From positions 911-64,910 of the forward strand of contig JAITDU010000023.1 of NCBI GenBank assembly GCA_031282405.1: a stretch of 64,000 nt of DNA. The letters run 5' to 3'. The position numbers and the translations under genes were made by a program. This document shows, in pieces, positions 1 through 64,000 of the stretch (the first letter of the stretch is position 1; each line of letters starts with the position of its first letter). The stretch comes from Coriobacteriales bacterium. Lineage in GTDB: Bacteria; Actinomycetota; Coriobacteriia; Coriobacteriales; UBA8131. Below the pieces are notes generated by a model that made no database searches, was not told the DNA's origin, and saw only the letters and a list, made by a program, of their open reading frames with translations.

Positions 1-3000
1 CACCCGGATGGGCAGCGTAAATTGCCTCTATCGCGCTGTTGTCGGCGCGGTAAAGGGCGAAGGTGGCGCCAGCGACCTTGTTGTTGGCGTTGCCCAACTC
101 GACTTTGTCCACCTGCAACGTAGCGATGCCACGGGTGTTAACGATCTCGGGCGTTTTGGCGGTATCCGGACTTTCATGATTTACGTTAGAACCATAGGCA
201 TTTTTGTTAACCGTGTCATATTTTTGATCGATCAGGCCGTAGGTTCCAAAAACCACAGAAGCGTGAGCAACAAAGGGGGTGGATGATACCTCGGTCTGGA
301 ATACAGGTGGCAGAGAACTTGGGTTTTCGAGCCAGACTACTGCCCAGCCGTTTTCTGGGTTGCCCTCGGCCAAGGCTGCTGCCTGTTGCTTATACTGGGA
401 GTTTTGACCATTGCTAAAGAAGCTGGTCCAATCCACACGTGATGTGTCCGTATCTTCGGAGCTTACTGCGTCGCTGGTAATGGTAAGGCTATCATCCAAG
501 CCACTGACAATACCCCTGAAGACCGATGTAACGTTTATCCATTGTGAGTCCATCGAGCCCCAGCGCGAGGAACGCAGATCATCCAAAGGCGTATTGTTAA
601 AGGTCGGCAGCTGGATATAGTTGCTTATATCCTGGATTTCTGCAACGTTATCAGGATCGCCAATAAACAACGCCGGATAAAGCGAGAAGCGCACATTAGC
701 CAGGCGTCCCGCGTCATTGGTAACGTCCTCGACCCAGGTATTTTTGTCCTCGTCATACTTCATTTTATAGGGAGTGGTACCGCCGTAGGGGAGTCGAGAA
801 GCACCGTTTTTCCAGGCATGAACTTGAATCCATGTGGGAGGATTGATGCCGGCACGCCCGGTATCCAGACGATTAGAGTTGCCCAGGAATAACTCATAGG
901 TACGATCCTCGTCGTCAATGTCCTCGTTGGCGCTCAGATCCGGAATGGTTATCTGGACTCCGTAGCCCTTGTCACCCTTGATTATTGCGTGCCAGTCCGG
1001 CACTGTTGGGTCGCCTCCGTTTGCTTCTCCCATACCCGAGGCGGTTTCGTTGAAGTAAACAGAACTGGTCTCGGTGGGGTCAAGAGGTGTACCTATTTGA
1101 CCGTAGTTGAGGGCGCTGGCGATTTCCTCGACCCAATAGGTGCCTGGCGGCAGTTGCATGCTCCATGCATCGTTTTGCGAGTGCTCGCCACCGGTAGCGC
1201 TACTGATGTACTGGATGGGTTGAATTCCGTCCTTGGATAGGTCGGAGTCGATCTTGTTGCCGTTCTCGTCCAGCAGATAGAGGGCAAATCTGGCATTCGC
1301 AACGAGGATTTCTTGCCATCTTGGGTTACCATCCGCGTCGCGCTCACCGGACTTGGCATCAATTGTGAACTCGTCGGAATTCGGGGTGATGGTGCCATCG
1401 GTGGTCGGCTTTATCGGTAGTTTGGTAATGTGAATAAAATAGGGGTCGACGTGGTTAACAATCTTATACTTGCCTGTGCCAAGGCTTGAGACTTCCGAGG
1501 AGAAACCCCCACTGTCCGCACCAAAAACATGAGGCTCCCAGGCTGTTTTTGCGCTGTTTAACTCGAACCAGAATTTGATGTCCTTAATTTTTTTGTATTG
1601 AACAGCCGTGGGCTCATCCTCAGGAACATCGGTCTGGTAAGGGGGGGTTGCGGTCTCTGCTAAATAGTAGGTCTTTGTTGGATCGAGCGCAGGTATGTCC
1701 AGCCAACCAAGCTTGTTGGAACCTTGAGCCACAAAGTCTTGGGCCAGATATACTTTGGTGCCGGTATCCGGATCGCCATTGTCATAAGAGTAGATCTTAA
1801 ACGTGCCACCCTGGATAGGGGCCGTAACGCGCTTATTGCCAATGAGCTGGTTGGTCTCGCCATATTTTTGGAACTCGATGATGGGTTTTTTGACCTGACC
1901 AAAAACCACCGACACAATTTTGGTGGAGGCGTTTGTACTAAGACTTGACCAAGAAATCTGCGCGGTTGACGAATCGGCCTTTCCCGGAAGCGTCCAATTA
2001 GTAGTGCCGGCCTTGCCATTTGAGTCCACCGTAAAGTAGGCAGTCTCGCCTGTGATAATATACTCGCCGCCGTTTTGGGCAGGTTGGGGAGAAACGCTTT
2101 GCACAACCTTATAATCACCCGGAGTTAAAGCGACCGGAGTGGTGCCCTCTGTAGTGAATATGACTGCAGCTGAGTTCTTATAGGTAGCCGTTCCTACCAG
2201 CACCCAGTTGGGAGCAGTGTTCGTAGCGTTGTTTTGGTAAAGCTGGAACACGGCATTGGTGGTCTTGTTGCTACCCTGCTCGCTTCCGGTAGCAGCGTCA
2301 AGTGCCCGGGCATTTATCGTATACGTTGGGACATTACGCACGATCTTGTTGGCCATAGTGTCGGGATTGGTACTGCTCGTAATAGCATTGCCCTTAGCCA
2401 AAGAGGTCTGTGCGGTCTGTGCATAATCGCTTTGTTGGACAACAAACTTGGTTAAATCCGCGATGGAATCAACCGTCGCAGCAGAAACATGGTCAAAAAA
2501 TCCGTTCGTTACAGAATCTTTGAACACGCTGGCATCAACGGTGCCATAGTAGCCGGCGGGAATACTCGTCTCTACAGCCACATAGGTTCCAGCAATAAGA
2601 TTGGCAAAAGAAACGTTATTCGTCGTACTTGTCGTCGAAGTAGCCGTAATCGTGGTTTTGACATATTCGGTGCCCACAAGGCGATAGAGGGTAAAGCCCG
2701 CACCACTCAAACTGGTATTGGTGTCTGCACGCAGCTTGGTAATACTGACACTGGGTACATAGGCTTGGACAAATACCGCTGTATTGGCACATCCGTCATA
2801 AGAAATCGAAGTAGTGCCGGTTCCGTTGTTGATGGCTACAATCGCATTGGCAAGAGCCACCGAGCCGGGCTCGACCTTGATGCTCACGCTGTCGCTGGTG
2901 CCTTGGGCAGCTTGGTTGCCCAGGCTGGCAATCGTCTTGATGTTCGGAGTATCGCTTGGATTTTTGACAGCAACGTCATAGGTTCCGGCAGGTACTAAAA

Positions 3001-5776
3001 GGCGATAGACGCCGTTTATCCAGTTGCTGGAATTGGCAGGTATGTCATAGCTGATGGAGCTATCGGCACGGTTGGTTATTGTAAAGGCATCGGGATACGT
3101 CAGTGGAGAAGAACCCGAATCGGAGAAAAAGCGGCTGTCGATGGCAAGCTCACTCCAGGTTGCACTATTGACCAAGAGAGCGCCACCGGTAGGCCCGTCT
3201 GTTACGACCATGTTCTTGCCATCGGTGACATTGGCATCATAGGGCACGTTGTCATATGCGCCAGCTATGATGTCAACCTTGACACCGTCGGCCAGAGTAA
3301 TCAGGGAATAAGGAGCATCTGGACTGGTGGCGCTGTAGGTCGTACCACTTACCTTGATGGAGTCTTCAACTATATAGTAGCTCCCTTGAGGAAATACCTT
3401 GTTTGCCAAAATGGTTGCCGTTTGACTCGTGCCGCTGATGGTAAAGCTGCTGTTTGGGAGTTCTTCTCCCTGTTTGGCACCATCGGCATAGACCAGATGG
3501 AAGGTAGCCTCAAATGCGCCAACCGTATTGCTTGGTATCTGTGCGCCGTCAGGCCCTTTAAAGTACTTGCCTACATACAGCGAGCCTTCGTTGCGCTGAT
3601 AGGTAACCGTATACGTTTCCAGCTTATCGACAGATGAAGCGATGTTCGTGAGCGTGGAGTTAGCTACGTCTAAGAGGTAGTCGCTTCCAAGAGGCGTTGC
3701 CTCGGCCAGATGATAACTACCCGTCGTGGGTACGTCCTCAAATATGATATTGCCTGAGGCATCAGAGGTGCCCGAGGCTATGATGTTGTTACTTGAGTCC
3801 AGCAGGTTAAAAGCCGCTCCCGCTTGAGGAGTATAGGTAGCTGGGGCACTCCAACGGTTTTGGGTTCGTGCGGTTATCTTAATACGGCCGGTTTGCGTTG
3901 CGGTATTGATAAAATTAAGCGTGTTTGTGCCGGAATTGAAATCGGCTGCGGTGTTATTAGGTCCTGCAACGCTTATGGTGGAAACGCCCGTTGTGGGATT
4001 GGGCACACTGACTACAATGGTATAGACCGAAAGTGGATTCGCCGGCACATTTGCGCTTGTTCCTCCTGTCTCGGCAAGGGTGTAGGTTCCTGGAGGTAAT
4101 CCGTCATGGGTAGCGTTGAAATCGCCATCGGCAGCTACGCCAAAGGTAACCGCAGAGTTTGTCTCGCCCAGGATAAGATGCTTGGAAAGCACCGCATTGT
4201 TCGCATCGGTAAGCGTGAACTCAACGCACGAGGTATCGCCGTTGTTATATGAAGGATTTCCGTAGTCTCGCTCATAGGCCGTGGCCAGAGCTGTCGTGTA
4301 GGCAAAAATGGAGCCACTGACACCAAGACGCTTGTTTACGGTGAGCTGCGCGGGCACGGGCGCGGCCTGTTGCCAACCTAAAGAGATGGCGGCAGAGGCC
4401 TCGTCTACGGGTGAGGGCGCTTGAGCAAAGACTGGCTTGCTGTAGAGTGTAGCGGTGTTATCGACGGTAACCACACCGGCTTCATAGGTGTTATTGAAAT
4501 AAGTTTTGGTATAGGCGTTTTTATCCCATGTTATATCGACATCGAAATAAGTACCGCTGATAGCGGTGCCTTGCGCCATTGGCAGCGCGATATCAAAAAC
4601 CGTGCTGTTGCTGTTAAGGGCGATGGGACTTCCCTGTCCGGTCGTGGAGGCCACCACCAAACCCGCAGAATTCTTGACAACTATCGACTGCGGTGTTTGA
4701 GAAGTGCCGTTGAGATAGCCGGCAAGATTGTCTCGGATATGCAGCTCGTCCATCCAGACTCGGCCATAGTCATCAGAGCCTGTCGTGGCTACGTTGACGC
4801 GATATGATGTGGTGTAGGTGTTTTCTGCTCCAGGATTAGCCACCTGAGAGTATGTACGCGTTTGTAAGGTCGAAAACGCCGGGTCTGGTGTTGGAGCGGT
4901 TACGCTTTTCGTGATAGACAGTTCCTCGTTGGTGTCCCAGGTAAAGGTCAGGGGGGGCGTAGGCGAGCCTGCTAAATCAGTAGGCGCAATCGCTGTATTA
5001 GCCTCTACGATACCCGAGGGCGCACCAGAGATATAGGATGCCTCGAAAAGATAGGCATCGAGCGTAAGCTGTGTACCTGAAGGCGTGGTTCCACTGGGAT
5101 AGGTGAACTTCACCGAGAAATATGTGGCGGTGGCAGTGCCCCAGATAAGCAAGACATCTGTACGGCCCTGAAGTGGCCCGAACTTTTCGTCAAGAGGCTG
5201 GGCCAGCGGTCCCACATGCGTAGTGTCGATCCCGTAAGCAGAACCGAGGACAACAGTATAGCTACCGGAGTTTTGCGGATCGGGCACAGGAACAGCAAGT
5301 ACCCATCCTCTAGGTGCGTTGTTCGTGATAGCAAAACTGGCTATGGCCGAATGGCCACTCAACAGTGTGGTAGCGGTTGATGGTATGACTTGAAGAACGT
5401 TGGGACTTTGATAGGGAGCACGGGGGGCAATCGGTGCTGCGCCCTGCGGGTTGACCACAATTGCAGGTTCGTCGGACACGTTGGCCTCGCCGGTTTTTTC
5501 ATTGGAGCCCGAGGTGTTGTTATCTTCTTGATATGGGGTATCCAGATCACCTCCTGTGCCCTCAATTTGCGTCTGAGCGCTTGGAGCTTGAGCGCTTGGA
5601 GCCTGAGCTTGGGCGTTTGGAGTCCCAGATTGATCTGCGGGGATCTCCTGTCTATTCAGCGCGACTGCCGGAACCAAGCCGATTATCAACAGCAACGACA
5701 ATGCTAATGACAATGCTTTTCCGATAATACGACGACCGGAACCTGGCTGCGTGTGTGTGAACGTTATCCTATTCAC
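1..5776 (-). CDS. Very large secreted surface protein/adhesin with repeated SpaA/prealbumin-like (isopeptide pilin-related) domains; 3' end lies beyond the window
   Basis: Absent from the ORF track because it has no stop inside the window. Manual translation from GTG at 5776 (RBS GAAAGGGGA) gives signal peptide MNRITFTHTQPGSGRRIIGKALSLALSLLLIIGLVPAVA. It then shows repeated motifs such as GAAFNLLDS..SGTSDASGNIIFEDVP..GSYHLAE, ITKLRADTNTSLSGAGFTLY..NLIAGTYVAVETSIPAGY and KVELGNANNKVAGATFALY. The frame stays open for about 1925 codons. Confidence 0.88.
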   Translation of the reverse strand, partial: MNRITFTHTQPGSGRRIIGKALSLALSLLLIIGLVPAVALNRQEIPADQSGTPNAQAQAPSAQAPSAQTQIEGTGGDLDTPYQEDNNTSGSNEKTGEANVSDEPAIVVNPQGAAPIAPRAPYQSPNVLQVIPSTATTLLSGHSAIASFAITNNAPRGWVLAVPVPDPQNSGSYTVVLGSAYGIDTTHVGPLAQPLDEKFGPLQGRTDVLLIWGTATATYFSVKFTYPSGTTPSGTQLTLDAYLFEASYISGAPSGIVEANTAIAPTDLAGSPTPPLTFTWDTNEELSITKSVTAPTPDPAFSTLQTRTYSQVANPGAENTYTTSYRVNVATTGSDDYGRVWMDELHIRDNLAGYLNGTSQTPQSIVVKNSAGLVVASTTGQGSPIALNSNSTVFDIALPMAQGTAISGTYFDVDITWDKNAYTKTYFNNTYEAGVVTVDNTATLYSKPVFAQAPSPVDEASAAISLGWQQAAPVPAQLTVNKRLGVSGSIFAYTTALATAYERDYGNPSYNNGDTSCVEFTLTDANNAVLSKHLILGETNSAVTFGVAADGDFNATHDGLPPGTYTLAETGGTSANVPANPLSVYTIVVSVPNPTTGVSTISVAGPNNTAADFNSGTNTLNFINTATQTGRIKITARTQNRWSAPATYTPQAGAAFNLLDSSNNIIASGTSDASGNIIFEDVPTTGSYHLAEATPLGSDYLLDVANSTLTNIASSVDKLETYTVTYQRNEGSLYVGKYFKGPDGAQIPSNTVGAFEATFHLVYADGAKQGEELPNSSFTISGTSQTATILANKVFPQGSYYIVEDSIKVSGTTYSATSPDAPYSLITLADGVKVDIIAGAYDNVPYDANVTDGKNMVVTDGPTGGALLVNSATWSELAIDSRFFSDSGSSPLTYPDAFTITNRADSSISYDIPANSSNWINGVYRLLVPAGTYDVAVKNPSDTPNIKTIASLGNQAAQGTSDSVSIKVEPGSVALANAIVAINNGTGTTSISYDGCANTAVFVQAYVPSVSITKLRADTNTSLSGAGFTLYRLVGTEYVKTTITATSTTSTTNNVSFANLIAGTYVAVETSIPAGYYGTVDASVFKDSVTNGFFDHVSAATVDSIADLTKFVVQQSDYAQTAQTSLAKGNAITSSTNPDTMANKIVRNVPTYTINARALDAATGSEQGSNKTTNAVFQLYQNNATNTAPNWVLVGTATYKNSAAVIFTTEGTTPVALTPGDYKVVQSVSPQPAQNGGEYIITGETAYFTVDSNGKAGTTNWTLPGKADSSTAQISWSSLSTNASTKIVSVVFGQVKKPIIEFQKYGETNQLIGNKRVTAPIQGGTFKIYSYDNGDPDTGTKVYLAQDFVAQGSNKLGWLDIPALDPTKTYYLAETATPPYQTDVPEDEPTAVQYKKIKDIKFWFELNSAKTAWEPHVFGADSGGFSSEVSSLGTGKYKIVNHVDPYFIHITKLPIKPTTDGTITPNSDEFTIDAKSGERDADGNPRWQEILVANARFALYLLDENGNKIDSDLSKDGIQPIQYISSATGGEHSQNDAWSMQLPPGTYWVEEIASALNYGQIGTPLDPTETSSVYFNETASGMGEANGGDPTVPDWHAIIKGDKGYGVQITIPDLSANEDIDDEDRTYELFLGNSNRLDTGRAGINPPTWIQVHAWKNGASRLPYGGTTPYKMKYDEDKNTWVEDVTNDAGRLANVRFSLYPALFIGDPDNVAEIQDISNYIQLPTFNNTPLDDLRSSRWGSMDSQWINVTSVFRGIVSGLDDSLTITSDAVSSEDTDTSRVDWTSFFSNGQNSQYKQQAAALAEGNPENGWAVVWLENPSSLPPVFQTEVSSTPFVAHASVVFGTYGLIDQKYDTVNKNAYGSNVNHESPDTAKTPEIVNTRGIATLQVDKVELGNANNKVAGATFALYRADNSAIEAIYAAHPG

Positions 5777-6307
5777 TTCTATTCCCCTTTCCACCTGTTG
5801 AATAACCAAGCCTGGCGTTAGCTGTGGCTTACCGCTTGTGATGCCACTACAGGCTGCTATGCAACATAAAAATAATTGAACATCGGCTTGTGCCTGCCTT
5901 TGCCTACATAGATAAGACCCCGCATTCGAAATAAGATTGCGGGTTGAATAACATATCTATGCATGTCGCCTGTGTTCTAATCCCCCAAGAGATTCCCCCC
6001 TTGTTGCACCCCAAAAAACATGGAGTCGGCGCACCTGAATGCGCGGGACACACTATGGTACAAAGGCTTTTCGTACTATAACATGTTGAGGCTTATATAA
6101 TGGGGTCACGCAATAACCAAGTACCATGCTGGATGGTTCTTGACAAATGGAGAACATTATGCTATTAGCACGTAGTGTTTGCCCAACGAGTTGCCAGGAA
6201 CGCTTTTGACTGGTCCTGAGATTTACGCAACGACCAGCATCATGTTCCCGATGTCCGCTAAAAGCGATACACAGCTTTTGCTCACAGGGAGCCTTTACTG
6301 GTAAGAG

Positions 6308-6339
6308 TGGTTGGCACCAGGTTTACCTGGTGCCAACCA
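6308..6339. repeat. Perfect palindrome (15-bp arms) in the adhesin/ppx divergent intergenic region
   Basis: TGGTTGGCACCAGGT-TT-ACCTGGTGCCAACCA. Confidence 0.8.
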
Positions 6340-6539
6340 GTGGGGGGATCCTTATCATAAACTATAAGGCCACTTCACAGTCAAGCATTATTTAAACATT
6401 ATTTGCAAAAAACGTTCCCGTGGCACAAATTAATTTAGATTTTACAAAAAACGCCTACTAGGCTACGTTATAATAGAGGCACAACGTAACACAGAAATGA
6501 ATGTGGGACTGTTAAGGATACCGCTTGGGAAGGGCGGCT

Positions 6540-7436
6540 ATGGTAACCGGCATAATCGATGTTGGCTCTAATACTGTCAGACTGTCAATCTATCGCCTTG
6601 AAAATGGCGGCTCTTTTAAGCTGCTCCTCTCCAAAAAAATAGTCGCTGGGCTGGCGAGTTACGTAACTGACGGCGCATTGGGCCAAGAAGGCATCGAAAA
6701 GCTATACAAATGTCTGAAGGAGTTTCGCTCCATCGTTACCTCCCTTGAAGTGAGCGCGGTACGGGCTTTTGCCACCGCCTCTTTGCGATATGTTCGCAAT
6801 GCGAAGGCGGTTGTTTCCTCAATGTATAATGAAACTGGGTTGCTCCTGGAGATTATCAACGGTGAGGAAGAGGCGCACCTGAGTTTTATGGGAGCCCGTT
6901 ACTCTACGGGCATTGAAAACGGGGTCGTTGTTGACCTGGGTGGCGCCAGTTGTGAGTTGATCCGAGAGGAAAACGGCATTGCTGTTGGACTTACCAGCAT
7001 CCCACTTGGCTGCCTTTCGTTGAGTGTAGGAAATGTTGATACGATATTCCCTGAACCTGAAGCCACCGAGAATATGAAAGCAGTCATAAAAAATACCATG
7101 AAGCCAGCAATACCCCTATTGGCCAAGCGCCCAGAGACACTTTGCTTTGTAGGTGGCACCGCCCGGGGTGCGAGCCGGAGCTTTAAAGAACTACACTTAC
7201 GGGCAAACGGTAGCTTTGGACCTGAAGGTATCGACACATTGATTAAGGGTTTTGAATTAAGAGATACCGCAACCATGCAGGCAGTACGCAGCGCTGCTCC
7301 TGATCGTGTCTTTACGTTATATGCCGGACTCCTCATCATGAGAGAGATCATACAGGCGAGTAGCGCAGACTCTCTCCTGGTGTCAAAATGCGGCATTAGA
7401 GAAGGGTACCTCATTGATAGAATCATTGGAGCCTGA
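6540..7436 (+). CDS. ppx: Exopolyphosphatase (Ppx/GppA family)
   Basis: IIDVGSNTVRL, FATASLR, GEEEA, DLGGASCE and GIREG motifs; adjacent to ppk1; ATG at 6540 with GGGAAGGG RBS. Confidence 0.92.
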   Translation: MVTGIIDVGSNTVRLSIYRLENGGSFKLLLSKKIVAGLASYVTDGALGQEGIEKLYKCLKEFRSIVTSLEVSAVRAFATASLRYVRNAKAVVSSMYNETGLLLEIINGEEEAHLSFMGARYSTGIENGVVVDLGGASCELIREENGIAVGLTSIPLGCLSLSVGNVDTIFPEPEATENMKAVIKNTMKPAIPLLAKRPETLCFVGGTARGASRSFKELHLRANGSFGPEGIDTLIKGFELRDTATMQAVRSAAPDRVFTLYAGLLIMREIIQASSADSLLVSKCGIREGYLIDRIIGA

Positions 7437-7437
7437 A

Positions 7438-9582
7438 ATGTCAAAACCTGTAGAATCTGACGAATCATATCGCTGCATGCAAAACCGCGAACTGTCGTGG
7501 CTACGCTTCAATGAGCGTGTTCTCGAGGAAGCCAACGACCCAGACACGCCGTTGTTTGAACGTTTTTTCTTCCTCAACGTCTACACAACGAATCTTGACG
7601 AATTCTTTATGGTTCGCGTGGGAAGCTTTCAGAGTATAGCGCGTTCAAAGACACGATACACGGATGGCAAGACCGGCATGGGTGCCATCGAGCTGCTGAG
7701 CAAGGTGTTCGAGGCGACAGCGCATCTCTATCGCATTCGCGACGCTACCTATGCAAAGATCGAAGCTGAGCTTGCGCGTCATGGTGTTGCTCGTAAGTTA
7801 CCCCTGGAGCTTTCTCGGGCCAACGAGACACTGCTGTATCAGTACTATCAGACCACAGTGGTCCCCCTGCTTGCCCCGCAGGTCGTGGACAAAACCCACC
7901 CTTTCCCGCATTTAGAAAACAAGCGTATCATCATTGCCTTGCATCTTGATAAAAAGGGCGAGAAAGTCTTTGGCATGATTCCGCTGCCGACCGATATTGA
8001 GCGCCTGTTCTTTTTCGAAAACGGCGACTACATCTTGTTGGAAGATATCCTGCTGTATTACTGCGAAAACATATTCAAGAAATACACGATTCTTGAACGC
8101 GCGGTCATCAGCGTCACACGCAACGCTGATATTGACACCGTTGAAGAACAGTTTGATGCTGACGAGGACTTTTTGGACCATATGGAAAAGCTGCTTAAAC
8201 GTCAACAGCGGTTGGACCCGGTACGCCTGGAGGTACAGGGCGAACACACAGAGAAACTATCTAAATACCTGCGCAAACGTTTAAACCTTGACGCCCAACA
8301 GGTATTCAATAGTACGGCACCTCTTGATTTAAGCTACCACGTCCGCGTACGGGAACAGGTATCAGACGATTTACGTAAACAACTCTGCTATGCACCCTTT
8401 GAGTCTATCATACCGCATGCCGCGCTCTCTCCTGAGGGAATGTTCGCACGTCTGCGCCAGGGTGACGTCATGCTTTTTCATCCCTATGAAAGCCTGCAAC
8501 CTTACCTCTCGTTGATCAAGGAGGCTTCGGAGGACAAAGCGGTCGTTTCTATCCAGATCACGCTCTACCGCCTCGCCGACCACCAATCGCGCTTGGTTGA
8601 GCACCTGATAACAGCCGCAGAAATGGGCAAACAGGTCATCGTGTTCATCGAACTGCGTGCCCGGATGGACGAAGAAAACAACGTCGGCTGGGCCAAGCGA
8701 CTGGAGGAGGCGGGTTGTTCGGTTTTCTACGGCCAGCTTGGCTACAAGATGCACGCCAAAATTACACTTATCACACGAAGCGACCTGGGGCGCTATGAAC
8801 ACTTCGTACATATAGGCACAGGCAACTATAACGAGAAGAGCGCCAAGACCTACGCGGATATCTCGCTTATGACAACAAACAAGGCTATCGCGCAAGATGC
8901 CATCGCTTTTTTCCACAACATGCTCGTTGGAGCCGTCGACGAGAGCTATCCCACTCTGTGGCTTGCGCCCCAGGATTTCAAGCCTGGATTATTAAACTAT
9001 ATCCGTAGAGAGGCAGCGCGCGGCCCTGAAGGCTCCATTACCATCAAATGCAATGCGCTGACCGACAAAGACGTCATCAAAGAACTGGTCGCCGCATCGA
9101 TGGCAGGCACCCCCATCGATTTAATATTGCGTGGCATTTGTTGCCTGCTGCCGGGCGTGCCCAATCTCACCGAGAATATCCATATACGCAGTATCGTAGG
9201 GCGTTTCCTTGAACATTCGCGCATATATTGTTTTGGTACCGGCGCAGACCGCGACCTCTATATAGGTTCGGGAGACATGATGACGCGCAACACAACGCGC
9301 CGCGTTGAGCTGTTCACACCCGTTTTTGACCCTGCCCTGCGCGCACGTATATTTGGGCTGTTAGATATTGACCTTCACGATAATGTCAAAGCTCGCTCCC
9401 TCACGTCAAGTGGCCAATATATCAGCGAACGTTCCGGCGACGCCCCTCTCGACAGCCAAAAATTCTTCATGAATGAAGCAATTAAGGAAGCAGAGAAAAC
9501 CGTCGAGACGACCATGGTTGTTGTCGCGCAGCCGCGCACCAGTTTGCTCAAGCGCTTGCGTGCCTTCTTCTCGCGGCGTTAA
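7438..9582 (+). CDS. ppk1: Polyphosphate kinase 1
   Basis: NRELSWLRFNERVL, NLDEFFMVRVGS, HPFPHL, HPYES, TLYR, KMHAK, GTGNYN, RSIVGRFLEHSRIY. Confidence 0.96.
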   Translation: MSKPVESDESYRCMQNRELSWLRFNERVLEEANDPDTPLFERFFFLNVYTTNLDEFFMVRVGSFQSIARSKTRYTDGKTGMGAIELLSKVFEATAHLYRIRDATYAKIEAELARHGVARKLPLELSRANETLLYQYYQTTVVPLLAPQVVDKTHPFPHLENKRIIIALHLDKKGEKVFGMIPLPTDIERLFFFENGDYILLEDILLYYCENIFKKYTILERAVISVTRNADIDTVEEQFDADEDFLDHMEKLLKRQQRLDPVRLEVQGEHTEKLSKYLRKRLNLDAQQVFNSTAPLDLSYHVRVREQVSDDLRKQLCYAPFESIIPHAALSPEGMFARLRQGDVMLFHPYESLQPYLSLIKEASEDKAVVSIQITLYRLADHQSRLVEHLITAAEMGKQVIVFIELRARMDEENNVGWAKRLEEAGCSVFYGQLGYKMHAKITLITRSDLGRYEHFVHIGTGNYNEKSAKTYADISLMTTNKAIAQDAIAFFHNMLVGAVDESYPTLWLAPQDFKPGLLNYIRREAARGPEGSITIKCNALTDKDVIKELVAASMAGTPIDLILRGICCLLPGVPNLTENIHIRSIVGRFLEHSRIYCFGTGADRDLYIGSGDMMTRNTTRRVELFTPVFDPALRARIFGLLDIDLHDNVKARSLTSSGQYISERSGDAPLDSQKFFMNEAIKEAEKTVETTMVVVAQPRTSLLKRLRAFFSRR

Positions 9583-9666
9583 AGCGCCCTGCCGCATGGA
9601 CTGCCTTACCCTGGCAATTGCCGTTTCGCAGCGCAAAGCAAGGCGTTTATCGGCTAGAATAGTGGC

Positions 9667-11001
9667 ATGGATACAACGGGCGTAAGGCTCATGCAGCCAC
9701 AAAAACTCTCTGCAGCGGAATTGGTCAATCTGGCACAGTTGGACTCGCCGCTCGTTAACCTGCTCGGTGCCTGGCTCAACAAACAGCTTGCCTGCGTTCA
9801 TTGCAAAAAATGCACTCTGCGTTGCGAGGTCTTGGAGTTGCCGGAGCTGGATATTGGGGCAGTGGAGGCGGATTTTAAACGAATAGTCGAACTTGCGGTT
9901 GAGGAGCGCAGTGCGGCTACTCTTCGGCTGGTGCAGAAACACCCCGATTTGTATCAGGCCCTGCGGCGCTGTTGTTTTTGCGGATATTGCACAGCAGCCT
10001 GTGCGACGCATATGACCGCTCCTGCGCGAATGCGCGAGTGGCGGGAGCTCTTCACAGCAGCCGGCCTGATGCCTGTGGATGACTCCAGGTTGGTGATGGT
10101 GGATAATGAGTGGCACATATTCAGCGCATATCGGGCGATCTATGGCGTTGCATATCCCGAGTTTTTTCAGCTTGAACAGGCCGCAGCCGGCGAGGTCAGC
10201 GTTGATACTCTATTCTTTCCGGGTTGTTCGCTAACGAGTTACGCGCCGGAACTGATGCAGCGTGTGGGCCAATGGCTGAACGCAGATGGGTGTCGCTGGG
10301 CGATGAGTAGCGCATGCTGTGGCAGCCCTCTGATGAGCGCTGGCCTGTTTGAACGCTCGCATGCTTTGCGTTCAGAGCTTTTGCGGCACATACGCACCGC
10401 AGGAATCACGCGCGTACTTACCGTGTGCCCCGGCTGCGGAGAAGAGTTGGCCGAGGTGATGGGCGATGAGGTGGATATTGTGCCGCTTCCCGAGTTATTG
10501 CTCGAACGTCTTGATCAAGGCGCTGAATTGCCTGCGCAAAACAACGCACAGAACAGCCGGCACGCACTGACGTTCTTTGATTCTTGCCACGATCGTTTTG
10601 ACACGCGCCACGGCACGGCCGTTCGCAGCCTGCTTGCGCGGTGTTTGCCCGAGTCTTTGCAGGTGGAGATAGAGCACCGCGGCAAGAATACGCTTTGTTG
10701 TGGTGCGGGTGGCGCGGTAGCAGCTTATGACCCCGATATCACGCAACGCCGGGTTTGGCGGATCATAGACGAAGCCCGGGCAACCGGCGCAAATACACTC
10801 GTAACCACCTGTCCCACCTGTACCTACACTATTGGCCAGGCATTGCTGGGGGTAGAATCTCGGCGAGGCATCGCCAGTCATAACTACCTGGAGCTGATTT
10901 TTGACCAAACCATAGACTGGCCTGTGGTCTTTAGCCAACTGGAGACAATGTGGAGTGGCGAGTACGGTCCTTGGCTCTCCGAGACATTTTTCTCCTCCTG
11001 A
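9667..11001 (+). CDS. Fe-S oxidoreductase with two 4Fe-4S motifs and two CCG (cysteine-rich) domains (GlpC/HdrD-like)
   Basis: CVHCKKCTLRC, CCFCGYCTAAC, FFPGC, CCGSP, CPGC, FFDSCHD, CCGAGG, TTCPTC. Confidence 0.85.
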   Translation: MDTTGVRLMQPQKLSAAELVNLAQLDSPLVNLLGAWLNKQLACVHCKKCTLRCEVLELPELDIGAVEADFKRIVELAVEERSAATLRLVQKHPDLYQALRRCCFCGYCTAACATHMTAPARMREWRELFTAAGLMPVDDSRLVMVDNEWHIFSAYRAIYGVAYPEFFQLEQAAAGEVSVDTLFFPGCSLTSYAPELMQRVGQWLNADGCRWAMSSACCGSPLMSAGLFERSHALRSELLRHIRTAGITRVLTVCPGCGEELAEVMGDEVDIVPLPELLLERLDQGAELPAQNNAQNSRHALTFFDSCHDRFDTRHGTAVRSLLARCLPESLQVEIEHRGKNTLCCGAGGAVAAYDPDITQRRVWRIIDEARATGANTLVTTCPTCTYTIGQALLGVESRRGIASHNYLELIFDQTIDWPVVFSQLETMWSGEYGPWLSETFFSS

Positions 11002-11092
11002 TTTCTCTCATAAGGAGCATAGTGCCAACAATCGCTCGTAAACATGCCAAGCGCTTCTGAATCTTCTCGATAATAATGCCCGAATTTACTTA

Positions 11093-11425
11093 TTATGTGA
11101 CTATCTCGTAGGGCCAGGCAATAATGCCACCAAAACTCACGGCATTTTTGTAGCCCAAGCCTTGCAGAGTCTTGACCGCGGCGGCCGCGCGAAAGCCGGA
11201 ATGGCAATACACCAGTATGGAGGCATTTTTGTCCGGCAAATCACTGCCCGCGCGACTCTCGATGTGATCTGCAGGAATGTTGTGGGCATTTTTGACATGA
11301 CCTTTCGCGTATTCGTCGGGGCCACGCACATCAATAACGATAACTCCGCCCTGTTTCATCCGTTCATACGCCTCTTGGGGCGCTATCGCTTTTGGGTCGA
11401 CGAACTGCTTATCGGCGTGTTCCAT
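11093..11425 (-). CDS. Single-domain rhodanese (sulfurtransferase)
   Basis: IDVRGPDEYAKGHVKNA, active-site loop YCHSGFRA, GGIIAW; ATG at 11425 with GAGGGAG RBS. Confidence 0.9.
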   Translation of the reverse strand: MEHADKQFVDPKAIAPQEAYERMKQGGVIVIDVRGPDEYAKGHVKNAHNIPADHIESRAGSDLPDKNASILVYCHSGFRAAAAVKTLQGLGYKNAVSFGGIIAWPYEIVT

Positions 11426-11544
11426 GGTCTTTTCTCCCTCAATCCTTGTGGCAACGATTATCAATGGCTCCATTGTAACCGTCGGATGACGCATTTGGCA
11501 GCAACAATGGTATGATTGTGCGGAAACGAAAGGACCGTGCAACC

Positions 11545-12861
11545 ATGAGATTGCCCGACTTTAAGCTTACTCCAAAGATCGAAAACCTCGCAATAAAGAT
11601 AATTGATGATCTGGAGACGATGGAGAGAGTCGGCGACATCGATCTTTTATTCAAGCTGAGAAAGGCCGGCCGGATAAGTTCCATCCACTCGTCGGTGTCT
11701 ATCGAGGCTAATTCGCTGTCGCTGTTGGAAGTTACCGACATCATCAACGGCAGGAAGGTCTTCGGTGATCCGAGAGAGATCCAGGAGGTCAAAAACGCCT
11801 GGGATGCCTACGAGGATATTGGTGCGTACCGGCCCTATGTGATAGAGGATTTTTTGCGCGCTCATCGCAAGATGTCAAGTAAATTGGTGCGCGAGGCCGG
11901 GCGCTTTCGGAGCGTGGAAGTGGGTGTGTACAAGGGCTTTAAGCTGATACACGAAGGAGCGCGACCCCACGAAATCGTAGACTTGATGCAAGCGGCATTC
12001 GCATGGGGAGCCAAGTCCACAGCCCATCCATTAATCAAGAGTTGCGTTATTCATTTCCTCATCGAATATGTCCATCCGTTTGAGGATGGCAACGGTAGGA
12101 TGGGCAGACTGTGGCAAACGGTGATCCTTGCAGATTGGCTCCCTATTTTCCAATGGATTCCCGTAGAAACGATGGTATACCGGAATCAATACGGATACTA
12201 CGACGCACTGGGGGCCGCAGGAAAAGCCAATGACGCGGCGATTTTTGTGAGCTTCATGTTGGAGATTATCGGCTTTACCCTCACAGAAATAATCCGCAGC
12301 AAAACGATTCCTACCTACGAGAGAAGAGGAGAAACGATTGCGTTGCCTTATCTCCCCGATTTTTCGGCCTTTAACACAGGAGGGCTCGACCATACCGATA
12401 CATCCGGTAATTTTACCGATAAAATTGAGAATAATACTGATAAAAGCAGTAATTTTTTTGATTTATCGGTAATTAATGCCGAAAGATACGAAAATAGTAC
12501 TGATAAGCTTGAAAGGATTACCGATAAAGCTGCAATCAGTACCGATAGACCTGATAATGTTATCAATAGACGTAAGAATCCACCTGATGAACCACCTGGA
12601 TCGCTCGGTCTGGCAGGGCTGATTCCCTCGTTTTTTACCAACCGGCTCACAAAGACCGAAAAGGCTTTTCTGTTCGCGATATTCCCCTATCTGTGCGAGT
12701 ACGGCGAGATCAACAACTATCGCGCGCAAACTCTAACAAACAAATCAGCCGAAAGCGTTAAGAAACATCTGGCGACACTCGTACGCATCGGCTTTTTGCA
12801 AGCAATCGGTAAGAACAAGTCGCGGGTCTACCGTTTCGCAGACTTCAGCGTTTCAGCGTAG
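11545..12861 (+). CDS. Fic-family protein with internal TD heptad repeats and probable C-terminal winged HTH
   Basis: Canonical Fic motif HPFEDGNGRMGR; N-terminal SSVSIEAN inhibitory-type motif; C-terminal ..SVKKHLATLVRIGFLQAIGKNKSRVY. Confidence 0.9.
   Translation: MRLPDFKLTPKIENLAIKIIDDLETMERVGDIDLLFKLRKAGRISSIHSSVSIEANSLSLLEVTDIINGRKVFGDPREIQEVKNAWDAYEDIGAYRPYVIEDFLRAHRKMSSKLVREAGRFRSVEVGVYKGFKLIHEGARPHEIVDLMQAAFAWGAKSTAHPLIKSCVIHFLIEYVHPFEDGNGRMGRLWQTVILADWLPIFQWIPVETMVYRNQYGYYDALGAAGKANDAAIFVSFMLEIIGFTLTEIIRSKTIPTYERRGETIALPYLPDFSAFNTGGLDHTDTSGNFTDKIENNTDKSSNFFDLSVINAERYENSTDKLERITDKAAISTDRPDNVINRRKNPPDEPPGSLGLAGLIPSFFTNRLTKTEKAFLFAIFPYLCEYGEINNYRAQTLTNKSAESVKKHLATLVRIGFLQAIGKNKSRVYRFADFSVSA
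12393..12568 (+). repeat. 21-bp-phased array of TACYGATA inside the Fic CDS
   Basis: Exact copies at 12393, 12414, 12435, 12498, 12519, 12540; degenerate in-phase copies at 12456, 12477, 12561; one inverted copy at 12464. Confidence 0.85.
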
Positions 12862-12932
12862 AGGCAAAGTCGCATGAAGGCGCAAAAGGCGCGCCCAATT
12901 ACCACGGCGGACAGTGACCGGTTTGGCAGACT

Positions 12933-14759
12933 TCAGCACAAGAGAGAACCTGTAAGCGACATCTGCTGGTACAGCCCCGCGTCCATAAAGCCCAGGCTCC
13001 GATAGTATTCGCGCACTCCGACTGAACTTATGACGTTAATTTTTTCGTACCCTTGATCCCGTGCCGTTTCGCAAGCGACCTCAATAAGCCGTCTGCCCAG
13101 TCCGAGATGTTGGACACCTTCGCCGGTCTTGTGCAATTGGGCAACCGCGCCATAGACATGAACCTCTCTGATCATCGCCTCGCGCAGCCCGATGGGCAGA
13201 ATCGATTGATGCTCACGCACATAGCTGAGCTTTGGGAGAGAAAGCCTCAGAAATCCCGCGAGTTGACGCGCAGGCGTTACCCATTGTATAAAGTGCTCCT
13301 CGGTTGTTGTGGTCTCATAAATAAGGCTCTCCAACGCCAGAGAATTAACATCGACTTTGCGTGTGCCTATCTCCCGATAACGCATCTCTTCTATGAGCGC
13401 TCCCCTTTCCTCGATTCTACCCTCCACCAGTTGCCTGAGGTTGGTTTTTTTGTTGCCGACCAGAATGTCACGAGCGGAGATATCCCTGACCATCCGCGAT
13501 ATTCTCACAAATTCCGGCGTGGCGAGCGTGTCTTTGACCAGAAGATCAATCAGTTCCTCTTCGCCGTATGGTTGCCAGGTTCCCTCGGCATAGCGGACGC
13601 ACAGTCCTGTGCCGTCAACGAGTGCACAAGGATACAGCTTGACCTCGTCTGGCAGATACGCCGGTTTGGTAACAAGACGCCGATAATCGCTTTCGTCTTC
13701 CTCCGGAGAGGATCCATAGAGGTTCAGCATGAAATGTGTCTGTATCTTAAAGCCAAAGACCCGCAATAGCTCAAAGGCCCGGCGAATCCTGTCTACGCTG
13801 ATGTTGCGGTTGTTCAGGTTAAGGATGGCAGGGTTCAGGCTTTGGATGCCGATTTGCACCTTGGTGCAGCCAAGGCGGCGTATTAATGTTAGGCTTTCGG
13901 CGGTAATGGTATCGGGGCGCGTCTCAATGACCAGGCCAACGACCCGGTGTTGAGAAGTCTCGTTGAGAATATGCTGCCTTACTAGCATATTAAAATCGGC
14001 TGTTTGTCTGTGTGCGATATGCTCCCAGACGCTTCCTTTACCATACAGCCGTTCTATTGCCTGATTGTAGGTGAGAAGACCCTCGTTCACCTGTTGCTGG
14101 TATTTGGCAACGTGCTGCGCCAGGGTGTCCGCGCGACTGCTCAGGCCCTTCTCACAATATATCTTGCGTCGCTCCTTGGCATTCTGCTCGGCAGCGGTAC
14201 CGTCGTTAAGCGCCCTGAACAGCTCGGCAATGAACCACACCCGATACCCTATAGGATAGTCGTTCCACGTGCCTCCCAAAACGATCAGTTCGATTTTATC
14301 AGTAGCATGTCCCATGTGTGTCAGTGTGCGCAAACGCGATACTACCTGCAAATACGGATCAAAGTAGTTCCGCTCAGCCCTTTGACAGGCGGGCTCGTCG
14401 CTCAGGTAACTTTTTGGCATTCTTACATCATTTGGACAATACAGGCAGTCGCTCGTGCACCCCTGCGGTCTTGTAATAACCGTGATGGTCGCAACGCCGG
14501 ATGCGGTTCTGCGCGGCTTTGCCTGCAGTATCCGCAGCAACTGCTCTTCCATTGCCAACGTGACACCCCATTGAGCCCAACGCTCAGGATCCGAATCCTT
14601 TATCCTAAAATAATACGGCAAAAGCCGTTTCTTTGAGACATGCCGTCTGTTGCCGACGAGGTTTTTGTTATGCTTTCGGATGATCTTTGCGAGAAGCCCG
14701 TCATTTAGACGACCGTTCTCGCGAAGCTCGGTGAGTATCTCCAGCAGGACTGTTTCCAT
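12933..14759 (-). CDS. elp3: Elp3-family radical SAM/acetyltransferase (tRNA U34 carboxymethyltransferase)
   Basis: RTASGVATITV, CTSDCLYC radical-SAM motif, MPKSY, DKIELIVLGGTW, IETRPD, GFLRL, IREVHVYG, QHLGLGRRLI, VISSVGVREYYRSLGF. Confidence 0.92.
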   Translation of the reverse strand: METVLLEILTELRENGRLNDGLLAKIIRKHNKNLVGNRRHVSKKRLLPYYFRIKDSDPERWAQWGVTLAMEEQLLRILQAKPRRTASGVATITVITRPQGCTSDCLYCPNDVRMPKSYLSDEPACQRAERNYFDPYLQVVSRLRTLTHMGHATDKIELIVLGGTWNDYPIGYRVWFIAELFRALNDGTAAEQNAKERRKIYCEKGLSSRADTLAQHVAKYQQQVNEGLLTYNQAIERLYGKGSVWEHIAHRQTADFNMLVRQHILNETSQHRVVGLVIETRPDTITAESLTLIRRLGCTKVQIGIQSLNPAILNLNNRNISVDRIRRAFELLRVFGFKIQTHFMLNLYGSSPEEDESDYRRLVTKPAYLPDEVKLYPCALVDGTGLCVRYAEGTWQPYGEEELIDLLVKDTLATPEFVRISRMVRDISARDILVGNKKTNLRQLVEGRIEERGALIEEMRYREIGTRKVDVNSLALESLIYETTTTEEHFIQWVTPARQLAGFLRLSLPKLSYVREHQSILPIGLREAMIREVHVYGAVAQLHKTGEGVQHLGLGRRLIEVACETARDQGYEKINVISSVGVREYYRSLGFMDAGLYQQMSLTGSLLC

Positions 14760-14813
14760 AATATGAGGATTCTATACCATAAGGGACATTAAAACAGATG
14801 GACACTGAGACAA

Positions 14814-15644
14814 ATGGACATTAAGACAGCCGCCCGGCTCCAAAACATTACGAACGAGTTTTATCAAAGCGTTGCCGCCTCATTTTCAGAGACGCGAAAA
14901 TCCCCCTGGCCCGGCTGGTCACACTGCCTTGACATTATACGGAGTATGTGTCTGGGAGAGGCTACAGACCTCAGGACCAAACCCGGCGTAACAGTCGATA
15001 CCCTGCGGAGCACATGTAAGGGAGAGGGCCGGGCTCTTTCGGTCTTTGATCTGGCATGCGGCAATTTAAGGTTCGAGGTCTATCTTGCCGACGCACTCCC
15101 CGAGACTGCTCTTACCTTCTACGCTGTGGACAACTGCGACAGCACCAATAAAAGCGGCATTCGGCACCAGGTTCACTACCAAAACCTTGACGTGCTCAGC
15201 GCTTTGCATAAAAACCAGCCTCTTGCCGAGCAATTTGCGGCCCCTTTGTGCGATGTGTCCGCCTCGTTCGGCTTTTTACATCACGTCCCTCTCAAGGAGC
15301 ACCGGCAGGAACTGTTGACCAGCCTCGTACAGCAGACTCTCCCCGGCGGTCTTGTCATCATTACCTTCTGGCGATTTTTAGACGACGCGGCCTTGGCAAA
15401 AAAAGCGCAGGTCACACATGCGCAAGCCCTACAGGAACTCGAGTTACCCGATTTGGACGACGGTGATTATCTGCTTGGCTGGAAGAACACTCCGGGAACA
15501 TACCGCTACTGTCATAGCTTTAACGAAGCCGAAATCGACCAACTCGCTGGCTCACTCGCAGACAAGACGTTAGTAGTCTCGCGTTTTACGGCAGACGGCA
15601 AAACCGGCACCTTGAACACCTACCTGATCTTGAAGGTTCTTTGA
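14814..15644 (+). CDS. Class I SAM-dependent methyltransferase, Trm9/ALKBH8-like
   Basis: FYQSVAASFSETRKSPWPG, motif I DLACGN, FGFLHH, PGG, YRYCHSF. Confidence 0.8.
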   Translation: MDIKTAARLQNITNEFYQSVAASFSETRKSPWPGWSHCLDIIRSMCLGEATDLRTKPGVTVDTLRSTCKGEGRALSVFDLACGNLRFEVYLADALPETALTFYAVDNCDSTNKSGIRHQVHYQNLDVLSALHKNQPLAEQFAAPLCDVSASFGFLHHVPLKEHRQELLTSLVQQTLPGGLVIITFWRFLDDAALAKKAQVTHAQALQELELPDLDDGDYLLGWKNTPGTYRYCHSFNEAEIDQLAGSLADKTLVVSRFTADGKTGTLNTYLILKVL

Positions 15645-15780
15645 GGCACTGTCGTCGAGGTGTACGTTCGTCTGACACCCCACTACAAAATGGTATTCTG
15701 TTTTTATACAGACCGTTTCTTGCAGCAAAAATTGCAGGAGAGTATATGTTCCTCATAAAAAGACAACACAGGAAGAATTC

Positions 15781-16296
15781 GTGAACAATCCGCAAAGTGA
15801 GCGCATCGTACATCCTTGGCCGCCGTTTTATAGCAGCAACTCACGGCTGCTCATTTTGGGAACCATTCCCTCCCCTGCCTCGCGAGAGATGGGCTTTTTC
15901 TACGGACATCCACAAAACATCTTCTGGAGGATTCTTGCCGAAGTGCTTGATGTGCCTGAGCCTCCTCGTACCATTGAAGCACGCAGGCTGTTTTTGCGGG
16001 AGAACAGGATTGCGCTTTGGGATGTGCTCCACGCTGCTACGATAGTTGGTGCGGCTGATGCGAGTATCCGTAACCCTGAGCCGAATATCTTCTCAGCACT
16101 TCTTAGAGCTTGCGACATACAGGCTATCTTTACAACCGGTAAGCAAGCGACCCGGCTGTTCAACGAGCTTTGTGCAGCGGAGGCGGGAATACAGGCGACC
16201 TATCTACCCTCGACAAGCCCCGCAAATCGCGCTGCTCAGGCCAAACCGGAGTTCAAAGCCCACTGGCAAAAGGTCGCCGTGGTTCTTCGCTCGTGA
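15781..16296 (+). CDS. Uracil-DNA glycosylase superfamily protein (hypoxanthine/DNA-deoxyinosine glycosylase type)
   Basis: LILGTIPSPASR, FFYGHPQNIFW, IALWDV, LPSTSPAN. Confidence 0.88.
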   Translation: MNNPQSERIVHPWPPFYSSNSRLLILGTIPSPASREMGFFYGHPQNIFWRILAEVLDVPEPPRTIEARRLFLRENRIALWDVLHAATIVGAADASIRNPEPNIFSALLRACDIQAIFTTGKQATRLFNELCAAEAGIQATYLPSTSPANRAAQAKPEFKAHWQKVAVVLRS

Positions 16297-16517
16297 GCTG
16301 TCAAGAGACGAGAACATCCAACGCGGAATTGATATGATGAACTACCCTCAAGCAAGCTACAGGGAATGGAATTGTTTGCTTGAGGGGCCGGCACATGCTT
16401 CCGATACGGCTTTTGTTCGACAGTGGTGCCTTTCTGCGCTTTTCTGCGCCATAATCGTCGTCTGTCCTCTCTGTCTCGACTTTCTTTCTTTACGGTGAAA
16501 GATGCGATCCTGTATGG

Positions 16518-16540
16518 TACAATAGTTTAAACGATTAAAC
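16518..16540 (+). promoter_or_regulatory. -10 element and probable ArsR operator
   Basis: TACAAT (16518-16523) followed by inverted repeat GTTTAA-ACGA-TTAAAC just upstream of the ArsR gene. Confidence 0.55.
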
Positions 16541-16559
16541 TTTTATAAGGAGTGGGCCC

Positions 16560-16895
16560 GTGGATGACAAAGGACTTCTAAAAGAATTCTCTGATTGTCG
16601 CAAGTTATTGGTAGCTATTGGCGATGAAACCAGGCAGACTATCATTGCCGCGCTTGCCTGTGCTCATTGCACAGTTGGTATGCGCGTGGGTGAGGTCACT
16701 CAAAAAACACATCTGTCGCGTCCTGCCGTATCGCACCACATCAAGATTTTGCTTGATGCGGGAGTAATCGGTTTGCGCCCACAGGGAACGATGAATTTTT
16801 ACTACCTAAAACTCGGCGGCGCGTGGCAAGAGCTGGTTGCTCTTGTCAACCATATTGAAAAAATTCGCGGTGAATACTGTGGGAAGGATTGCTAG
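16560..16895 (+). CDS. ArsR/SmtB family transcriptional regulator
   Basis: AIGDETRQ, LSRPAVSHHIKIL, GTMNFYY. Confidence 0.9.
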   Translation: MDDKGLLKEFSDCRKLLVAIGDETRQTIIAALACAHCTVGMRVGEVTQKTHLSRPAVSHHIKILLDAGVIGLRPQGTMNFYYLKLGGAWQELVALVNHIEKIRGEYCGKDC

Positions 16896-18073
16896 TGCAG
16901 TATCGGCTTGATCAAAAATCGGGAAACAGACTGTCTGCATTGGGATTTGGCTGTATGCGATTTCCGCGCAGCATTACCATCGACGTGGCCAAAAGCGAAA
17001 GGTTGGTGCTCGAAGCAATCGAAAAAGGTGTTAATTACTTTGATACCGCCTACGTTTACGGCGGCAGCGAAGATGTGCTCGGAGAGATTCTGCGCAAAAA
17101 CAATCTGCGCGACAAAATATATCTTGCCACAAAACTACCTCACGAAAAATGCAAAAGCTATGAAGATTTTGACCGTTATTTTAACGAACAGCTACGGCGT
17201 TTGCATACCGATTATATCGACTACTATTTGATTCATAATGTGGCTGATATAAACGCGTGGAAGGCGGTCGTTGCCACTGGTCTTGAAAAATGGCTTGCCC
17301 AAAAGAAAACGAGTGGACAGATCCATCGTGTCGGCTTTTCGTTTCATGGCGTACAAGCAGAATTTTTGCGGCTTTTAGACGCTTACCCGTGGGATCTTTG
17401 CCAAATTCAGTATAACTATATGAATGAAAATTATCAGGCGGGGCAAGGCGGACTACACCGGGCGTATGAAAAAGGCTTGCCCGTCATCATTATGGAACCT
17501 TTGCTGGGAGGAAAGCTGGCAGGCGGTGTGCCAAAAAAAGCTCTGCGCCTATTCAACGAGGCAAATCCTGACACTACACCGGCCTCTTGGGGGCTAAAAT
17601 GGCTTTGGAATCAACCGGGAGTTACCGTTGTCTTGTCGGGAATGAACGCACCAGAACAGCTTGCCGACAACCTCAAAACTGCCGAAATCGCAACGGTCGG
17701 AACGCTCACAGACAGCGAACTCGCGGTCATAGAAAAAGTCAGAGCCGTGTTTGAAGAAAGCTACAGGACACCTTGTACAGGGTGTAATTACTGCATGCCG
17801 TGTCCCCACAAGGTAAATATCCCCGACTGTTTTGCCGCATACAACGCCTCTTACGCTAACGGTTTTGTCACAGGCATGACCCAATACCTGACCAGCACAA
17901 ACGTACTTCATTCCTCAAGCGGACTCAGGGCGTCAAACTGCGTGAAGTGTGGCTTATGCGAGAAAAAATGTCCGCAACACATAAAGATTCCCACAGAACT
18001 TGCAAAAGTGCAAAAAAGGCTTGAGCCATTTTGGTTCAGTGCGCTACTCAAAATAACGCAGAAGGTGATGTGA
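16889..18073 (+). CDS. Aldo/keto reductase with C-terminal 4Fe-4S dicluster
   Basis: LGFGCMRFP, GVNYFDTAYVY, LATKLP, IMEPLLGG, CTGCNYCMPCP, CVKCGLCEKKCPQ. Confidence 0.92.
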   Translation: MLVQYRLDQKSGNRLSALGFGCMRFPRSITIDVAKSERLVLEAIEKGVNYFDTAYVYGGSEDVLGEILRKNNLRDKIYLATKLPHEKCKSYEDFDRYFNEQLRRLHTDYIDYYLIHNVADINAWKAVVATGLEKWLAQKKTSGQIHRVGFSFHGVQAEFLRLLDAYPWDLCQIQYNYMNENYQAGQGGLHRAYEKGLPVIIMEPLLGGKLAGGVPKKALRLFNEANPDTTPASWGLKWLWNQPGVTVVLSGMNAPEQLADNLKTAEIATVGTLTDSELAVIEKVRAVFEESYRTPCTGCNYCMPCPHKVNIPDCFAAYNASYANGFVTGMTQYLTSTNVLHSSSGLRASNCVKCGLCEKKCPQHIKIPTELAKVQKRLEPFWFSALLKITQKVM

Positions 18074-18350
18074 GGAAGATAGACAGGTCAGAGTGAGACA
18101 ATAAGATAACCAACGGCAAAAAATTATAGACACGGATCTGTCGCGGATCTGTCTCTTGTCTACATGTTGTGAAGAACCCGCGACGATAAGGCGCTACGCT
18201 ATGTTCGGCCCAGAGCAAGGGATCTGTTCAAACTCTGACTTTGTTGTTGCCTCCGTCCTCTCTTTGTGTGCCTCTCGTGTCTCTACACACATTCGGCTGT
18301 ATCTCTTGCCGGTTTTGACATCAAGGGCAATGCTTCTGCCTCTCCTGTTG

Positions 18351-19250
18351 TCACGTCTGTCCAAAATAAGTATTGAGAGCTACGAGCATATCGCCTACGC
18401 AGATCCCGGCATTGAAGGCCACCGTATAATTTTGCGTATCGGTAACATCTTCTTGGAAACACTCGTAGCGGTCAGTGATTGGCGAGACAAACAAGATTGG
18501 CTTATCAGACGAAAGGCGCACGACACCATGGGTAGTTTCGATGGATACCGCCGTAGTTTTGTCGGCCGGCCCGTAGTGATCGAACGCCTCTCGTGCTTCC
18601 TTGTCAGCTTTTTCGTACATCGAATAATCTGTTATGTTGATGACGCCGACTGCCGCATAGTCGGGAGAGGCCAAGCAGGTCATTTTTGCGGCCGGATGTC
18701 GCACGGCAGGAATGAAACGTGCGGTTGCGCCGTCTGCAAAGGTCCCGCCAAAAAGGGCGAACACCGCTTCGTTCATATTGTTGGGAATAAATACCTTGTC
18801 AGGGGGGATAATCAGGTGGCTACAAGGATTATCAGGGTCAGCGTCGTGCAGGAAAAAGCTGCCGCCTATATACACAGAACCATTCTCGGATGATTCAGTA
18901 GAGGTATAAGCAGCGGATTCTGCCGTGCTGACGCTGATAATATAATCTGGATTGTCCGCATGTATATACGAAGGAAGTACCTTGTATTTGGCCTCAGAAC
19001 TTGAAGTATTGTCATTCGGCAGCATCAAATCTTCGATACAACGGACAATGACATCACTGTTACTCAGGCGATACCGCGCGCGAGGATCCGACATCCGGTT
19101 ATCGCCGTCTTTCGGAGTGTTAATGACAGAGGGAAAGGGGAGCTCGGGTGATCGTAGTTTAGGGTTTGTCATTGCAGCAAGAAACGGCTCCGTCTCCCAA
19201 TTCTTGTTTACGATAACCTCAACTAACGGTCTTTGAACCAATGATTCCAT
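18351..19250 (-). CDS. Hypothetical protein, possible remote nucleoside phosphorylase (PNP/MTAN)-fold
   Basis: 299-aa ORF with AAAGGAA RBS; motif order IISVSTA..SIETTHGVVRL..LFVSPITD..AFNAG resembles PNP-fold GxAG, vEME and ISD elements. Confidence 0.6.
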   Translation of the reverse strand: MESLVQRPLVEVIVNKNWETEPFLAAMTNPKLRSPELPFPSVINTPKDGDNRMSDPRARYRLSNSDVIVRCIEDLMLPNDNTSSSEAKYKVLPSYIHADNPDYIISVSTAESAAYTSTESSENGSVYIGGSFFLHDADPDNPCSHLIIPPDKVFIPNNMNEAVFALFGGTFADGATARFIPAVRHPAAKMTCLASPDYAAVGVINITDYSMYEKADKEAREAFDHYGPADKTTAVSIETTHGVVRLSSDKPILFVSPITDRYECFQEDVTDTQNYTVAFNAGICVGDMLVALNTYFGQT

Positions 19251-19313
19251 CTCCGTGTTCCTTTCGTCTGGGGAAGAGCCGGCTGTATCCGCGGCTCACA
19301 AACGTCGCATTGC

Positions 19314-20276
19314 TCACGAATCAACGGTAATTTCCGGCAGTATCGTCCACGGTTGAGAAGGGCGGTCATGCAAAAATGGTGCCAGGTGGTCAAACTGGGG
19401 GTGCGCTTCCAAAAACTCCTGAGCATACCACGCTGTGCCACAACTGCTGCCCCAGCGTGCATTAAGTTGCAATCTCTCAGCGAGTATGGCATCTATCCCC
19501 ATCCCATCGATAGCGCCGCGCGGCTGATAGGGCTTTGCGCGTGACGTTGTAAAACTCCAACCCTTCCTCAAGTTCCCAGATCGAGTCGTCGCGATAATCT
19601 GCTAAAAGCCACGTGTTGGCATAGTCACCGGATTCCCCCTTGCGCATGATGCTGACAAAAGAGGTCGCATCGCCCTCGTCATTGATTGAGGTGAAGTGTT
19701 GGACAGCCCGACGTATGCGGTCAAACTCCGGTATGCTATCAGGATTGTAGCGGTTAAAGCCTCCGATTGTTGTTTCAGTGATGGCAACACGGGCGTTCGT
19801 CTTTTCGCCAACTTCAACCACATAAAAATCCGCCATGGAATGGACATAGCCGATCTGTGTCTGCATGGTAAACCTGTGCCCCTCTTTGGGTGTGATTTGC
19901 GCAATTACATTGGAGTAACCGCTGGTTTCAAAAACGTGACTCCTGCGGCAATCGCTTTTAACTCCTCGGCTATCTCTGGGGAAAGTTTGCCGTCTGCAAG
20001 GCGCTGTACGTCGGCACGAGCATAGTCATAGTCGACACCCATACACACCCACACATGCGTGCGGGTCTCCTCGATATAGGCACGAATCTCTTCTGCGAGC
20101 ATGACTCCGTGGTCGTAGCTGATCTGATAGTTTGTGCCTTTCAGATCCAAAACATACCACCCGTCTTTATATCCGCAACTGCCACCGTATTTGGTGCGTA
20201 CTTTGCGTTGTCCAGGTTTGAATTCTGGCGCGGATTCTCGTGAGGCTTCTAGCTTGGATTCCGGTTTAGATTTCAT
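19314..20276 (-). pseudogene. Fragmented C45 peptidase/phospholipase B-like (Ntn hydrolase) gene
   Basis: Three consecutive frames: GWYVLDLKGTNYQISYDHGVMLAEEI; ITETTIGGF..PEFDRIRRAVQ..GDYANTWL..ELEEGL; ARWGSSCG..HPQF..DRPSQPW. Frameshifts and apparent internal deletions. Confidence 0.7.
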
Positions 20277-20378
20277 GATCCCACTCCCTCTCAGTTCCGC
20301 TTAAAAAGCACCAAAGACAGGGTTGTCCTCAACTTATTTATGATACCATATCACGCGTCTTATTGAGGGCGATAATGT

Positions 20379-20635
20379 AACACAAAGGGGACGGTGGTTT
20401 TTGTGTTAGACTATGCATAAGCTTTGCAGCAGATAGAAGGGCTTCTCCATGTCCAGGCAGTCCCGACACCCAAGCGCTACTAGATGTTCAACAGCTTGCC
20501 TTGGCCGATCGGAATCAGCTGCTGCGGCAGCTGAAAAACAACGGCGCATCGCTTAGGAGAATTTCTCGTTTGACAGGGGTACCTATCGGAGTGATTTGAG
20601 GCGTTTAACACAAAAACCACCGTCCCCTTTGTGTT
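20379..20635. mobile_element. 257-bp REPIN/MITE-like element: 30-bp perfect inverted repeats enclosing a RAYT-like transposase C-terminal remnant
   Basis: AACACAAAGGGGACGGTGGTTTTTGTGTTA (20379-20408) and its exact reverse complement (20606-20635). The interior on + reads LDVQQLALADRNQLLRQLKNNGASLRRISRLTGVPIGVI*. Confidence 0.75.
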
Positions 20636-20722
20636 CTTTAGTGGAGAGTTGCCGTGCGTAAGCATGGCTATTTGGGTTTATACGATAAAAGACTGACAAA
20701 CCAGGAGGAAACGAGGCAAACA

Positions 20723-22111
20723 ATGAGGCAGTTGTGCAATACATCCATCCTACCCTCTCATTCAAGTGAGCATCGCATGCACAAGTCACGGCTTGAACAA
20801 TCTCGGGGGGCTTTTCGTCTCCTGTTGCCTTCTGACACTTTTCGCGCCTCTGATCAAAGGCGTAGCGGCAACAACGGCTTTACTCTCGTCGAGGTCGTTG
20901 TTGCGATAGCCATACTTGCCATAGTCATGACGGTCGTCGTCGGCAGCTTTGTGACCGCAGCAAACATCAGCGCCCGAACAAAAATCTCCTCCACCGACGC
21001 CGAGTCGGTGGAAGACAAAATCACAAAAGGTGAGGGAGGAGAGGCTACTCCCCTCGACGACTTCGAACTCAACGGCTTTAAGCTGCCAAGCGAGTCGGTA
21101 ACCTACACCGAGGGCGGTCGCAGCTACACGGTGCTCGTAGGTACAGACCCAGTGTCGGTGAATGTGCCCACGCTGTACATGGGCGACTTTACCGCGTTTA
21201 GTACTCTCATCCTCAAGCTCGACCCTACCGATGAGTACATAACGGAGGGGCTATACGACTCGGCGAGTAAAAACGTTACTGACGACGCTACGAAGATTAC
21301 GATGGGCACAGCTATGCCCCCTGACCTTTCTTCAGTGACGACCTCCTTCGTGGGGGTTAAAACATCAGGCAGCGACACAGGTTTCGAGTACAAAGCGCCC
21401 GCGAGTGGCTACTACAGACTCGAGGTGTGGGGGGCGGGAGCCAACGGCCCCAATTACGGCGGCTACTCCTATGGCGTCATCCAGCTGGCACAGGACGACA
21501 AACTGTATCTGTATGTCGGCGGCGCCTCCCCCGGCACCAGCGGCGGCGCCAACGGCGGCGGCACCGCCTCCAGCTCCGGCGGCAAGGGAGGCGGCGGGGC
21601 GACCGATATACGCATGAAGGCGAAAACGGTTTCCCTCAGCGCACCTATAAGCGAGAAATCTGGAGACCCCTCCCTCTATACCCGCGTGATAGTGGCCGGC
21701 GGCGCTGGCGCCGGCAGCGCCAGCTCCGAGTACGGCCCCGGCGGAGGTACTAGTGGTGGTACTAATGGTGGTACTCAAACAAGTGGTGCGAACTTTGGTT
21801 TTGGCGGCGCCGGCAGTAGTGCCGGAGGAGGAGGCTGGTACGGCGGCAAGGCCGGCATCTACGGTAGTGGCGGCTCGGGCTGGGTGTTCACCGTAGGTAC
21901 TTACAATGTGTGGAAGGCGTCTGCAGGAGGCAGCAAAGAGACAGAGCTCACGGAGACGAACTATACGTTTGCTGACATGGCTGCGGATGGATATTATCTG
22001 CAGCCGGATCCGGAGAAAGAGAACCGGAACCCGACGACCGTGAAAGGTTCCTCCAAGACAAGCAAGGGCGGCGGCTTCATCCGCATCACCTACCTCGGCA
22101 CGACATTTTGA
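20723..22111 (+). CDS. Prepilin-type N-terminal cleavage/methylation protein with C-terminal glycine-rich domain
   Basis: G|FTLVEVVVAIAILAIV class III signal; YRLEVWGAG, GGYSYG, LYLYVGG, GGGGATDIR, RVIVAGGAG, GGGGWYGG, GSGGSGW, GGFIRITY. Confidence 0.88.
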   Translation: MRQLCNTSILPSHSSEHRMHKSRLEQSRGAFRLLLPSDTFRASDQRRSGNNGFTLVEVVVAIAILAIVMTVVVGSFVTAANISARTKISSTDAESVEDKITKGEGGEATPLDDFELNGFKLPSESVTYTEGGRSYTVLVGTDPVSVNVPTLYMGDFTAFSTLILKLDPTDEYITEGLYDSASKNVTDDATKITMGTAMPPDLSSVTTSFVGVKTSGSDTGFEYKAPASGYYRLEVWGAGANGPNYGGYSYGVIQLAQDDKLYLYVGGASPGTSGGANGGGTASSSGGKGGGGATDIRMKAKTVSLSAPISEKSGDPSLYTRVIVAGGAGAGSASSEYGPGGGTSGGTNGGTQTSGANFGFGGAGSSAGGGGWYGGKAGIYGSGGSGWVFTVGTYNVWKASAGGSKETELTETNYTFADMAADGYYLQPDPEKENRNPTTVKGSSKTSKGGGFIRITYLGTTF

Positions 22112-22117
22112 CACAAT

Positions 22118-22198
22118 GACACAAGGGGACGGTTCCTTTGAAATGACACAAGGGGACGGTTCCTTTGTGTCAGACACAAGGGGACGGTTCCTTTGTGT
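22118..22198. repeat. Three tandem REP-like palindromic units
   Basis: GACACAAGGGGACGGTTCCTTTG(TGT) at 22118, 22145 and 22173, just after the pilin stop codon; same family as the 20379/20606 repeats. Confidence 0.88.
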
Positions 22199-22246
22199 TA
22201 TCGGCAACCCCCGCCATCCCGCAAACCCGCCCAGCGCCATTCAACA

Positions 22247-22302
22247 CAGACAATATGACCCGAACCCAGCCCCTCCAGGGCAGCTCGGGTCATATTGTCT
22301 GT
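22247..22302. repeat. Long stem-loop
   Basis: ACAGACAATATGACCCGA ... TCGGGTCATATTGTCTGT inverted repeat. Confidence 0.7.
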
Positions 22303-22309
22303 AAGATAC

Positions 22310-22453
22310 ATGGACGAGGCCATGCAGCCAATCGACACGCGAGCGACAACCAGGCTCACCGTCATGAGCGACAGCGAGTTTGGCGGTACGGCGTTTGCAC
22401 CTGACGACAAATCGCCTGTGAGCGACGTTTGGGGGCGGGGCGGTTCTTTGTAG
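22310..22453 (+). pseudogene. Remnant resembling the C-terminal half of a transposon-transfer assisting protein
   Basis: MDEAMQPIDTRATTRLTVMSDSEFGGTAFAPDD resembles, from memory, the MDxxM..L..MSDxEF..PD pattern of these small ICE proteins; adjoins relaxase and recombinase remnants. Confidence 0.4.
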
Positions 22454-22515
22454 GCTCTGGCCTGCAAAGGCCGTCTATATGCTGGATATGATACCTGAGG
22501 CCGTCCTACAACAAG

Positions 22516-22565
22516 AGGCGCGGCTGTCAGCTCGAAAGGGCTGGCAGCCGCGCCTTGTTTTTTTG
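22516..22565 (+). terminator. Intrinsic terminator (probably bidirectional)
   Basis: AGGCGCGGCTGTCAGCTC-GAAA-GGGCTGGCAGCCGCGCCT followed by TGTTTTTTT; lies at the 3' end of the convergent Bro-N gene. Confidence 0.75.
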
Positions 22566-22570
22566 TGCCG

Positions 22571-23452
22571 TTATTCCTTGTTAGTGCGCTTCGCGTTATC
22601 CGCGTCGTCGGTTATACCCTCGATCATGTCTGTCACAAGCGTGTTGAGCTGCGTGGCGTTCTTTGAGGTGATAACGGGTCTGCCCGTGTCGGCCTCGATC
22701 TCGTGGCGGGTGTTTCCCGCGATTCGACCGCCACGACGCGCTACCTGTCTGTTTTCCTCGAATGTCTCAGGTTCTGCAGTCTTTGAAATCTCTGTCGTTG
22801 TGGCCTCGGCAAGCATATTTAACACCAGTTCGAGCGTGGTCATGTTGTCGCGCAGGTTTTCCCTCTTCAAGCCTTTGAGGTCTTTGTACTGGCGCGTGTT
22901 CATGCCCGACCATGCTTTGGAAATCTCATCGGTGAGTATGGCGTATTCCATTCCCTGCTTCACGCCGCGAACATCCCATTCATCCGTTAACTCCTTGCGA
23001 ACCTGAATCGCCTGTAGGCGCTGATTTATCCACTCACGGGGGTAACCCTTTTTCAGATAGGTTTCAAGCGCGCGCTCTATCGTAAGCTCCGGGTCGATCA
23101 CCTCGTCAATGCGCTCGCTTCCCACACGGGCAAGCCACATCTTGAACGGCTCGGCCTTCTTGCTGGGAATGGACTGGACAAGGCGCAGGATGCCCTCAGC
23201 GTTTGCGGCAGTGATATGACGCATCTTCCCATCTACCGCCACCATCTCAACAGGGGTACAGATTGTACCCCACTTCGAGTTAAGCTCTACATCACGGCTG
23301 CGCATCTTCTTGATGTATTGCTTCACGTCTGCGCTGTCGGTCAAGACGGCCACGACATCGGAAACAGAAAAGAACCATTCCTCTTTCTCTCCATCCCACG
23401 CCGTGCGGATACGCCTGTTCTCAAACAGTTCAATCTTGTTGCCTTCATCCAT
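22571..23452 (-). CDS. Bro-N domain protein (antirepressor-like, mobile-element cargo)
   Basis: IELFENRRIRTAWD..EWFFSVSDVVAVLTDS, LRLVQSIPSKKAEPFKMWLA, KGYPREWI, LRDNMT. Confidence 0.85.
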   Translation of the reverse strand: MDEGNKIELFENRRIRTAWDGEKEEWFFSVSDVVAVLTDSADVKQYIKKMRSRDVELNSKWGTICTPVEMVAVDGKMRHITAANAEGILRLVQSIPSKKAEPFKMWLARVGSERIDEVIDPELTIERALETYLKKGYPREWINQRLQAIQVRKELTDEWDVRGVKQGMEYAILTDEISKAWSGMNTRQYKDLKGLKRENLRDNMTTLELVLNMLAEATTTEISKTAEPETFEENRQVARRGGRIAGNTRHEIEADTGRPVITSKNATQLNTLVTDMIEGITDDADNAKRTNKE

Positions 23453-23512
23453 TTGGAACTCCTTTCTGTCAAAGACGTTATATCGCAAACCTGCGTTTGC
23501 GGCAATCAGGGC

Positions 23513-24037
23513 CTACAGCTCCGTACTGCGTTCTTTACCCTTTTCTTTCTTGTCTGCTGGATTCAGTATGCTGTCCACGTTACGCTTGATTACCCCGTAC
23601 TCATGAGCCTGCTTCCTCAGCGTGGCGTACTTCGCTTTGAGGGTGTCCCTGCACTCAGTGAGCTTGGCGTGTTCGGTTCGCAGAGCGGCGAGGCTTGGCA
23701 GCCTGCCGCCGTCTGGCCGCAGCTTCTTCAATGCCCGCACAGCAGCCTCGTGCAGTATCAAAGCACTTTCGTGTTCGCGACGGTAAGCGTCCCTGTCCTT
23801 TGCCGCCCGCAATCCTTCGGCGGCGGGCTTGGTGGCGCGGTAGGTCTCGATGTGTTTTATCAGCACGGCCATGTCGGTGAGGCGCTTGTCTGCGGACTTG
23901 AGCGTTGCTGCGGCCCCATCGAAAGTGGCAGCGACCTCTGCGGACTTGGCTTCCAAGTCGGCGAAGTGCAAAAGGCTGTTCTCCGTGAGGAAGTTCAGCG
24001 TCTTGGCGGCTTCTTTGAGGTTGGCTATCTTTGCCCA
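23513..24037 (-). pseudogene. C-terminal fragment of a relaxase/mobilization nuclease
   Basis: WAKIANLKEAAKTLNFLTEN..ADLE.., YRREHESALILHEAA, KRNVDSIL..KERSTEL; the catalytic N-terminus is missing. Confidence 0.75.
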
Positions 24038-24175
24038 AAGACCCCGCCGACCCCAAGAGGTGGATAGTCGATGAGGTTGCCGCTGCCATCGTTCAAAAGA
24101 TTTATGCCCTTTGCATCGACGGACTGGCGGCATCAAGGATAGCCAGTTGGCTTTTTGCGCACAACATCCCTCATT
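24037..24175 (+). pseudogene. Internal fragment of a large serine recombinase
   Basis: KDPADPKRWIVDEVAAAIVQKIYALCIDG..SRIA..L matches the start of a recombinase domain; abuts the relaxase fragment. Confidence 0.7.
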
Positions 24176-24211
24176 CTACATTTGTTGAACATTCTTGCAT
24201 ACAGCAAAAAA

Positions 24212-24598
24212 TCACTTTGCTGACTCAGGCGGCTTTTCAGGTAAAATCTCAAGCCAGCAACCGTCAGGATCCGTAATAAAATAGATGCCCATATCGTAAT
24301 TTTCATAGACGATGCAACCCATATCCTCATGCAGCGCATGGGCCTCGTCAAAGTCAGAAACAGCAAAGGCAAGATGGGTGTCTTCGCTGCCGTTGTCATA
24401 GGGTTTGTTGCGCCCTTTATTCCATGTAAGCTCAAGCTCAAAGTCCGTGGTGTCGTTAGCAAGAAAAGCGATCTTCCAGCTGCTGTCTGCGGGGCCTACC
24501 TCGCGCACCGGCTCAAGCCCAAGGGCCTTTTTGTAAAACGCCAGCGAGGCGTCCATGTCGAGAACGTGCAGATTCTCATGTATCATTCGTGCTTTCAT
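24212..24598 (-). CDS. VOC family protein (lactoylglutathione lyase-like)
   Basis: HENLHVLDMDASLAFY, ELELTWN, HLAF, YFITDPDGCWLE. Confidence 0.88.
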   Translation of the reverse strand: MKARMIHENLHVLDMDASLAFYKKALGLEPVREVGPADSSWKIAFLANDTTDFELELTWNKGRNKPYDNGSEDTHLAFAVSDFDEAHALHEDMGCIVYENYDMGIYFITDPDGCWLEILPEKPPESAK

Positions 24599-24687
24599 TC
24601 AAGCCTCTTTCACCTTTTGCTCCTACAGATTTGTGTTATCTGGCCTGCAAAATTTGTGTTCAGACTAATGCTACCGCATTTTATCCG

Positions 24688-25689
24688 CTATTGCATTAAT
24701 TCCTCTTGAGACAGCTGCCTTTTTCTGCGGTACCAGTTGCGGATAGAATGGGCCGCCCATTCGTAGAGGGGAATCGTCAGAAAGATAATCCACGCGGGGT
24801 GCGGCTGGTCATTTGCGCACATCCACAAAAACCAACAGGCTGTCAGCAGCGGGTAGATGCCAAAAAAGATATCAGAGGCTTTGTGCTTGACGATACCATG
24901 AACGATAATATAGTAGAGGGGAATGCTAAAAAAGACGAAGAGGCCTATCACCCAGGCATCATAGATAAAGCCGACAAGGAGATAGACGCAGGTTACCAGT
25001 ACCGGGAAGGGGAACTTCAACCAGGCGCTGGTACGTCGCCATCCGCCTTCATGCCAATCCCATTCATCTGTCTTTCCGTGAGCATCTTCCTTCTCGACAT
25101 GGATACCGTCGGCAAAACTTACGTGCACTTTCTCGCCGTCGCCCTCTACATGGATGCCGTCTTTCCAGTTTATGTGCACCTTGTCTTTGCCGTCATCGAC
25201 GTGGATGCCGTCTTTGAAGCTGACGTGCACTTTCTCGCCGTTACTACAGCAGGTTCGTCCGTCGTCTGGCTCCTCGCTGGCTTGTTTGTCTGCCTGCTCG
25301 TCAGGCTGGGGCGCTCCGTGTTGATTGTCTGCCTGCTCATTGGCTTGCTCATTGACCCGCGCCGCATCGTATTGCTGGTCGGTCGGTCGGCTTGTCAGCG
25401 TATCAACCCGCGCCGCACTGTGTTGCTCACTGTTGTGCCTGTCTGCTCGATCCTGCTGTTCAAACTCCACATCATCCTTGATGCTGACGTCTACATAGAG
25501 CAAGTCGTCTAACGACACCCCATACAGCTCGGCCAAAGCGATGAGGTTGTCGGTATCGGGAGAAGACTCCGAACGTTCCCACTTGGACACCGCCTGGCGC
25601 GTAACGCCCAGCTTGTCAGCCAGGGCCTCCTGTGAAAGCCCACGCTCGCGACGGCGCGTGGCGAGCCTTTCGGCAATATCTACATTCAT
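24688..25689 (-). CDS. XRE-family HTH protein with repeat linker and C-terminal membrane domain
   Basis: LSQEALADKLGVTRQAVSKWE..PDTDNL; three KVH(V/I)xxxDGIHV repeats; four hydrophobic segments. Confidence 0.88.
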   Translation of the reverse strand: MNVDIAERLATRRRERGLSQEALADKLGVTRQAVSKWERSESSPDTDNLIALAELYGVSLDDLLYVDVSIKDDVEFEQQDRADRHNSEQHSAARVDTLTSRPTDQQYDAARVNEQANEQADNQHGAPQPDEQADKQASEEPDDGRTCCSNGEKVHVSFKDGIHVDDGKDKVHINWKDGIHVEGDGEKVHVSFADGIHVEKEDAHGKTDEWDWHEGGWRRTSAWLKFPFPVLVTCVYLLVGFIYDAWVIGLFVFFSIPLYYIIVHGIVKHKASDIFFGIYPLLTACWFLWMCANDQPHPAWIIFLTIPLYEWAAHSIRNWYRRKRQLSQEELMQ

Positions 25690-25924
25690 GGTTATCTCCT
25701 CGTATTCCTGATATTCCTGAACCTACGCGTTGTTTCCAAAGGAACCGAGTCTAAAAAGCTGGGTCTTTTATGGTCTGACCAACTTGCGTCAGCACTTCAC
25801 GTAAGTTATTGCTTCCAAAGGAACTGGATCCTTAGGTGATCTGCCGCTCTGAATCAACTATAGCAGCAAAGCCTACTTTACGGTTGCGCAAGGCCAAATG
25901 CCAGCTATTCCAGTTGGAATTTTA

Positions 25925-25941
25925 CGCAACTTTTGGTTGCG
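25925..25941. promoter_or_regulatory. Palindromic operator candidate upstream of the XRE gene
   Basis: CGCAAC-TTTTG-GTTGCG; related half-site CGGTTGCG near 25881. Confidence 0.45.
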
Positions 25942-26332
25942 AGTGGGCAATAGGGTCTGTGCTGGGGAGTTGATTCTTGCTGAGGAACTGGTATTCGGGC
26001 TTCGCCTACGAGCGAAGAATGCTATTCCAGAAAGGATGCTTGTTTCCCATCGTTTATGGGTGACAAAAGTGAGTTTAGCGGACTATTTAAACCGTAAGTG
26101 TGGTAATGAGAATCACATAGATACCCCCAGAAGTTTGCCTGTCAAGGGTTGACAATCATACCGTCCTTTTGTCATGTTCGTTCCCTTGTCATGTTTGTCA
26201 CTGTCCCTTGTCACCCTGCAGTCCAGTTGGTTCGCAAACCCAGCCACCCGTGCTTTGCTGTAGGCGAAGCATAAAATGTTAGAATTGGCGATACTACTAA
26301 GTTGATTCAGAGTCCAGGGAGGCAGGTGCGCT

Positions 26333-27424
26333 ATGCGGATCAAGGCGGCTATCGTCAAAGAGCCGGACGGAGCATTTTTGATAGAGGAGCTCGAGCTGGA
26401 CAAACCGCAGCCGGGCGAGCTGCTGGTGCGCTTGGAGGCCGTGGGAATCTGCGCGACCGACGCGGCCGCCCGTGCACAACATGTCCCAACGCCTTTGCCG
26501 GCGGTTCTTGGTCATGAGGGCGCTGGAATAGTTGAAGCTATTGGCGCTGGAGTGAGCGGCTTTGCACTTGGCGACCGCATCTGCCTGACGTTTAGCTCAT
26601 GCGGTAGCTGCGAATTCTGTCTTGATGCTAAACCCTGGCGCTGCGAGCAATCGGGGCGATTGAATTTTGGCGGTGCTTGTCTTGATGGTTCACATCGCCT
26701 GCATTATGGCGACAGTGAAGTGTCGGCTTTCTTTGGCCAGGGATCCTTTGCCACGCATGCCGTTGTAAACTTCCTCAGCGCGGTGCGCGTCGGCAATGAT
26801 GTTCCGCCAGAAGTCGCAGCGCCGTTGGGCTGTGGTGTCCAAACCGGAGCAGGCACGATTCTCAACGTGCTCAAAGTCACTCCGGGAACATCGATCTCTG
26901 TCATCGGTATGGGCACGGTGGGCATGAGCGCAGTGATGGCCGCGCGCCTCGCCGGAGCCAGGCCAATCATCGCTGTGGGCGGCAATGCTAAAACCTTGGA
27001 ATTGGCCGCCGAGCTGGGCGCCACGCATGCGATTAATCGCCGCGAAACGGCAGACATAGCAGCGGCAATCCGCATGATTACCGACAAGGGCACACATTTT
27101 ACGCTGGACAGCTCTGGCAACGCTGCGCTGATAACAGCTGCGCTGCACGGACTGCGCCCAAACGGCACCCTGGCCTTAGTCGCGCCCTGCGAGGACCTGC
27201 ACCTTGATGTTTTCTCCGACCTGATAGACTACACACGACGCATCGTAGGCGTGATGGAAGGAGCCTCGAACCCCAAATTGTTCATTCCACTGCTGCTGGA
27301 CTACTACAAAGCGGGATTGCTGCCCTTAGACCGCATCATCACAACCTATCCCTTTGAAGATATCGAACAAGCCTTTGTCGACTCTCAAGAGGGAAACGTC
27401 ATCAAAGCTGTGTTGAAAATGTGA
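26333..27424 (+). CDS. Zn-dependent aryl/benzyl-alcohol dehydrogenase-like protein
   Basis: GICATD, VLGHEGAG, CGSCEFC..C, FFGQGSFA, APLGCGVQTGAG, GMGTVG. Confidence 0.9.
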   Translation: MRIKAAIVKEPDGAFLIEELELDKPQPGELLVRLEAVGICATDAAARAQHVPTPLPAVLGHEGAGIVEAIGAGVSGFALGDRICLTFSSCGSCEFCLDAKPWRCEQSGRLNFGGACLDGSHRLHYGDSEVSAFFGQGSFATHAVVNFLSAVRVGNDVPPEVAAPLGCGVQTGAGTILNVLKVTPGTSISVIGMGTVGMSAVMAARLAGARPIIAVGGNAKTLELAAELGATHAINRRETADIAAAIRMITDKGTHFTLDSSGNAALITAALHGLRPNGTLALVAPCEDLHLDVFSDLIDYTRRIVGVMEGASNPKLFIPLLLDYYKAGLLPLDRIITTYPFEDIEQAFVDSQEGNVIKAVLKM

Positions 27425-27571
27425 GCGGGCAGAGGACTGCGCCTTATGCCTGGCGGGCGCAAGGCGCTCGGTAGTGGCTCGTGCAAACGCACGCCTCAAA
27501 GCCGGGTGTGAGCCTGGCGAGCGTAAGGCTCGCGATGTCTCTCTCACCCTAATAAAGCTATTATACTAGCA

Positions 27572-29212
27572 TTATGTTTTGAGCTTGTTGGGTGCCCATT
27601 CCGAGTTGGCACTGGACTTACCGGCCAGATAGCCATGGAAGAGAGCGTAGGCGTTGCAGAGGCCGGGGATAGCCATCTGGTAGCCGCTACCCAGGCGCCA
27701 ACCAACGGTGTTGCCGGCGGCGAAGAGGCCGGGAATCGGCTGCCAGTCCTTGTCCAGAACCTCCATCTTGTCATTGCACTTGACACCACTGGAGGTACAG
27801 TAAAAGAAGGCCTCGGACTTTACGGCCACATAGGGCGGATCATCAATGGGGTCGAGGTACTTGGGCAGCTTGCCCCAATCCCGGTCGAAGCCGGCCGCGC
27901 AGTTGGCGTTGTACCTCTCCACCGTCTGCACCAGGGTCTCGGGATCTACGCCAATCTTGACAGCCAGCTCCGCGATACTGTTTGCCTCATGCCACTCCGA
28001 GGTTTGCTTGACTTTTTCGTGCCAGACCGCAAGGTCGGCATTGAAGGGCAAGGTGATGGGCATGGTAAAGTCATTGGTCGGCCGAATCTGCCAGTAGTAG
28101 TTGCTGCCTTCGGGCAGCTCGGCCAAAAGGTGGGTGTGCGCAAGCCAGGAGACAGATTCGTTTTGGAAGCGTCGGCCGCTCGCATCCACGGCCAGGTAGG
28201 GCCACCAGTTGTAGCCGGTGCTGAACCAGGACTGGTACGAGGGGTCGATTTCCTCCATTGCAGCACCCGCCCAGCAAAGCATCTTATGGCCTTGGCCGTC
28301 GTCCATGGGCTCGGTGGCGGTAATCGGTGTCTTGTCGCTGATTCGGGCATTGTACCAGCCATAACGCTTGGCAAAGCGAGCCAGGAAAGGTGGCGCGAAA
28401 TGCGCCATCATCGCGTCGTTAGCACCGTAGGAACCGCTGCACACAACCACACCTTTGCTGGCACTATAGTGTATGTGCCGGCCAGATTCGTCGCTGGCGA
28501 TCAGGCCCGTGACCCGTCCGTCCGCATCCTGAGTGAGCACGCGGGCAGTGGTGTTAAAGTGCATCTGACAACCGTGGCTTTTTAGCCAGTTGTGCATCAT
28601 AAAGTTGAAGTCCTCCAGACTGTCGCGGCCGCTGGGGTCAAAATTGACGTGGCTGTTCAAGGACTGCAACAGCTCCCGCTGGCGATCTGGATAAGGCGTC
28701 TGCACGGAGACGCGCGCCGGGAAGCCAGCCGGCTCCAGCACTTGCTCCACTAATTCATCAAGCACAGCGCCGCTATAAAACACCCATTGACTGAGCAGAC
28801 TGAGGTCGCAACGGGCGGCCAGTTGATTAAAGACTGTCTGGATGACCTGATATTCATCCTGGCGAGGCTGGCCTTGCTCCAACTGGAAGCGAGAGTTAAC
28901 GAAGCCGATACCGCTACCGCCGATGTGCGCCGTGCTATTGCGCTCCAACACAATGACCGATGCGCCCTCCAGAATAGCACTATAGGCGGCGAACTCTCCG
29001 GCCAGCGCAGAACCGACGATGATGACATCGGCCTGATAGGCGGCCGCGCAGTCCTCGGGCTTGAGGTCTGGCGGCTTTCCCAGCCAGTCGGTAGCAGTGG
29101 GGGGTACTGGATCGCCAGCACTGGCATCGTCTACAGTAGGCGGAGTCGGGCGGGTGGTTGCCGCAATTTGGGGCACATCCAGGTCAACGTGGGTGTCTGC
29201 GTTAGCGCTCAT
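27572..29212 (-). CDS. FAD-binding oxidoreductase (fumarate reductase/flavocytochrome c flavoprotein family), no Tat signal
   Basis: DVIIVGSALAG, SKGVVVCSGSY, DDGQGHKM, GRRFQNE, TVERYN..D.DWGK, IPGLFAAGN. Confidence 0.88.
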   Translation of the reverse strand: MSANADTHVDLDVPQIAATTRPTPPTVDDASAGDPVPPTATDWLGKPPDLKPEDCAAAYQADVIIVGSALAGEFAAYSAILEGASVIVLERNSTAHIGGSGIGFVNSRFQLEQGQPRQDEYQVIQTVFNQLAARCDLSLLSQWVFYSGAVLDELVEQVLEPAGFPARVSVQTPYPDRQRELLQSLNSHVNFDPSGRDSLEDFNFMMHNWLKSHGCQMHFNTTARVLTQDADGRVTGLIASDESGRHIHYSASKGVVVCSGSYGANDAMMAHFAPPFLARFAKRYGWYNARISDKTPITATEPMDDGQGHKMLCWAGAAMEEIDPSYQSWFSTGYNWWPYLAVDASGRRFQNESVSWLAHTHLLAELPEGSNYYWQIRPTNDFTMPITLPFNADLAVWHEKVKQTSEWHEANSIAELAVKIGVDPETLVQTVERYNANCAAGFDRDWGKLPKYLDPIDDPPYVAVKSEAFFYCTSSGVKCNDKMEVLDKDWQPIPGLFAAGNTVGWRLGSGYQMAIPGLCNAYALFHGYLAGKSSANSEWAPNKLKT

Positions 29213-30106
29213 GGCGAATCTCCCTTCTCAACGGTGGTGCGGCTGCGTTTTGGTACGGCTACATCTTAGTGTGGCTACGTCTTGTCCCACTTCGTCAATT
29301 TTGCACACCATTTTTGCGCTACCACCTCAAGTCCAGATAATTCTCATCGGAGGAAGAACATCTGCTGGCTTTATCTGCTGGCTTTGAGACATGTGTCGCG
29401 CCAACGTAAAGTTTTGGTGTAAAGACGTGGTGTAAAGCCATGGTGAAAAGTCGATGTAATTGTACCATTGTCGCAACAGCAAAGAGGCAGCAAGGGCGGC
29501 CTTTTGTCACCTTTATTCCGTTGGCGTTTCTTTGCGTTGTTGGCCTCAATGGCTATACTTGATTGTGACCATTCTGTCGAACTAATGCCCATAACGGCAA
29601 GAGAGGCGCTGCTGGGTATTCCTGCATAGCATAAATACCTTTTAAGAGGTCGCCATAGTTCGCCCGTACCAATGGGAAGCGTCGAATCTTCTTTAACGGA
29701 CAGCTCTGAATGCCTGCGCAGACGGCTTCGCCGAGCCAAAATTGCGCCGCGATACAAGATTGGGGCGGCCCCTCATGTTCTGCGCTTGTTGTATCCGGCA
29801 TCGGCACGGCTGCGCCATTGATGACCCCTGTGGCGACCTCACAGGGGAGCAGTTGAAGTGAGAGGCGAAGTACGCCAGGAACAACTGCGGCTAGACAAAC
29901 AGAACTGATATCGCCACGCGCCCAAACAGACCTGGGCAGAATTGACTCGAAATCTGACGTACTCCCCGGGGTCCCCGCGAAACCCGAAGGAGCGATGCGA
30001 CTGAGTTTCGTGGGGTGGGAAGCTATAAATCGGCACCCTTCTATGCGCAACACAAAGCATTTCGCTAATCTGTTGGCTGAATGGAGCTTTTTTCGTCTAA
30101 ATGGAG

Positions 30107-30159
30107 TTGCAAAGCTTAAATCTATAAAGTAAGCTCATGAAGTTAGAGTACTTTAACTT
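30107..30159 (+). promoter_or_regulatory. Sigma-70-type promoter with DtxR/IdeR-like metal-repressor box
   Basis: TTGCAA (30107)-17 bp-TAAGCT (30130); near-palindrome AAGTTAGAGTACTTTAACTT (30140-30159, 18/20 self-complementary) upstream of the uptake operon. Confidence 0.6.
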
Positions 30160-30282
30160 TAGAAGGCTCCCCTTGCGCTGCCGTCGTATGCTGCGCACTT
30201 TGGCATACTTAAACCGGATGTCACCGCATTTTAGCGCGGGAGGAAAATCAGATACCGCACCAAGCAGATTGGAAGAGAGCGC

Positions 30283-30876
30283 ATGCAGAAGTCAGATAAA
30301 CGCCTTAATGCCAAAGACCTTATCAACATTGGGCTTTTTACAGCAATTTATTTTGTGATCATGTTTGCGGTCGCGTGTCTCGGCTACATACCAATATTCA
30401 TGCCCGCGCTGGCGGCACTTTGCCCGTTGGTGGGAGGTATTCCCTTCATGTTGTTGCTCACCAAGGTGCGCAAGTTCGGCGCAATGCTGATTATGATTGT
30501 GATCCTTGGAATTTTCTACCTGGTCCTGGGTACGTCTCCGTGGACCTTGCCTCTTGGCATCGTAACGGGATTAATCGCTGAACTCATCGTCAGAGCTGGC
30601 AATTATCAAAGTGCGAAGAGAGCCGTGATCGCCTACGGTGTATGGTGCATCGCCATCTTCGGCAACTTTGTACCAACTTTCTTTATGCGCGACGCCTATT
30701 ACGAAAGAATGGTGAGCGGCGGATATGGCCTTGAGTACGCGGATGCGTACATGAGTTATCTGCCAGATTGGATCGCCCCGATTCTTATTGTTGCCTGCTT
30801 CGTATTTGGCTGCCTGGGCGCACTTCTGGGACGCGCAGCCCTCAAAAAGCACTTTATCCGTGCCGGAATAGTTTGA
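30283..30876 (+). CDS. MptD-family putative ECF transporter S component
   Basis: KDLINIGLFTAIYF, GIPFMLLLTKVRKFG, LKKHFIRAGIV. Confidence 0.9.
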   Translation: MQKSDKRLNAKDLINIGLFTAIYFVIMFAVACLGYIPIFMPALAALCPLVGGIPFMLLLTKVRKFGAMLIMIVILGIFYLVLGTSPWTLPLGIVTGLIAELIVRAGNYQSAKRAVIAYGVWCIAIFGNFVPTFFMRDAYYERMVSGGYGLEYADAYMSYLPDWIAPILIVACFVFGCLGALLGRAALKKHFIRAGIV

Positions 30877-31610
30877 TGAGGATGGAACTTCTGCGCGGAG
30901 GATATGCGGAGCAGACCCTGCGCCTTGACCCCCGTATAAAGATGCTCATGGTTGTCACCGTAAGTGTGATTCTCACCGCCGGGGGTTATGGCGGACTGAT
31001 GACTTATATACGCCCAGCATTGGCAGTCCTGCCCCTGCTGTTACTGCTTCTCTCCAAACGCTGGGCTGCGTCATTGCTCTACATACTCTGTTTTGGGTTG
31101 GCCTATTTTGGAGAATACTTCTTGCTCTCGCGCACCTATGGCGTTGTAAACTTCATATTATTGGCGAGCTTCAGCCTGTTCACCCGATTCATGCCGGGAC
31201 TGATGATGGGCTATTTTCTCGTTTCAACTACTACCGTCAGTGAGTTCATGGCTGCCATGCGCAGGATGCATGTAACGGAGAAAATCGCCATTCCTTTGTC
31301 GGTAATGTTCCGTTTCTTCCCTACTGTACGAGAAGAATACTCCGCCATCGGTGACGCGATGCGAATGAGAGGTGTGGTTTTGGCAGGAGGCAAACCGCTG
31401 AAGATGCTGGAATACCGTTTTGTCCCAATGATGATCTGCTCCCTGAAGATTGGCGAAGAACTTTCAACGGCAGCACTGACACGGGGACTTGGCGCACCGG
31501 TGAAGCGCACGAATATATGCTCGATCGGCTTTCGCGCCCAGGATATTGTCCTTCTGCTGTTGTGCCTCGCAAGCCTTGGCGTCTACATACAGTGGCTGTT
31601 TGTACACTAG
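30876..31610 (+). CDS. ECF transporter transmembrane T component
   Basis: LDPRIK, IPLSVMFRFFPT, AMRMRG, SAAALTRGL-type motif; TGATG coupling to the upstream gene. Confidence 0.9.
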   Translation: MRMELLRGGYAEQTLRLDPRIKMLMVVTVSVILTAGGYGGLMTYIRPALAVLPLLLLLLSKRWAASLLYILCFGLAYFGEYFLLSRTYGVVNFILLASFSLFTRFMPGLMMGYFLVSTTTVSEFMAAMRRMHVTEKIAIPLSVMFRFFPTVREEYSAIGDAMRMRGVVLAGGKPLKMLEYRFVPMMICSLKIGEELSTAALTRGLGAPVKRTNICSIGFRAQDIVLLLLCLASLGVYIQWLFVH

Positions 31611-31620
31611 GGAGACAGCG

Positions 31621-33123
31621 ATGATTGAATTGCGCAACGTGACATTCAATTATCGGCAGACCACGTCCGCCAGCAAAGAGAGCGGGCTTAAAAATATTTC
31701 CCTCACGATCAGGCAAGGCGAATGCGTCTTGCTCTGCGGCGAAAGCGGTTGCGGAAAGACGACGCTTGCAAGGTTAATTAATGGGCTGATCCCGCATTTT
31801 TACGAGGGGGAACTCAGCGGCGAAGTGCGTGTGGACGGCAAGCGCCTACCCGATCTGCCCCTTTACGAGACAGCGGGTGTAATCGGTACCGTATTTCAAG
31901 ATCCTCGCAGCCAATTTTTTAATGTGGACACCGCGAGCGAGATTGCATTCGGGCCCGAAAATCTCGGGCTGTCGGAGGCCGAAATAACATCACGTGTGGA
32001 GAAAGTCGCACGAGAGATGCGGATCGAGCACCTCCTGGGACGAAGCATCTTCAAATTATCCGGCGGTCAGAAGCAAAAAATCGCCTGCGCTTCGGTGGCA
32101 GCCTTGTGTCCTGATATCTATGTCCTGGATGAACCGTCGTCAAACCTCGACATGGCGGCAATGACAGATCTACGGCAGCATATCGCCTTGTGGAGATCAC
32201 AGAAAAAAACCATCATTGTCGCCGAGCACCGCCTGCATTATCTACGCGGCCTCTGCGACCGCGTAATTTATATGCGTGCAGGCAGAATTGAGCAAACCTT
32301 CACATGGGAGGAATTGGAAGCACTGCCTTTGCAGAAGCGGACTTCCATGGGGCTGAGAGTGCTTTCGCTTGATGAGCTGAAGCTCAGCCCCTCGGGCACC
32401 GTAGCGCCCCTGACGGATACCTTGGAGTTTTCTGATTTCGTCTACACCTACAAACGCGGCGAGAAGGCACTCGATATCCCCTCCATAAGCCTGCCACGCG
32501 GCGCAGTGATTGCGGTCGTCGGCTTAAACGGTGCGGGCAAATCGACCTTCGCCCGCTGCCTGTGCGGACTTAATAAACACTTCCGTGGCACCTTGACCTT
32601 AGCAGGGCAAAGGCTGCGAAACGGCGCGCGGCGCAGGCAGTGTTTCATGGTCATGCAAGACGTGAATCATCAGCTTTTCACAGAGAGCGTTCTGGATGAA
32701 GTTCTGCTTGGCATGAAGAAAGAGGATAAAGCCGCTGCGGAGGCGATCCTTGACAGTATGGACCTGCTGGATCTCGAAGAGGCACACCCCATGAGCCTTT
32801 CCGGCGGAGAGAAACAGCGTGTCGCCATAGCCACCGCAACTGCAAGCGCGCGGGAAATTATAGTTTTTGACGAACCTACCAGCGGTCTTGATTATACCCA
32901 TATGCGTAGCGTTGCAAGCAACTTGGCACGATTGCAGGAAATGGGCAAAACGCTGTTCGCGATTACCCACGACCCTGAACTGATTATGGCATGCTGCACC
33001 CACGCGATCACTATTGACCGTGGTAAGGCCCAAAACGTCCTTGCGTTAGATGGAGTTGGAAGGCAGGCAATTCTGGCGTTTTTCCTGCGGAAGGAAGGTG
33101 AACGGGATGCTGTACGAGGGTAA
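31621..33123 (+). CDS. ECF transporter duplicated ATPase
   Basis: Two Walker A motifs (GESGCGKT, GLNGAGKS), LSGGQKQ/LSGGEKQ, LDEP/FDEP. Confidence 0.92.
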   Translation: MIELRNVTFNYRQTTSASKESGLKNISLTIRQGECVLLCGESGCGKTTLARLINGLIPHFYEGELSGEVRVDGKRLPDLPLYETAGVIGTVFQDPRSQFFNVDTASEIAFGPENLGLSEAEITSRVEKVAREMRIEHLLGRSIFKLSGGQKQKIACASVAALCPDIYVLDEPSSNLDMAAMTDLRQHIALWRSQKKTIIVAEHRLHYLRGLCDRVIYMRAGRIEQTFTWEELEALPLQKRTSMGLRVLSLDELKLSPSGTVAPLTDTLEFSDFVYTYKRGEKALDIPSISLPRGAVIAVVGLNGAGKSTFARCLCGLNKHFRGTLTLAGQRLRNGARRRQCFMVMQDVNHQLFTESVLDEVLLGMKKEDKAAAEAILDSMDLLDLEEAHPMSLSGGEKQRVAIATATASAREIIVFDEPTSGLDYTHMRSVASNLARLQEMGKTLFAITHDPELIMACCTHAITIDRGKAQNVLALDGVGRQAILAFFLRKEGERDAVRG

Positions 33124-34096
33124 GGTCTTTCTGGGGACTAACATCCACTTGATTATCAGCAACGAACACTGCGAGGTCTACAAGGTTCAAAACAGCACCG
33201 GTGAGGGCTTGATGACCTGCTACCATCTTCTCCCTGGCATTGTAATGATGCACTGCGACATACATATGTTGTATTACCGCTCCGACCTGCAAGCAATGAC
33301 AGAGATGTTCTCCCTCGACCATTGTCGAGAAGGGCGAATGGAATGCCAATTGGTGAGCGGCCCTGTGCTTTATCTTGATGCGGGAAGCGCCCTCGTGCAC
33401 GACAGCGAAGGTTTCCACCCTGATTTTGTCTGCCCGACCTCCCATTTTCACGGACTCACGATTGTCTTTTTTATAGAAGAAGCACAAAGGAGCCTGAAGG
33501 CCATGTTTGATGACTTTGATGTTGATCTGCAAAGCATACGGAACAAATTTTGCGGCGACCGCCCTCCCTTCATCCTGCCAAAGGGGAAACTTCCGGAACA
33601 AATCTTTAACTCGCTTTACGAGGTGGCAGGCGGTGCGGGAACAAGCCTGCATCGGCTAAAAGTGATGGAAATTTTGCTATTGCTGGATGAACTGGATGTT
33701 TCTGAGGTGGCTAAGACGCCCTATTTCTACAAAACACAAGTGGAAAAGGCCAAAGCGATAGAACGCTACCTCTCAGAAAATCTGAGCAGACATCACACGA
33801 TAGAAGATCTCTCCCTTCGTTTTGGCTTTCCTGCAACCTCGATGAAACTATGCTTTAAGGGCGTGTTTGGCAGCAGCATCTATGCCTACGTACGCAACCA
33901 GCGGATGAGCACCGCAGCGATGATGCTGCGCCAGTCACAGGCGCGCGTGACAGATATTGCGGCAGCGGTGGGCTATGAGAACGCGAGTAAGTTTTCCAAA
34001 GCCTTCCGCGCTGTGATGGGCGCATCGCCCAATGAATATCGCAAGCAGTCTGTCGAAAGCGCGATCCAGCAAGCGAAAGAAGGCTCCCATGTTTAA
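33107..34096 (+). CDS. AraC-family regulator (PchR/YbtA-like)
   Basis: HCREGRME; C-terminal FKGVFGSSIYAY..RM..A..L, IAAAVGYENASKFSKAF. Confidence 0.9.
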   Translation: MLYEGKVFLGTNIHLIISNEHCEVYKVQNSTGEGLMTCYHLLPGIVMMHCDIHMLYYRSDLQAMTEMFSLDHCREGRMECQLVSGPVLYLDAGSALVHDSEGFHPDFVCPTSHFHGLTIVFFIEEAQRSLKAMFDDFDVDLQSIRNKFCGDRPPFILPKGKLPEQIFNSLYEVAGGAGTSLHRLKVMEILLLLDELDVSEVAKTPYFYKTQVEKAKAIERYLSENLSRHHTIEDLSLRFGFPATSMKLCFKGVFGSSIYAYVRNQRMSTAAMMLRQSQARVTDIAAAVGYENASKFSKAFRAVMGASPNEYRKQSVESAIQQAKEGSHV

Positions 34097-35834
34097 GAAA
34101 GTGCTGGAGTATACCGGCGCCTACCGCAAAACCACCTACGGTTCGGCAGCCTTGATGTTTCTGGGACTGATAGCTAATGTGCTGCCGTTTTTTCTGGCAT
34201 ACCAGATCATCAAGCCCCTGTTGATAAAAGAGTCCCTCGCGTGGCAAACATCATTGTGGCTCGTTGCGGGAATCGCCCTTTGCGGCGTTCTGCATGCCGT
34301 CCTCTACATAAAGGGCCTAGATCTCTCACATAAAAGCGCGTATAACACGTTAAAGAACCTGCGTATCTCTTTACAGGGAAAACTGGAATCTCAGCCGCTG
34401 GGAACCATCCAAACAAAGGGATCAGGGGCGCTGAAGAAACTGTTTGTAGACGACATCGATGAGATCGAATTACTTTTGGCGCATGCGCTTCCCGAAGGAC
34501 TCGCCAATCTTGCTGTGCCGATACTGATTTATGCGGGGATGTTCGTTGTGGACTGGAAGTTGGCGCTGCTCTCCCTGTGCGCACTGCCCCTGGGAATCAC
34601 CTGCATGGCGGTCATGTATGGCATAGGCATGAAGGAAATGAAAAAGTGGTACGCCGCCGGTAAGAAGATGAATGACACTATTGTCGAATATGTAAACGGC
34701 ATGGAGGTCGTAAAGATCTTCGGACGCGACGGCGACTCTTATCGGCGCTTCGAGGAAGATGTAAGGGCATACCGTGACCTTACTCTCGCCTGGTATAAAG
34801 CCTGTTGGCCGTGGATGGCACTTTACACCAGCATCCTGCCCTGCGTCGCACTGTTCACTTTGCCACTCGGCACACTGTTTGTCCTGAACGGCTTTTCCAG
34901 CCTGCCGGATCTAGTGTTGATTCTCTGCATGGCCTTTTCCGTCGGTCCGTTGTTCCTGAAGGCACTGACATTCATGTCAACCATCCCTCAGATCAACCAT
35001 AAGATTGGTGAATTGGAGAAAACCCTGAACTCAGAGCCCCTTGCGCAAAACGACGGGTCGTTTACGGGCAAAGATCATTCGATAGAGTTTGAGGATGTCT
35101 GTTTTGCCTATGAAGAAGCTGAAGTTCTCCACGGTGTATCGCTGAAGGCCGCCGAAGGATGCCTTGTCGCCTTTGTCGGGGAATCCGGTTCGGGAAAATC
35201 CACGCTGGCAAAATTGCTCGTACATTTCTATGATGTATCGAGCGGCAGCATACGAATAGGCGGACAGGACGTGCGCGACATGAGCCTTGAAGCCTTGAAT
35301 GACGAGATATCCTTTGTCGCGCAGGAGCAGTTCCTGTTCAACATCACTTTGCTGGAAAATATCCGCCTTGGCAGGCCAGGTGCCACCGATGCAGAAGTTC
35401 TCGCTGCTGCCGAAAAGGCGCAGTGTGGCGAATTTCTGGAGCGGCTCGAACAAGGCATATCCACCTTGGCTGGCGACGGCGGCAAGCAACTCTCCGGCGG
35501 GGAGCGGCAGAGGATCAGCCTGGCGCGGGCGATCCTCAAAGACGCGCCAATCATCGTGCTTGACGAGGCGACCGCCTTCATGGATCCCGAAAACGAGGAG
35601 AAGATGAACGACGCCATCGCAGAATTGATCGTTGATAAAACCGTAATCGTCATTGCCCACAGACTGCCCTCTATCATTGACGCCGACCTGATAGCCGTGC
35701 TTGACAAGGGCAATCTTGCGGCGGCGGGTAGACATGCGGAGCTTTTGAGTGGCTGCGCCACATATCAAAAGCTGTGGCAGGCCGCCGAGAGCAGCACCGC
35801 CTGGTCGGTCAGCGTGAAAGGAGAAGCGGACTAA
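34089..35834 (+). CDS. ABC transporter permease/ATPase (YbtP/IrtA-like)
   Basis: Six-TM domain plus GESGSGKS, LSGGERQR, LDEATA. Confidence 0.9.
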   Translation: MFKKVLEYTGAYRKTTYGSAALMFLGLIANVLPFFLAYQIIKPLLIKESLAWQTSLWLVAGIALCGVLHAVLYIKGLDLSHKSAYNTLKNLRISLQGKLESQPLGTIQTKGSGALKKLFVDDIDEIELLLAHALPEGLANLAVPILIYAGMFVVDWKLALLSLCALPLGITCMAVMYGIGMKEMKKWYAAGKKMNDTIVEYVNGMEVVKIFGRDGDSYRRFEEDVRAYRDLTLAWYKACWPWMALYTSILPCVALFTLPLGTLFVLNGFSSLPDLVLILCMAFSVGPLFLKALTFMSTIPQINHKIGELEKTLNSEPLAQNDGSFTGKDHSIEFEDVCFAYEEAEVLHGVSLKAAEGCLVAFVGESGSGKSTLAKLLVHFYDVSSGSIRIGGQDVRDMSLEALNDEISFVAQEQFLFNITLLENIRLGRPGATDAEVLAAAEKAQCGEFLERLEQGISTLAGDGGKQLSGGERQRISLARAILKDAPIIVLDEATAFMDPENEEKMNDAIAELIVDKTVIVIAHRLPSIIDADLIAVLDKGNLAAAGRHAELLSGCATYQKLWQAAESSTAWSVSVKGEAD

Positions 35835-37579
35835 TGATTGCATTAATGAGACGTATCGTCACTTTCGCGGGCAGGTACAAGGGTCGGATCTACCTGGCAC
35901 TGGTGTTTTCCTTTCTGAAATCCCTTCTTTCCAAAGCACCGATCGGACTCGCCTTCTACGTCCTGCTGATGTTTTACGAGGGCAGGCAGTCTCCTGAACT
36001 TTGCCTGACCGTCGCCGCCTCCATGGTCGTCTGCGTACTTTTGCAGATTCTGTTTCAGCATCTGGATAATAAATTGCAATCATCGGCAGGATTTTTGGTT
36101 ATGGCAGAAAAGCGCACGGAACTCGGCGCGCATCTGCGACGCATGAATATGGGATATTTCACAGAAGGCAACATCGGCAAGATCAGCTCGGTACTCTCTA
36201 CGGACATGGCCTTTGTAGAAAACAACTGCATGATGGTGCTGGCAGATCTCATCAGCTACCTGTTTGCTCAGATCATCATGATTGCGTTTCTTCTTTTCTT
36301 CAACATCTGGCTGGGGCTTGTGGCAATCGTCATTTGCCTGGTCGCGCATTTCATCGCCAATAAAATGCACCGGCAAGCACTTGCCGACTCGGCTGCGCGC
36401 CAGGAACAAAACGAGAATCTCACCGAATCGGTGTTGGATTACATCGAGGGAATCGGGATCATCAAGACATACAATCTGCTGGGTGAGAAATCCCGAGAAT
36501 TGACTGACAATTTTCAGAAGACCTGCGACGAAAATCTCATCTTTGAAAAGCATCTTTTGCCTTGGCAGATGTGTCTGAATGTCGTCTTTGCGTTGGGCGC
36601 GGCGCTGATTATCGCACTTGCTACAACACTATACTCAAACACATTGATGAGCGCGATTACGGTGGTCGGCATCCTGCTTTTTGCCTTTGATGTGTTCGCA
36701 CCGCTGAAGACACTGTATGGGCAAAGCATCCGCCTGACAATCATGAACAGCTGTCTCGACCGCCTGGAGGAAGTCTTTGCCGAAGCCGAATTGCCGGACA
36801 GCGGCAAGAGCGCCATCCCGCAGGCCAGCGACGCGCCAGAGATCAGTTTTGAGAATGTCAGCTTTGCTTACGGCGAGAAGGACGTGCTCAGCGGCATATC
36901 CTTTACGCTTGAAAAAGACAGGATGACGGCGCTCGTTGGACCCTCAGGAGGAGGGAAGTCGACAATTGCGAGCCTTCTCCCCCGCTTCTGGGATGCGAAA
37001 AGCGGTTGCATACGTATGCGCGGCATCGATGTGCGCGAAGTACCTCTTAGGGAGCTCATCGCAAACATCAGTATGGTCTTCCAACGGGTCTATCTATTCA
37101 AGGATACGGTTTACAACAATATTGCCTTAGGCAGACCGGATGCGACGGAAGCCGAGATTATCACCGCCGCGAAAAAGGCGCGTTGCTACGACTTTGTCCA
37201 AGCGCTGCCCAACGGCTTTCAGACCATGATAGGCGAAGGCGGCCAGACGCTTTCCGGGGGCGAAAAGCAACGCATCTCCATTGCCCGCTGCATCCTCAAA
37301 GACGCACCGATCGTTATCCTCGACGAAGCAACTGCCAGTGTGGATGCGGACAACGAAAGCTACATACAGGCCGCCATCAGCGAGCTTTGCCGGGGCAAGA
37401 CTCTGCTGGTCATAGCTCATAGGTTAAACACCATTCGCCATGCCGACGAAATTCTCGTCATTGAGAAGGGCAGAGTCGTGCAACAGGGAACCCACGATAA
37501 GCTGATGTGTGAGGCGGGCGTGTACCGCGCGTTTGTGAGCGCCAGAGAAAACAGCCGCGGCTGGAGCCGAAAAAGATAG
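35834..37579 (+). CDS. ABC transporter permease/ATPase (YbtQ/IrtB-like)
   Basis: TM domain plus GPSGGGKS, LSGGEKQR, LDEATA; TAATG coupling. Confidence 0.9.
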   Translation: MIALMRRIVTFAGRYKGRIYLALVFSFLKSLLSKAPIGLAFYVLLMFYEGRQSPELCLTVAASMVVCVLLQILFQHLDNKLQSSAGFLVMAEKRTELGAHLRRMNMGYFTEGNIGKISSVLSTDMAFVENNCMMVLADLISYLFAQIIMIAFLLFFNIWLGLVAIVICLVAHFIANKMHRQALADSAARQEQNENLTESVLDYIEGIGIIKTYNLLGEKSRELTDNFQKTCDENLIFEKHLLPWQMCLNVVFALGAALIIALATTLYSNTLMSAITVVGILLFAFDVFAPLKTLYGQSIRLTIMNSCLDRLEEVFAEAELPDSGKSAIPQASDAPEISFENVSFAYGEKDVLSGISFTLEKDRMTALVGPSGGGKSTIASLLPRFWDAKSGCIRMRGIDVREVPLRELIANISMVFQRVYLFKDTVYNNIALGRPDATEAEIITAAKKARCYDFVQALPNGFQTMIGEGGQTLSGGEKQRISIARCILKDAPIVILDEATASVDADNESYIQAAISELCRGKTLLVIAHRLNTIRHADEILVIEKGRVVQQGTHDKLMCEAGVYRAFVSARENSRGWSRKR

Positions 37580-37694
37580 CATTCAGCCGGGTTCTCCCGT
37601 TAGCTTTTAATAACTTTTAAGGATTCTACCGCCACCAGTTGCGGCCACATCGCCGCCAGATCCTTTTGACTTTGCCACAGAGGGAGTTCGGAGC

Positions 37695-37814
37695 ATGAGT
37701 CCGGAAGAATATATTGCACAACAGCCCGAAGAGCTTCATGGCGCGCTGCATAAGTTGGCGAACGTCATACGCTACAACACAGGACAGCAGAGAGAGGATC
37801 GGCATGATTCCTGA
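37695..37814 (+). pseudogene. Truncated DUF1801/YdhG-like N-terminus
   Basis: MSPEEYIAQQPEELHGALHKLANVIR.. with GAGGGAG RBS; only 39 codons. Confidence 0.45.
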
Positions 37815-38105
37815 AACCATCGTTTACCAGTGGGGAGACACAAACCCGACGAGCAAGCACCATGATGAATTTGAGCATGAGAAATACCTGATTGTTCCGA
37901 AGGAGGACAACCAATGCACAGTCGCCATCATGGAAGTGCCGCCCGGAAAAACGCTTGTCCTTACCACTTTTATATAAGTATTACTGAGGTGTTCTATATC
38001 ATTTCCGGAGAGGGATTGCTTGAGACTCAAGGTAGCGAGTGGCGCGTTGCTGCAGGTGATGTCTTGGTATTTCCGCCGGGTGCAAGCGGCGCACACCTGA
38101 CTTGA
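37804..38105 (+). pseudogene. Frameshifted, truncated cupin-domain gene
   Basis: ..VAIMEVPPGK, then another frame continues CPYHFY..EVFYIISGEG..AGDVLVFPPG..GAH; the shift is at the A-run near 37947. Confidence 0.75.
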
Positions 38106-38152
38106 CCGCTTTTCTCGAATAACTCTCAACCAATTATCAATTGCGCTGGTAG

Positions 38153-38620
38153 ATGCGCTGCCTTATCGTGCAAAACACGAAAAAGATGGTGGTGGAAAGT
38201 ACGTATTCAGAACTGTTGTGGGATGCATTGTCAGTCGTATACGACTCTTTGGGATTTGACAGGCTTGGCGATGAGACCTTCAAACAGCTGGTGCTGTCGC
38301 GCATCATTGAGCCGACAAGCAAGCTGGATACCATTCGGGTGATTGGGGATCTGGGGTTAAAGCCGCCTACGAACTCCCATATCCATAGAACGCTTAGGCG
38401 AGTGGTGAATGCAGGGTATCGCGCTATCTTGTCCGCCGCCTGCTTTGAGCATGCGTTGCCAAAAACTCTTTCACTTCTGCTCTACGATGTCACTACGCTT
38501 TTCTTTGAGATTCAACGCGAGGACGACTACCGCAGGCCGGAGATGAGCAAAGAAAGACGGCTGAAGCCACAGATCACGCTTGGGCTGCTTGTGGCCGACG
38601 ACGGTTTTCCTTTGGAGGTA
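38153..38620 (+). mobile_element. Internal fragment of an IS1634-family transposase
   Basis: LLWDAL..YDSLGFD..DETFKQLVLSRIIEPTSKLD, LYDVTTLFFE, SKERRL.PQI..GLLV..DGFPLEV. Confidence 0.8.
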
Positions 38621-38966
38621 TCATATCGAAGCCGTGGTAGACGGCCTCGGCGCTGGGATAGACCTTGCTTACCGGCACCGGATTTTTGGTCGGCAGGTTG
38701 AACAGCGTCCGCTCGATGGACTGGAGCTGGTTGACACCCGGCTTGCCCAGCCCCTGCATGCCCAATAGGGCAATCTTGAGGCGGGCCGGCTCATGCGAAA
38801 AGCAGGAGCAGATATAGCCGCCGCCATTGCCGTGGGCGATAGAGACCCGCGATTTAGCCCAGCAACGGGCCAAAGCCTTGGTGGTGTGGGCCTTCACGTC
38901 GCACTTCTCCGCAGCCCAAGCCGGCGTCTTAGGCGTACCGTCATCGCCGCCCATGACGTGATACAA
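38620..38966 (-). pseudogene. Internal fragment of a DMSO-reductase-family molybdoenzyme
   Basis: VMGGDDGTPKTPAWAAEKC..KALAR.WA, HEPARL...LLGMQGLGKPG. Confidence 0.7.
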
Positions 38967-39196
38967 AGATTATACGGAGAAGGAGCAAGGTGGTTCAATG
39001 ATCAGTTTGAAGCTGGTTATCGCAGCCTGCTGCCCAGAGATCGCTGACTGTACAACTTTTGTTCACACAAAACCTGATGTGTCCAACTACCTTAGACATA
39101 AACGCATTTCTGTATGATTTTTTGGACGGTTTAACATGTGTATAATGGTAGCGTTGAACAAATGGTGCCGATTGAACGTGAGAGGAGACGGGCACT

Positions 39197-39826
39197 ATGA
39201 TCAACGAGACTGTTTCGCAGGAAGCTGTGCTGTCTAGATCATTCCGCACCAAAATTAGAATCGCCCAGGCGTTGAATAGCCTTTGCGAACAGACGCCCTA
39301 TCTGAAGATCTCAGCTGAGGCTATTGCCAAGAAAGCCGACATCAGTCGCAGTGGCTTCTATCACCATTTTGCCGACAAAGATGCCATCGTCCAATGGCTG
39401 ACGTCGATGTTCTACTCCTATGGTGTAGACCAGATTGGTCGTTCGCTTACCTGGTTTGAGAGCTACCTGGCCACCACACGCAGCTTCATGCACTTTCGAT
39501 CATTGTTTGTCAGCGAGCCGGAGAATGTCAGTTACAGCTCCGGGCGTTCCTTTTACATCAGGCACCGCCTACAAACCCTGCGCGAGACCCTGACACAGTA
39601 CAAGCATCTGGATATCAGCGATTTGCTGGCCTTTCAGATAGAGGCCCTGGTGCACACCGAGGTAGCCATGACCAGCAAGTATTTTGATCAGATGGACTGC
39701 ACGCTCAAGCAGTTTTGTGACATGATGGAAACTGCCGTACCTCGCGAACTGCACGACATCTTGGCCGAGCCAGAGGAACACGTCCTGCTCAAGGGCGACT
39801 TCTGGATCTCCAGTGGCATGAGCTGA
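39197..39826 (+). CDS. TetR/AcrR family regulator
   Basis: IAKKADISRSGFYHHFADK; GAGGAG RBS. Confidence 0.9.
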   Translation: MINETVSQEAVLSRSFRTKIRIAQALNSLCEQTPYLKISAEAIAKKADISRSGFYHHFADKDAIVQWLTSMFYSYGVDQIGRSLTWFESYLATTRSFMHFRSLFVSEPENVSYSSGRSFYIRHRLQTLRETLTQYKHLDISDLLAFQIEALVHTEVAMTSKYFDQMDCTLKQFCDMMETAVPRELHDILAEPEEHVLLKGDFWISSGMS

Positions 39827-39861
39827 GCAATGTAGGTTCAACTCCAGGCGGCCGATGGTGC

Positions 39862-41130
39862 TTATTCCACCGGCCCAGCCTCGGCCATCTTCTCCTGCAT
39901 CAACTTGCCCTTCAAGCCGAGTTCGGGCACAAAGAGGAAAACGACAGCAGACGCGATTACAAAAACAGCACAAAGCACGAAGAAAATCTCGGTCACGCTG
40001 GAACCGTCAGCGCCGAGCGACAGCGGCGTGAAGAGGAAAGATGGTATCAGATAAGCACCAAGATTCTGGAAGAAGGTCTGGATGCCGCCGGCAGTACCGA
40101 GGAACTGCTTGGGAAGCGTTGGGATCAGACCAACAGAACCCTTTACCAAACCGATATTGCCCCACTGAATAAATGCACCGACCATAATCAAAGGCAGAGT
40201 GTATGCGCCAAGTGGAAGCATCCAGCCGATAATCAGGAAAACTGACCCAACCACAGCCATGGTGATAAAGACTGGCTTAATCCGCTTGATTTTGTCAGCC
40301 AGAGGACCCGCAATCCAGTTTGAGGGCATGCCGACAATGTTTAGTATGGAAGCCCAAATTGCGGCATCAGCCGGGTTCACGCCCTTGCCTATGAAGACCA
40401 CAGGAACGTTTCCGGCATAGGACGCGCTTGATGCCATAGTAAGCACCATTGCCAGGGAGACAAGAATAAGGATTTTGTTGGTACAAACGGTCTTAATAGC
40501 TTTTGCAGAATAATCATCTTTTATCGTCACATAGTCCTTTGGCATCCTGGCAAAGGCAAACCAGACAACGCAGGCAGCTGCAAAAACAACAGAGGTAGCA
40601 GTGAACATTGCTGTCGGGTCAGTTGGGAACAACGCGCCGGCAAAATACATCAGGCTTACAACGCCAATGCCGGCACCAGAAACATATAAGGTCATGCCGG
40701 TAGACATAGTGTGCTTGAACCACGGCTGGAGAAACTTGACCGAGTTGGCGTTCATGCCAGCAAGACCGGTGCCGATCAAGAAGCTGAACACGAATACCAG
40801 GGGGAAGCTCTCGGCCTGAGTGGCAAAGACGCGAGCAACGCTGGACACGAACGCAATGACCATTGCGATGCCCAAGACCTTGGTAACGCCGAACCTATCG
40901 GCAAGAATACCAGCCGGGATAGACATGATTGCGCCGGCCAGAAAACTACACATAGTCAGTTGAACGAAGGCACCCGGAGATACGCCCCATCCACCGATGA
41001 TAATCTCAGAGTATGCCCCTGGCAGTACCGCAGAACCCATGCAGATTGCATGCATGAGCAGGATGCAGAGTACTGCAATCCAGCGTTTGGGGGAAAGTTC
41101 TTCCAGTTGATACTTTGCTGATTCAGCCAT
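39862..41130 (-). CDS. MFS transporter
   Basis: About 12 hydrophobic segments, GILADRFG motif A. Confidence 0.9.
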   Translation of the reverse strand: MAESAKYQLEELSPKRWIAVLCILLMHAICMGSAVLPGAYSEIIIGGWGVSPGAFVQLTMCSFLAGAIMSIPAGILADRFGVTKVLGIAMVIAFVSSVARVFATQAESFPLVFVFSFLIGTGLAGMNANSVKFLQPWFKHTMSTGMTLYVSGAGIGVVSLMYFAGALFPTDPTAMFTATSVVFAAACVVWFAFARMPKDYVTIKDDYSAKAIKTVCTNKILILVSLAMVLTMASSASYAGNVPVVFIGKGVNPADAAIWASILNIVGMPSNWIAGPLADKIKRIKPVFITMAVVGSVFLIIGWMLPLGAYTLPLIMVGAFIQWGNIGLVKGSVGLIPTLPKQFLGTAGGIQTFFQNLGAYLIPSFLFTPLSLGADGSSVTEIFFVLCAVFVIASAVVFLFVPELGLKGKLMQEKMAEAGPVE

Positions 41131-41261
41131 TTTTCTCCTCACCTCGTTGTGGTTAACTAGTTGTCATTCCTTGCATATGTCTTTGATCCGTTCATTCGTC
41201 CATCGACTTATCTCAAGAGGATGTCAGGCAGAGACATGCGCCTCTGCCTGGATGTTTAGAT

Positions 41262-41678
41262 TTACGGTAGGTAGATCAGTACTCGCCTGCCAATTTGCTC
41301 GGCCCGGCTGGACAGTTCGGACAGCGACCCGTACTCCATCACCCGAGCCTGACAGGTCTGCACACAGCGCGGCACCTCGCCTTTGGCGGTAAGGTCGCCA
41401 CAGAGGTCACAGAGCTCGGTTGGCTCGGGAATGTAGGTCCAGTGCATCTTGCCATGACTGATACTGCCTTCGATCTCAATATCGGCGGCCTTCTTGTCCT
41501 CGGTGGCGGCGTAGAACTTCTCGCTGCGCAAATCCTTGGCATCAAGCGGCCAAGGGCCGTCCTCCAGCACCTTGATGCCCCACTGGCCCAAAGGCAGATC
41601 CTGCTTCATTTGGCAGGCCATCTCGCAGGACTTGCAGCCGCTGCACCAGTCGTAGTGGATCAGTAATCCATTTGCCAT
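41262..41678 (-). CDS. 4Fe-4S dicluster small subunit of the molybdoenzyme
   Basis: MANGLLIHYDWCSGCKSCEMAC, CDLC..PRCVQTCQA. Confidence 0.9.
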   Translation of the reverse strand: MANGLLIHYDWCSGCKSCEMACQMKQDLPLGQWGIKVLEDGPWPLDAKDLRSEKFYAATEDKKAADIEIEGSISHGKMHWTYIPEPTELCDLCGDLTAKGEVPRCVQTCQARVMEYGSLSELSSRAEQIGRRVLIYLP

Positions 41679-41691
41679 TTTCTTCTCCTCT

Positions 41692-44010
41692 CTACACCTG
41701 TGCCAGAACGGGCGGGGCGGGCAGATGGTTATCCAAATCGTTGTCGTCGGTGACCTTGTAGACCTTGCAGATCTCGCACTTGAAGGTGTCGCCAAAGCCC
41801 AGCTTACCAATGGCCTTGTGCGGCATGATCACGTTGATGTTGGACTTGCGAAAACCATACAACGACGGCTCCTCCGGGTCATCCTCGGGATACCACCAGC
41901 CATGATGGGCGTGTACTACACGGGGATCCAGCGAGTAGGTCAAGCTGGCCTTTTGTTTAACGCGGCCAAAGGGGTTCTCGATCCAGGCCCAGTCACCGTC
42001 TTCGATACCCAGACTTTTGGCGGTGTCCGGATGCAGTTCCAGCAGCGGCCACTTGACCTGCTGACGCAGGCGGTCAATCTGGCGATGTTCAGAGTGGAAG
42101 GAGGTGTAGCTGCGTCCACCGGTGGTCAGCACCAGCGGGTATTCCTTGAACAGTTCGGGGGTGGAGATGGGCGAGCGAGGCGGCTCGACGAAGTAGGGCA
42201 GCGGGTCGTCACCATAGTTGCTATAGGCATGTGACCACAGCTCAATGCGACCGGTCTGGCTCATGTAGCCTAAGCCCCCATCAAAGCGCATCAGGCCCTT
42301 CTCGCACTTGCGGTAAATCTCCTCGGGTTGGATGGTGTGCTTCTGCTGCAGGGTCTCAAAGGTCTCGCCGGGGGGCAGGAGATATTTTTCAAAGTATTTG
42401 GCCGGCGTGTTTACCTCGTTCCAATACTCTGGGAAGAGTCGTTTACCCACCTCGATCATGAACTCCAGGTCGGAGTAACCCTCCACCACGTCGATGGCCT
42501 TGTTACACATACCGTAAAAGGCGATGTTGAAGCTGTAGTGGCTGACCACCAATGTGTCGTGTTCCACCCAGGTTTTTAGCGGGATGACCAGGTCACAAAC
42601 CGCCATGGTTGTGGGGTTGTGAAAGATCTCGGTAGCGCAGGCGAACTCGAAGGAGTTCTTCATTGCTTCCAACCAGCGAGTTTGAGCAGCTGAGATAGCA
42701 CCACCGACCACATTGGAGCTCTGAAAGACGCCCATCCGCAGACGATAAGGTTCAAAACTCTCCAGAGTATCCAATACGCTGTCCGGATGGTTGGTGCTCA
42801 TCAGGTCGCAGACGAAGGGGAACTCCTTGGCTCCAATTCGCTTATCGAACAACTGCTTGCTGACAGTGTCAGCTTCCATGGCACGACTGATCATGTCCAC
42901 GTTGGTGTCATTTTTAGTCGGTAGGCCCAGCGTGTTGCCGCCAGGGACATCCATGTTATCTGTGATGGCAATCAGTGACAACAGAGCGTGGCCAACCTGA
43001 ATGCCGTTGGGATTTTGATCCACGGCCAGGCCCCAACCGATGGCAGAGTGTTTGCCCTCAGGGTGAGCCGCGTATTTGCGGGCTGCGTCGTAGATCTGCT
43101 CGGCTGGTACCCAGGTAATCTTCTCAACCTTTTCTGGCGGGTATTCCTGGACACGCTCCTGCAGCGCCTCGAAGCCATAGGTCCACTTTTCAACCGCGTC
43201 ATGATCGTAAAGATCCTCGTTGATGATTACGTTGAGCAAGGACAGTGCCAAGGCGGCATCGGTACCGGGGCGCAGTTGTAGGTGGACGTCAGCCTTGGAG
43301 GCTATCCAGGTCAGACGCGGGTCGGCAACAATCAGCTTGGTATCGCAGTCTTTCATCATGTCCACAACCGAATGTCCCCAGAAACCGTCAGCGTTGCTTT
43401 TGAGCGGCTCCTTGCCCCAGAGCAAGATGTAGTTGGGGGCACTCCAGCCTTCGTGGTCGTAGCGGTCGGCGTAGCGGGCGGCATAGTCGATCTCTGGATA
43501 TCCGCCGCCCATCAGGTAGGCCACCGAACTCACACGCGGGGCGTAACAGGACCAGCCGCTCTGGGCATAACAGGCGTTGGGTGAGCCAAAACTCATAAAG
43601 GTCAGCTCGTTGTGATACATCGTGGCCTCACGGCCGGTGCCGCAGAAAACGACGATGCTCTCCGGCCCATAGGTATCGCGGAAGTAGCGTGTCTTCTCCT
43701 CCAAAAGATCCATGGCTTCGTCCAGCGATATCTCCCGCCACTTGTTCTTGCCACGATCAGCGCGGTCGCGGATCTGCGGCCTGTAGATGCGATCCTTGTG
43801 ATAGACCACGTCTTTGATGGCCAGACATCTGGGGCAAAGTGCCCCGCGGTTGATGGGATGTTCAGGGTCGCCTTCTACGTCTACCAGCTTGCCGTCCTTA
43901 ACATGCAGTTGCACACCGCAACCCACCGGGTGACATCCTGGTGGTGACCAGGCGCAACTGCGGACAATGGTTTCGCCCATCTCCTCTCGCTTCCATGGTT
44001 TTGCGGCCAT
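41692..44010 (-). CDS. Cytoplasmic bis-MGD molybdopterin oxidoreductase, catechol dehydroxylase/acetylene hydratase-like clade
   Basis: CAWSPPGCHPVGC..LCPRC Fe-S site, SGWSCYAPR, SNADG, LRPGTDAAL, FHSEHRQ, HGWW; no Tat signal. Confidence 0.9.
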   Translation of the reverse strand: MAAKPWKREEMGETIVRSCAWSPPGCHPVGCGVQLHVKDGKLVDVEGDPEHPINRGALCPRCLAIKDVVYHKDRIYRPQIRDRADRGKNKWREISLDEAMDLLEEKTRYFRDTYGPESIVVFCGTGREATMYHNELTFMSFGSPNACYAQSGWSCYAPRVSSVAYLMGGGYPEIDYAARYADRYDHEGWSAPNYILLWGKEPLKSNADGFWGHSVVDMMKDCDTKLIVADPRLTWIASKADVHLQLRPGTDAALALSLLNVIINEDLYDHDAVEKWTYGFEALQERVQEYPPEKVEKITWVPAEQIYDAARKYAAHPEGKHSAIGWGLAVDQNPNGIQVGHALLSLIAITDNMDVPGGNTLGLPTKNDTNVDMISRAMEADTVSKQLFDKRIGAKEFPFVCDLMSTNHPDSVLDTLESFEPYRLRMGVFQSSNVVGGAISAAQTRWLEAMKNSFEFACATEIFHNPTTMAVCDLVIPLKTWVEHDTLVVSHYSFNIAFYGMCNKAIDVVEGYSDLEFMIEVGKRLFPEYWNEVNTPAKYFEKYLLPPGETFETLQQKHTIQPEEIYRKCEKGLMRFDGGLGYMSQTGRIELWSHAYSNYGDDPLPYFVEPPRSPISTPELFKEYPLVLTTGGRSYTSFHSEHRQIDRLRQQVKWPLLELHPDTAKSLGIEDGDWAWIENPFGRVKQKASLTYSLDPRVVHAHHGWWYPEDDPEEPSLYGFRKSNINVIMPHKAIGKLGFGDTFKCEICKVYKVTDDNDLDNHLPAPPVLAQV

Positions 44011-44233
44011 AAGTTACCATCCCTTCCTCTGATTTGATTGCTTGTTGTCATTACCTATACTAGTAAACGCACCCCGGCTTATTCAATGTACAAACCGCGC
44101 ATACCGAACAAGGCTTGTTGACGCCAGTGTCCTTGTGTCGTAATGGCTTAAACAATCCACGCCAATTGTTCAGTTTGCTACCCTCTGACGACAGTTATGC
44201 TTTTTGGTAGCCGTTGAAGGAGGGAGAGTTTCT

Positions 44234-44515
44234 ATGCCCGGCACTTCGATGCATGTCTGCTTTCGCTGCGGGCTGTGTCGACCACCACGCGAACCGTTTT
44301 TGCAATGCCCGCAATGCGGCTCGCTAAACGACCCGGAGCGGGGTGAGTTTGGCAACTGTAAGCAGTGTGGTGCCGTGTTGCCGCCGCGGAATCTGCCCGA
44401 ACCAGCATTCTGTATGCGGGTAGGTAAACCGTGCGCTAACCCCTGCAAACAGGCCGATAGAGAACCGCAGGATGCAAGCCGCGGCTGCATCTACCACACT
44501 TCAACCGAGAATTGA
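44234..44515 (+). CDS. Small cysteine-rich protein (zinc-ribbon/Fe-S candidate)
   Basis: AGGAGGGAG RBS; 11 Cys in 93 aa including CxxCxxC and two CxxC motifs. Confidence 0.7.
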   Translation: MPGTSMHVCFRCGLCRPPREPFLQCPQCGSLNDPERGEFGNCKQCGAVLPPRNLPEPAFCMRVGKPCANPCKQADREPQDASRGCIYHTSTEN

Positions 44516-44634
44516 GGATTGCTCGCCTTGCACAACGCTTTACCAGTAGAGGCAAGCAACTCTAAGCTGCTCAAGTGTAACCAAGCCGGGGACAAGAAAA
44601 GTTGGCTCGACGTCGATAACAAAGGAGAGGGTAA

Positions 44635-45882
44635 TTGAACATCGAACCAAGTACCAGCAAGCACCGTTACCAAAACCACGTAGCGGTGGGTGTTGTCATG
44701 CTGTTTGTCGGGGTGGCTATGGCTGCTGTGCAGTACAAGGTGCCGACAATCCTTGTAGCAGTACAGGAAAGTTTTGGCATGGACAACGACCTGGGCTCTT
44801 GGTTGATGTCCATCTTTACCCTGATGACTGTGTTCTTTGCCATTCCAGCCGGGGCCCTGTCGCAAAAATACAGTCCTAGACTACTTATTGGCATGGCCGG
44901 TATCCTGGCAATCGCAGGTTCGCTGCTAGGAGCTTTTGCTGACCTGGCACCAGTACTCATCGTCTCCCGGGCAATTGAGGGCGTGGCTCTTTGTGTTACC
45001 ACCACCTGCGGACCTGTGGTGGTGCAAAAATGCGTCCGTCCTACCAAGATCGGCACCGCCATGGGCATCTTTGGCATCTGGGGTTGTGTGGGATCGGTAG
45101 TTGCCATGCTGCTGACCCCGCAACTGTATGTGAGTCAGGGCTACGTCTTTACCTGGGTGTTCTTCGCAATAGTCGTCTTGGTCGCCGTGGTGGTGATGTT
45201 CCTCTACATTCGTATTCCGAACCGCAGTATGAGAGGGGCCGAACCGTCAAGATTTGCAGATAGAAAGTTGGTAGCAAGCGATTCACACACCGTTGTTATG
45301 CCAGCTAGGCCACGCTACCTGGAGCTGTTTACTCGTGATATAGGTCTTTTCTTTGCTGCCTTTTTAATTGTTAATCTGATATTTCTGGCCGTTTTGGGCT
45401 ACGTACCAACCATCCTGCAGTTGCAGGGCATGGAGGCATCGTTTTCCGGCTTCGTTACCACACTGCCTATGATGTGCTCGGTCATCATCTCGCCGCTCTG
45501 CGGCATCATCAGCGACCGCTTTGGTCACTCCAAGGTGCTGCTGGCTGTTACCATGCTTGGCCAGGCGGCAGGCGCGTTTTTGCTCTACACCTCTACCGGC
45601 GTCCTGCTATGGTTAGGAGCGGCACTGCTCGGCCTTCTGGGAACCGGTGCTATGGGTCTGGTTCTGACCGTCTTTATCCGCTTGTTGCCGCGCCCGGAAC
45701 TGGCCACCATTGGTATGGGCGTCTTTGCAACCGTACAGGGCTTGGGGCAATTTTTGGGAACCTTTCTCATTTCGCTGTTGCTTGGTGCGGACCTTAGCAA
45801 CACTATGTTGGCCGGCATCGTCATTGTCGCGCTGGGTGTAATCGGATCCGCCTGCTCCTTGGCCATCAGATTGAAATCCTGA
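44635..45882 (+). CDS. MFS transporter (CynX/NimT-like)
   Basis: QYKVPTI, SRAIEG, GIISDRFG, about 12 TM segments. Confidence 0.88.
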   Translation: MNIEPSTSKHRYQNHVAVGVVMLFVGVAMAAVQYKVPTILVAVQESFGMDNDLGSWLMSIFTLMTVFFAIPAGALSQKYSPRLLIGMAGILAIAGSLLGAFADLAPVLIVSRAIEGVALCVTTTCGPVVVQKCVRPTKIGTAMGIFGIWGCVGSVVAMLLTPQLYVSQGYVFTWVFFAIVVLVAVVVMFLYIRIPNRSMRGAEPSRFADRKLVASDSHTVVMPARPRYLELFTRDIGLFFAAFLIVNLIFLAVLGYVPTILQLQGMEASFSGFVTTLPMMCSVIISPLCGIISDRFGHSKVLLAVTMLGQAAGAFLLYTSTGVLLWLGAALLGLLGTGAMGLVLTVFIRLLPRPELATIGMGVFATVQGLGQFLGTFLISLLLGADLSNTMLAGIVIVALGVIGSACSLAIRLKS

Positions 45883-46094
45883 CAGATCTGTTGACTTGTT
45901 CCTTTACATTGCTTGTTCGGTCCCGGCATGTATTACTCTATTTTCGAGAGAAAAATAGCTATAGCATTAGGGAAGAAGGCTTCTTTATCTCATTGCATTT
46001 TCGCTTTTTTGTCCCATAGATCGATCTTTTCAATAGCCCCACGAAAACTTCCTGTCGAGTTTCGCCTGCTGAACAGAGGTTTGTCCGCAATAAG

Positions 46095-46134
46095 AAAACT
46101 CCCGTCCGAACTTGACGTTCAGACGGGAGTTTTT
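46095..46134. terminator. Bidirectional intrinsic terminator
   Basis: AAAACTCCCGTCCGAAC-TTGAC-GTTCAGACGGGAGTTTTT. Confidence 0.75.
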
Positions 46135-46244
46135 ACTCTGTCCGAATGTTCCTTGGGAATAAAATCAGTATTAAATTTAGTATCAGCAGCCGTTTTTTAA
46201 CGCTAAAAACCTACTTCTACCAGCGCTTTTACCGCTTCGGTGAT

Positions 46245-47636
46245 TTACTCCCACTCGCCGGGTCCATATCGATACTAAGCATATTTAGTTAGGGATTATT
46301 ATATCTTATGCTTGATTCTATCCTCATTCTACTTGCTATTTGCGGCGTGGGGATTTTTTAGTATCAAAATAGTATCACGCCAAATTTGTTCTACTGGTGT
46401 ATCAGGTTTTCACTCTGTCAAAACGTCGGCACACACCACAAGATTTTTCTTTTGCAGCCGCCGCAACAGCATGGACGATGCCGCGCATGGCCTCAAGCAT
46501 CAGCCCTATCGCCGCATCTTGCTCGACTGCGTATTCCTCAATCGTCATCGCTATAACACACTTCGTTATGTCACGCCCCAGTCCGTAATTTCCTCCTCCT
46601 GCTCGTAGTAATACGAGTAATCAACGCCTTTCGTAAACATCTCGCGGTCGTTTATCCTGTCGGTCAGCGCAGGTTTGAGTAGGGATTTTATCGGCCTGCT
46701 GTCCGACGCGCTTTTCACCATCGCGTCAAGGTACTCCTTCTTGGCAACCTTGCTCCAATCCACGCAGAGCTTCAAATTCTTTTTGAGAATAAGGTCGAGC
46801 CATATCCTTGTACTTCTGCCGTTGCCCTCCATAAACGGGTGGCAGACGTTCATCTCGACGTATTTGTCGATGATTTCCTCAAAGCTGTCCTCCGGCATCC
46901 GCTCGACCGTCCGCAGCGATTCCGTGAGGTACTGCGCCATTGCAAACTGGAAGCCGCCCTTGGCGATATTAAGTGTTCTTATCTGTCCAGCGAAGCCGTA
47001 CAGACCTCCGAACAGATAGCCGTGAATCTGCTGCAAGCCTTTGACGGTGCCAACCTCGATTTCATTGAGCAGCGAACTATCAAAAAGCGCATATGCCTTG
47101 GACTTACTCTTGCCGTCGATGGTTTCGCCGGAATAGGTGAACCACTCGATGAAGCGGTTGGCCTTTTTGCCGGGAAACTCCTTGGCGAGTGCGATAATGC
47201 CGTCGTTGGTAAGGCAATCCGTTACTCGGCGTTTGCCATCCGGTGCCATAAGTTTGAACCCCTTACAATTTGTAAGGACTTTGCTTCCAGCCTTTTTCAG
47301 GCGACTTTTTAACACATACCAGTAGTTCCGCGCACCCGCGCTTTGGCTCAAAACAGCGACAACATCGACAACGGAGAACCACCACTTGGATGTCTCATCA
47401 TCCCAGACAGCCCGTACCTCTTGGTCATCGAAGAATCGAATCGATACTTTACTCATATGGCCTACTCCCACTCCCTCGCGAGATTCATGTATCGCAGGAT
47501 TTTCGTTGATTTATCAGGGGTTTTGGTAATCGTATTATCCATTTTAATCCTATAATTCGTCGTTTCCATTGCTTTGCACATCAAAATCACAGCGACGGTT
47601 TTCGTGCTATTGTTCGGTCGGGTATTACTCCCACTC
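46245..47636. mobile_element. Integrase-less islet at the guaA 3' end, delimited by att-core repeats
   Basis: TTACTCCCACTC at 46245-46256 and 47625-47636 (last codons of guaA), CTACTCCCACTC at 47462-47473; TAGTATCA repeats at 46178, 46359, 46370. Confidence 0.72.
46566..47456 (-). CDS. Fic-family protein adenylyltransferase with Bro-N-like N-terminus
   Basis: [23 protein letters not shown]; [12 protein letters not shown]; [10 protein letters not shown]. Confidence 0.9.
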
Positions 47637-49493
47637 AATAGTCCCCGGCGGCTTGCTGGTTATATCGTAGACGACGCGATTGACGCCTTCCACCTCGGCG
47701 ACGATGCGGGAGGATATGCGGGCGAGCAGATCGTAGGGTAGGCGCGCCCAGTCGGCGGTCATGGCGTCGCGGGACTCTACGGCGCGCAGGATGATCGGGT
47801 GGGCGTAGGTGCGCTCGTCGCCCATCACGCCGACACTGCGGATGTCGGGCAGCACGGCGAAGTATTGCCAAACCGCGCGCTCGCCGCCGTCGGGAACAGC
47901 AGCAGTGGCAGCAGCCCCGCCGTCAGAACCAGCAGCAGCAGTATCCCCACCGACACCACGACTAGCAGCGACATCAGCGCCGGTTCGCTCAGAGTTGCGC
48001 ATGCCGGTCTGGGCAAACAGCGCCTCATTGTAAGCGTCAATCTCCTCGCGCACGATGGCGTCGGCATTGCGCAGCAGTTCCAGCTTCTCATGCGTCACGT
48101 CGCCGATGATGCGCACGGCCAGGCCAGGACCGGGGAAGGGCTGGCGATGAACGATGTGGTCGGGCAGTCCCAGCGCCGTGCCGAGCGCCCGCACCTCGTC
48201 CTTAAAGAGGTTACGCAACGGTTCAAGCAGGTCGAAGTGCACGCCCTGGGGGAAGGGGATCAGATTGTGGTGGCTTTTGATAGTTGCTGCCTGTTTGGAG
48301 CCCGTAGCCACAGAGCCGTCAGCAGCCGCAACAGCGCCGCCGCGCGAGACGCCGCTCTCAATGACATCCGGGTAGATAGTGCCCTGAGCCAGGTAGCGTA
48401 CCGGCGCGCCGTTGCGCTGCTCGATTATTGCGGCCTCTTCAAAGAACACCCGCCAGAACTCGCTGCCGATGATACGGCGCTTTTGCTCGGGGTCGCTGAC
48501 ATTGGATAACGCCTGAATAAAGCGATCTGCTGCCCGTACATGAATGAAATCCACATCAAATTGCTGGCTGAATACTGTCTCGACTTCTTCTGGTTCGTCT
48601 CTTCGCAACAGCCCGGTGTCCACGAACACACAGGTTAATTGTCTGCCGATGGCATGGGCTAACAGCGCCGCAACCACGCTGGAATCAACCCCGCCGCTGA
48701 GGCCAAGGATTACGCGCTCGGTGCCCACCTGGGCACGTACTTCGCCGGTGATGCGCTCGATAATCGAGCTCGTCGTCCAGCCGGGTTTGAGTCCGGCGAC
48801 ATCGAACAGGAAATGCCTGAGCATCTGGTTGCCGTAGGTAGTGTGATGTACCTCGGGATGGAACTGCGTGGCAAACAGCCTGCGCGGCACACACTCCATG
48901 GCAGCAACCGGAGTGGTGGAAGTCGACGCGGTCACAACGAAACCCTCGGGCACCGCGCTGACCGAGTCGCGATGACTCATCCAGACCGTCTGCTTATCCG
49001 GCGTGCTGCCCAGCAAGGCCGACGCGGCACCCTCGTCCTGGGCGCGAACCAGCGTGGCTGGACCGTACTCACCTACGTCTGTCTGTGGCACACTGCCACC
49101 CAGTGCCTGTGCCATGGCCTGCATGCCGTAGCAAAAACCCAGCACCGGTACACCCAGTTCAAGCAGCTTGGGGTTAAGCTTGGGGGCATCTGCGGCATAG
49201 ACACTGGCCGGGCCGCCGGAGAGAATAAGGGCCGCAGGCGGATTAGATGCTAATATATTAGTATCTATATCAAAGGGGACGACCTCGCTGTAAACATTGA
49301 GATCACGCACCCGCCGGGCAATCAACTGGCCGTATTGAGCGCCAAAATCCACGACTACCACGCGCGGTGGCGGCGTTGTGTGTTGCCGACACGACTCCTG
49401 TTTATCTTGCGGGTCAGCCTGGTCTGAGTGCACATGCTGCCGGCGCAGCTCTTGTCGTTGCTCCCGCTGTAATTCTTGCTTATTTTCTTGCAC
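47625..49493 (-). CDS. guaA: GMP synthase (glutamine-hydrolysing)
   Basis: VVDFGAQYGQLIARR, LGFCYG, QFHPEV, SGGVDS, TIKSHHN, RQPFPGPGL, KPPGTIEWE; GTG at 49493 with AAAGGAG RBS. Confidence 0.97.
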   Translation of the reverse strand: MQENKQELQREQRQELRRQHVHSDQADPQDKQESCRQHTTPPPRVVVVDFGAQYGQLIARRVRDLNVYSEVVPFDIDTNILASNPPAALILSGGPASVYAADAPKLNPKLLELGVPVLGFCYGMQAMAQALGGSVPQTDVGEYGPATLVRAQDEGAASALLGSTPDKQTVWMSHRDSVSAVPEGFVVTASTSTTPVAAMECVPRRLFATQFHPEVHHTTYGNQMLRHFLFDVAGLKPGWTTSSIIERITGEVRAQVGTERVILGLSGGVDSSVVAALLAHAIGRQLTCVFVDTGLLRRDEPEEVETVFSQQFDVDFIHVRAADRFIQALSNVSDPEQKRRIIGSEFWRVFFEEAAIIEQRNGAPVRYLAQGTIYPDVIESGVSRGGAVAAADGSVATGSKQAATIKSHHNLIPFPQGVHFDLLEPLRNLFKDEVRALGTALGLPDHIVHRQPFPGPGLAVRIIGDVTHEKLELLRNADAIVREEIDAYNEALFAQTGMRNSERTGADVAASRGVGGDTAAAGSDGGAAATAAVPDGGERAVWQYFAVLPDIRSVGVMGDERTYAHPIILRAVESRDAMTADWARLPYDLLARISSRIVAEVEGVNRVVYDITSKPPGTIEWE

Positions 49494-49659
49494 CGCTGCT
49501 CCTTTGTAAACCGTCTGTACCAGTATACCCAGAAACCGGCCCGAGGGCGCACCAGAATGCTGACGCACGATGGATCTCCTTACGGGCCGGCCTACCGAGC
49601 ATATCTTCTCGCAGTGTGTCACTTTATACGTCCTTATGAAGCGCAAAGCACGTCCCCAT

Positions 49660-49843
49660 GAAGCGTTTGTCCCCATAAGTCGGCGCGCGCAGTGGTTCAT
49701 AACGTGATAGATACGGGTGAAGACGTTTGTCTCCATGAGCCGACGCGCGCAGTGCGCGCAGTGGACGGGGAAAGGCGGGCACAAGCCGTGCTAGGTCGTA
49801 TGAGCCGACGCACGCAGCGCGCGCAGTGGACGCGCAGTTGCGC
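49660..49843. repeat. Degenerate direct repeats between guaA and rplM
   Basis: Three related units ATRAGYCGRCGC...GCGCAGTG near 49675, 49734 and 49800. Confidence 0.55.
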
Positions 49844-49905
49844 TTAAAAGAATACTTGTATACAATTTGTGGGTTCGCTTTCAAAGCCCCGTGACACTTT
49901 GAAAC
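49838..49905 (+). promoter_or_regulatory. rplM promoter and L13-leader-like hairpin
   Basis: TTGCGC (49838)-17 bp-TACAAT (49861); stem TTTCAAAG/CTTTGAAA presenting AGCCCCG; second AGCCCCG near 49965. Confidence 0.55.
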
Positions 49906-50089
49906 GCCAACGAACGCCCTTGTAGCCGAGAAATGCTTCAACGTCCAGGAAGCCTTGTCTCGATAGCCCCGTGGTGCACACTAACGCATACGGCGACGCG
50001 ATGCGATCTGATACCGCCCGCCGACGCTGCCGACGTGGCCTGACACTACGGATATGCGCCATCAAGGGCAAGAACATACGGAGGATTTT

Positions 50090-50524
50090 GTGGGAACATA
50101 TTATGCTAAAGACGGCGAGGTCAAGCGTGACTGGGTCTTGATCGACGCCACCGATAAAGTACTCGGCCGGGTTGCCTCTACGGCCGCACAGATACTCAGA
50201 GGCAAACACAAACCACAGTTTACATCGCACATTGACACGGGCGATTTCGTGGTCATTATCAATGCTGAGAAGATCAGAGTAACTGGCGCCAAGGCTGCAC
50301 AGAAAACGTATTATCGCCACAGTGGTTATCCCGGTGGCTTGAAGGCCGAATCGTTTGCAAAAGCTATGGAACGACACCCGGAACGTGTGCTTGAACACGC
50401 TGTCAAGGGTATGTTGCCTAAAAATACCCTTGGACGTGCCCAGGGCAGAAAACTGAAGGTCTATGCTGGCCCGGAGCACCCTCACCAGGCGCAGCGCCCA
50501 CGCAAGATAGAATTGGAGGCTTGA
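50090..50524 (+). CDS. rplM: 50S ribosomal protein L13
   Basis: [42 protein letters not shown]; GTG at 50090 with GGAGG RBS. Confidence 0.98.
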
Positions 50525-50528
50525 GCCC

Positions 50529-50924
50529 ATGACCACCAATGACGCAATCTATATCGGTACCGGTCGTCGCAAAAGTGCTATTATGCGCGTGCGACTGATG
50601 CCCGGCTCAGGCAAAGTAACAATCAATGGCAGAGAGGGCAGTGATTACTTTGGCCGCGACGCTCTGCTGGATTATGCCCTGGCTCCCCTCAGAATAACGG
50701 ACACTGCAAGCCACTTTGATGTTATCGCCACCGGTACGGGCGGCGGTGTTTCCGGTCAGGCAGGTGCACTGCGACACGGCATCTCTCGCGCCCTGCTGAC
50801 TGCCGGCGACTATCGCGACGAGCTAAAACGGGCTGGGTTCTTAACGCGCGATCCTCGAATGGTCGAGCGCAAGAAATACGGCCTGAAAAAAGCCCGCAAG
50901 CGCCCGCAGTTCTCCAAACGCTAA
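50529..50924 (+). CDS. rpsI: 30S ribosomal protein S9
   Basis: [45 protein letters not shown]. Confidence 0.98.
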
Positions 50925-50961
50925 TATCAGCGCTGACACCTTCTTTATTCTTTGAGTGAAG

Positions 50962-50991
50962 AAACGCAGGCCCGTACCGGGCCTGCGTTTT
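50962..50991 (+). terminator. Intrinsic terminator of rplM-rpsI
   Basis: AAACGCAGGCCCG-TAC-CGGGCCTGCGTTTT. Confidence 0.8.
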
Positions 50992-51208
50992 GGATGGTGC
51001 GCCCCTATCTTGCCAGACTAAGCGCACGCAGACTAAACGCACGACGGGTAACTTTCGGGACAATCTCCGGAGGGCGCGTACTTGCCATATGACTGACGTG
51101 CCTCTAGCGCACGGCGCTCCAGCGAAAAATCTATAGCATAAGTGAGCATTATTCTGTATAATCAACGAAACGGTAACATTAAATCGTTCTCTTAACCAAG
51201 GAGGAACA

Positions 51209-51994
51209 ATGGCAGGTCAACAAGCAGGATGGTATCCGGATCCCGCAGGAAATCCCTCAAAACTGCGTTACTGGGACGGCAGCCAGTGGACGGACAATTA
51301 CACGGATGCTCCTGACCAGGCCCCACAAGCACAAGCACAGTCTCAACCACAGCCTACTGCAAATACCACATCTGCAACATCAGAGCCACAACCGGTCATG
51401 CCTGCAACGCCAGAAGCGCAGCCAATCGTGTCGGCAACGCCAGAAGCGCAGCCTCACCCTGCGTATTCTTCGCCTGTAACTCCTGAGCAACAGACCCCAA
51501 ACGTTGAGCCGCAACCCGTCGTACCTGCACCATCGGAAGTACAAGCACAGCCTCAACCACAGCCTGTAAGTGCCGCACCCGCAACGCCAGAAGTGCAACC
51601 CGTCGTACCCACAGCGCCACAACCGCAGCCGCCCGTGGCCGCGCCCGTCACACCCGTCGCACCCACCACGCCTGTAGGCGTAGGCGGAGGCCCTCTCCAG
51701 CAGCCTCAACAGCAGGTAAACCCCGCGTACATACAGGCCCCGGCTGGACCCTCAAACAACCTGGCGATCGCTTCTTTAATTCTGGGCATCGTTGGACTTT
51801 GTCCGTATACGTTTGGTATTTGCTCGATTATCGCCATCATCTTAGCCGCATTGGCCCGAAAGCGGCCCGGCGGAAAGGGCCTGGCTATTGCCGGTTTGGT
51901 GATGGGTATCGTCGGATTAGTGATTGGAATTATTATCATAATAGCAGTGATTGTTCTGGTTGCCAATCCTGACTTATACTATTATTACTACTAG
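51209..51994 (+). CDS. Membrane protein with DUF2510 N-terminus, Pro/Gln-rich repeats and DUF4190-like C-terminus
   Basis: GWYPDP..RYWDGSQWT; PATPEAQP repeats; LAIASLILGIVG..LAIAGLVMG. Confidence 0.85.
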   Translation: MAGQQAGWYPDPAGNPSKLRYWDGSQWTDNYTDAPDQAPQAQAQSQPQPTANTTSATSEPQPVMPATPEAQPIVSATPEAQPHPAYSSPVTPEQQTPNVEPQPVVPAPSEVQAQPQPQPVSAAPATPEVQPVVPTAPQPQPPVAAPVTPVAPTTPVGVGGGPLQQPQQQVNPAYIQAPAGPSNNLAIASLILGIVGLCPYTFGICSIIAIILAALARKRPGGKGLAIAGLVMGIVGLVIGIIIIIAVIVLVANPDLYYYYY

Positions 51995-52115
51995 AGTTAC
52001 AGAACATGCAGCACTGCTGACTGCTAGATGCTAAACGATACCTCTGAACAGAGGCCCCGTGCGCTTTTGCGCCCGCCTCTGTGAACAGGAGGCGTGAGCC
52101 CTGTTAGCACGTTTC

Positions 52116-53525
52116 TCAGTTCTTGTAGACGCGCTCCAATCGCAGACCAAACATACAGGCCAGATCATAGCTGATGGTGCCCATCTTCTCGGCGATGTCA
52201 TCCATACTGATTTCTTGCTCGCCGCTCCTGCCAATGATGATTGCCTCGCTGCCAAACTCCACACTCGGGCGGGCGGCCGACAACTGAGCCTGACGAATGT
52301 TGGAGATATCCTGACGCTGGCTCACTTCAAACATGCACATATCCATGCAGATCGTCCCTACCTGCGGATAGGCATAACCATCCACAAGAATGTCGATTCG
52401 GTCGGACAAAACCCGGGAAAGACCATCTCCGTAGCCGATGGGAATAGTGGCGATAAGCACTCCTCCCGGCGAACGATAGTTGAAGCCATAACTTACGCCC
52501 TCTCCTAAAGGTACGGGTTTTATGGAATTGACGCGGGCACGTACGCTCATGGCCGGGCGTAGTTTGATGAGGTCCTTGGTGAGTTTAGACGGGTGCAGCC
52601 CATAAACCGATATACCCAAACGTACCATGTCGTAGCGCGTGTGCTTATAGCGGATGGCGGCGGCTGAATTTGCGGCATGGACAATACCCGGATCCATACC
52701 CATGTAACGAATGGTCTCCAGCGCCTGCTCAAAGCGCTCCTGCTGCATTTTTAAACCGAGTGTGTCCATCGTATCAGCAGTAGCAAAATGCGTAAAACAA
52801 CCCTGTAGTTCCAAGCCGCGATGAAAGGCCAACGACCGCAAAAAATCGCCTGCGTCCGAATAATGTACTCCTATACGATTCATGCCGCTGTCGATTTTTA
52901 GGTGATAAGGAGCGACGCATCCGGCCGCATCGGCACGCTCACCCAAAGCCAGGGCAAATTCGCTGGTGTAGAGTGCTGGCACCAAGTCATAATGTAGTAT
53001 CTCGGCGATGGAGTCTATCGGTGGTTCAGCCAAGATGATAATGGGGGCGTCGATGCCGGCGCGGCGCAACTCGATACCCTCACACACACTGGCCACACCC
53101 AGGTATTTGGAGCCCGAACGCATGGCCACCTTGGCAACCTCAACGGCACCATGCCCATAGCCATCAGCTTTAACGACCGTCAAAATCATACTATCTGGGC
53201 CGATGTGCTTACGCAGGGTCTTAAGATTTTGGCTGATGGCCTCTCTATCGATCTGCGCCCAGGCCCACCGACGTTGATGCGGCTCTATTGCAGATGGCTC
53301 ACGTGCCGTCGCAGCTGATACGTTGTCTGTTATTGCGCCTACGCCTGGAGTCGCAATCGGTGTGCTGCCTGCAGTATCACCGTTCGTTAAAAGCGTCGCG
53401 GCATCTTCTTGAACCAACAAATCTCCACCTGGGCTTAAAAACCTCGGTATCTTCTGTAGGTCGCCATCCTCATTGTGCGACTCATTGTGCGACTTGCCGC
53501 CTTCTATGACCTTGAACCCGTCCAA
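52116..53525 (-). CDS. alr: Alanine racemase with N-terminal extension
   Basis: VVKADGYGHG, HLKIDSGMNRIG, THFATAD, ANSAA, IGYGDG, ICMD. Confidence 0.95.
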   Translation of the reverse strand: MDGFKVIEGGKSHNESHNEDGDLQKIPRFLSPGGDLLVQEDAATLLTNGDTAGSTPIATPGVGAITDNVSAATAREPSAIEPHQRRWAWAQIDREAISQNLKTLRKHIGPDSMILTVVKADGYGHGAVEVAKVAMRSGSKYLGVASVCEGIELRRAGIDAPIIILAEPPIDSIAEILHYDLVPALYTSEFALALGERADAAGCVAPYHLKIDSGMNRIGVHYSDAGDFLRSLAFHRGLELQGCFTHFATADTMDTLGLKMQQERFEQALETIRYMGMDPGIVHAANSAAAIRYKHTRYDMVRLGISVYGLHPSKLTKDLIKLRPAMSVRARVNSIKPVPLGEGVSYGFNYRSPGGVLIATIPIGYGDGLSRVLSDRIDILVDGYAYPQVGTICMDMCMFEVSQRQDISNIRQAQLSAARPSVEFGSEAIIIGRSGEQEISMDDIAEKMGTISYDLACMFGLRLERVYKN

Positions 53526-53572
53526 ATCTTCTCCCGACTTTCCCGGGTTTTCATTACCGGTACGATTATAAC

Positions 53573-54613
53573 TTATAACACGAATTGCTTGAACGCACCG
53601 GGCAGAGCATCAATGACGTCTGTGGCGATCACGCTGTGCTCGCCTACGTGTTCTGCCGCCAAAGAGCCAGCGCGGCTGTGCAGTTCCACGCCAGTCTGGG
53701 CAGCTTCAAAGGGCAAAAGGCGCTGAGCCAGCAAGGCACCGATTATACCGCTGAGAACATCTCCGGTGCCGGCAGTCGCCAATGCCGGTGTAGCGGCCGA
53801 CATGAGAATCGAGCCCTTTGAGTTGGAGTTGGAATTGGAGCTTGGATCCAAGCCAGAGCCTGAATCGGAACCCGCTGGGCCGGACACGCGCGTCCGGTGT
53901 CCTTTTGCCACAACGACTGCCTCCAGAATCTGAGCCAACTGTCTGCCATCATCCGCATCATCTAGCCCATAGGCCGCAAGCAGCCGCTTTAGCTCGCCGG
54001 CATGCGGGGTCAAAACGACAGGAGTATTTTCTTGCGCGGAGCTGTTGACCGGCAAGGTGAGCTGCTGGGCAGGATATGCGTTTGTTCGCGAGTCGGCAGG
54101 CTGACTTGAAGACTGGGCAGGCTGCTGGTTTAGCGGCGCAGTAGGCTGCTGGTTTGTTGGTCGGACAGGCAACAAACCGGGTTGCTGTGCAAGGATATTC
54201 AGGGCATCGGCATCCAAAAGCAACGGCAGGCCGCGAAGGACGGCGTGATGGATGACGCAGGCCACGAATTTAGCGCTGGATGCGCTCACAGTGATACCAC
54301 AGCCTAATATAATAGCATCATAGTGTTTGATCGTAGCAACGATATCGTCCAGAGCATCAGGCGCAAAGGTGCCTTCGCAGTCTTTAGCTTCGAATACCGG
54401 TACCGTGAGCAGATGGGCCCGCGCAGCCGCGGCCGCCGCACTTCCCGGGGTAGCCAGCGTAACATAGCCCGCACCACTGCGCGCCGCTGCCTGTGCAGCC
54501 AAAACACCAGCGCCAAAATAGCGACTCGAGCCAGCCAACACCAGTAGACTGCCTCGTGTGTATTTATTGCTGTGGGGCGGCAAGGACGTGGAGAGAAACG
54601 CACCGGCACTCAT
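53573..54613 (-). CDS. nnrD: ADP-dependent NAD(P)H-hydrate dehydratase
   Basis: NKYTRG..AGS..Y.GA, LDADAL, LTPHAGE, LATAGTGDVLSG. Confidence 0.9.
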   Translation of the reverse strand: MSAGAFLSTSLPPHSNKYTRGSLLVLAGSSRYFGAGVLAAQAAARSGAGYVTLATPGSAAAAAARAHLLTVPVFEAKDCEGTFAPDALDDIVATIKHYDAIILGCGITVSASSAKFVACVIHHAVLRGLPLLLDADALNILAQQPGLLPVRPTNQQPTAPLNQQPAQSSSQPADSRTNAYPAQQLTLPVNSSAQENTPVVLTPHAGELKRLLAAYGLDDADDGRQLAQILEAVVVAKGHRTRVSGPAGSDSGSGLDPSSNSNSNSKGSILMSAATPALATAGTGDVLSGIIGALLAQRLLPFEAAQTGVELHSRAGSLAAEHVGEHSVIATDVIDALPGAFKQFVL

Positions 54614-55377
54614 AGCGCGCTTTCGGCTCGTTGGGTACGTTGGGTTTCCGCGTGCTTCAAAACAGTATCTTCGGTATCCTGCAGGACAGGAACGTTCTGG
54701 GGCACCCGGGCTTTCGCATCAGCGCCTGTGTCCGTATCCTTATCGCCATCGGCATCCGTATCGGCTCCCGCTTCCTGAGCGTCCGCATCCTGAGCACCCG
54801 TGCTCTGCTCCTGTTGTTCCAACCGTTGGTCCAGGCTGTCCAAGATGGCCCTGAGTTCTTTGAACTGCCGGGACAGTTCGGTTTGCGGGTCTAAACGCAG
54901 CGGCTCGACAGGCCTGCTGGTATCTTTAATGGCAACCGCCGACGCGACCCCTACCTGGTGGGTATGCGATAGCGAGAGCTGTATTTCGACGATCCCCTGG
55001 CTTGTCGCCTCTGCCTGAACGTTGCCGTGCAGCAGGGCTATCGGCTTGCCTTTGTCGTCATGCGCCACCTCAACATCGGTAAAGCGCATGCCCGTAAAGC
55101 CGGTGCCCAGCGCCTTCAGCACAGCTTCTTTGGCAGCAAAGAACAGGGCATAGTGGCTGGCCGGGCGACTCTTGCTCCAGGCATATTCACGCTCACCACT
55201 GCTGAATACGCGTTGGAGTATCCGCGGTGTGCGCTCGATTGCCCGCTGCATACGATCGATTTCGATGATGTCTACGCCCAAGCCGACACCAGAACCTTGG
55301 ATAGGCAATGGGTTGTCAAGACTCTGACGCTTCGTTGCCCTAAGCAGGGCCTGGTTTTTTTTGGAAAGCCGGGCCAT
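54610..55377 (-). CDS. acpS: Holo-ACP synthase with acidic C-terminal extension
   Basis: GLGVDIIEIDR, FAAKEAVLKALGTG, LSLSHT. Confidence 0.92.
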   Translation of the reverse strand: MARLSKKNQALLRATKRQSLDNPLPIQGSGVGLGVDIIEIDRMQRAIERTPRILQRVFSSGEREYAWSKSRPASHYALFFAAKEAVLKALGTGFTGMRFTDVEVAHDDKGKPIALLHGNVQAEATSQGIVEIQLSLSHTHQVGVASAVAIKDTSRPVEPLRLDPQTELSRQFKELRAILDSLDQRLEQQEQSTGAQDADAQEAGADTDADGDKDTDTGADAKARVPQNVPVLQDTEDTVLKHAETQRTQRAESAL

Positions 55378-55384
55378 TGCGCCG

Positions 55385-57274
55385 TTATTCCACAGTTACG
55401 GACTTAGCCAGATTGCGCGGCTGGTCTACATTTGCTCCACGGATAAGCGCCACGAAGCGAGCAAAGAGTTGGAGCGGCACACTGGCCAGTATCGGGCTCA
55501 AACACTCCCTGACCTTGGGAATGGAGATGACATAAGGGGTAAGTTGGGCTATGCGCTCGTCGCCCACAGTTGCCAAAGCGATGACCTTGGCGCCGCGTGC
55601 CTGCATCTCTTCGATGTTCGCCAACATCTTATCGTAGGTTGCGCTCTGACAAGTTACCGCGATGACCGGCGTTTGTCGGCGAGGATCGCTGAGCCCTTCT
55701 GGATCAATCAGGGCTATCGGTCCGTGCTTGATCTCGCCGGCCGCAAAAGCCTCGGCATGTAAATAGCTTATCTCCTTAAGCTTAAGGGCACCTTCATAGC
55801 ATGTGGTCGCGCCTACGCCACGTCCGATAAACAGCGCTGTTTGAGCGGCAGCGCATTCTGCGGCACAGCGCTCGATAGCCGCAGTCGCGGTATCGGTCAA
55901 TAGCTCCTCGATCTTGGCGGGAAGTTCCTGCATGTGTTCGTAGAGCTCGCTGACCCACCTTCCGTCTACCTCGCCACGCTGTTGGGCGATATGTGCGGCC
56001 AACAGCGTAAGCTGTGCGACCTGGGCCAAAAAGGACTTGGTCGCAGCCACCGCAATCTCGATGTGCGCCTTAATGAAGACAACGTTGTTGGCCTCCATCG
56101 TGATGCGCGAGCCGACCACATTTGTGATTGCCAGTACGTGGGCGCCGGCTCTTCTCGCTAACTTGACAGCCTCCAACGTGTCGGCGGTCTCGCCACTTTG
56201 AGATATGGCAATAACGAGGGTCTGCGCGGTCAATAACGGATTGCGATACCTGAATTCGCTCGCATAGGCCACTTCTACTGGCAGGCGCCCCCAGGCTTCG
56301 AGCAAATCTTTGCCAATCAGCCCGGCATGATAAGAAGTGCCGCAGGCTACAATAATCACGCGGTCGACATCGGACATCTCCTGGGCGCTCAGCGCCAATT
56401 CCTCAAACAGTATCTGGTGATTTTTATCATCAAAACGTCCCGCCAGTGTATCTTTGATGACCTTGGGTTGTTCGTGAATTTCCTTAAGCATAAAATCGGG
56501 ATAACCACCACGTTCGGCATCTTCAAGATCCCATTCTATCGTCACTGCTGTGGGTGAATAGGCCGTGCCGGCCGGATCGAAAAAATCAATAGTACCGTTT
56601 TGGTGCAGTACCGCCACGTCGCGATCGTCCAAAAAATACACGCGACGCGTATGCTCGATGATAGCCGGAGTATCCGATGCCGCAAGAACACCGTAGGCAG
56701 CCTTGCCCACGACTAAAGGCGAATCATTGCGTGTAACCACGAGAACTCCCGGGTGTTTGGCATGGCAGATAGCCAGAGCAAATGAGCCCGAAAGCTGGGC
56801 CACAGTAGTGCGCACAGCCTGGGCCAGGTCGCCCGGCGTTGCTTGATATTCCTCCTCTATGAGGTGAGCGATAACTTCTGTGTCAGTCTGGGAGAAAAAC
56901 CGGTGCCCGCGTTCGCTCAGCGCTGCTCGCAGGTGAGCGTGGTTTTCGATGATGCCGTTGTGCACGACAGCGACCTCGCCGGTACAGTCGCTGTGCGGAT
57001 GAGCGTTTGCTTCGTTAGGGATGCCATGGGTGGCCCAGCGGGTATGACCGATGCCGGTGGTGGGCATTTGGCCCAGCTCGCCTGCGGCGATGGCCTTGTC
57101 AACAGCCTCGTGCAACTGCAAGACCTTGCCCTGCCGTTTGATAGTTTTGATTTCCGTGGGCAGTTGCAAGGCCACACCAGCGCTGTCATAGCCTCGATAT
57201 TCCAGCCGCCTCAGTCCGCCCAGCAAAACCGGGATAGTGTCGACCGTGCCGGTAAAAGCTACGATTCCACACAT
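55385..57274 (-). CDS. glmS: Glutamine--fructose-6-phosphate aminotransferase
   Basis: MCGIV, LEYRGYDSAG, GHTRWATHG, SQSGETADT, PRNLAKSVTVE. Confidence 0.98.
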   Translation of the reverse strand: MCGIVAFTGTVDTIPVLLGGLRRLEYRGYDSAGVALQLPTEIKTIKRQGKVLQLHEAVDKAIAAGELGQMPTTGIGHTRWATHGIPNEANAHPHSDCTGEVAVVHNGIIENHAHLRAALSERGHRFFSQTDTEVIAHLIEEEYQATPGDLAQAVRTTVAQLSGSFALAICHAKHPGVLVVTRNDSPLVVGKAAYGVLAASDTPAIIEHTRRVYFLDDRDVAVLHQNGTIDFFDPAGTAYSPTAVTIEWDLEDAERGGYPDFMLKEIHEQPKVIKDTLAGRFDDKNHQILFEELALSAQEMSDVDRVIIVACGTSYHAGLIGKDLLEAWGRLPVEVAYASEFRYRNPLLTAQTLVIAISQSGETADTLEAVKLARRAGAHVLAITNVVGSRITMEANNVVFIKAHIEIAVAATKSFLAQVAQLTLLAAHIAQQRGEVDGRWVSELYEHMQELPAKIEELLTDTATAAIERCAAECAAAQTALFIGRGVGATTCYEGALKLKEISYLHAEAFAAGEIKHGPIALIDPEGLSDPRRQTPVIAVTCQSATYDKMLANIEEMQARGAKVIALATVGDERIAQLTPYVISIPKVRECLSPILASVPLQLFARFVALIRGANVDQPRNLAKSVTVE

Positions 57275-57276
57275 TA

Positions 57277-59904
57277 CTATTCTCCCGCGGCATCGCTGCC
57301 ATCGGTAATGCTTGCGTCGCCTGGTGTCTCAGCGCTGTCCATATCCGTCTCCCCGGCTACCATTAAGTCAGCCTCGTCAGACACGCTCATAGTCTCGAAC
57401 GCGTTTGTTTCATTTGTTTCCACAGCGGCGTCTGTCGCCTCAGGCCTGGCCTTGCGCGAGGTCGCAACGCGAGCCACGGCCGTCACCTTGTCGCTATCGG
57501 CAACATTCATTACGCGCACACCTTGGGTGTTGCGCCCCTGCAGTGAGATATCAGAGGACTTGACGCGGATCATCACGCCTTCCTCGCTGATTATCATCAG
57601 CTCCTGGCCGGGCATAATGATCTTCATGCCCACCAAAGGTCCTTTCTTGGCGGTCATTTGAATCGTGTAGACGCCCTGGCCGCCGCGATGATGCAACGGG
57701 TAGTCGCTCACAGGGGTGCGCTTGCCAAATCCGCCGGTAGTTATCACAAACAGCTCGCTGCCTTTGCGCGCTACCTCCATGCCGATGACCTCGGCATCGC
57801 CTGGTGTAGTCATTCCCTTGACGCCCAGCGTGTCGCGGCCCATGGGTCGCGCTTCGCTCTCGTCCCAACAGATTGCCTTGCCGTTTGAGGCCACCATCAG
57901 CACACGCTCACCTTCCTTGACGCGGCGCACGGCTATCAGCGAGTCGCCTTCGCGCAGATTGATGGCTATGAGGCCGTCGCGACGCGAGCGACCATATGCG
58001 CTCATGGCCGTTTTTTTGGTCATGCCGCCCGAAGTGGCAAACAACAGATACTCGTCGGCAGGAAAGTCTTTTGTGGCAATGATCGCGGCGATCTTCTCCC
58101 CCGGCTCAAATGGGAGCAAGTTGACCACGGCCGTGCCTCGGGCATGCCGAGAACCCACGGGCAATTCGTGCACCTTGAGTCGGTAAACCTTGCCTTTTGT
58201 TGAGAAGAACAGCATGTAGTCATGCGTAGAGGCCACGAACAGATGCTCGACGAAGTCCTCGCTCTTAAGATTGACACCCGAAAGCCCCTTGCCGCCGCGC
58301 TTCTGCTGACGATAAGTGGCCACGGGCAGACGTTTGACATAACCGCTGCTGGTAACCGTTACGACCATGTCCTCTTCGGCGATAAGATCCTCGACCTCCA
58401 AATCCTTGGCATCGTCGGCCAGTTCGGTCTTGCGTGGCGTGGCCAGACGGCCTTTTATCTCCATGAGTTCATCTTTGAGAACCTGGTGTTGTAAAGCCTT
58501 GTTTGCTAATATATTAGTATAATATTTAATTTTCTCTTTGAGCTCGGCCAGCTCGGCCAAAATCTTATCGCGTTCCAATCCGGTGAGTCGACGCAAACGC
58601 ATCTCCAGAATCGCGTCGGTCTGCGCGCGCGTGAGAGCAAAACGGCCGATCAGGCGTTCTCTGGCTTCATTGTCGTCGGCAGAAGACCTGATGATTTGAA
58701 TGACCTCGTCGATATTGTCCAGCGCTATCATCAGGCCATCAAGGATATGGGCGCGGTCTTTAGCTTTTTCCAGGTCGTACTGCGTGCGTCGTACCAATAC
58801 CTCCTCTTGGTGCTTGAGGTAGTAATGCAGCATCTCCAGCAGGCTGAGCGAGCGCGGAACCCCGTTGACCAAAGCCAGCATGTTCACGCCAAATGTGGTT
58901 TGCAACTGCGTGTGCTTATAGAGTTTATTCAAAACCACCTGGGCAATGGCACCTTGTTTGAGTTCAATGACGTAGCGCATGCCCTTGCGATCAGACTCGT
59001 CGTGGGCATCGCTGATCTCGTTGATTTTTTTGTCGCGCGCGAGTTCGTTGATCTTTTCATCCAGCTTGGCCTTGTTAACCATATAGGGCAGCTCAAAGAC
59101 GATTATCCGCTCTCTACCCGAGGTCGTTTTTTCCAACCGCGCCTTAGCACGCAGTACGAGCGAACCGCGTCCGCTTTCATAAGCCTCGCGGATGCCATTT
59201 TTGCCCATAATCATAGCGCCTGTAGGAAAGTCTGGGCCCGGAAGCACCGCCATGACCTCATCAAGGCTTACTTGCTCGTTATCCAGATACAGACAGGCCG
59301 CGTCGATGACTTCGGCGAGATTATGAGGAGGAATATTCGTGGCCATGCCCACAGCAATGCCCTGCGAGCCATTGACCAAAAGATTGGGGAAGCGCGCCGG
59401 CAAAACGGCCGGTTCCTCCAACGATTCATCGTAGTTAGGCTGCCAATCTACCGTATCTTTGTCCAGATCACGCAGCAGTTCCATCGCGGCTTTTTGCAGG
59501 CGTGCTTCGGTATAACGCATGGCTGCGGCGCTGTCACCATCCACTGAGCCAAAGTTGCCGTGTCCGTCAATCAACGGCATCCGCATCGAGAAATCCTGGG
59601 CTAAACGCACCATCGTATCATAGACGGCCACATCGCCATGCGGGTGATACTTACCTATAACCTCGCCAACCGTCCAGGCTGATTTCTTGTGAGGCTTGGA
59701 TGGGGTAATGCCGCTTTCGTGCATGGCATAGAGAATGCGCCGGTGCACCGGTTTGAGCCCATCACGCACATCGGGCAGGGCGCGGGCAACGATGACACTC
59801 ATGGCGTATTCGAGGAAGCTCTGGCGCATCTCGGCGGCCATCTCGGACGGCTTGACCGTGCTGCCACTCAGGTCCAATTCCTGGGTCTTTACTCCATCTG
59901 ACAC
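57277..59904 (-). CDS. gyrA: DNA gyrase subunit A
   Basis: [28 protein letters not shown], GyrA box QKRGGKG. Confidence 0.98.
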
Positions 59905-59936
59905 GTTATTCTCCCTCTGGTTCTTGTTTTAATCTC

Positions 59937-61889
59937 CTAGATGTCCAAGAAGCGCACGTCTTTGGCATGCTTTTGGATAAACAGCTTGCGCGGCTCGACC
60001 TTATCGCCCATAAGATCGCTCACGGCTTTCTCGGCCGCCACGGCCTCGTCTATCGTCACCTGTAGCAGCGTGCGCGATTTGGGTTCCATCGTGGTCTCCC
60101 ATAGCTGTTCGGGATCCATCTCGCCCAAGCCTTTATAGCGCTGGATTGTGTATTTCGTCTCCGGCGGCAGGGCCTTGGTCTCTTTGCGCAGCACATCGTC
60201 ACTGTAGATGTAGGTGTGTTTGCGACCTACACTCAGGCGATACAGCGGCGGCTGGGCAATATAGATGTAACCACGTTCGATCATCTTGGGCATAAAACGA
60301 TAGAAAAAGGTAAGGAGCAAGATGCGGATGTGAGCGCCGTCGACATCGGCATCGGTCATGATAATAGCCTTATGGTAGCGGGCTTTCTCGATATCAAAGT
60401 CCTCGCCAATGCCCGTGCCGATGGCGGTTATCAGTGTGTTGATTGTGTCAGAGGAAAGCGAGCGGTGGATGTTGACTTTTTCGATGTTGAGGATCTTGCC
60501 CCTGAGCGGCAAAATGGCCTGAAATGAGCGCTCGCGCGCCTGCTTGGCCGAGCCACCGGCGCTATCGCCCTCGACAATGTACAGTTCGGTGAGCTCTGGG
60601 TCTTTGATCGAGCAGGGTGCCAGTTTGCCGGGCAGAGCAGCGTCTTTTTGTTTGCGTTGGTTGCGCTTGTAGTTGCTCACGGCCTCGCGCACGCGCTTTT
60701 CTTCCAGTGCTTTTTTGACTATCTCGCGCGCCGGATTGGGATGCTCTTCTAAGAACTCCGCCAGCCCTTGCGAGACCGCGGTCTGAGCCAACGAACGTAT
60801 CTCGGTATTGCCGAGCTTCGTTTTGGTCTGGCCCTCAAACTGCGGATTGCGCAATTTGACCGAGATAATGCAGGTAAGGCCGCTGCGCACGTCCTCGCCC
60901 ACCATGTTATCTTCCTTCTCTTTGAGCATATTCTTGGCGCGAGCGTAGTTGTTCAAAACCTTGGTCAGGCCGTTTTTGTAGCCCTCGACGTGTGTGCCGC
61001 CCTCGGTGGTATGAATGTTGTTGGCAAAGGCCAGGGTGGTCTCATAGTGGGTGTTGTTCCACTGCAGGGCAAATTCGATCTCGCCTACCTCTTCTTGGCT
61101 GGCCGAGAAATAAATCGGTTTGGACAGGCCGGGCAAGACATCTTTGCCCTCATTGACGTATTTGGCAAAATCCACGATGCCGCCGGCATATTGATACTCT
61201 TCATACAAAGGCCCGTCACCGGCTTCGTTCAGCTTACGATGGTCGGTGAAGGTGATCTTCAGGTTCTTGTTGAGAAAGGCCATCTCGCGCAGGCGGGCCG
61301 TGAGAATATCAGCGTCATAATTTGTTGTCTCGAATACCTCGTCATCGGCCCAAAATGTTATCTTGGTACCGGTACGCTTGGTCTTTCCGACCTGAGTGAG
61401 CTTCTTGGTGGTCTTGCCTCGCGCAAATGACATCTCCCAGATGCCACCATCGCGCATGACCTCGGCATCCAGCCGTGTAGACAACGCGTTGACCACCGAC
61501 ACACCCACGCCGTGCAAACCGCCCGATACCTTATAACCCTCGCCACCGAACTTGCCGCCCGCGTGCAATATGGTGAGAACCACTTCTAAGGTAGAAATCT
61601 TTTTCTTGGAGTGTTTGCTGACAGGTATACCACGGCCGTTGTCGACCACGCTGACCGAGTTGTCCTTGTTAATGGCGACGTCAATACGAGTGGCAAAGCC
61701 GGCCATGGCCTCGTCAATGGAGTTATCGACCACTTCATACACCAGATGATGCAGTCCTCGGGGACCTGTCGAACCGATATACATGCCGGGGCGTTTGCGT
61801 ACCGGCTCCAAGCCCTCTAAGACAATAATATCGTCAGCATCATAGCTCGACTGGTTTGATTGCACGTTTGGATTCTTGCTGGCTGCCAA
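59937..61889 (-). CDS. gyrB: DNA gyrase subunit B
   Basis: VRKRPGMYIG, EVVDNSIDE, GLHGVG, EGDSAGG, PLRGK, MTDADVDG; TTG at 61889 with AAAGGAG RBS. Confidence 0.97.
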   Translation of the reverse strand: MAASKNPNVQSNQSSYDADDIIVLEGLEPVRKRPGMYIGSTGPRGLHHLVYEVVDNSIDEAMAGFATRIDVAINKDNSVSVVDNGRGIPVSKHSKKKISTLEVVLTILHAGGKFGGEGYKVSGGLHGVGVSVVNALSTRLDAEVMRDGGIWEMSFARGKTTKKLTQVGKTKRTGTKITFWADDEVFETTNYDADILTARLREMAFLNKNLKITFTDHRKLNEAGDGPLYEEYQYAGGIVDFAKYVNEGKDVLPGLSKPIYFSASQEEVGEIEFALQWNNTHYETTLAFANNIHTTEGGTHVEGYKNGLTKVLNNYARAKNMLKEKEDNMVGEDVRSGLTCIISVKLRNPQFEGQTKTKLGNTEIRSLAQTAVSQGLAEFLEEHPNPAREIVKKALEEKRVREAVSNYKRNQRKQKDAALPGKLAPCSIKDPELTELYIVEGDSAGGSAKQARERSFQAILPLRGKILNIEKVNIHRSLSSDTINTLITAIGTGIGEDFDIEKARYHKAIIMTDADVDGAHIRILLLTFFYRFMPKMIERGYIYIAQPPLYRLSVGRKHTYIYSDDVLRKETKALPPETKYTIQRYKGLGEMDPEQLWETTMEPKSRTLLQVTIDEAVAAEKAVSDLMGDKVEPRKLFIQKHAKDVRFLDI

Positions 61890-62135
61890 CCTGGCTCCTT
61901 TCGGGTTTCGTTTGTTGGTGCTTGCCTGCATATATTTTAGCCTATTTTGTACTTAGTGGGAGCGGAAAATCGGTGTTTTTACGGCCATAGGGCGCGATTT
62001 GAGGGTCGCTTTATCATCATTTTGATAACGGATTGCCTAACACGGTCTAAACCCTGGCTTAAACCGCGTTTAAGTGTCTACAGAGTTGAGAAAAAAGAAG
62101 GTGATGCCCCTGGCGTTAACGTGTGCCATGAGCCG

Positions 62136-62171
62136 AGCAGGCACGGGGAGAAACTCCCCGTGCCTGCTTTT
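62136..62171. terminator. Strong hairpin downstream of the surface-protein gene
   Basis: AGCAGGCACGGGGAG-AAA-CTCCCCGTGCCTGCT. Confidence 0.7.
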
Positions 62172-62231
62172 CATAACACACGTTAAGATTTCCTGGCAGC
62201 TTGGGCCTGTCTTAGGCGGCAACTAGCGCGC

Positions 62232-64000
62232 TTAGGCGGTAACTACCGCGCGATTGTCCTGGTTTTTGTCGCCATCATCGTCTTTTGTCTTGCGAAGCGC
62301 CACGACGGTATGGATGATACCCATTATCGCAAACAAGGCAAATAGGGCAACGATGATAGGAGTATACGCGTCCAGCCAGGCCGTCGGTCTGTTAAGGCCG
62401 TCAAGCACAAGCCATACCACGACGGTGATAAGCCCCAGAACCACAGCCGCAATACCGGTTAAAAGGATGGCTCCTTTAAAATGCCTGCGCCTGAGGAGAT
62501 TGGCTGCCAGCAACACCAACGAGCCGAGAGCGGCAAGGACCGCAAGGATCAGGTTGAGCAGGCTTATGACCAAGGTAGTGTCCAGGTTGCCCAGGGGCAC
62601 ATTGCCCTCGGCGAGATCCACGACGGGGTTTCCGGTTTGAGACTGAAGAGCCTCTACCTCTTCTGGCGCGAAGCCTTCGGCCAAAAGCTCTGCCGGGGCC
62701 GGTGTGGGTGTGTCGACAACAGCGGGCACTGTGGGATCAGGCTCGGGCTCAGGATTATCTGTCGCAATCAAGGCATAAAGCGCCTTTATGTCGATATCGG
62801 TTGTGACGTTGGTAAAGTCTTTGTCCCAGCCGGTAAAGGTGTAGCCTTCGCGCGTTGGGTCGCTTGGCGCTGTGGCGTCAGAGCCGTAAGATACCGTCTC
62901 GGATTTGAGTTCGGTGCCGTCAAAGTCTAAGAAGCGCACCGTGAAGGTGTTGAGCGCCCATTGGGCATACAGCGTGATATTGCCGCTGACGGTGAATGTT
63001 TCATTTGCCGCATAGGGCGTACCCTTGCCGTCCTTGGCCGTGTTCCAGCCGGCGAACGTGTAGGTGCCCAGAGCCAGATTGCCCGTGTTGCCCAACACGG
63101 TAGCTTGAGCGTTGTCGGCGGAATAGGGCGTAGGATCGACGGGCGCGGTGCCTGATGTGGCGCCATTGGCATCATAGGTCACCGTGTAAGTGAGCGTGCC
63201 GCCAGTATAGTTGATGTCGTAGTTGTTAAACACGAGGTTCTTGAACTTCAAGCTATCGGTCTCCAACCAAGCAGGCGAGATGGAGGTAACCGTGCCTGCG
63301 AATCCCACGGGCGTGGTGTCCGGGTAGTAAAGCTTGGTAGCGTTGTTGCCGCTGAACGACGCCTCGCTGCCTGCGAGTATGGAAAGGCTGGCATAGTAGC
63401 TCACATAAATGCCGCCGCCGCCGGAGTTGCCGCTCGCGGTGTTATTGCTTACTCGGGCGTCATCAGAGAGCGTGATGGTGGAGCCACTGTCCACAACATA
63501 GATGCCGCCACCCCAAGCTGCACTGTTACCGTTAAGCGCGGCGCTGCCAGCAAGAGTAACGCTGCTGTCTTGGTCGGCATAAATTCCGCCGCCGCCAGTA
63601 CTCGCACTGTTACCGTCGTCAGCTGTAGCGCCACCTACTACTGAGTTGTCAGCAAGGGTAACTGACGACCAGTAGTCGGCATAAATTCCGCCGCCGCCGC
63701 CATTGGTGGTGACATTGCTGCGCACTTGGGCAGAGCCGGCAAGCTTGACAGCGGAGCCGTAGTAAGCATAGATGCCGCCGCCACGGATCTTGGCGATATT
63801 GCCGCTGATCACGGGGCTGTCGTCTATCTCGTCAGCATCATCGCCGAGGGCAACCGTAGCATAGTAGGCGTAGATGCCGCCGCCATAGCCAGCGGAGGAG
63901 CTTATCTCATTGCCGCTCACCTGAGCAGACCCGGTAAGGGTGGCCGTAGTGTTGTAGACATAGATGCCGCCGCCATACCAGTAGGCTTCATTGTCGCTCA
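62232..64000 (-). CDS. Surface protein with GGGIY beta-helix repeats, InlB B/Listeria-Bacteroides repeats and a three-TM C-terminal anchor; 5' end lies beyond the window
   Basis: Repeated N.A..GGGIY; YTVTYDANG..FAGWNT..TLYAQW; PTREGYTFTGWD. The frame is open to the window edge (SDNEAYWYGGGIY..). Confidence 0.9.
   Translation of the reverse strand, partial: SDNEAYWYGGGIYVYNTTATLTGSAQVSGNEISSSAGYGGGIYAYYATVALGDDADEIDDSPVISGNIAKIRGGGIYAYYGSAVKLAGSAQVRSNVTTNGGGGGIYADYWSSVTLADNSVVGGATADDGNSASTGGGGIYADQDSSVTLAGSAALNGNSAAWGGGIYVVDSGSTITLSDDARVSNNTASGNSGGGGIYVSYYASLSILAGSEASFSGNNATKLYYPDTTPVGFAGTVTSISPAWLETDSLKFKNLVFNNYDINYTGGTLTYTVTYDANGATSGTAPVDPTPYSADNAQATVLGNTGNLALGTYTFAGWNTAKDGKGTPYAANETFTVSGNITLYAQWALNTFTVRFLDFDGTELKSETVSYGSDATAPSDPTREGYTFTGWDKDFTNVTTDIDIKALYALIATDNPEPEPDPTVPAVVDTPTPAPAELLAEGFAPEEVEALQSQTGNPVVDLAEGNVPLGNLDTTLVISLLNLILAVLAALGSLVLLAANLLRRRHFKGAILLTGIAAVVLGLITVVVWLVLDGLNRPTAWLDAYTPIIVALFALFAIMGIIHTVVALRKTKDDDGDKNQDNRAVVTA

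Follow-up and report, generated by a model that had tools for sequence, protein, structure and literature searches.

The closest described counterparts of the hairpin repeats analyzed here are TIRtrons and their TIRYT transposases, described by Di Nocera, De Gregorio and Rocco in 2013 (PMC3733652), a class equated with subclass 2.1 of the TnpA-Y1 enzymes (Quentin et al. 2018, PMC6006769) and, among the RAYTs, with group 1 (Bertels et al. 2017, PMC5581495). In the first two papers, this class is characterized by a GGGGWSAS motif, a C-terminal HTH and repeat families that occur in dimers and clusters. Quentin et al. (PMC6006769) list Bac_DnaA_C, HTH_23 or HTH_28 as the HTH-like C-terminal domains of subclass 2.1, and report that REP-like structures were not found beside its genes. 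Classical REP/RAYT/REPIN/BIME systems are known from Proteobacteria (Nunvar et al. 2010, PMC2817692). Modular type IV pilins are represented by PilB (vWA module) and PilC (lectin module) of Streptococcus sanguinis (Raynaud et al. 2021, PMC8179133), and Dataset S1 of that study contains two proteins with the architecture IPR012902 - PF12810, PF12810 occurring four times in the file. A literature search by the name of PF12810 returned no bacterial-pilin paper among the matches listed. In the pilE/pilS antigenic variation system of Neisseria, many pilin copies share a 5' part and have variable 3' parts, with repeats adjoining them.

The original prediction had described positions 20379-22198 of the window (the whole stretch of 64,000 nt that was analyzed) as a pilin gene packaged between REP-like palindromes. 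Our analysis suggests that the segment probably consists of three adjacent elements and is not one packaged unit. The segment and its right flank contain the following features:

20379..20411, plus strand: left hairpin repeat (REP/TIR copy with core GGGGACGGT); single-stranded DNA hairpin of -5.2 kcal/mol, z -2.8
20468..20599, plus strand: 3'-end relic of a Y1 (TIRYT/RAYT-like) transposase gene; last 43 codons and TGA stop
20603..20635, minus strand: right copy of the hairpin repeat, reverse-complementary to the left arm; single-stranded DNA hairpin, z -3.5
20654-22111 (ORF), plus strand: modular type IV pilin gene, by Pfam, NCBIfam, structure model and Foldseek
21404..22096, plus strand: stretch coding for the glycine-rich domain of ALK/LTK type (ORF residues 251-481)
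22115..22198, plus strand: three direct hairpin-repeat copies in the probable 3' untranslated region of the pilin gene, the first truncated and two complete
22246..22302, no strand assigned: unlike hairpin, another small repeat with 18-nt perfect arms and a 21-nt loop
22515..22566, plus strand: terminator-like site with a 19-bp stem, 13 G-C pairs and a T7 tail, from a consensus scan only

The inverted pair upstream of the pilin gene, the three tandem hairpin units 3' of it (22115-22198) and their shared core were all recovered as predicted. The arms of the pair (20379-20411 and 20603-20635) are 33 nt long and 97% complementary, with 191 nt between them, and GGGGACGGT occurs five times in the window, compared with a mean of 0.30 over 100 dinucleotide shuffles, none of which reaches five. 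The direct 26-nt copies of the trio start at 22115, 22142 and 22170 (100/100/88% identity, spacing 27-28 nt). Complete repeat copies form single-stranded DNA hairpins (z -2.8 to -3.6), among them the two complete trio units (-8.0 kcal/mol with z -3.6, and -5.8 kcal/mol with z -3.4), whereas the first trio unit is without its right stem and alone does not fold (z -0.27). The trio had been placed seven bases after the stop codon (TGA 22109-22111), which is correct if counted to ACACAAG; counted to GACACAAGG, the first G of which is at 22118, the distance is six. The stop codon itself lies within a partial extra copy of the repeat, with TGACACAA immediately 5' of TGACACAAGGGG. The sequence of the site at 22515..22566 suggests that the pilin transcript ends there, in which case the trio would lie within the 3' untranslated region. 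The hairpin at 22246..22302 has one 36-nt copy of 97% identity elsewhere in the genome (C24:37897-37932). A sigma-70 promoter scan of 20200-22700, which is uninformative for this organism, returned none, and nine loci scanned against Rfam, comprising pilin leaders, repeats and the transposase locus, gave no match above the gathering threshold and just two far below it. A reading of the right-flank ORFs as relaxase or serine-recombinase fragments was dropped, the sole Pfam hint being a sub-threshold match to Recombinase (E 0.031).

The arms are separated by 191 nt in which the final 43 codons of a Y1 (HUH) transposase gene are preserved; the pair is therefore a decayed TIRtron/REPtron, of which the repeat at 20379..20411 is the upstream arm. 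The relic corresponds to the conserved C-terminal tail, the catalytic part being deleted. It shares 42% identity over 43 aa with the C terminus of an intact gene on contig C35 of the same genome (E 1e-6) and 53% with homologues in the genomes G017 and G041, and in a protein search of genomes it appears as a partial match to query residues 208-250. The right arm begins 3 nt past the relic stop, as in intact elements. Near-identical copies of the left arm are found at C15:28072 and C26:19498 and in genome G007, and the right half of the trio repeat matches the repeat upstream of the intact C35 gene. Two deletion-like joints, 20405>20609 and 20406>20608, were rejected as relic deletions, with only 27 letters on each side; they are other hairpin doublets with spacers of 6-31 nt.

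Both the assignment of the repeats to a Y1-transposase hairpin system and the intact transposase that was to be sought are borne out by the relic inside the inverted pair and by the C35 gene, which is flanked by inverted copies of the window's repeats, one upstream (plus strand) and three downstream (minus strand), the first downstream copy overlapping the transposase stop codon. This gene is the only Y1_Tnp gene of the genome (PF01797 at 4e-14, above cut-off) and keeps the HUH motif and the tyrosine: Asn-59, His-60, His-62 and Tyr-119 (N59 H60 H62 Y119) are invariant in 17 sequences, as are NHVH and RYIHQNP in the 17 homologues. All 17 homologues, as well as the relic, carry the conserved tail motif SIRQI.R.TG.SRG. 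Pfam returned no match on the C35 tail and, in other members, only weak HTH matches (of 17, HTH_38 in 2, HTH_7 in 2, HTH_ParB in 1 and HTH_23 in 1), and the NCBIfam model for REP-associated tyrosine transposases (RAYT, NF047646) scores 71 bits, below its cut-off of 80. We assign the C35 gene and the relic to the TIRYTs, that is, TnpA-Y1 subclass 2.1 or RAYT group 1, a type already in print.

Comparison of Y1 homologue loci revealed that upstream sequence recurs reverse-complemented downstream at 16 of 18 loci in the family and 65 of 74 in other phyla, and that the window's core flanks the transposase relatives at 16/18 and 56/74 loci, respectively. GGGAC is found in 56 of the 74 loci of other phyla, mostly as GGGGACGGTTCT, and in 45 of 51 cases a variable stem encloses the core. 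Genome-wide, the 8-mer GGGACGGT by itself shows no enrichment (53 occurrences compared with ~80 expected from composition); the repeat family is marked only by the core within its stem context. A literature search with the core motif string returned, among the matches listed, papers that are unrelated by title. The repeats would be non-autonomous hairpins of the TIRYT system, which the C35 enzyme, by analogy with its family, presumably spreads in trans as single-stranded DNA hairpins.

The gene downstream of the relic encodes a modular type IV pilin with an ALK/LTK-type glycine-rich domain, an architecture that is already catalogued. The ORF matches N_methyl (PF07963 at 2e-8, aa 71-95) and, above cut-off, TIGR02532. 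Its class III signal peptide (G/FTLVE at 20873-20890, in the context NNG/FTLVEVVVAIAILAIVMTVVVGSF, slashes marking the cleavage site) has Gly at -1, a hydrophobic residue at +1, Glu at +5 and ~20 hydrophobic residues, as in type IV pilins, and is followed by a long α1 helix, a small β-sheet pilin module, a linker (TYTEGGRSYTVL) and the C-terminal glycine-rich domain. Translation could start at ATG 20723 (GAGG 5 nt upstream), at ATG 20777 or at TTG 20825, and the gene as called publicly has 428 aa. The structure model contains a helix at 21-68, and profile searches matched PilE1 at 6e-6 as well as PilA chains. PF12810 (ALK_LTK_GRD) is matched at 1.4e-21 (78 bits compared with a cut-off of 24.5) over profile positions 7-243 of 243, and every one of the 27 columns that are invariant in an alignment of 30 family sequences is conserved in the domain.

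The prepilin gene had been called an orphan, and indeed none of the 17 window ORFs scanned (7414-33123) encodes a pilus-assembly protein. T2SSE ATPases are located on contigs C32, C33 and C34 and a prepilin peptidase (Peptidase_A24) on C46, none of them on the window's own contig, C7. The genome has about 43 credible prepilin genes, many behind poly-G tracts, and the window pilin is one of six glycine-rich-domain (GRD) paralogues. A cluster on C32 comprises PilB-like and PilT-like proteins, a lectin-like pilin and a GRD pilin, and the presence of a GRD paralogue beside pilus ATPases makes the window copy most likely a prepilin, which would be cut by the C46-encoded peptidase and displayed on type IV pili as a binding head. 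Gene content thus predicts a capacity, and a capacity only, for prepilin processing and pilus assembly.

Enrichment of the repeats beside prepilin genes, which the original prediction had expected genome-wide, is seen in this genome but not in relatives or metagenomes. With the two repeat loci that flank the transposase gene left out, 6 of 13 loci are located within 700 nt of a prepilin gene (compared with 3.9% of the genome, P 4e-6; compared with 8.0% of intergenic bases, P 2.7e-4), and two further loci adjoin pilin leaders at contig ends. Some repeat copies may be absent from the assembly, a metagenome bin of 57 contigs that is 88% complete. Among 80 metagenome loci with the window's repeat, one has a prepilin-type ORF within 1.2 kb and eight (on six distinct contigs) have a Y1 gene, and the core was found within 1.5 kb of none of 13 GRD loci in six related genomes. 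Genome G007 yielded 27 matches to the repeat but none to N_methyl; in G019, with 83 repeat and 9 prepilin matches, the two kinds share a single contig, 1.26 kb apart, among the matches listed. The co-location of repeats and pilins is a statistical association in one incomplete genome. The repeats appear to have piled up beside very numerous pilin genes, a likely reason being the long, dispensable, recombining non-coding flanks of pilin loci; they would not carry the pilin gene, and the trio, within the mRNA, may incidentally affect stability or translation.

REPs of Escherichia coli stabilize upstream mRNA and, near a stop codon, lower translation. The hairpins could likewise have been recruited as pilin-gene regulators, as 3' mRNA stabilizers or translation brakes directly past the stop or as upstream binding sites, and kept by selection beside pilin genes. 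Consistent with this, the trio begins 6 nt past the stop and upstream of the terminator-like site, the C32 GRD pilin has a core-bearing hairpin about 10 nt past its stop, and five repeat loci are located about 200-390 nt upstream of a pilin leader ATG. However, such a repeat is lacking from no fewer than 35 of 43 credible prepilin genes and from four of the six GRD paralogues, the conserved leader module, which begins 80-110 nt ahead of the ATG, does not include the repeats, and no association is seen in relatives. We consider regulatory recruitment unlikely, and retain accumulation beside numerous pilin genes as the preferred reading.

The idea of a mobile or exchangeable pilin cassette with the hairpin repeats as its boundaries, which the Y1 transposase would excise, move or exchange so that pilin heads spread or diversify, fares no better. 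The left arm and the trio are on the same (plus) strand at the ends of a 1.8-kb segment, which is the geometry needed by an IS200/IS605-type element, the genome has an intact transposase gene, and the repeats are enriched near its prepilin genes. C15 and C26 share the repeat and about 45 nt and then diverge upstream, which places the repeat at the edge of a duplicated pilin-upstream segment, and the window protein, with its stop codon inside the partial repeat copy, ends 2-3 residues beyond its paralogues. Yet the arm directly upstream of the pilin gene and the downstream trio are divergent, whereas the transposase-flanking arms are convergent, and the left and right repeats belong to different subtypes. 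The pilin gene is single-copy in the genome with unique flanks, its depth equals that of the flanks, and no contig joins across it in the sole public run with this DNA (contigs only); single copy number and the lack of a joint in this run set it apart from IS200/IS605-type passenger transposons. The nearest protein is 32% identical, among the best 8000 candidates of 5.8 billion clustered proteins. A head exchange between the paralogues on C13 and C14 breaks in the coding linker and not at a repeat, and neither gene has a repeat downstream. The absence of the core from relatives' GRD loci (0/13) and the single metagenome repeat locus with a prepilin ORF (1/80) point the same way, and a cassette is distinctly improbable. 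A DNA search with 17000-26000 against 26 relatives gave no match in the same-genus genome G001 and scattered gene-level matches elsewhere, and a protein search located the two flanking genes on different contigs in the best relative, G005. We give as little credence to the possibility that hairpin repeats of a domesticated Y1 transposase target the expanded, poly-G-switched pilin family and act as break and rejoin points that reshuffle pilin loci.

That a wrong join at repeated hairpins in the metagenome bin placed the pilin gene beside the relic is very improbable: an independent assembly of the one public run with the locus DNA (probably the source, available as contigs only) does break at the right arm, where its pieces 18000-20634 and 20605-21529 overlap in the arm only, and again within the glycine-rich region, and the arm sequence is common to other hairpin doublets in the sample, but an inverted repeat of 33 nt is enough to account for a break at k = 31, word depth is even across the joins (11.9, 10.8, 12.8, 11.4 and 13.4), and the bin contig bridges the site, with no alternative continuation with unique flanks seen.

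Taken singly, the parts of the locus are of ordinary kinds: a hairpin-repeat system of TIRYT type, and an unstudied pilin with an ALK-like domain whose architecture is catalogued. The relic, with both arms and the last 43 codons remaining, is a clean case of a TIRtron in decay. Placement of the GGGGACGGTTC core inside a variable hairpin stem in several phyla adds precision to the GGGGWSAS motif in print and qualifies the published claim of subclass 2.1 genes without REP-like structures. The co-location of repeats and pilins in this one genome is worth keeping: a mechanistic basis for it, if there were one, would tie surface variation to a domesticated transposase, and if pilin loci were reshuffled at the hairpins, a RAYT-like enzyme would drive such variation in a termite-gut bacterium.

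Compared with Neisseria pilE/pilS, the genome similarly has many pilin copies with shared 5' and variable 3' parts and repeats near pilin loci; unlike there, no silent promoterless cassettes are seen, the copies being full genes, many with their own poly-G leader, and there is no sign of the hairpins in recombination. The window pilin shares with S. sanguinis PilB and PilC a class III signal peptide and small pilin module, a linker and a grafted binding module, but its graft is an ALK/LTK-type glycine-rich domain, and its gene stands apart from pilus genes. We compared the pilin head with the TG (TNF-like plus glycine-rich) domain of ALK and LTK (PDB IDs 7N00, 7NWZ, 7NX1 and 7LRZ). The sequence profile matches ALK at E 5e-8 over about 215 positions, and the top 21 Foldseek matches are all TG domains (E 6.5e-7 to 2e-5, probability 1.00), the only significant fold matches of the pilin model; the low TM-scores (0.24-0.39) are due to the medium confidence of the model (pLDDT 65). 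In contrast to ALK and LTK, the window protein is bacterial, fused to a pilin and without a kinase or EGF-like part.

As in classical REP/RAYT/REPIN/BIME systems, which Bertels and Rainey reportedly also treated in 2011, a hairpin repeat stands on either side of the transposase gene, the two in inverted orientation, and repeats are dispersed between genes, often as inverted doublets (spacing in relatives, 43-77 nt). They differ from classical REPs in having no GTAG head, in their low copy number (about 15 here compared with hundreds) and in a conserved part that lies inside the hairpin, compared with a 5' foot. A reading as CGTC-tagged REPs was rejected, since in Di Nocera 2013 the tag is at one hairpin end and no transposase is linked. 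Agreement is closest with TIRYTs: the Y1 HUH enzyme is longer than IS200 TnpA and has a conserved C-terminal tail, a single intact gene per genome is flanked by inverted repeats whose core GGGGACGG fits GGGGWSAS at 7/8 positions, and the repeats also form a small dispersed family in dimers and clusters. Unlike described TIRYT systems, the repeats of this genome are short, self-complementary hairpins whose conserved motif occupies the centre of a variable stem, one element is reduced by decay to a relic of 43 codons, and the repeats cluster beside pilin genes.

Five copies of the GGGGACGGT core lie in the window against 0.30 expected, and none of 100 shuffled sequences contained five or more. 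The inverted pair, the three direct copies and the five cores of the original prediction are all confirmed, in the following surroundings:

19477-20276 (- strand), two short adjoining ORFs
20379-20411 (+) and 20603-20635 (-), inverted pair of hairpin repeats, 33 nt, 97% complementary, spaced by 191 nt
20468-20599 (+), last 43 codons of a Y1 transposase gene (the relic)
20654-22111 (+), pilin gene
22115-22198 (+), trio of direct 26-nt repeats starting at 22115, 22142 and 22170
22246-22302, second hairpin with 18-nt perfect arms
22515-22566, terminator-like site
22571-23488 (- strand), Bro-N domain gene

Complete repeat copies form hairpins when folded as single-stranded DNA (z scores of -2.8 to -3.6); no such fold is seen for the truncated first unit of the trio. 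The source genome is a bin of 2.0 Mb in 57 contigs (88% complete, 53.6% G+C), and the source run, labeled termite gut metagenome, is the sole public run containing this DNA.

The left pair of hairpins is a dead transposase element. Between its arms, the + strand carries a 43-codon open frame ending in a stop, which shares 42% identity with the C-terminus of the sole Y1_Tnp gene of the source genome (contig C35, 32936-33691) and 53% identity with homologues from two related genomes. The C35 gene retains the HUH motif and the catalytic tyrosine, and it is surrounded by the repeat, with one copy 35 nt upstream and three reverse-oriented copies from the stop codon onward; the intact transposase gene that was to be sought is thus present, with repeats flanking it in inverted orientation. 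As the C35 copies begin at the stop codon and the right arm in the window begins 3 nt 3' of the relic's stop, the old element retains its native 3' end, and ∼200 codons are missing from its 5' end. Just to its left, one of the two short ORFs weakly matches the N-terminus of a C45-family autoproteolytic acyltransferase (NF040521, E 2.7e-4, well short of the cut-off), and together they may represent a broken gene. The second hairpin, downstream of the trio, has one other 36-nt copy in the genome (97%, C24:37897-37932). Parts of the Bro-N gene match a contig of a related genome (G007) at 95% (412 nt) and 88% (211 nt). G007 belongs to another genus, with housekeeping genes that match at just 65-70%, which suggests that the Bro-N gene was transferred horizontally in recent times; the source run shows 2-4 times higher depth at this gene.

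The pilin gene is intact and retains every invariant column of the family alignment. It encodes a canonical class III signal peptide (G|FTLVE) with an N_methyl match, followed by a full-length match to the ALK/LTK-type glycine-rich domain profile (GRD, PF12810), with the weakest domain score of six paralogues. Its sequence profile matches ALK (5e-8) and type IV pilins (6e-6). An AlphaFold model built from 30 homologues, of medium confidence (pLDDT 65), predicts a 48-residue N-terminal helix, a small sheet and then the glycine-rich part, and all 21 significant Foldseek matches of this model in the PDB are ALK or LTK TG domains. The best named homologues in a protein search come from Coriobacteriales bins, and no relative above 32% identity was found among the best 8000 candidates of 5.8 billion clustered proteins. 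The architecture IPR012902 - PF12810 is listed, without study, in Dataset S1 of Raynaud et al. 2021 (PMC8179133), who argued that modular pilins are probably displayed at the tip of the filament. The gene had been called an orphan, and its contig indeed carries no pilus-assembly gene. We observed that, at 22109-22117, the pilin stop codon lies inside a partial additional copy of the repeat's left end, with TGACACAA immediately 5' of TGACACAAGGGG, and that the protein extends 2-3 residues beyond the C-terminus of its paralogues; the original stop may have been replaced through repeat insertion.

Counting the window's copy, the source genome contains six GRD pilin genes. Two are in tandem on C6, one lies on C32 downstream of PilB-like and PilT-like genes and directly after a lectin-like pilin, and two, on C13 and C14, are cut by contig ends. 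The first 179 nt of the latter (C13:1-1227 and C14:30176-31126, reverse strand), at the contig ends, differ at one position, and the two genes split directly past the conserved linker TYTEG.RSYTVL into unlike glycine-rich heads, with no hairpin downstream of either. They represent either a head swap through recombination within the linker or variants of a single locus from two strains; head exchange seems to occur in the GRD pilin family, away from the window's locus.

The pilin family itself is the more striking finding. The genome contains 45 ORFs with a prepilin motif (43 credible; for example at C15:28480-29307, C56:82121-83649, C50:25013-32521 and C22:28355-32200), most of which are identical in the N-terminal helix, with the stretch GFTLVELIVVIVILGILAAIAIPALTGY, and diverge afterwards, and many contigs end within such genes. 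A conserved pilin leader is found at 21 sites (for example C15:28480, C47:25705, C24:60272, C26:19731 at a contig end and C31:142 at a contig start) and comprises ∼80-110 nt of common upstream sequence, a ribosome-binding site, ATGAAGTC... and a G8-G12 tract. For 15 poly-G leaders a pilin is within reach, in frame for 2 and out of frame for 13, homopolymer lengths in a metagenome bin being uncertain. From its sequence, this arrangement looks like slipped-strand on/off switching of the entire family. In the window, a G6 run (20805-20810), early in the longest pilin reading after ATG 20777, is positioned like these leaders; no DNA similarity to them was found.

The source genome contains 15 repeat loci: 2 flanking the transposase gene, 6 with the ACACA stem and 7 with the same core in another stem. 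Excluding the transposase-flanking loci, 6 of 13 have an assembled prepilin gene no more than 700 nt away. Zones of this kind cover 3.9% of the genome (binomial P 4e-6), or 8.0% of the intergenic bases in a rough gene call made for the analysis (P 2.7e-4), and two further loci (C26 and C31) sit beside a pilin leader at the edge of a contig. The loci are not all independent, since C15 and C26 have in common the repeat and ∼45 nt of adjacent sequence; a conservative count of 5 in 10 gives P 6e-4. The other five loci are placed next to or between genes of different kinds, namely mfd and tilS, purN and purM, an MraY-like gene, a glycosyltransferase gene and one gene of no named kind. Between repeat and pilin leader, five loci (C26:19546-19620, C15:28105-28420, and on C52, C57 and C11) carry a long hairpin with 17-nt stems around GGCTCATGGCTYCGCA, its loop on C15 containing a ∼200-nt insert. 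Rfam returned no match for the C15, C26 and C11 loci, and this hairpin may be another small mobile element.

The enrichment of repeats beside prepilin genes thus holds statistically within the source genome, and the link vanishes outside it. Of 13 GRD loci from six related genomes, none carries the core at a distance of 1.5 kb or less. Among the matches listed, G019 (83 repeat-pattern and 9 prepilin matches) has one contig common to both, 1.26 kb apart, G041 (19 and 7) has none adjacent and G009 has one adjacent pair; G007 has 27 repeat-pattern matches and no prepilin match. Across 80 metagenome loci with the same repeat pattern (151 kb), one has a prepilin-type ORF and eight have a Y1 gene (6 distinct contigs). 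In G019, G007 and G041, the repeat frequently forms inverted doublets whose spacing is fixed (at 64 nt in G007 and at 77 nt in G019), as well as two-plus-two arrays; no enzyme homologue was found in G019 (82% complete).

We consider it likely that the C35 enzyme acts in trans to spread the hairpins and that these would accumulate beside pilin genes owing to long, dispensable and recombining flanks. As part of the same reading, the trio, which lies between the pilin stop and the terminator-like site, would be transcribed and may alter mRNA fate, and the protein would act as a pilus-borne binding subunit. Regulatory recruitment of the hairpins at pilin genes appears unlikely. The original prediction is borne out in part: the repeats are REP/RAYT-like and, in this genome, lie beside pilins above chance, but its proposal that they bound a movable or exchangeable pilin cassette finds no support and is unlikely. 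The arms converge around the transposase gene, whereas at the pilin gene the arm next to it and the trio have diverging orientations. One strand carries both the outer left arm and the trio, so that an IS200/IS605-like reading is formally open, yet these two belong to different repeat subtypes. The pilin segment is single-copy, with a depth equal to that of its flanks, and none of the source-run contigs bypasses it. As for the empty or swapped sites in strains that the original prediction asked about, the same-genus genome has no DNA match to the region, synteny of the flanking genes was not found in the nearest useful relative, and the source run alone contains the DNA. An assembly artefact behind the arrangement is very improbable.

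The REP/RAYT-like character proposed for the repeats is borne out by a Y1 enzyme gene with flanking hairpins, the precise class being TIRYT (TIRtron). Enzyme homologues occur in 15 of 34 same-family genomes, and at 16 of 18 same-family loci an upstream sequence recurs as the downstream reverse complement, the core being GGGGACG and the stems differing. When one genome per species was scanned, 588 relatives emerged, mostly from Bacillota and also from Actinomycetota, Prevotellaceae and Atribacterota. In a set of 74 loci flanked by 100 nt or more on each side, 65 have an inverted repeat of this type and 56 contain GGGAC, typically as GGGGACGGTTCT; the core lies within a variable-stem hairpin in 45 of 51 cases. 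Di Nocera et al. 2013 (PMC3733652) name the class TIRtron/TIRYT, give GGGGWSAS as common to the inverted repeats and describe the repeats as families of moderate abundance that occur in dimers and clusters. In Quentin et al. 2018 (PMC6006769), the class is TnpA-Y1 subclass 2.1, with a C-terminal HTH-like tail, and takes in 291 of 292 sequences that Bertels et al. 2017 placed in RAYT group 1; the statement there that REP-like structures were not found beside subclass 2.1 genes is qualified by the hairpins seen here. Classical RAYT/REP systems have a GTAG head, whereas the repeats described here do not, and the enzyme scores 71 bits against the 80-bit cut-off of the NCBIfam classical RAYT model; we therefore reject the classical RAYT class and file the system as TIRYT. 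The repeat system is of a known kind, and it and the pilin gene are both additions to kinds already described.
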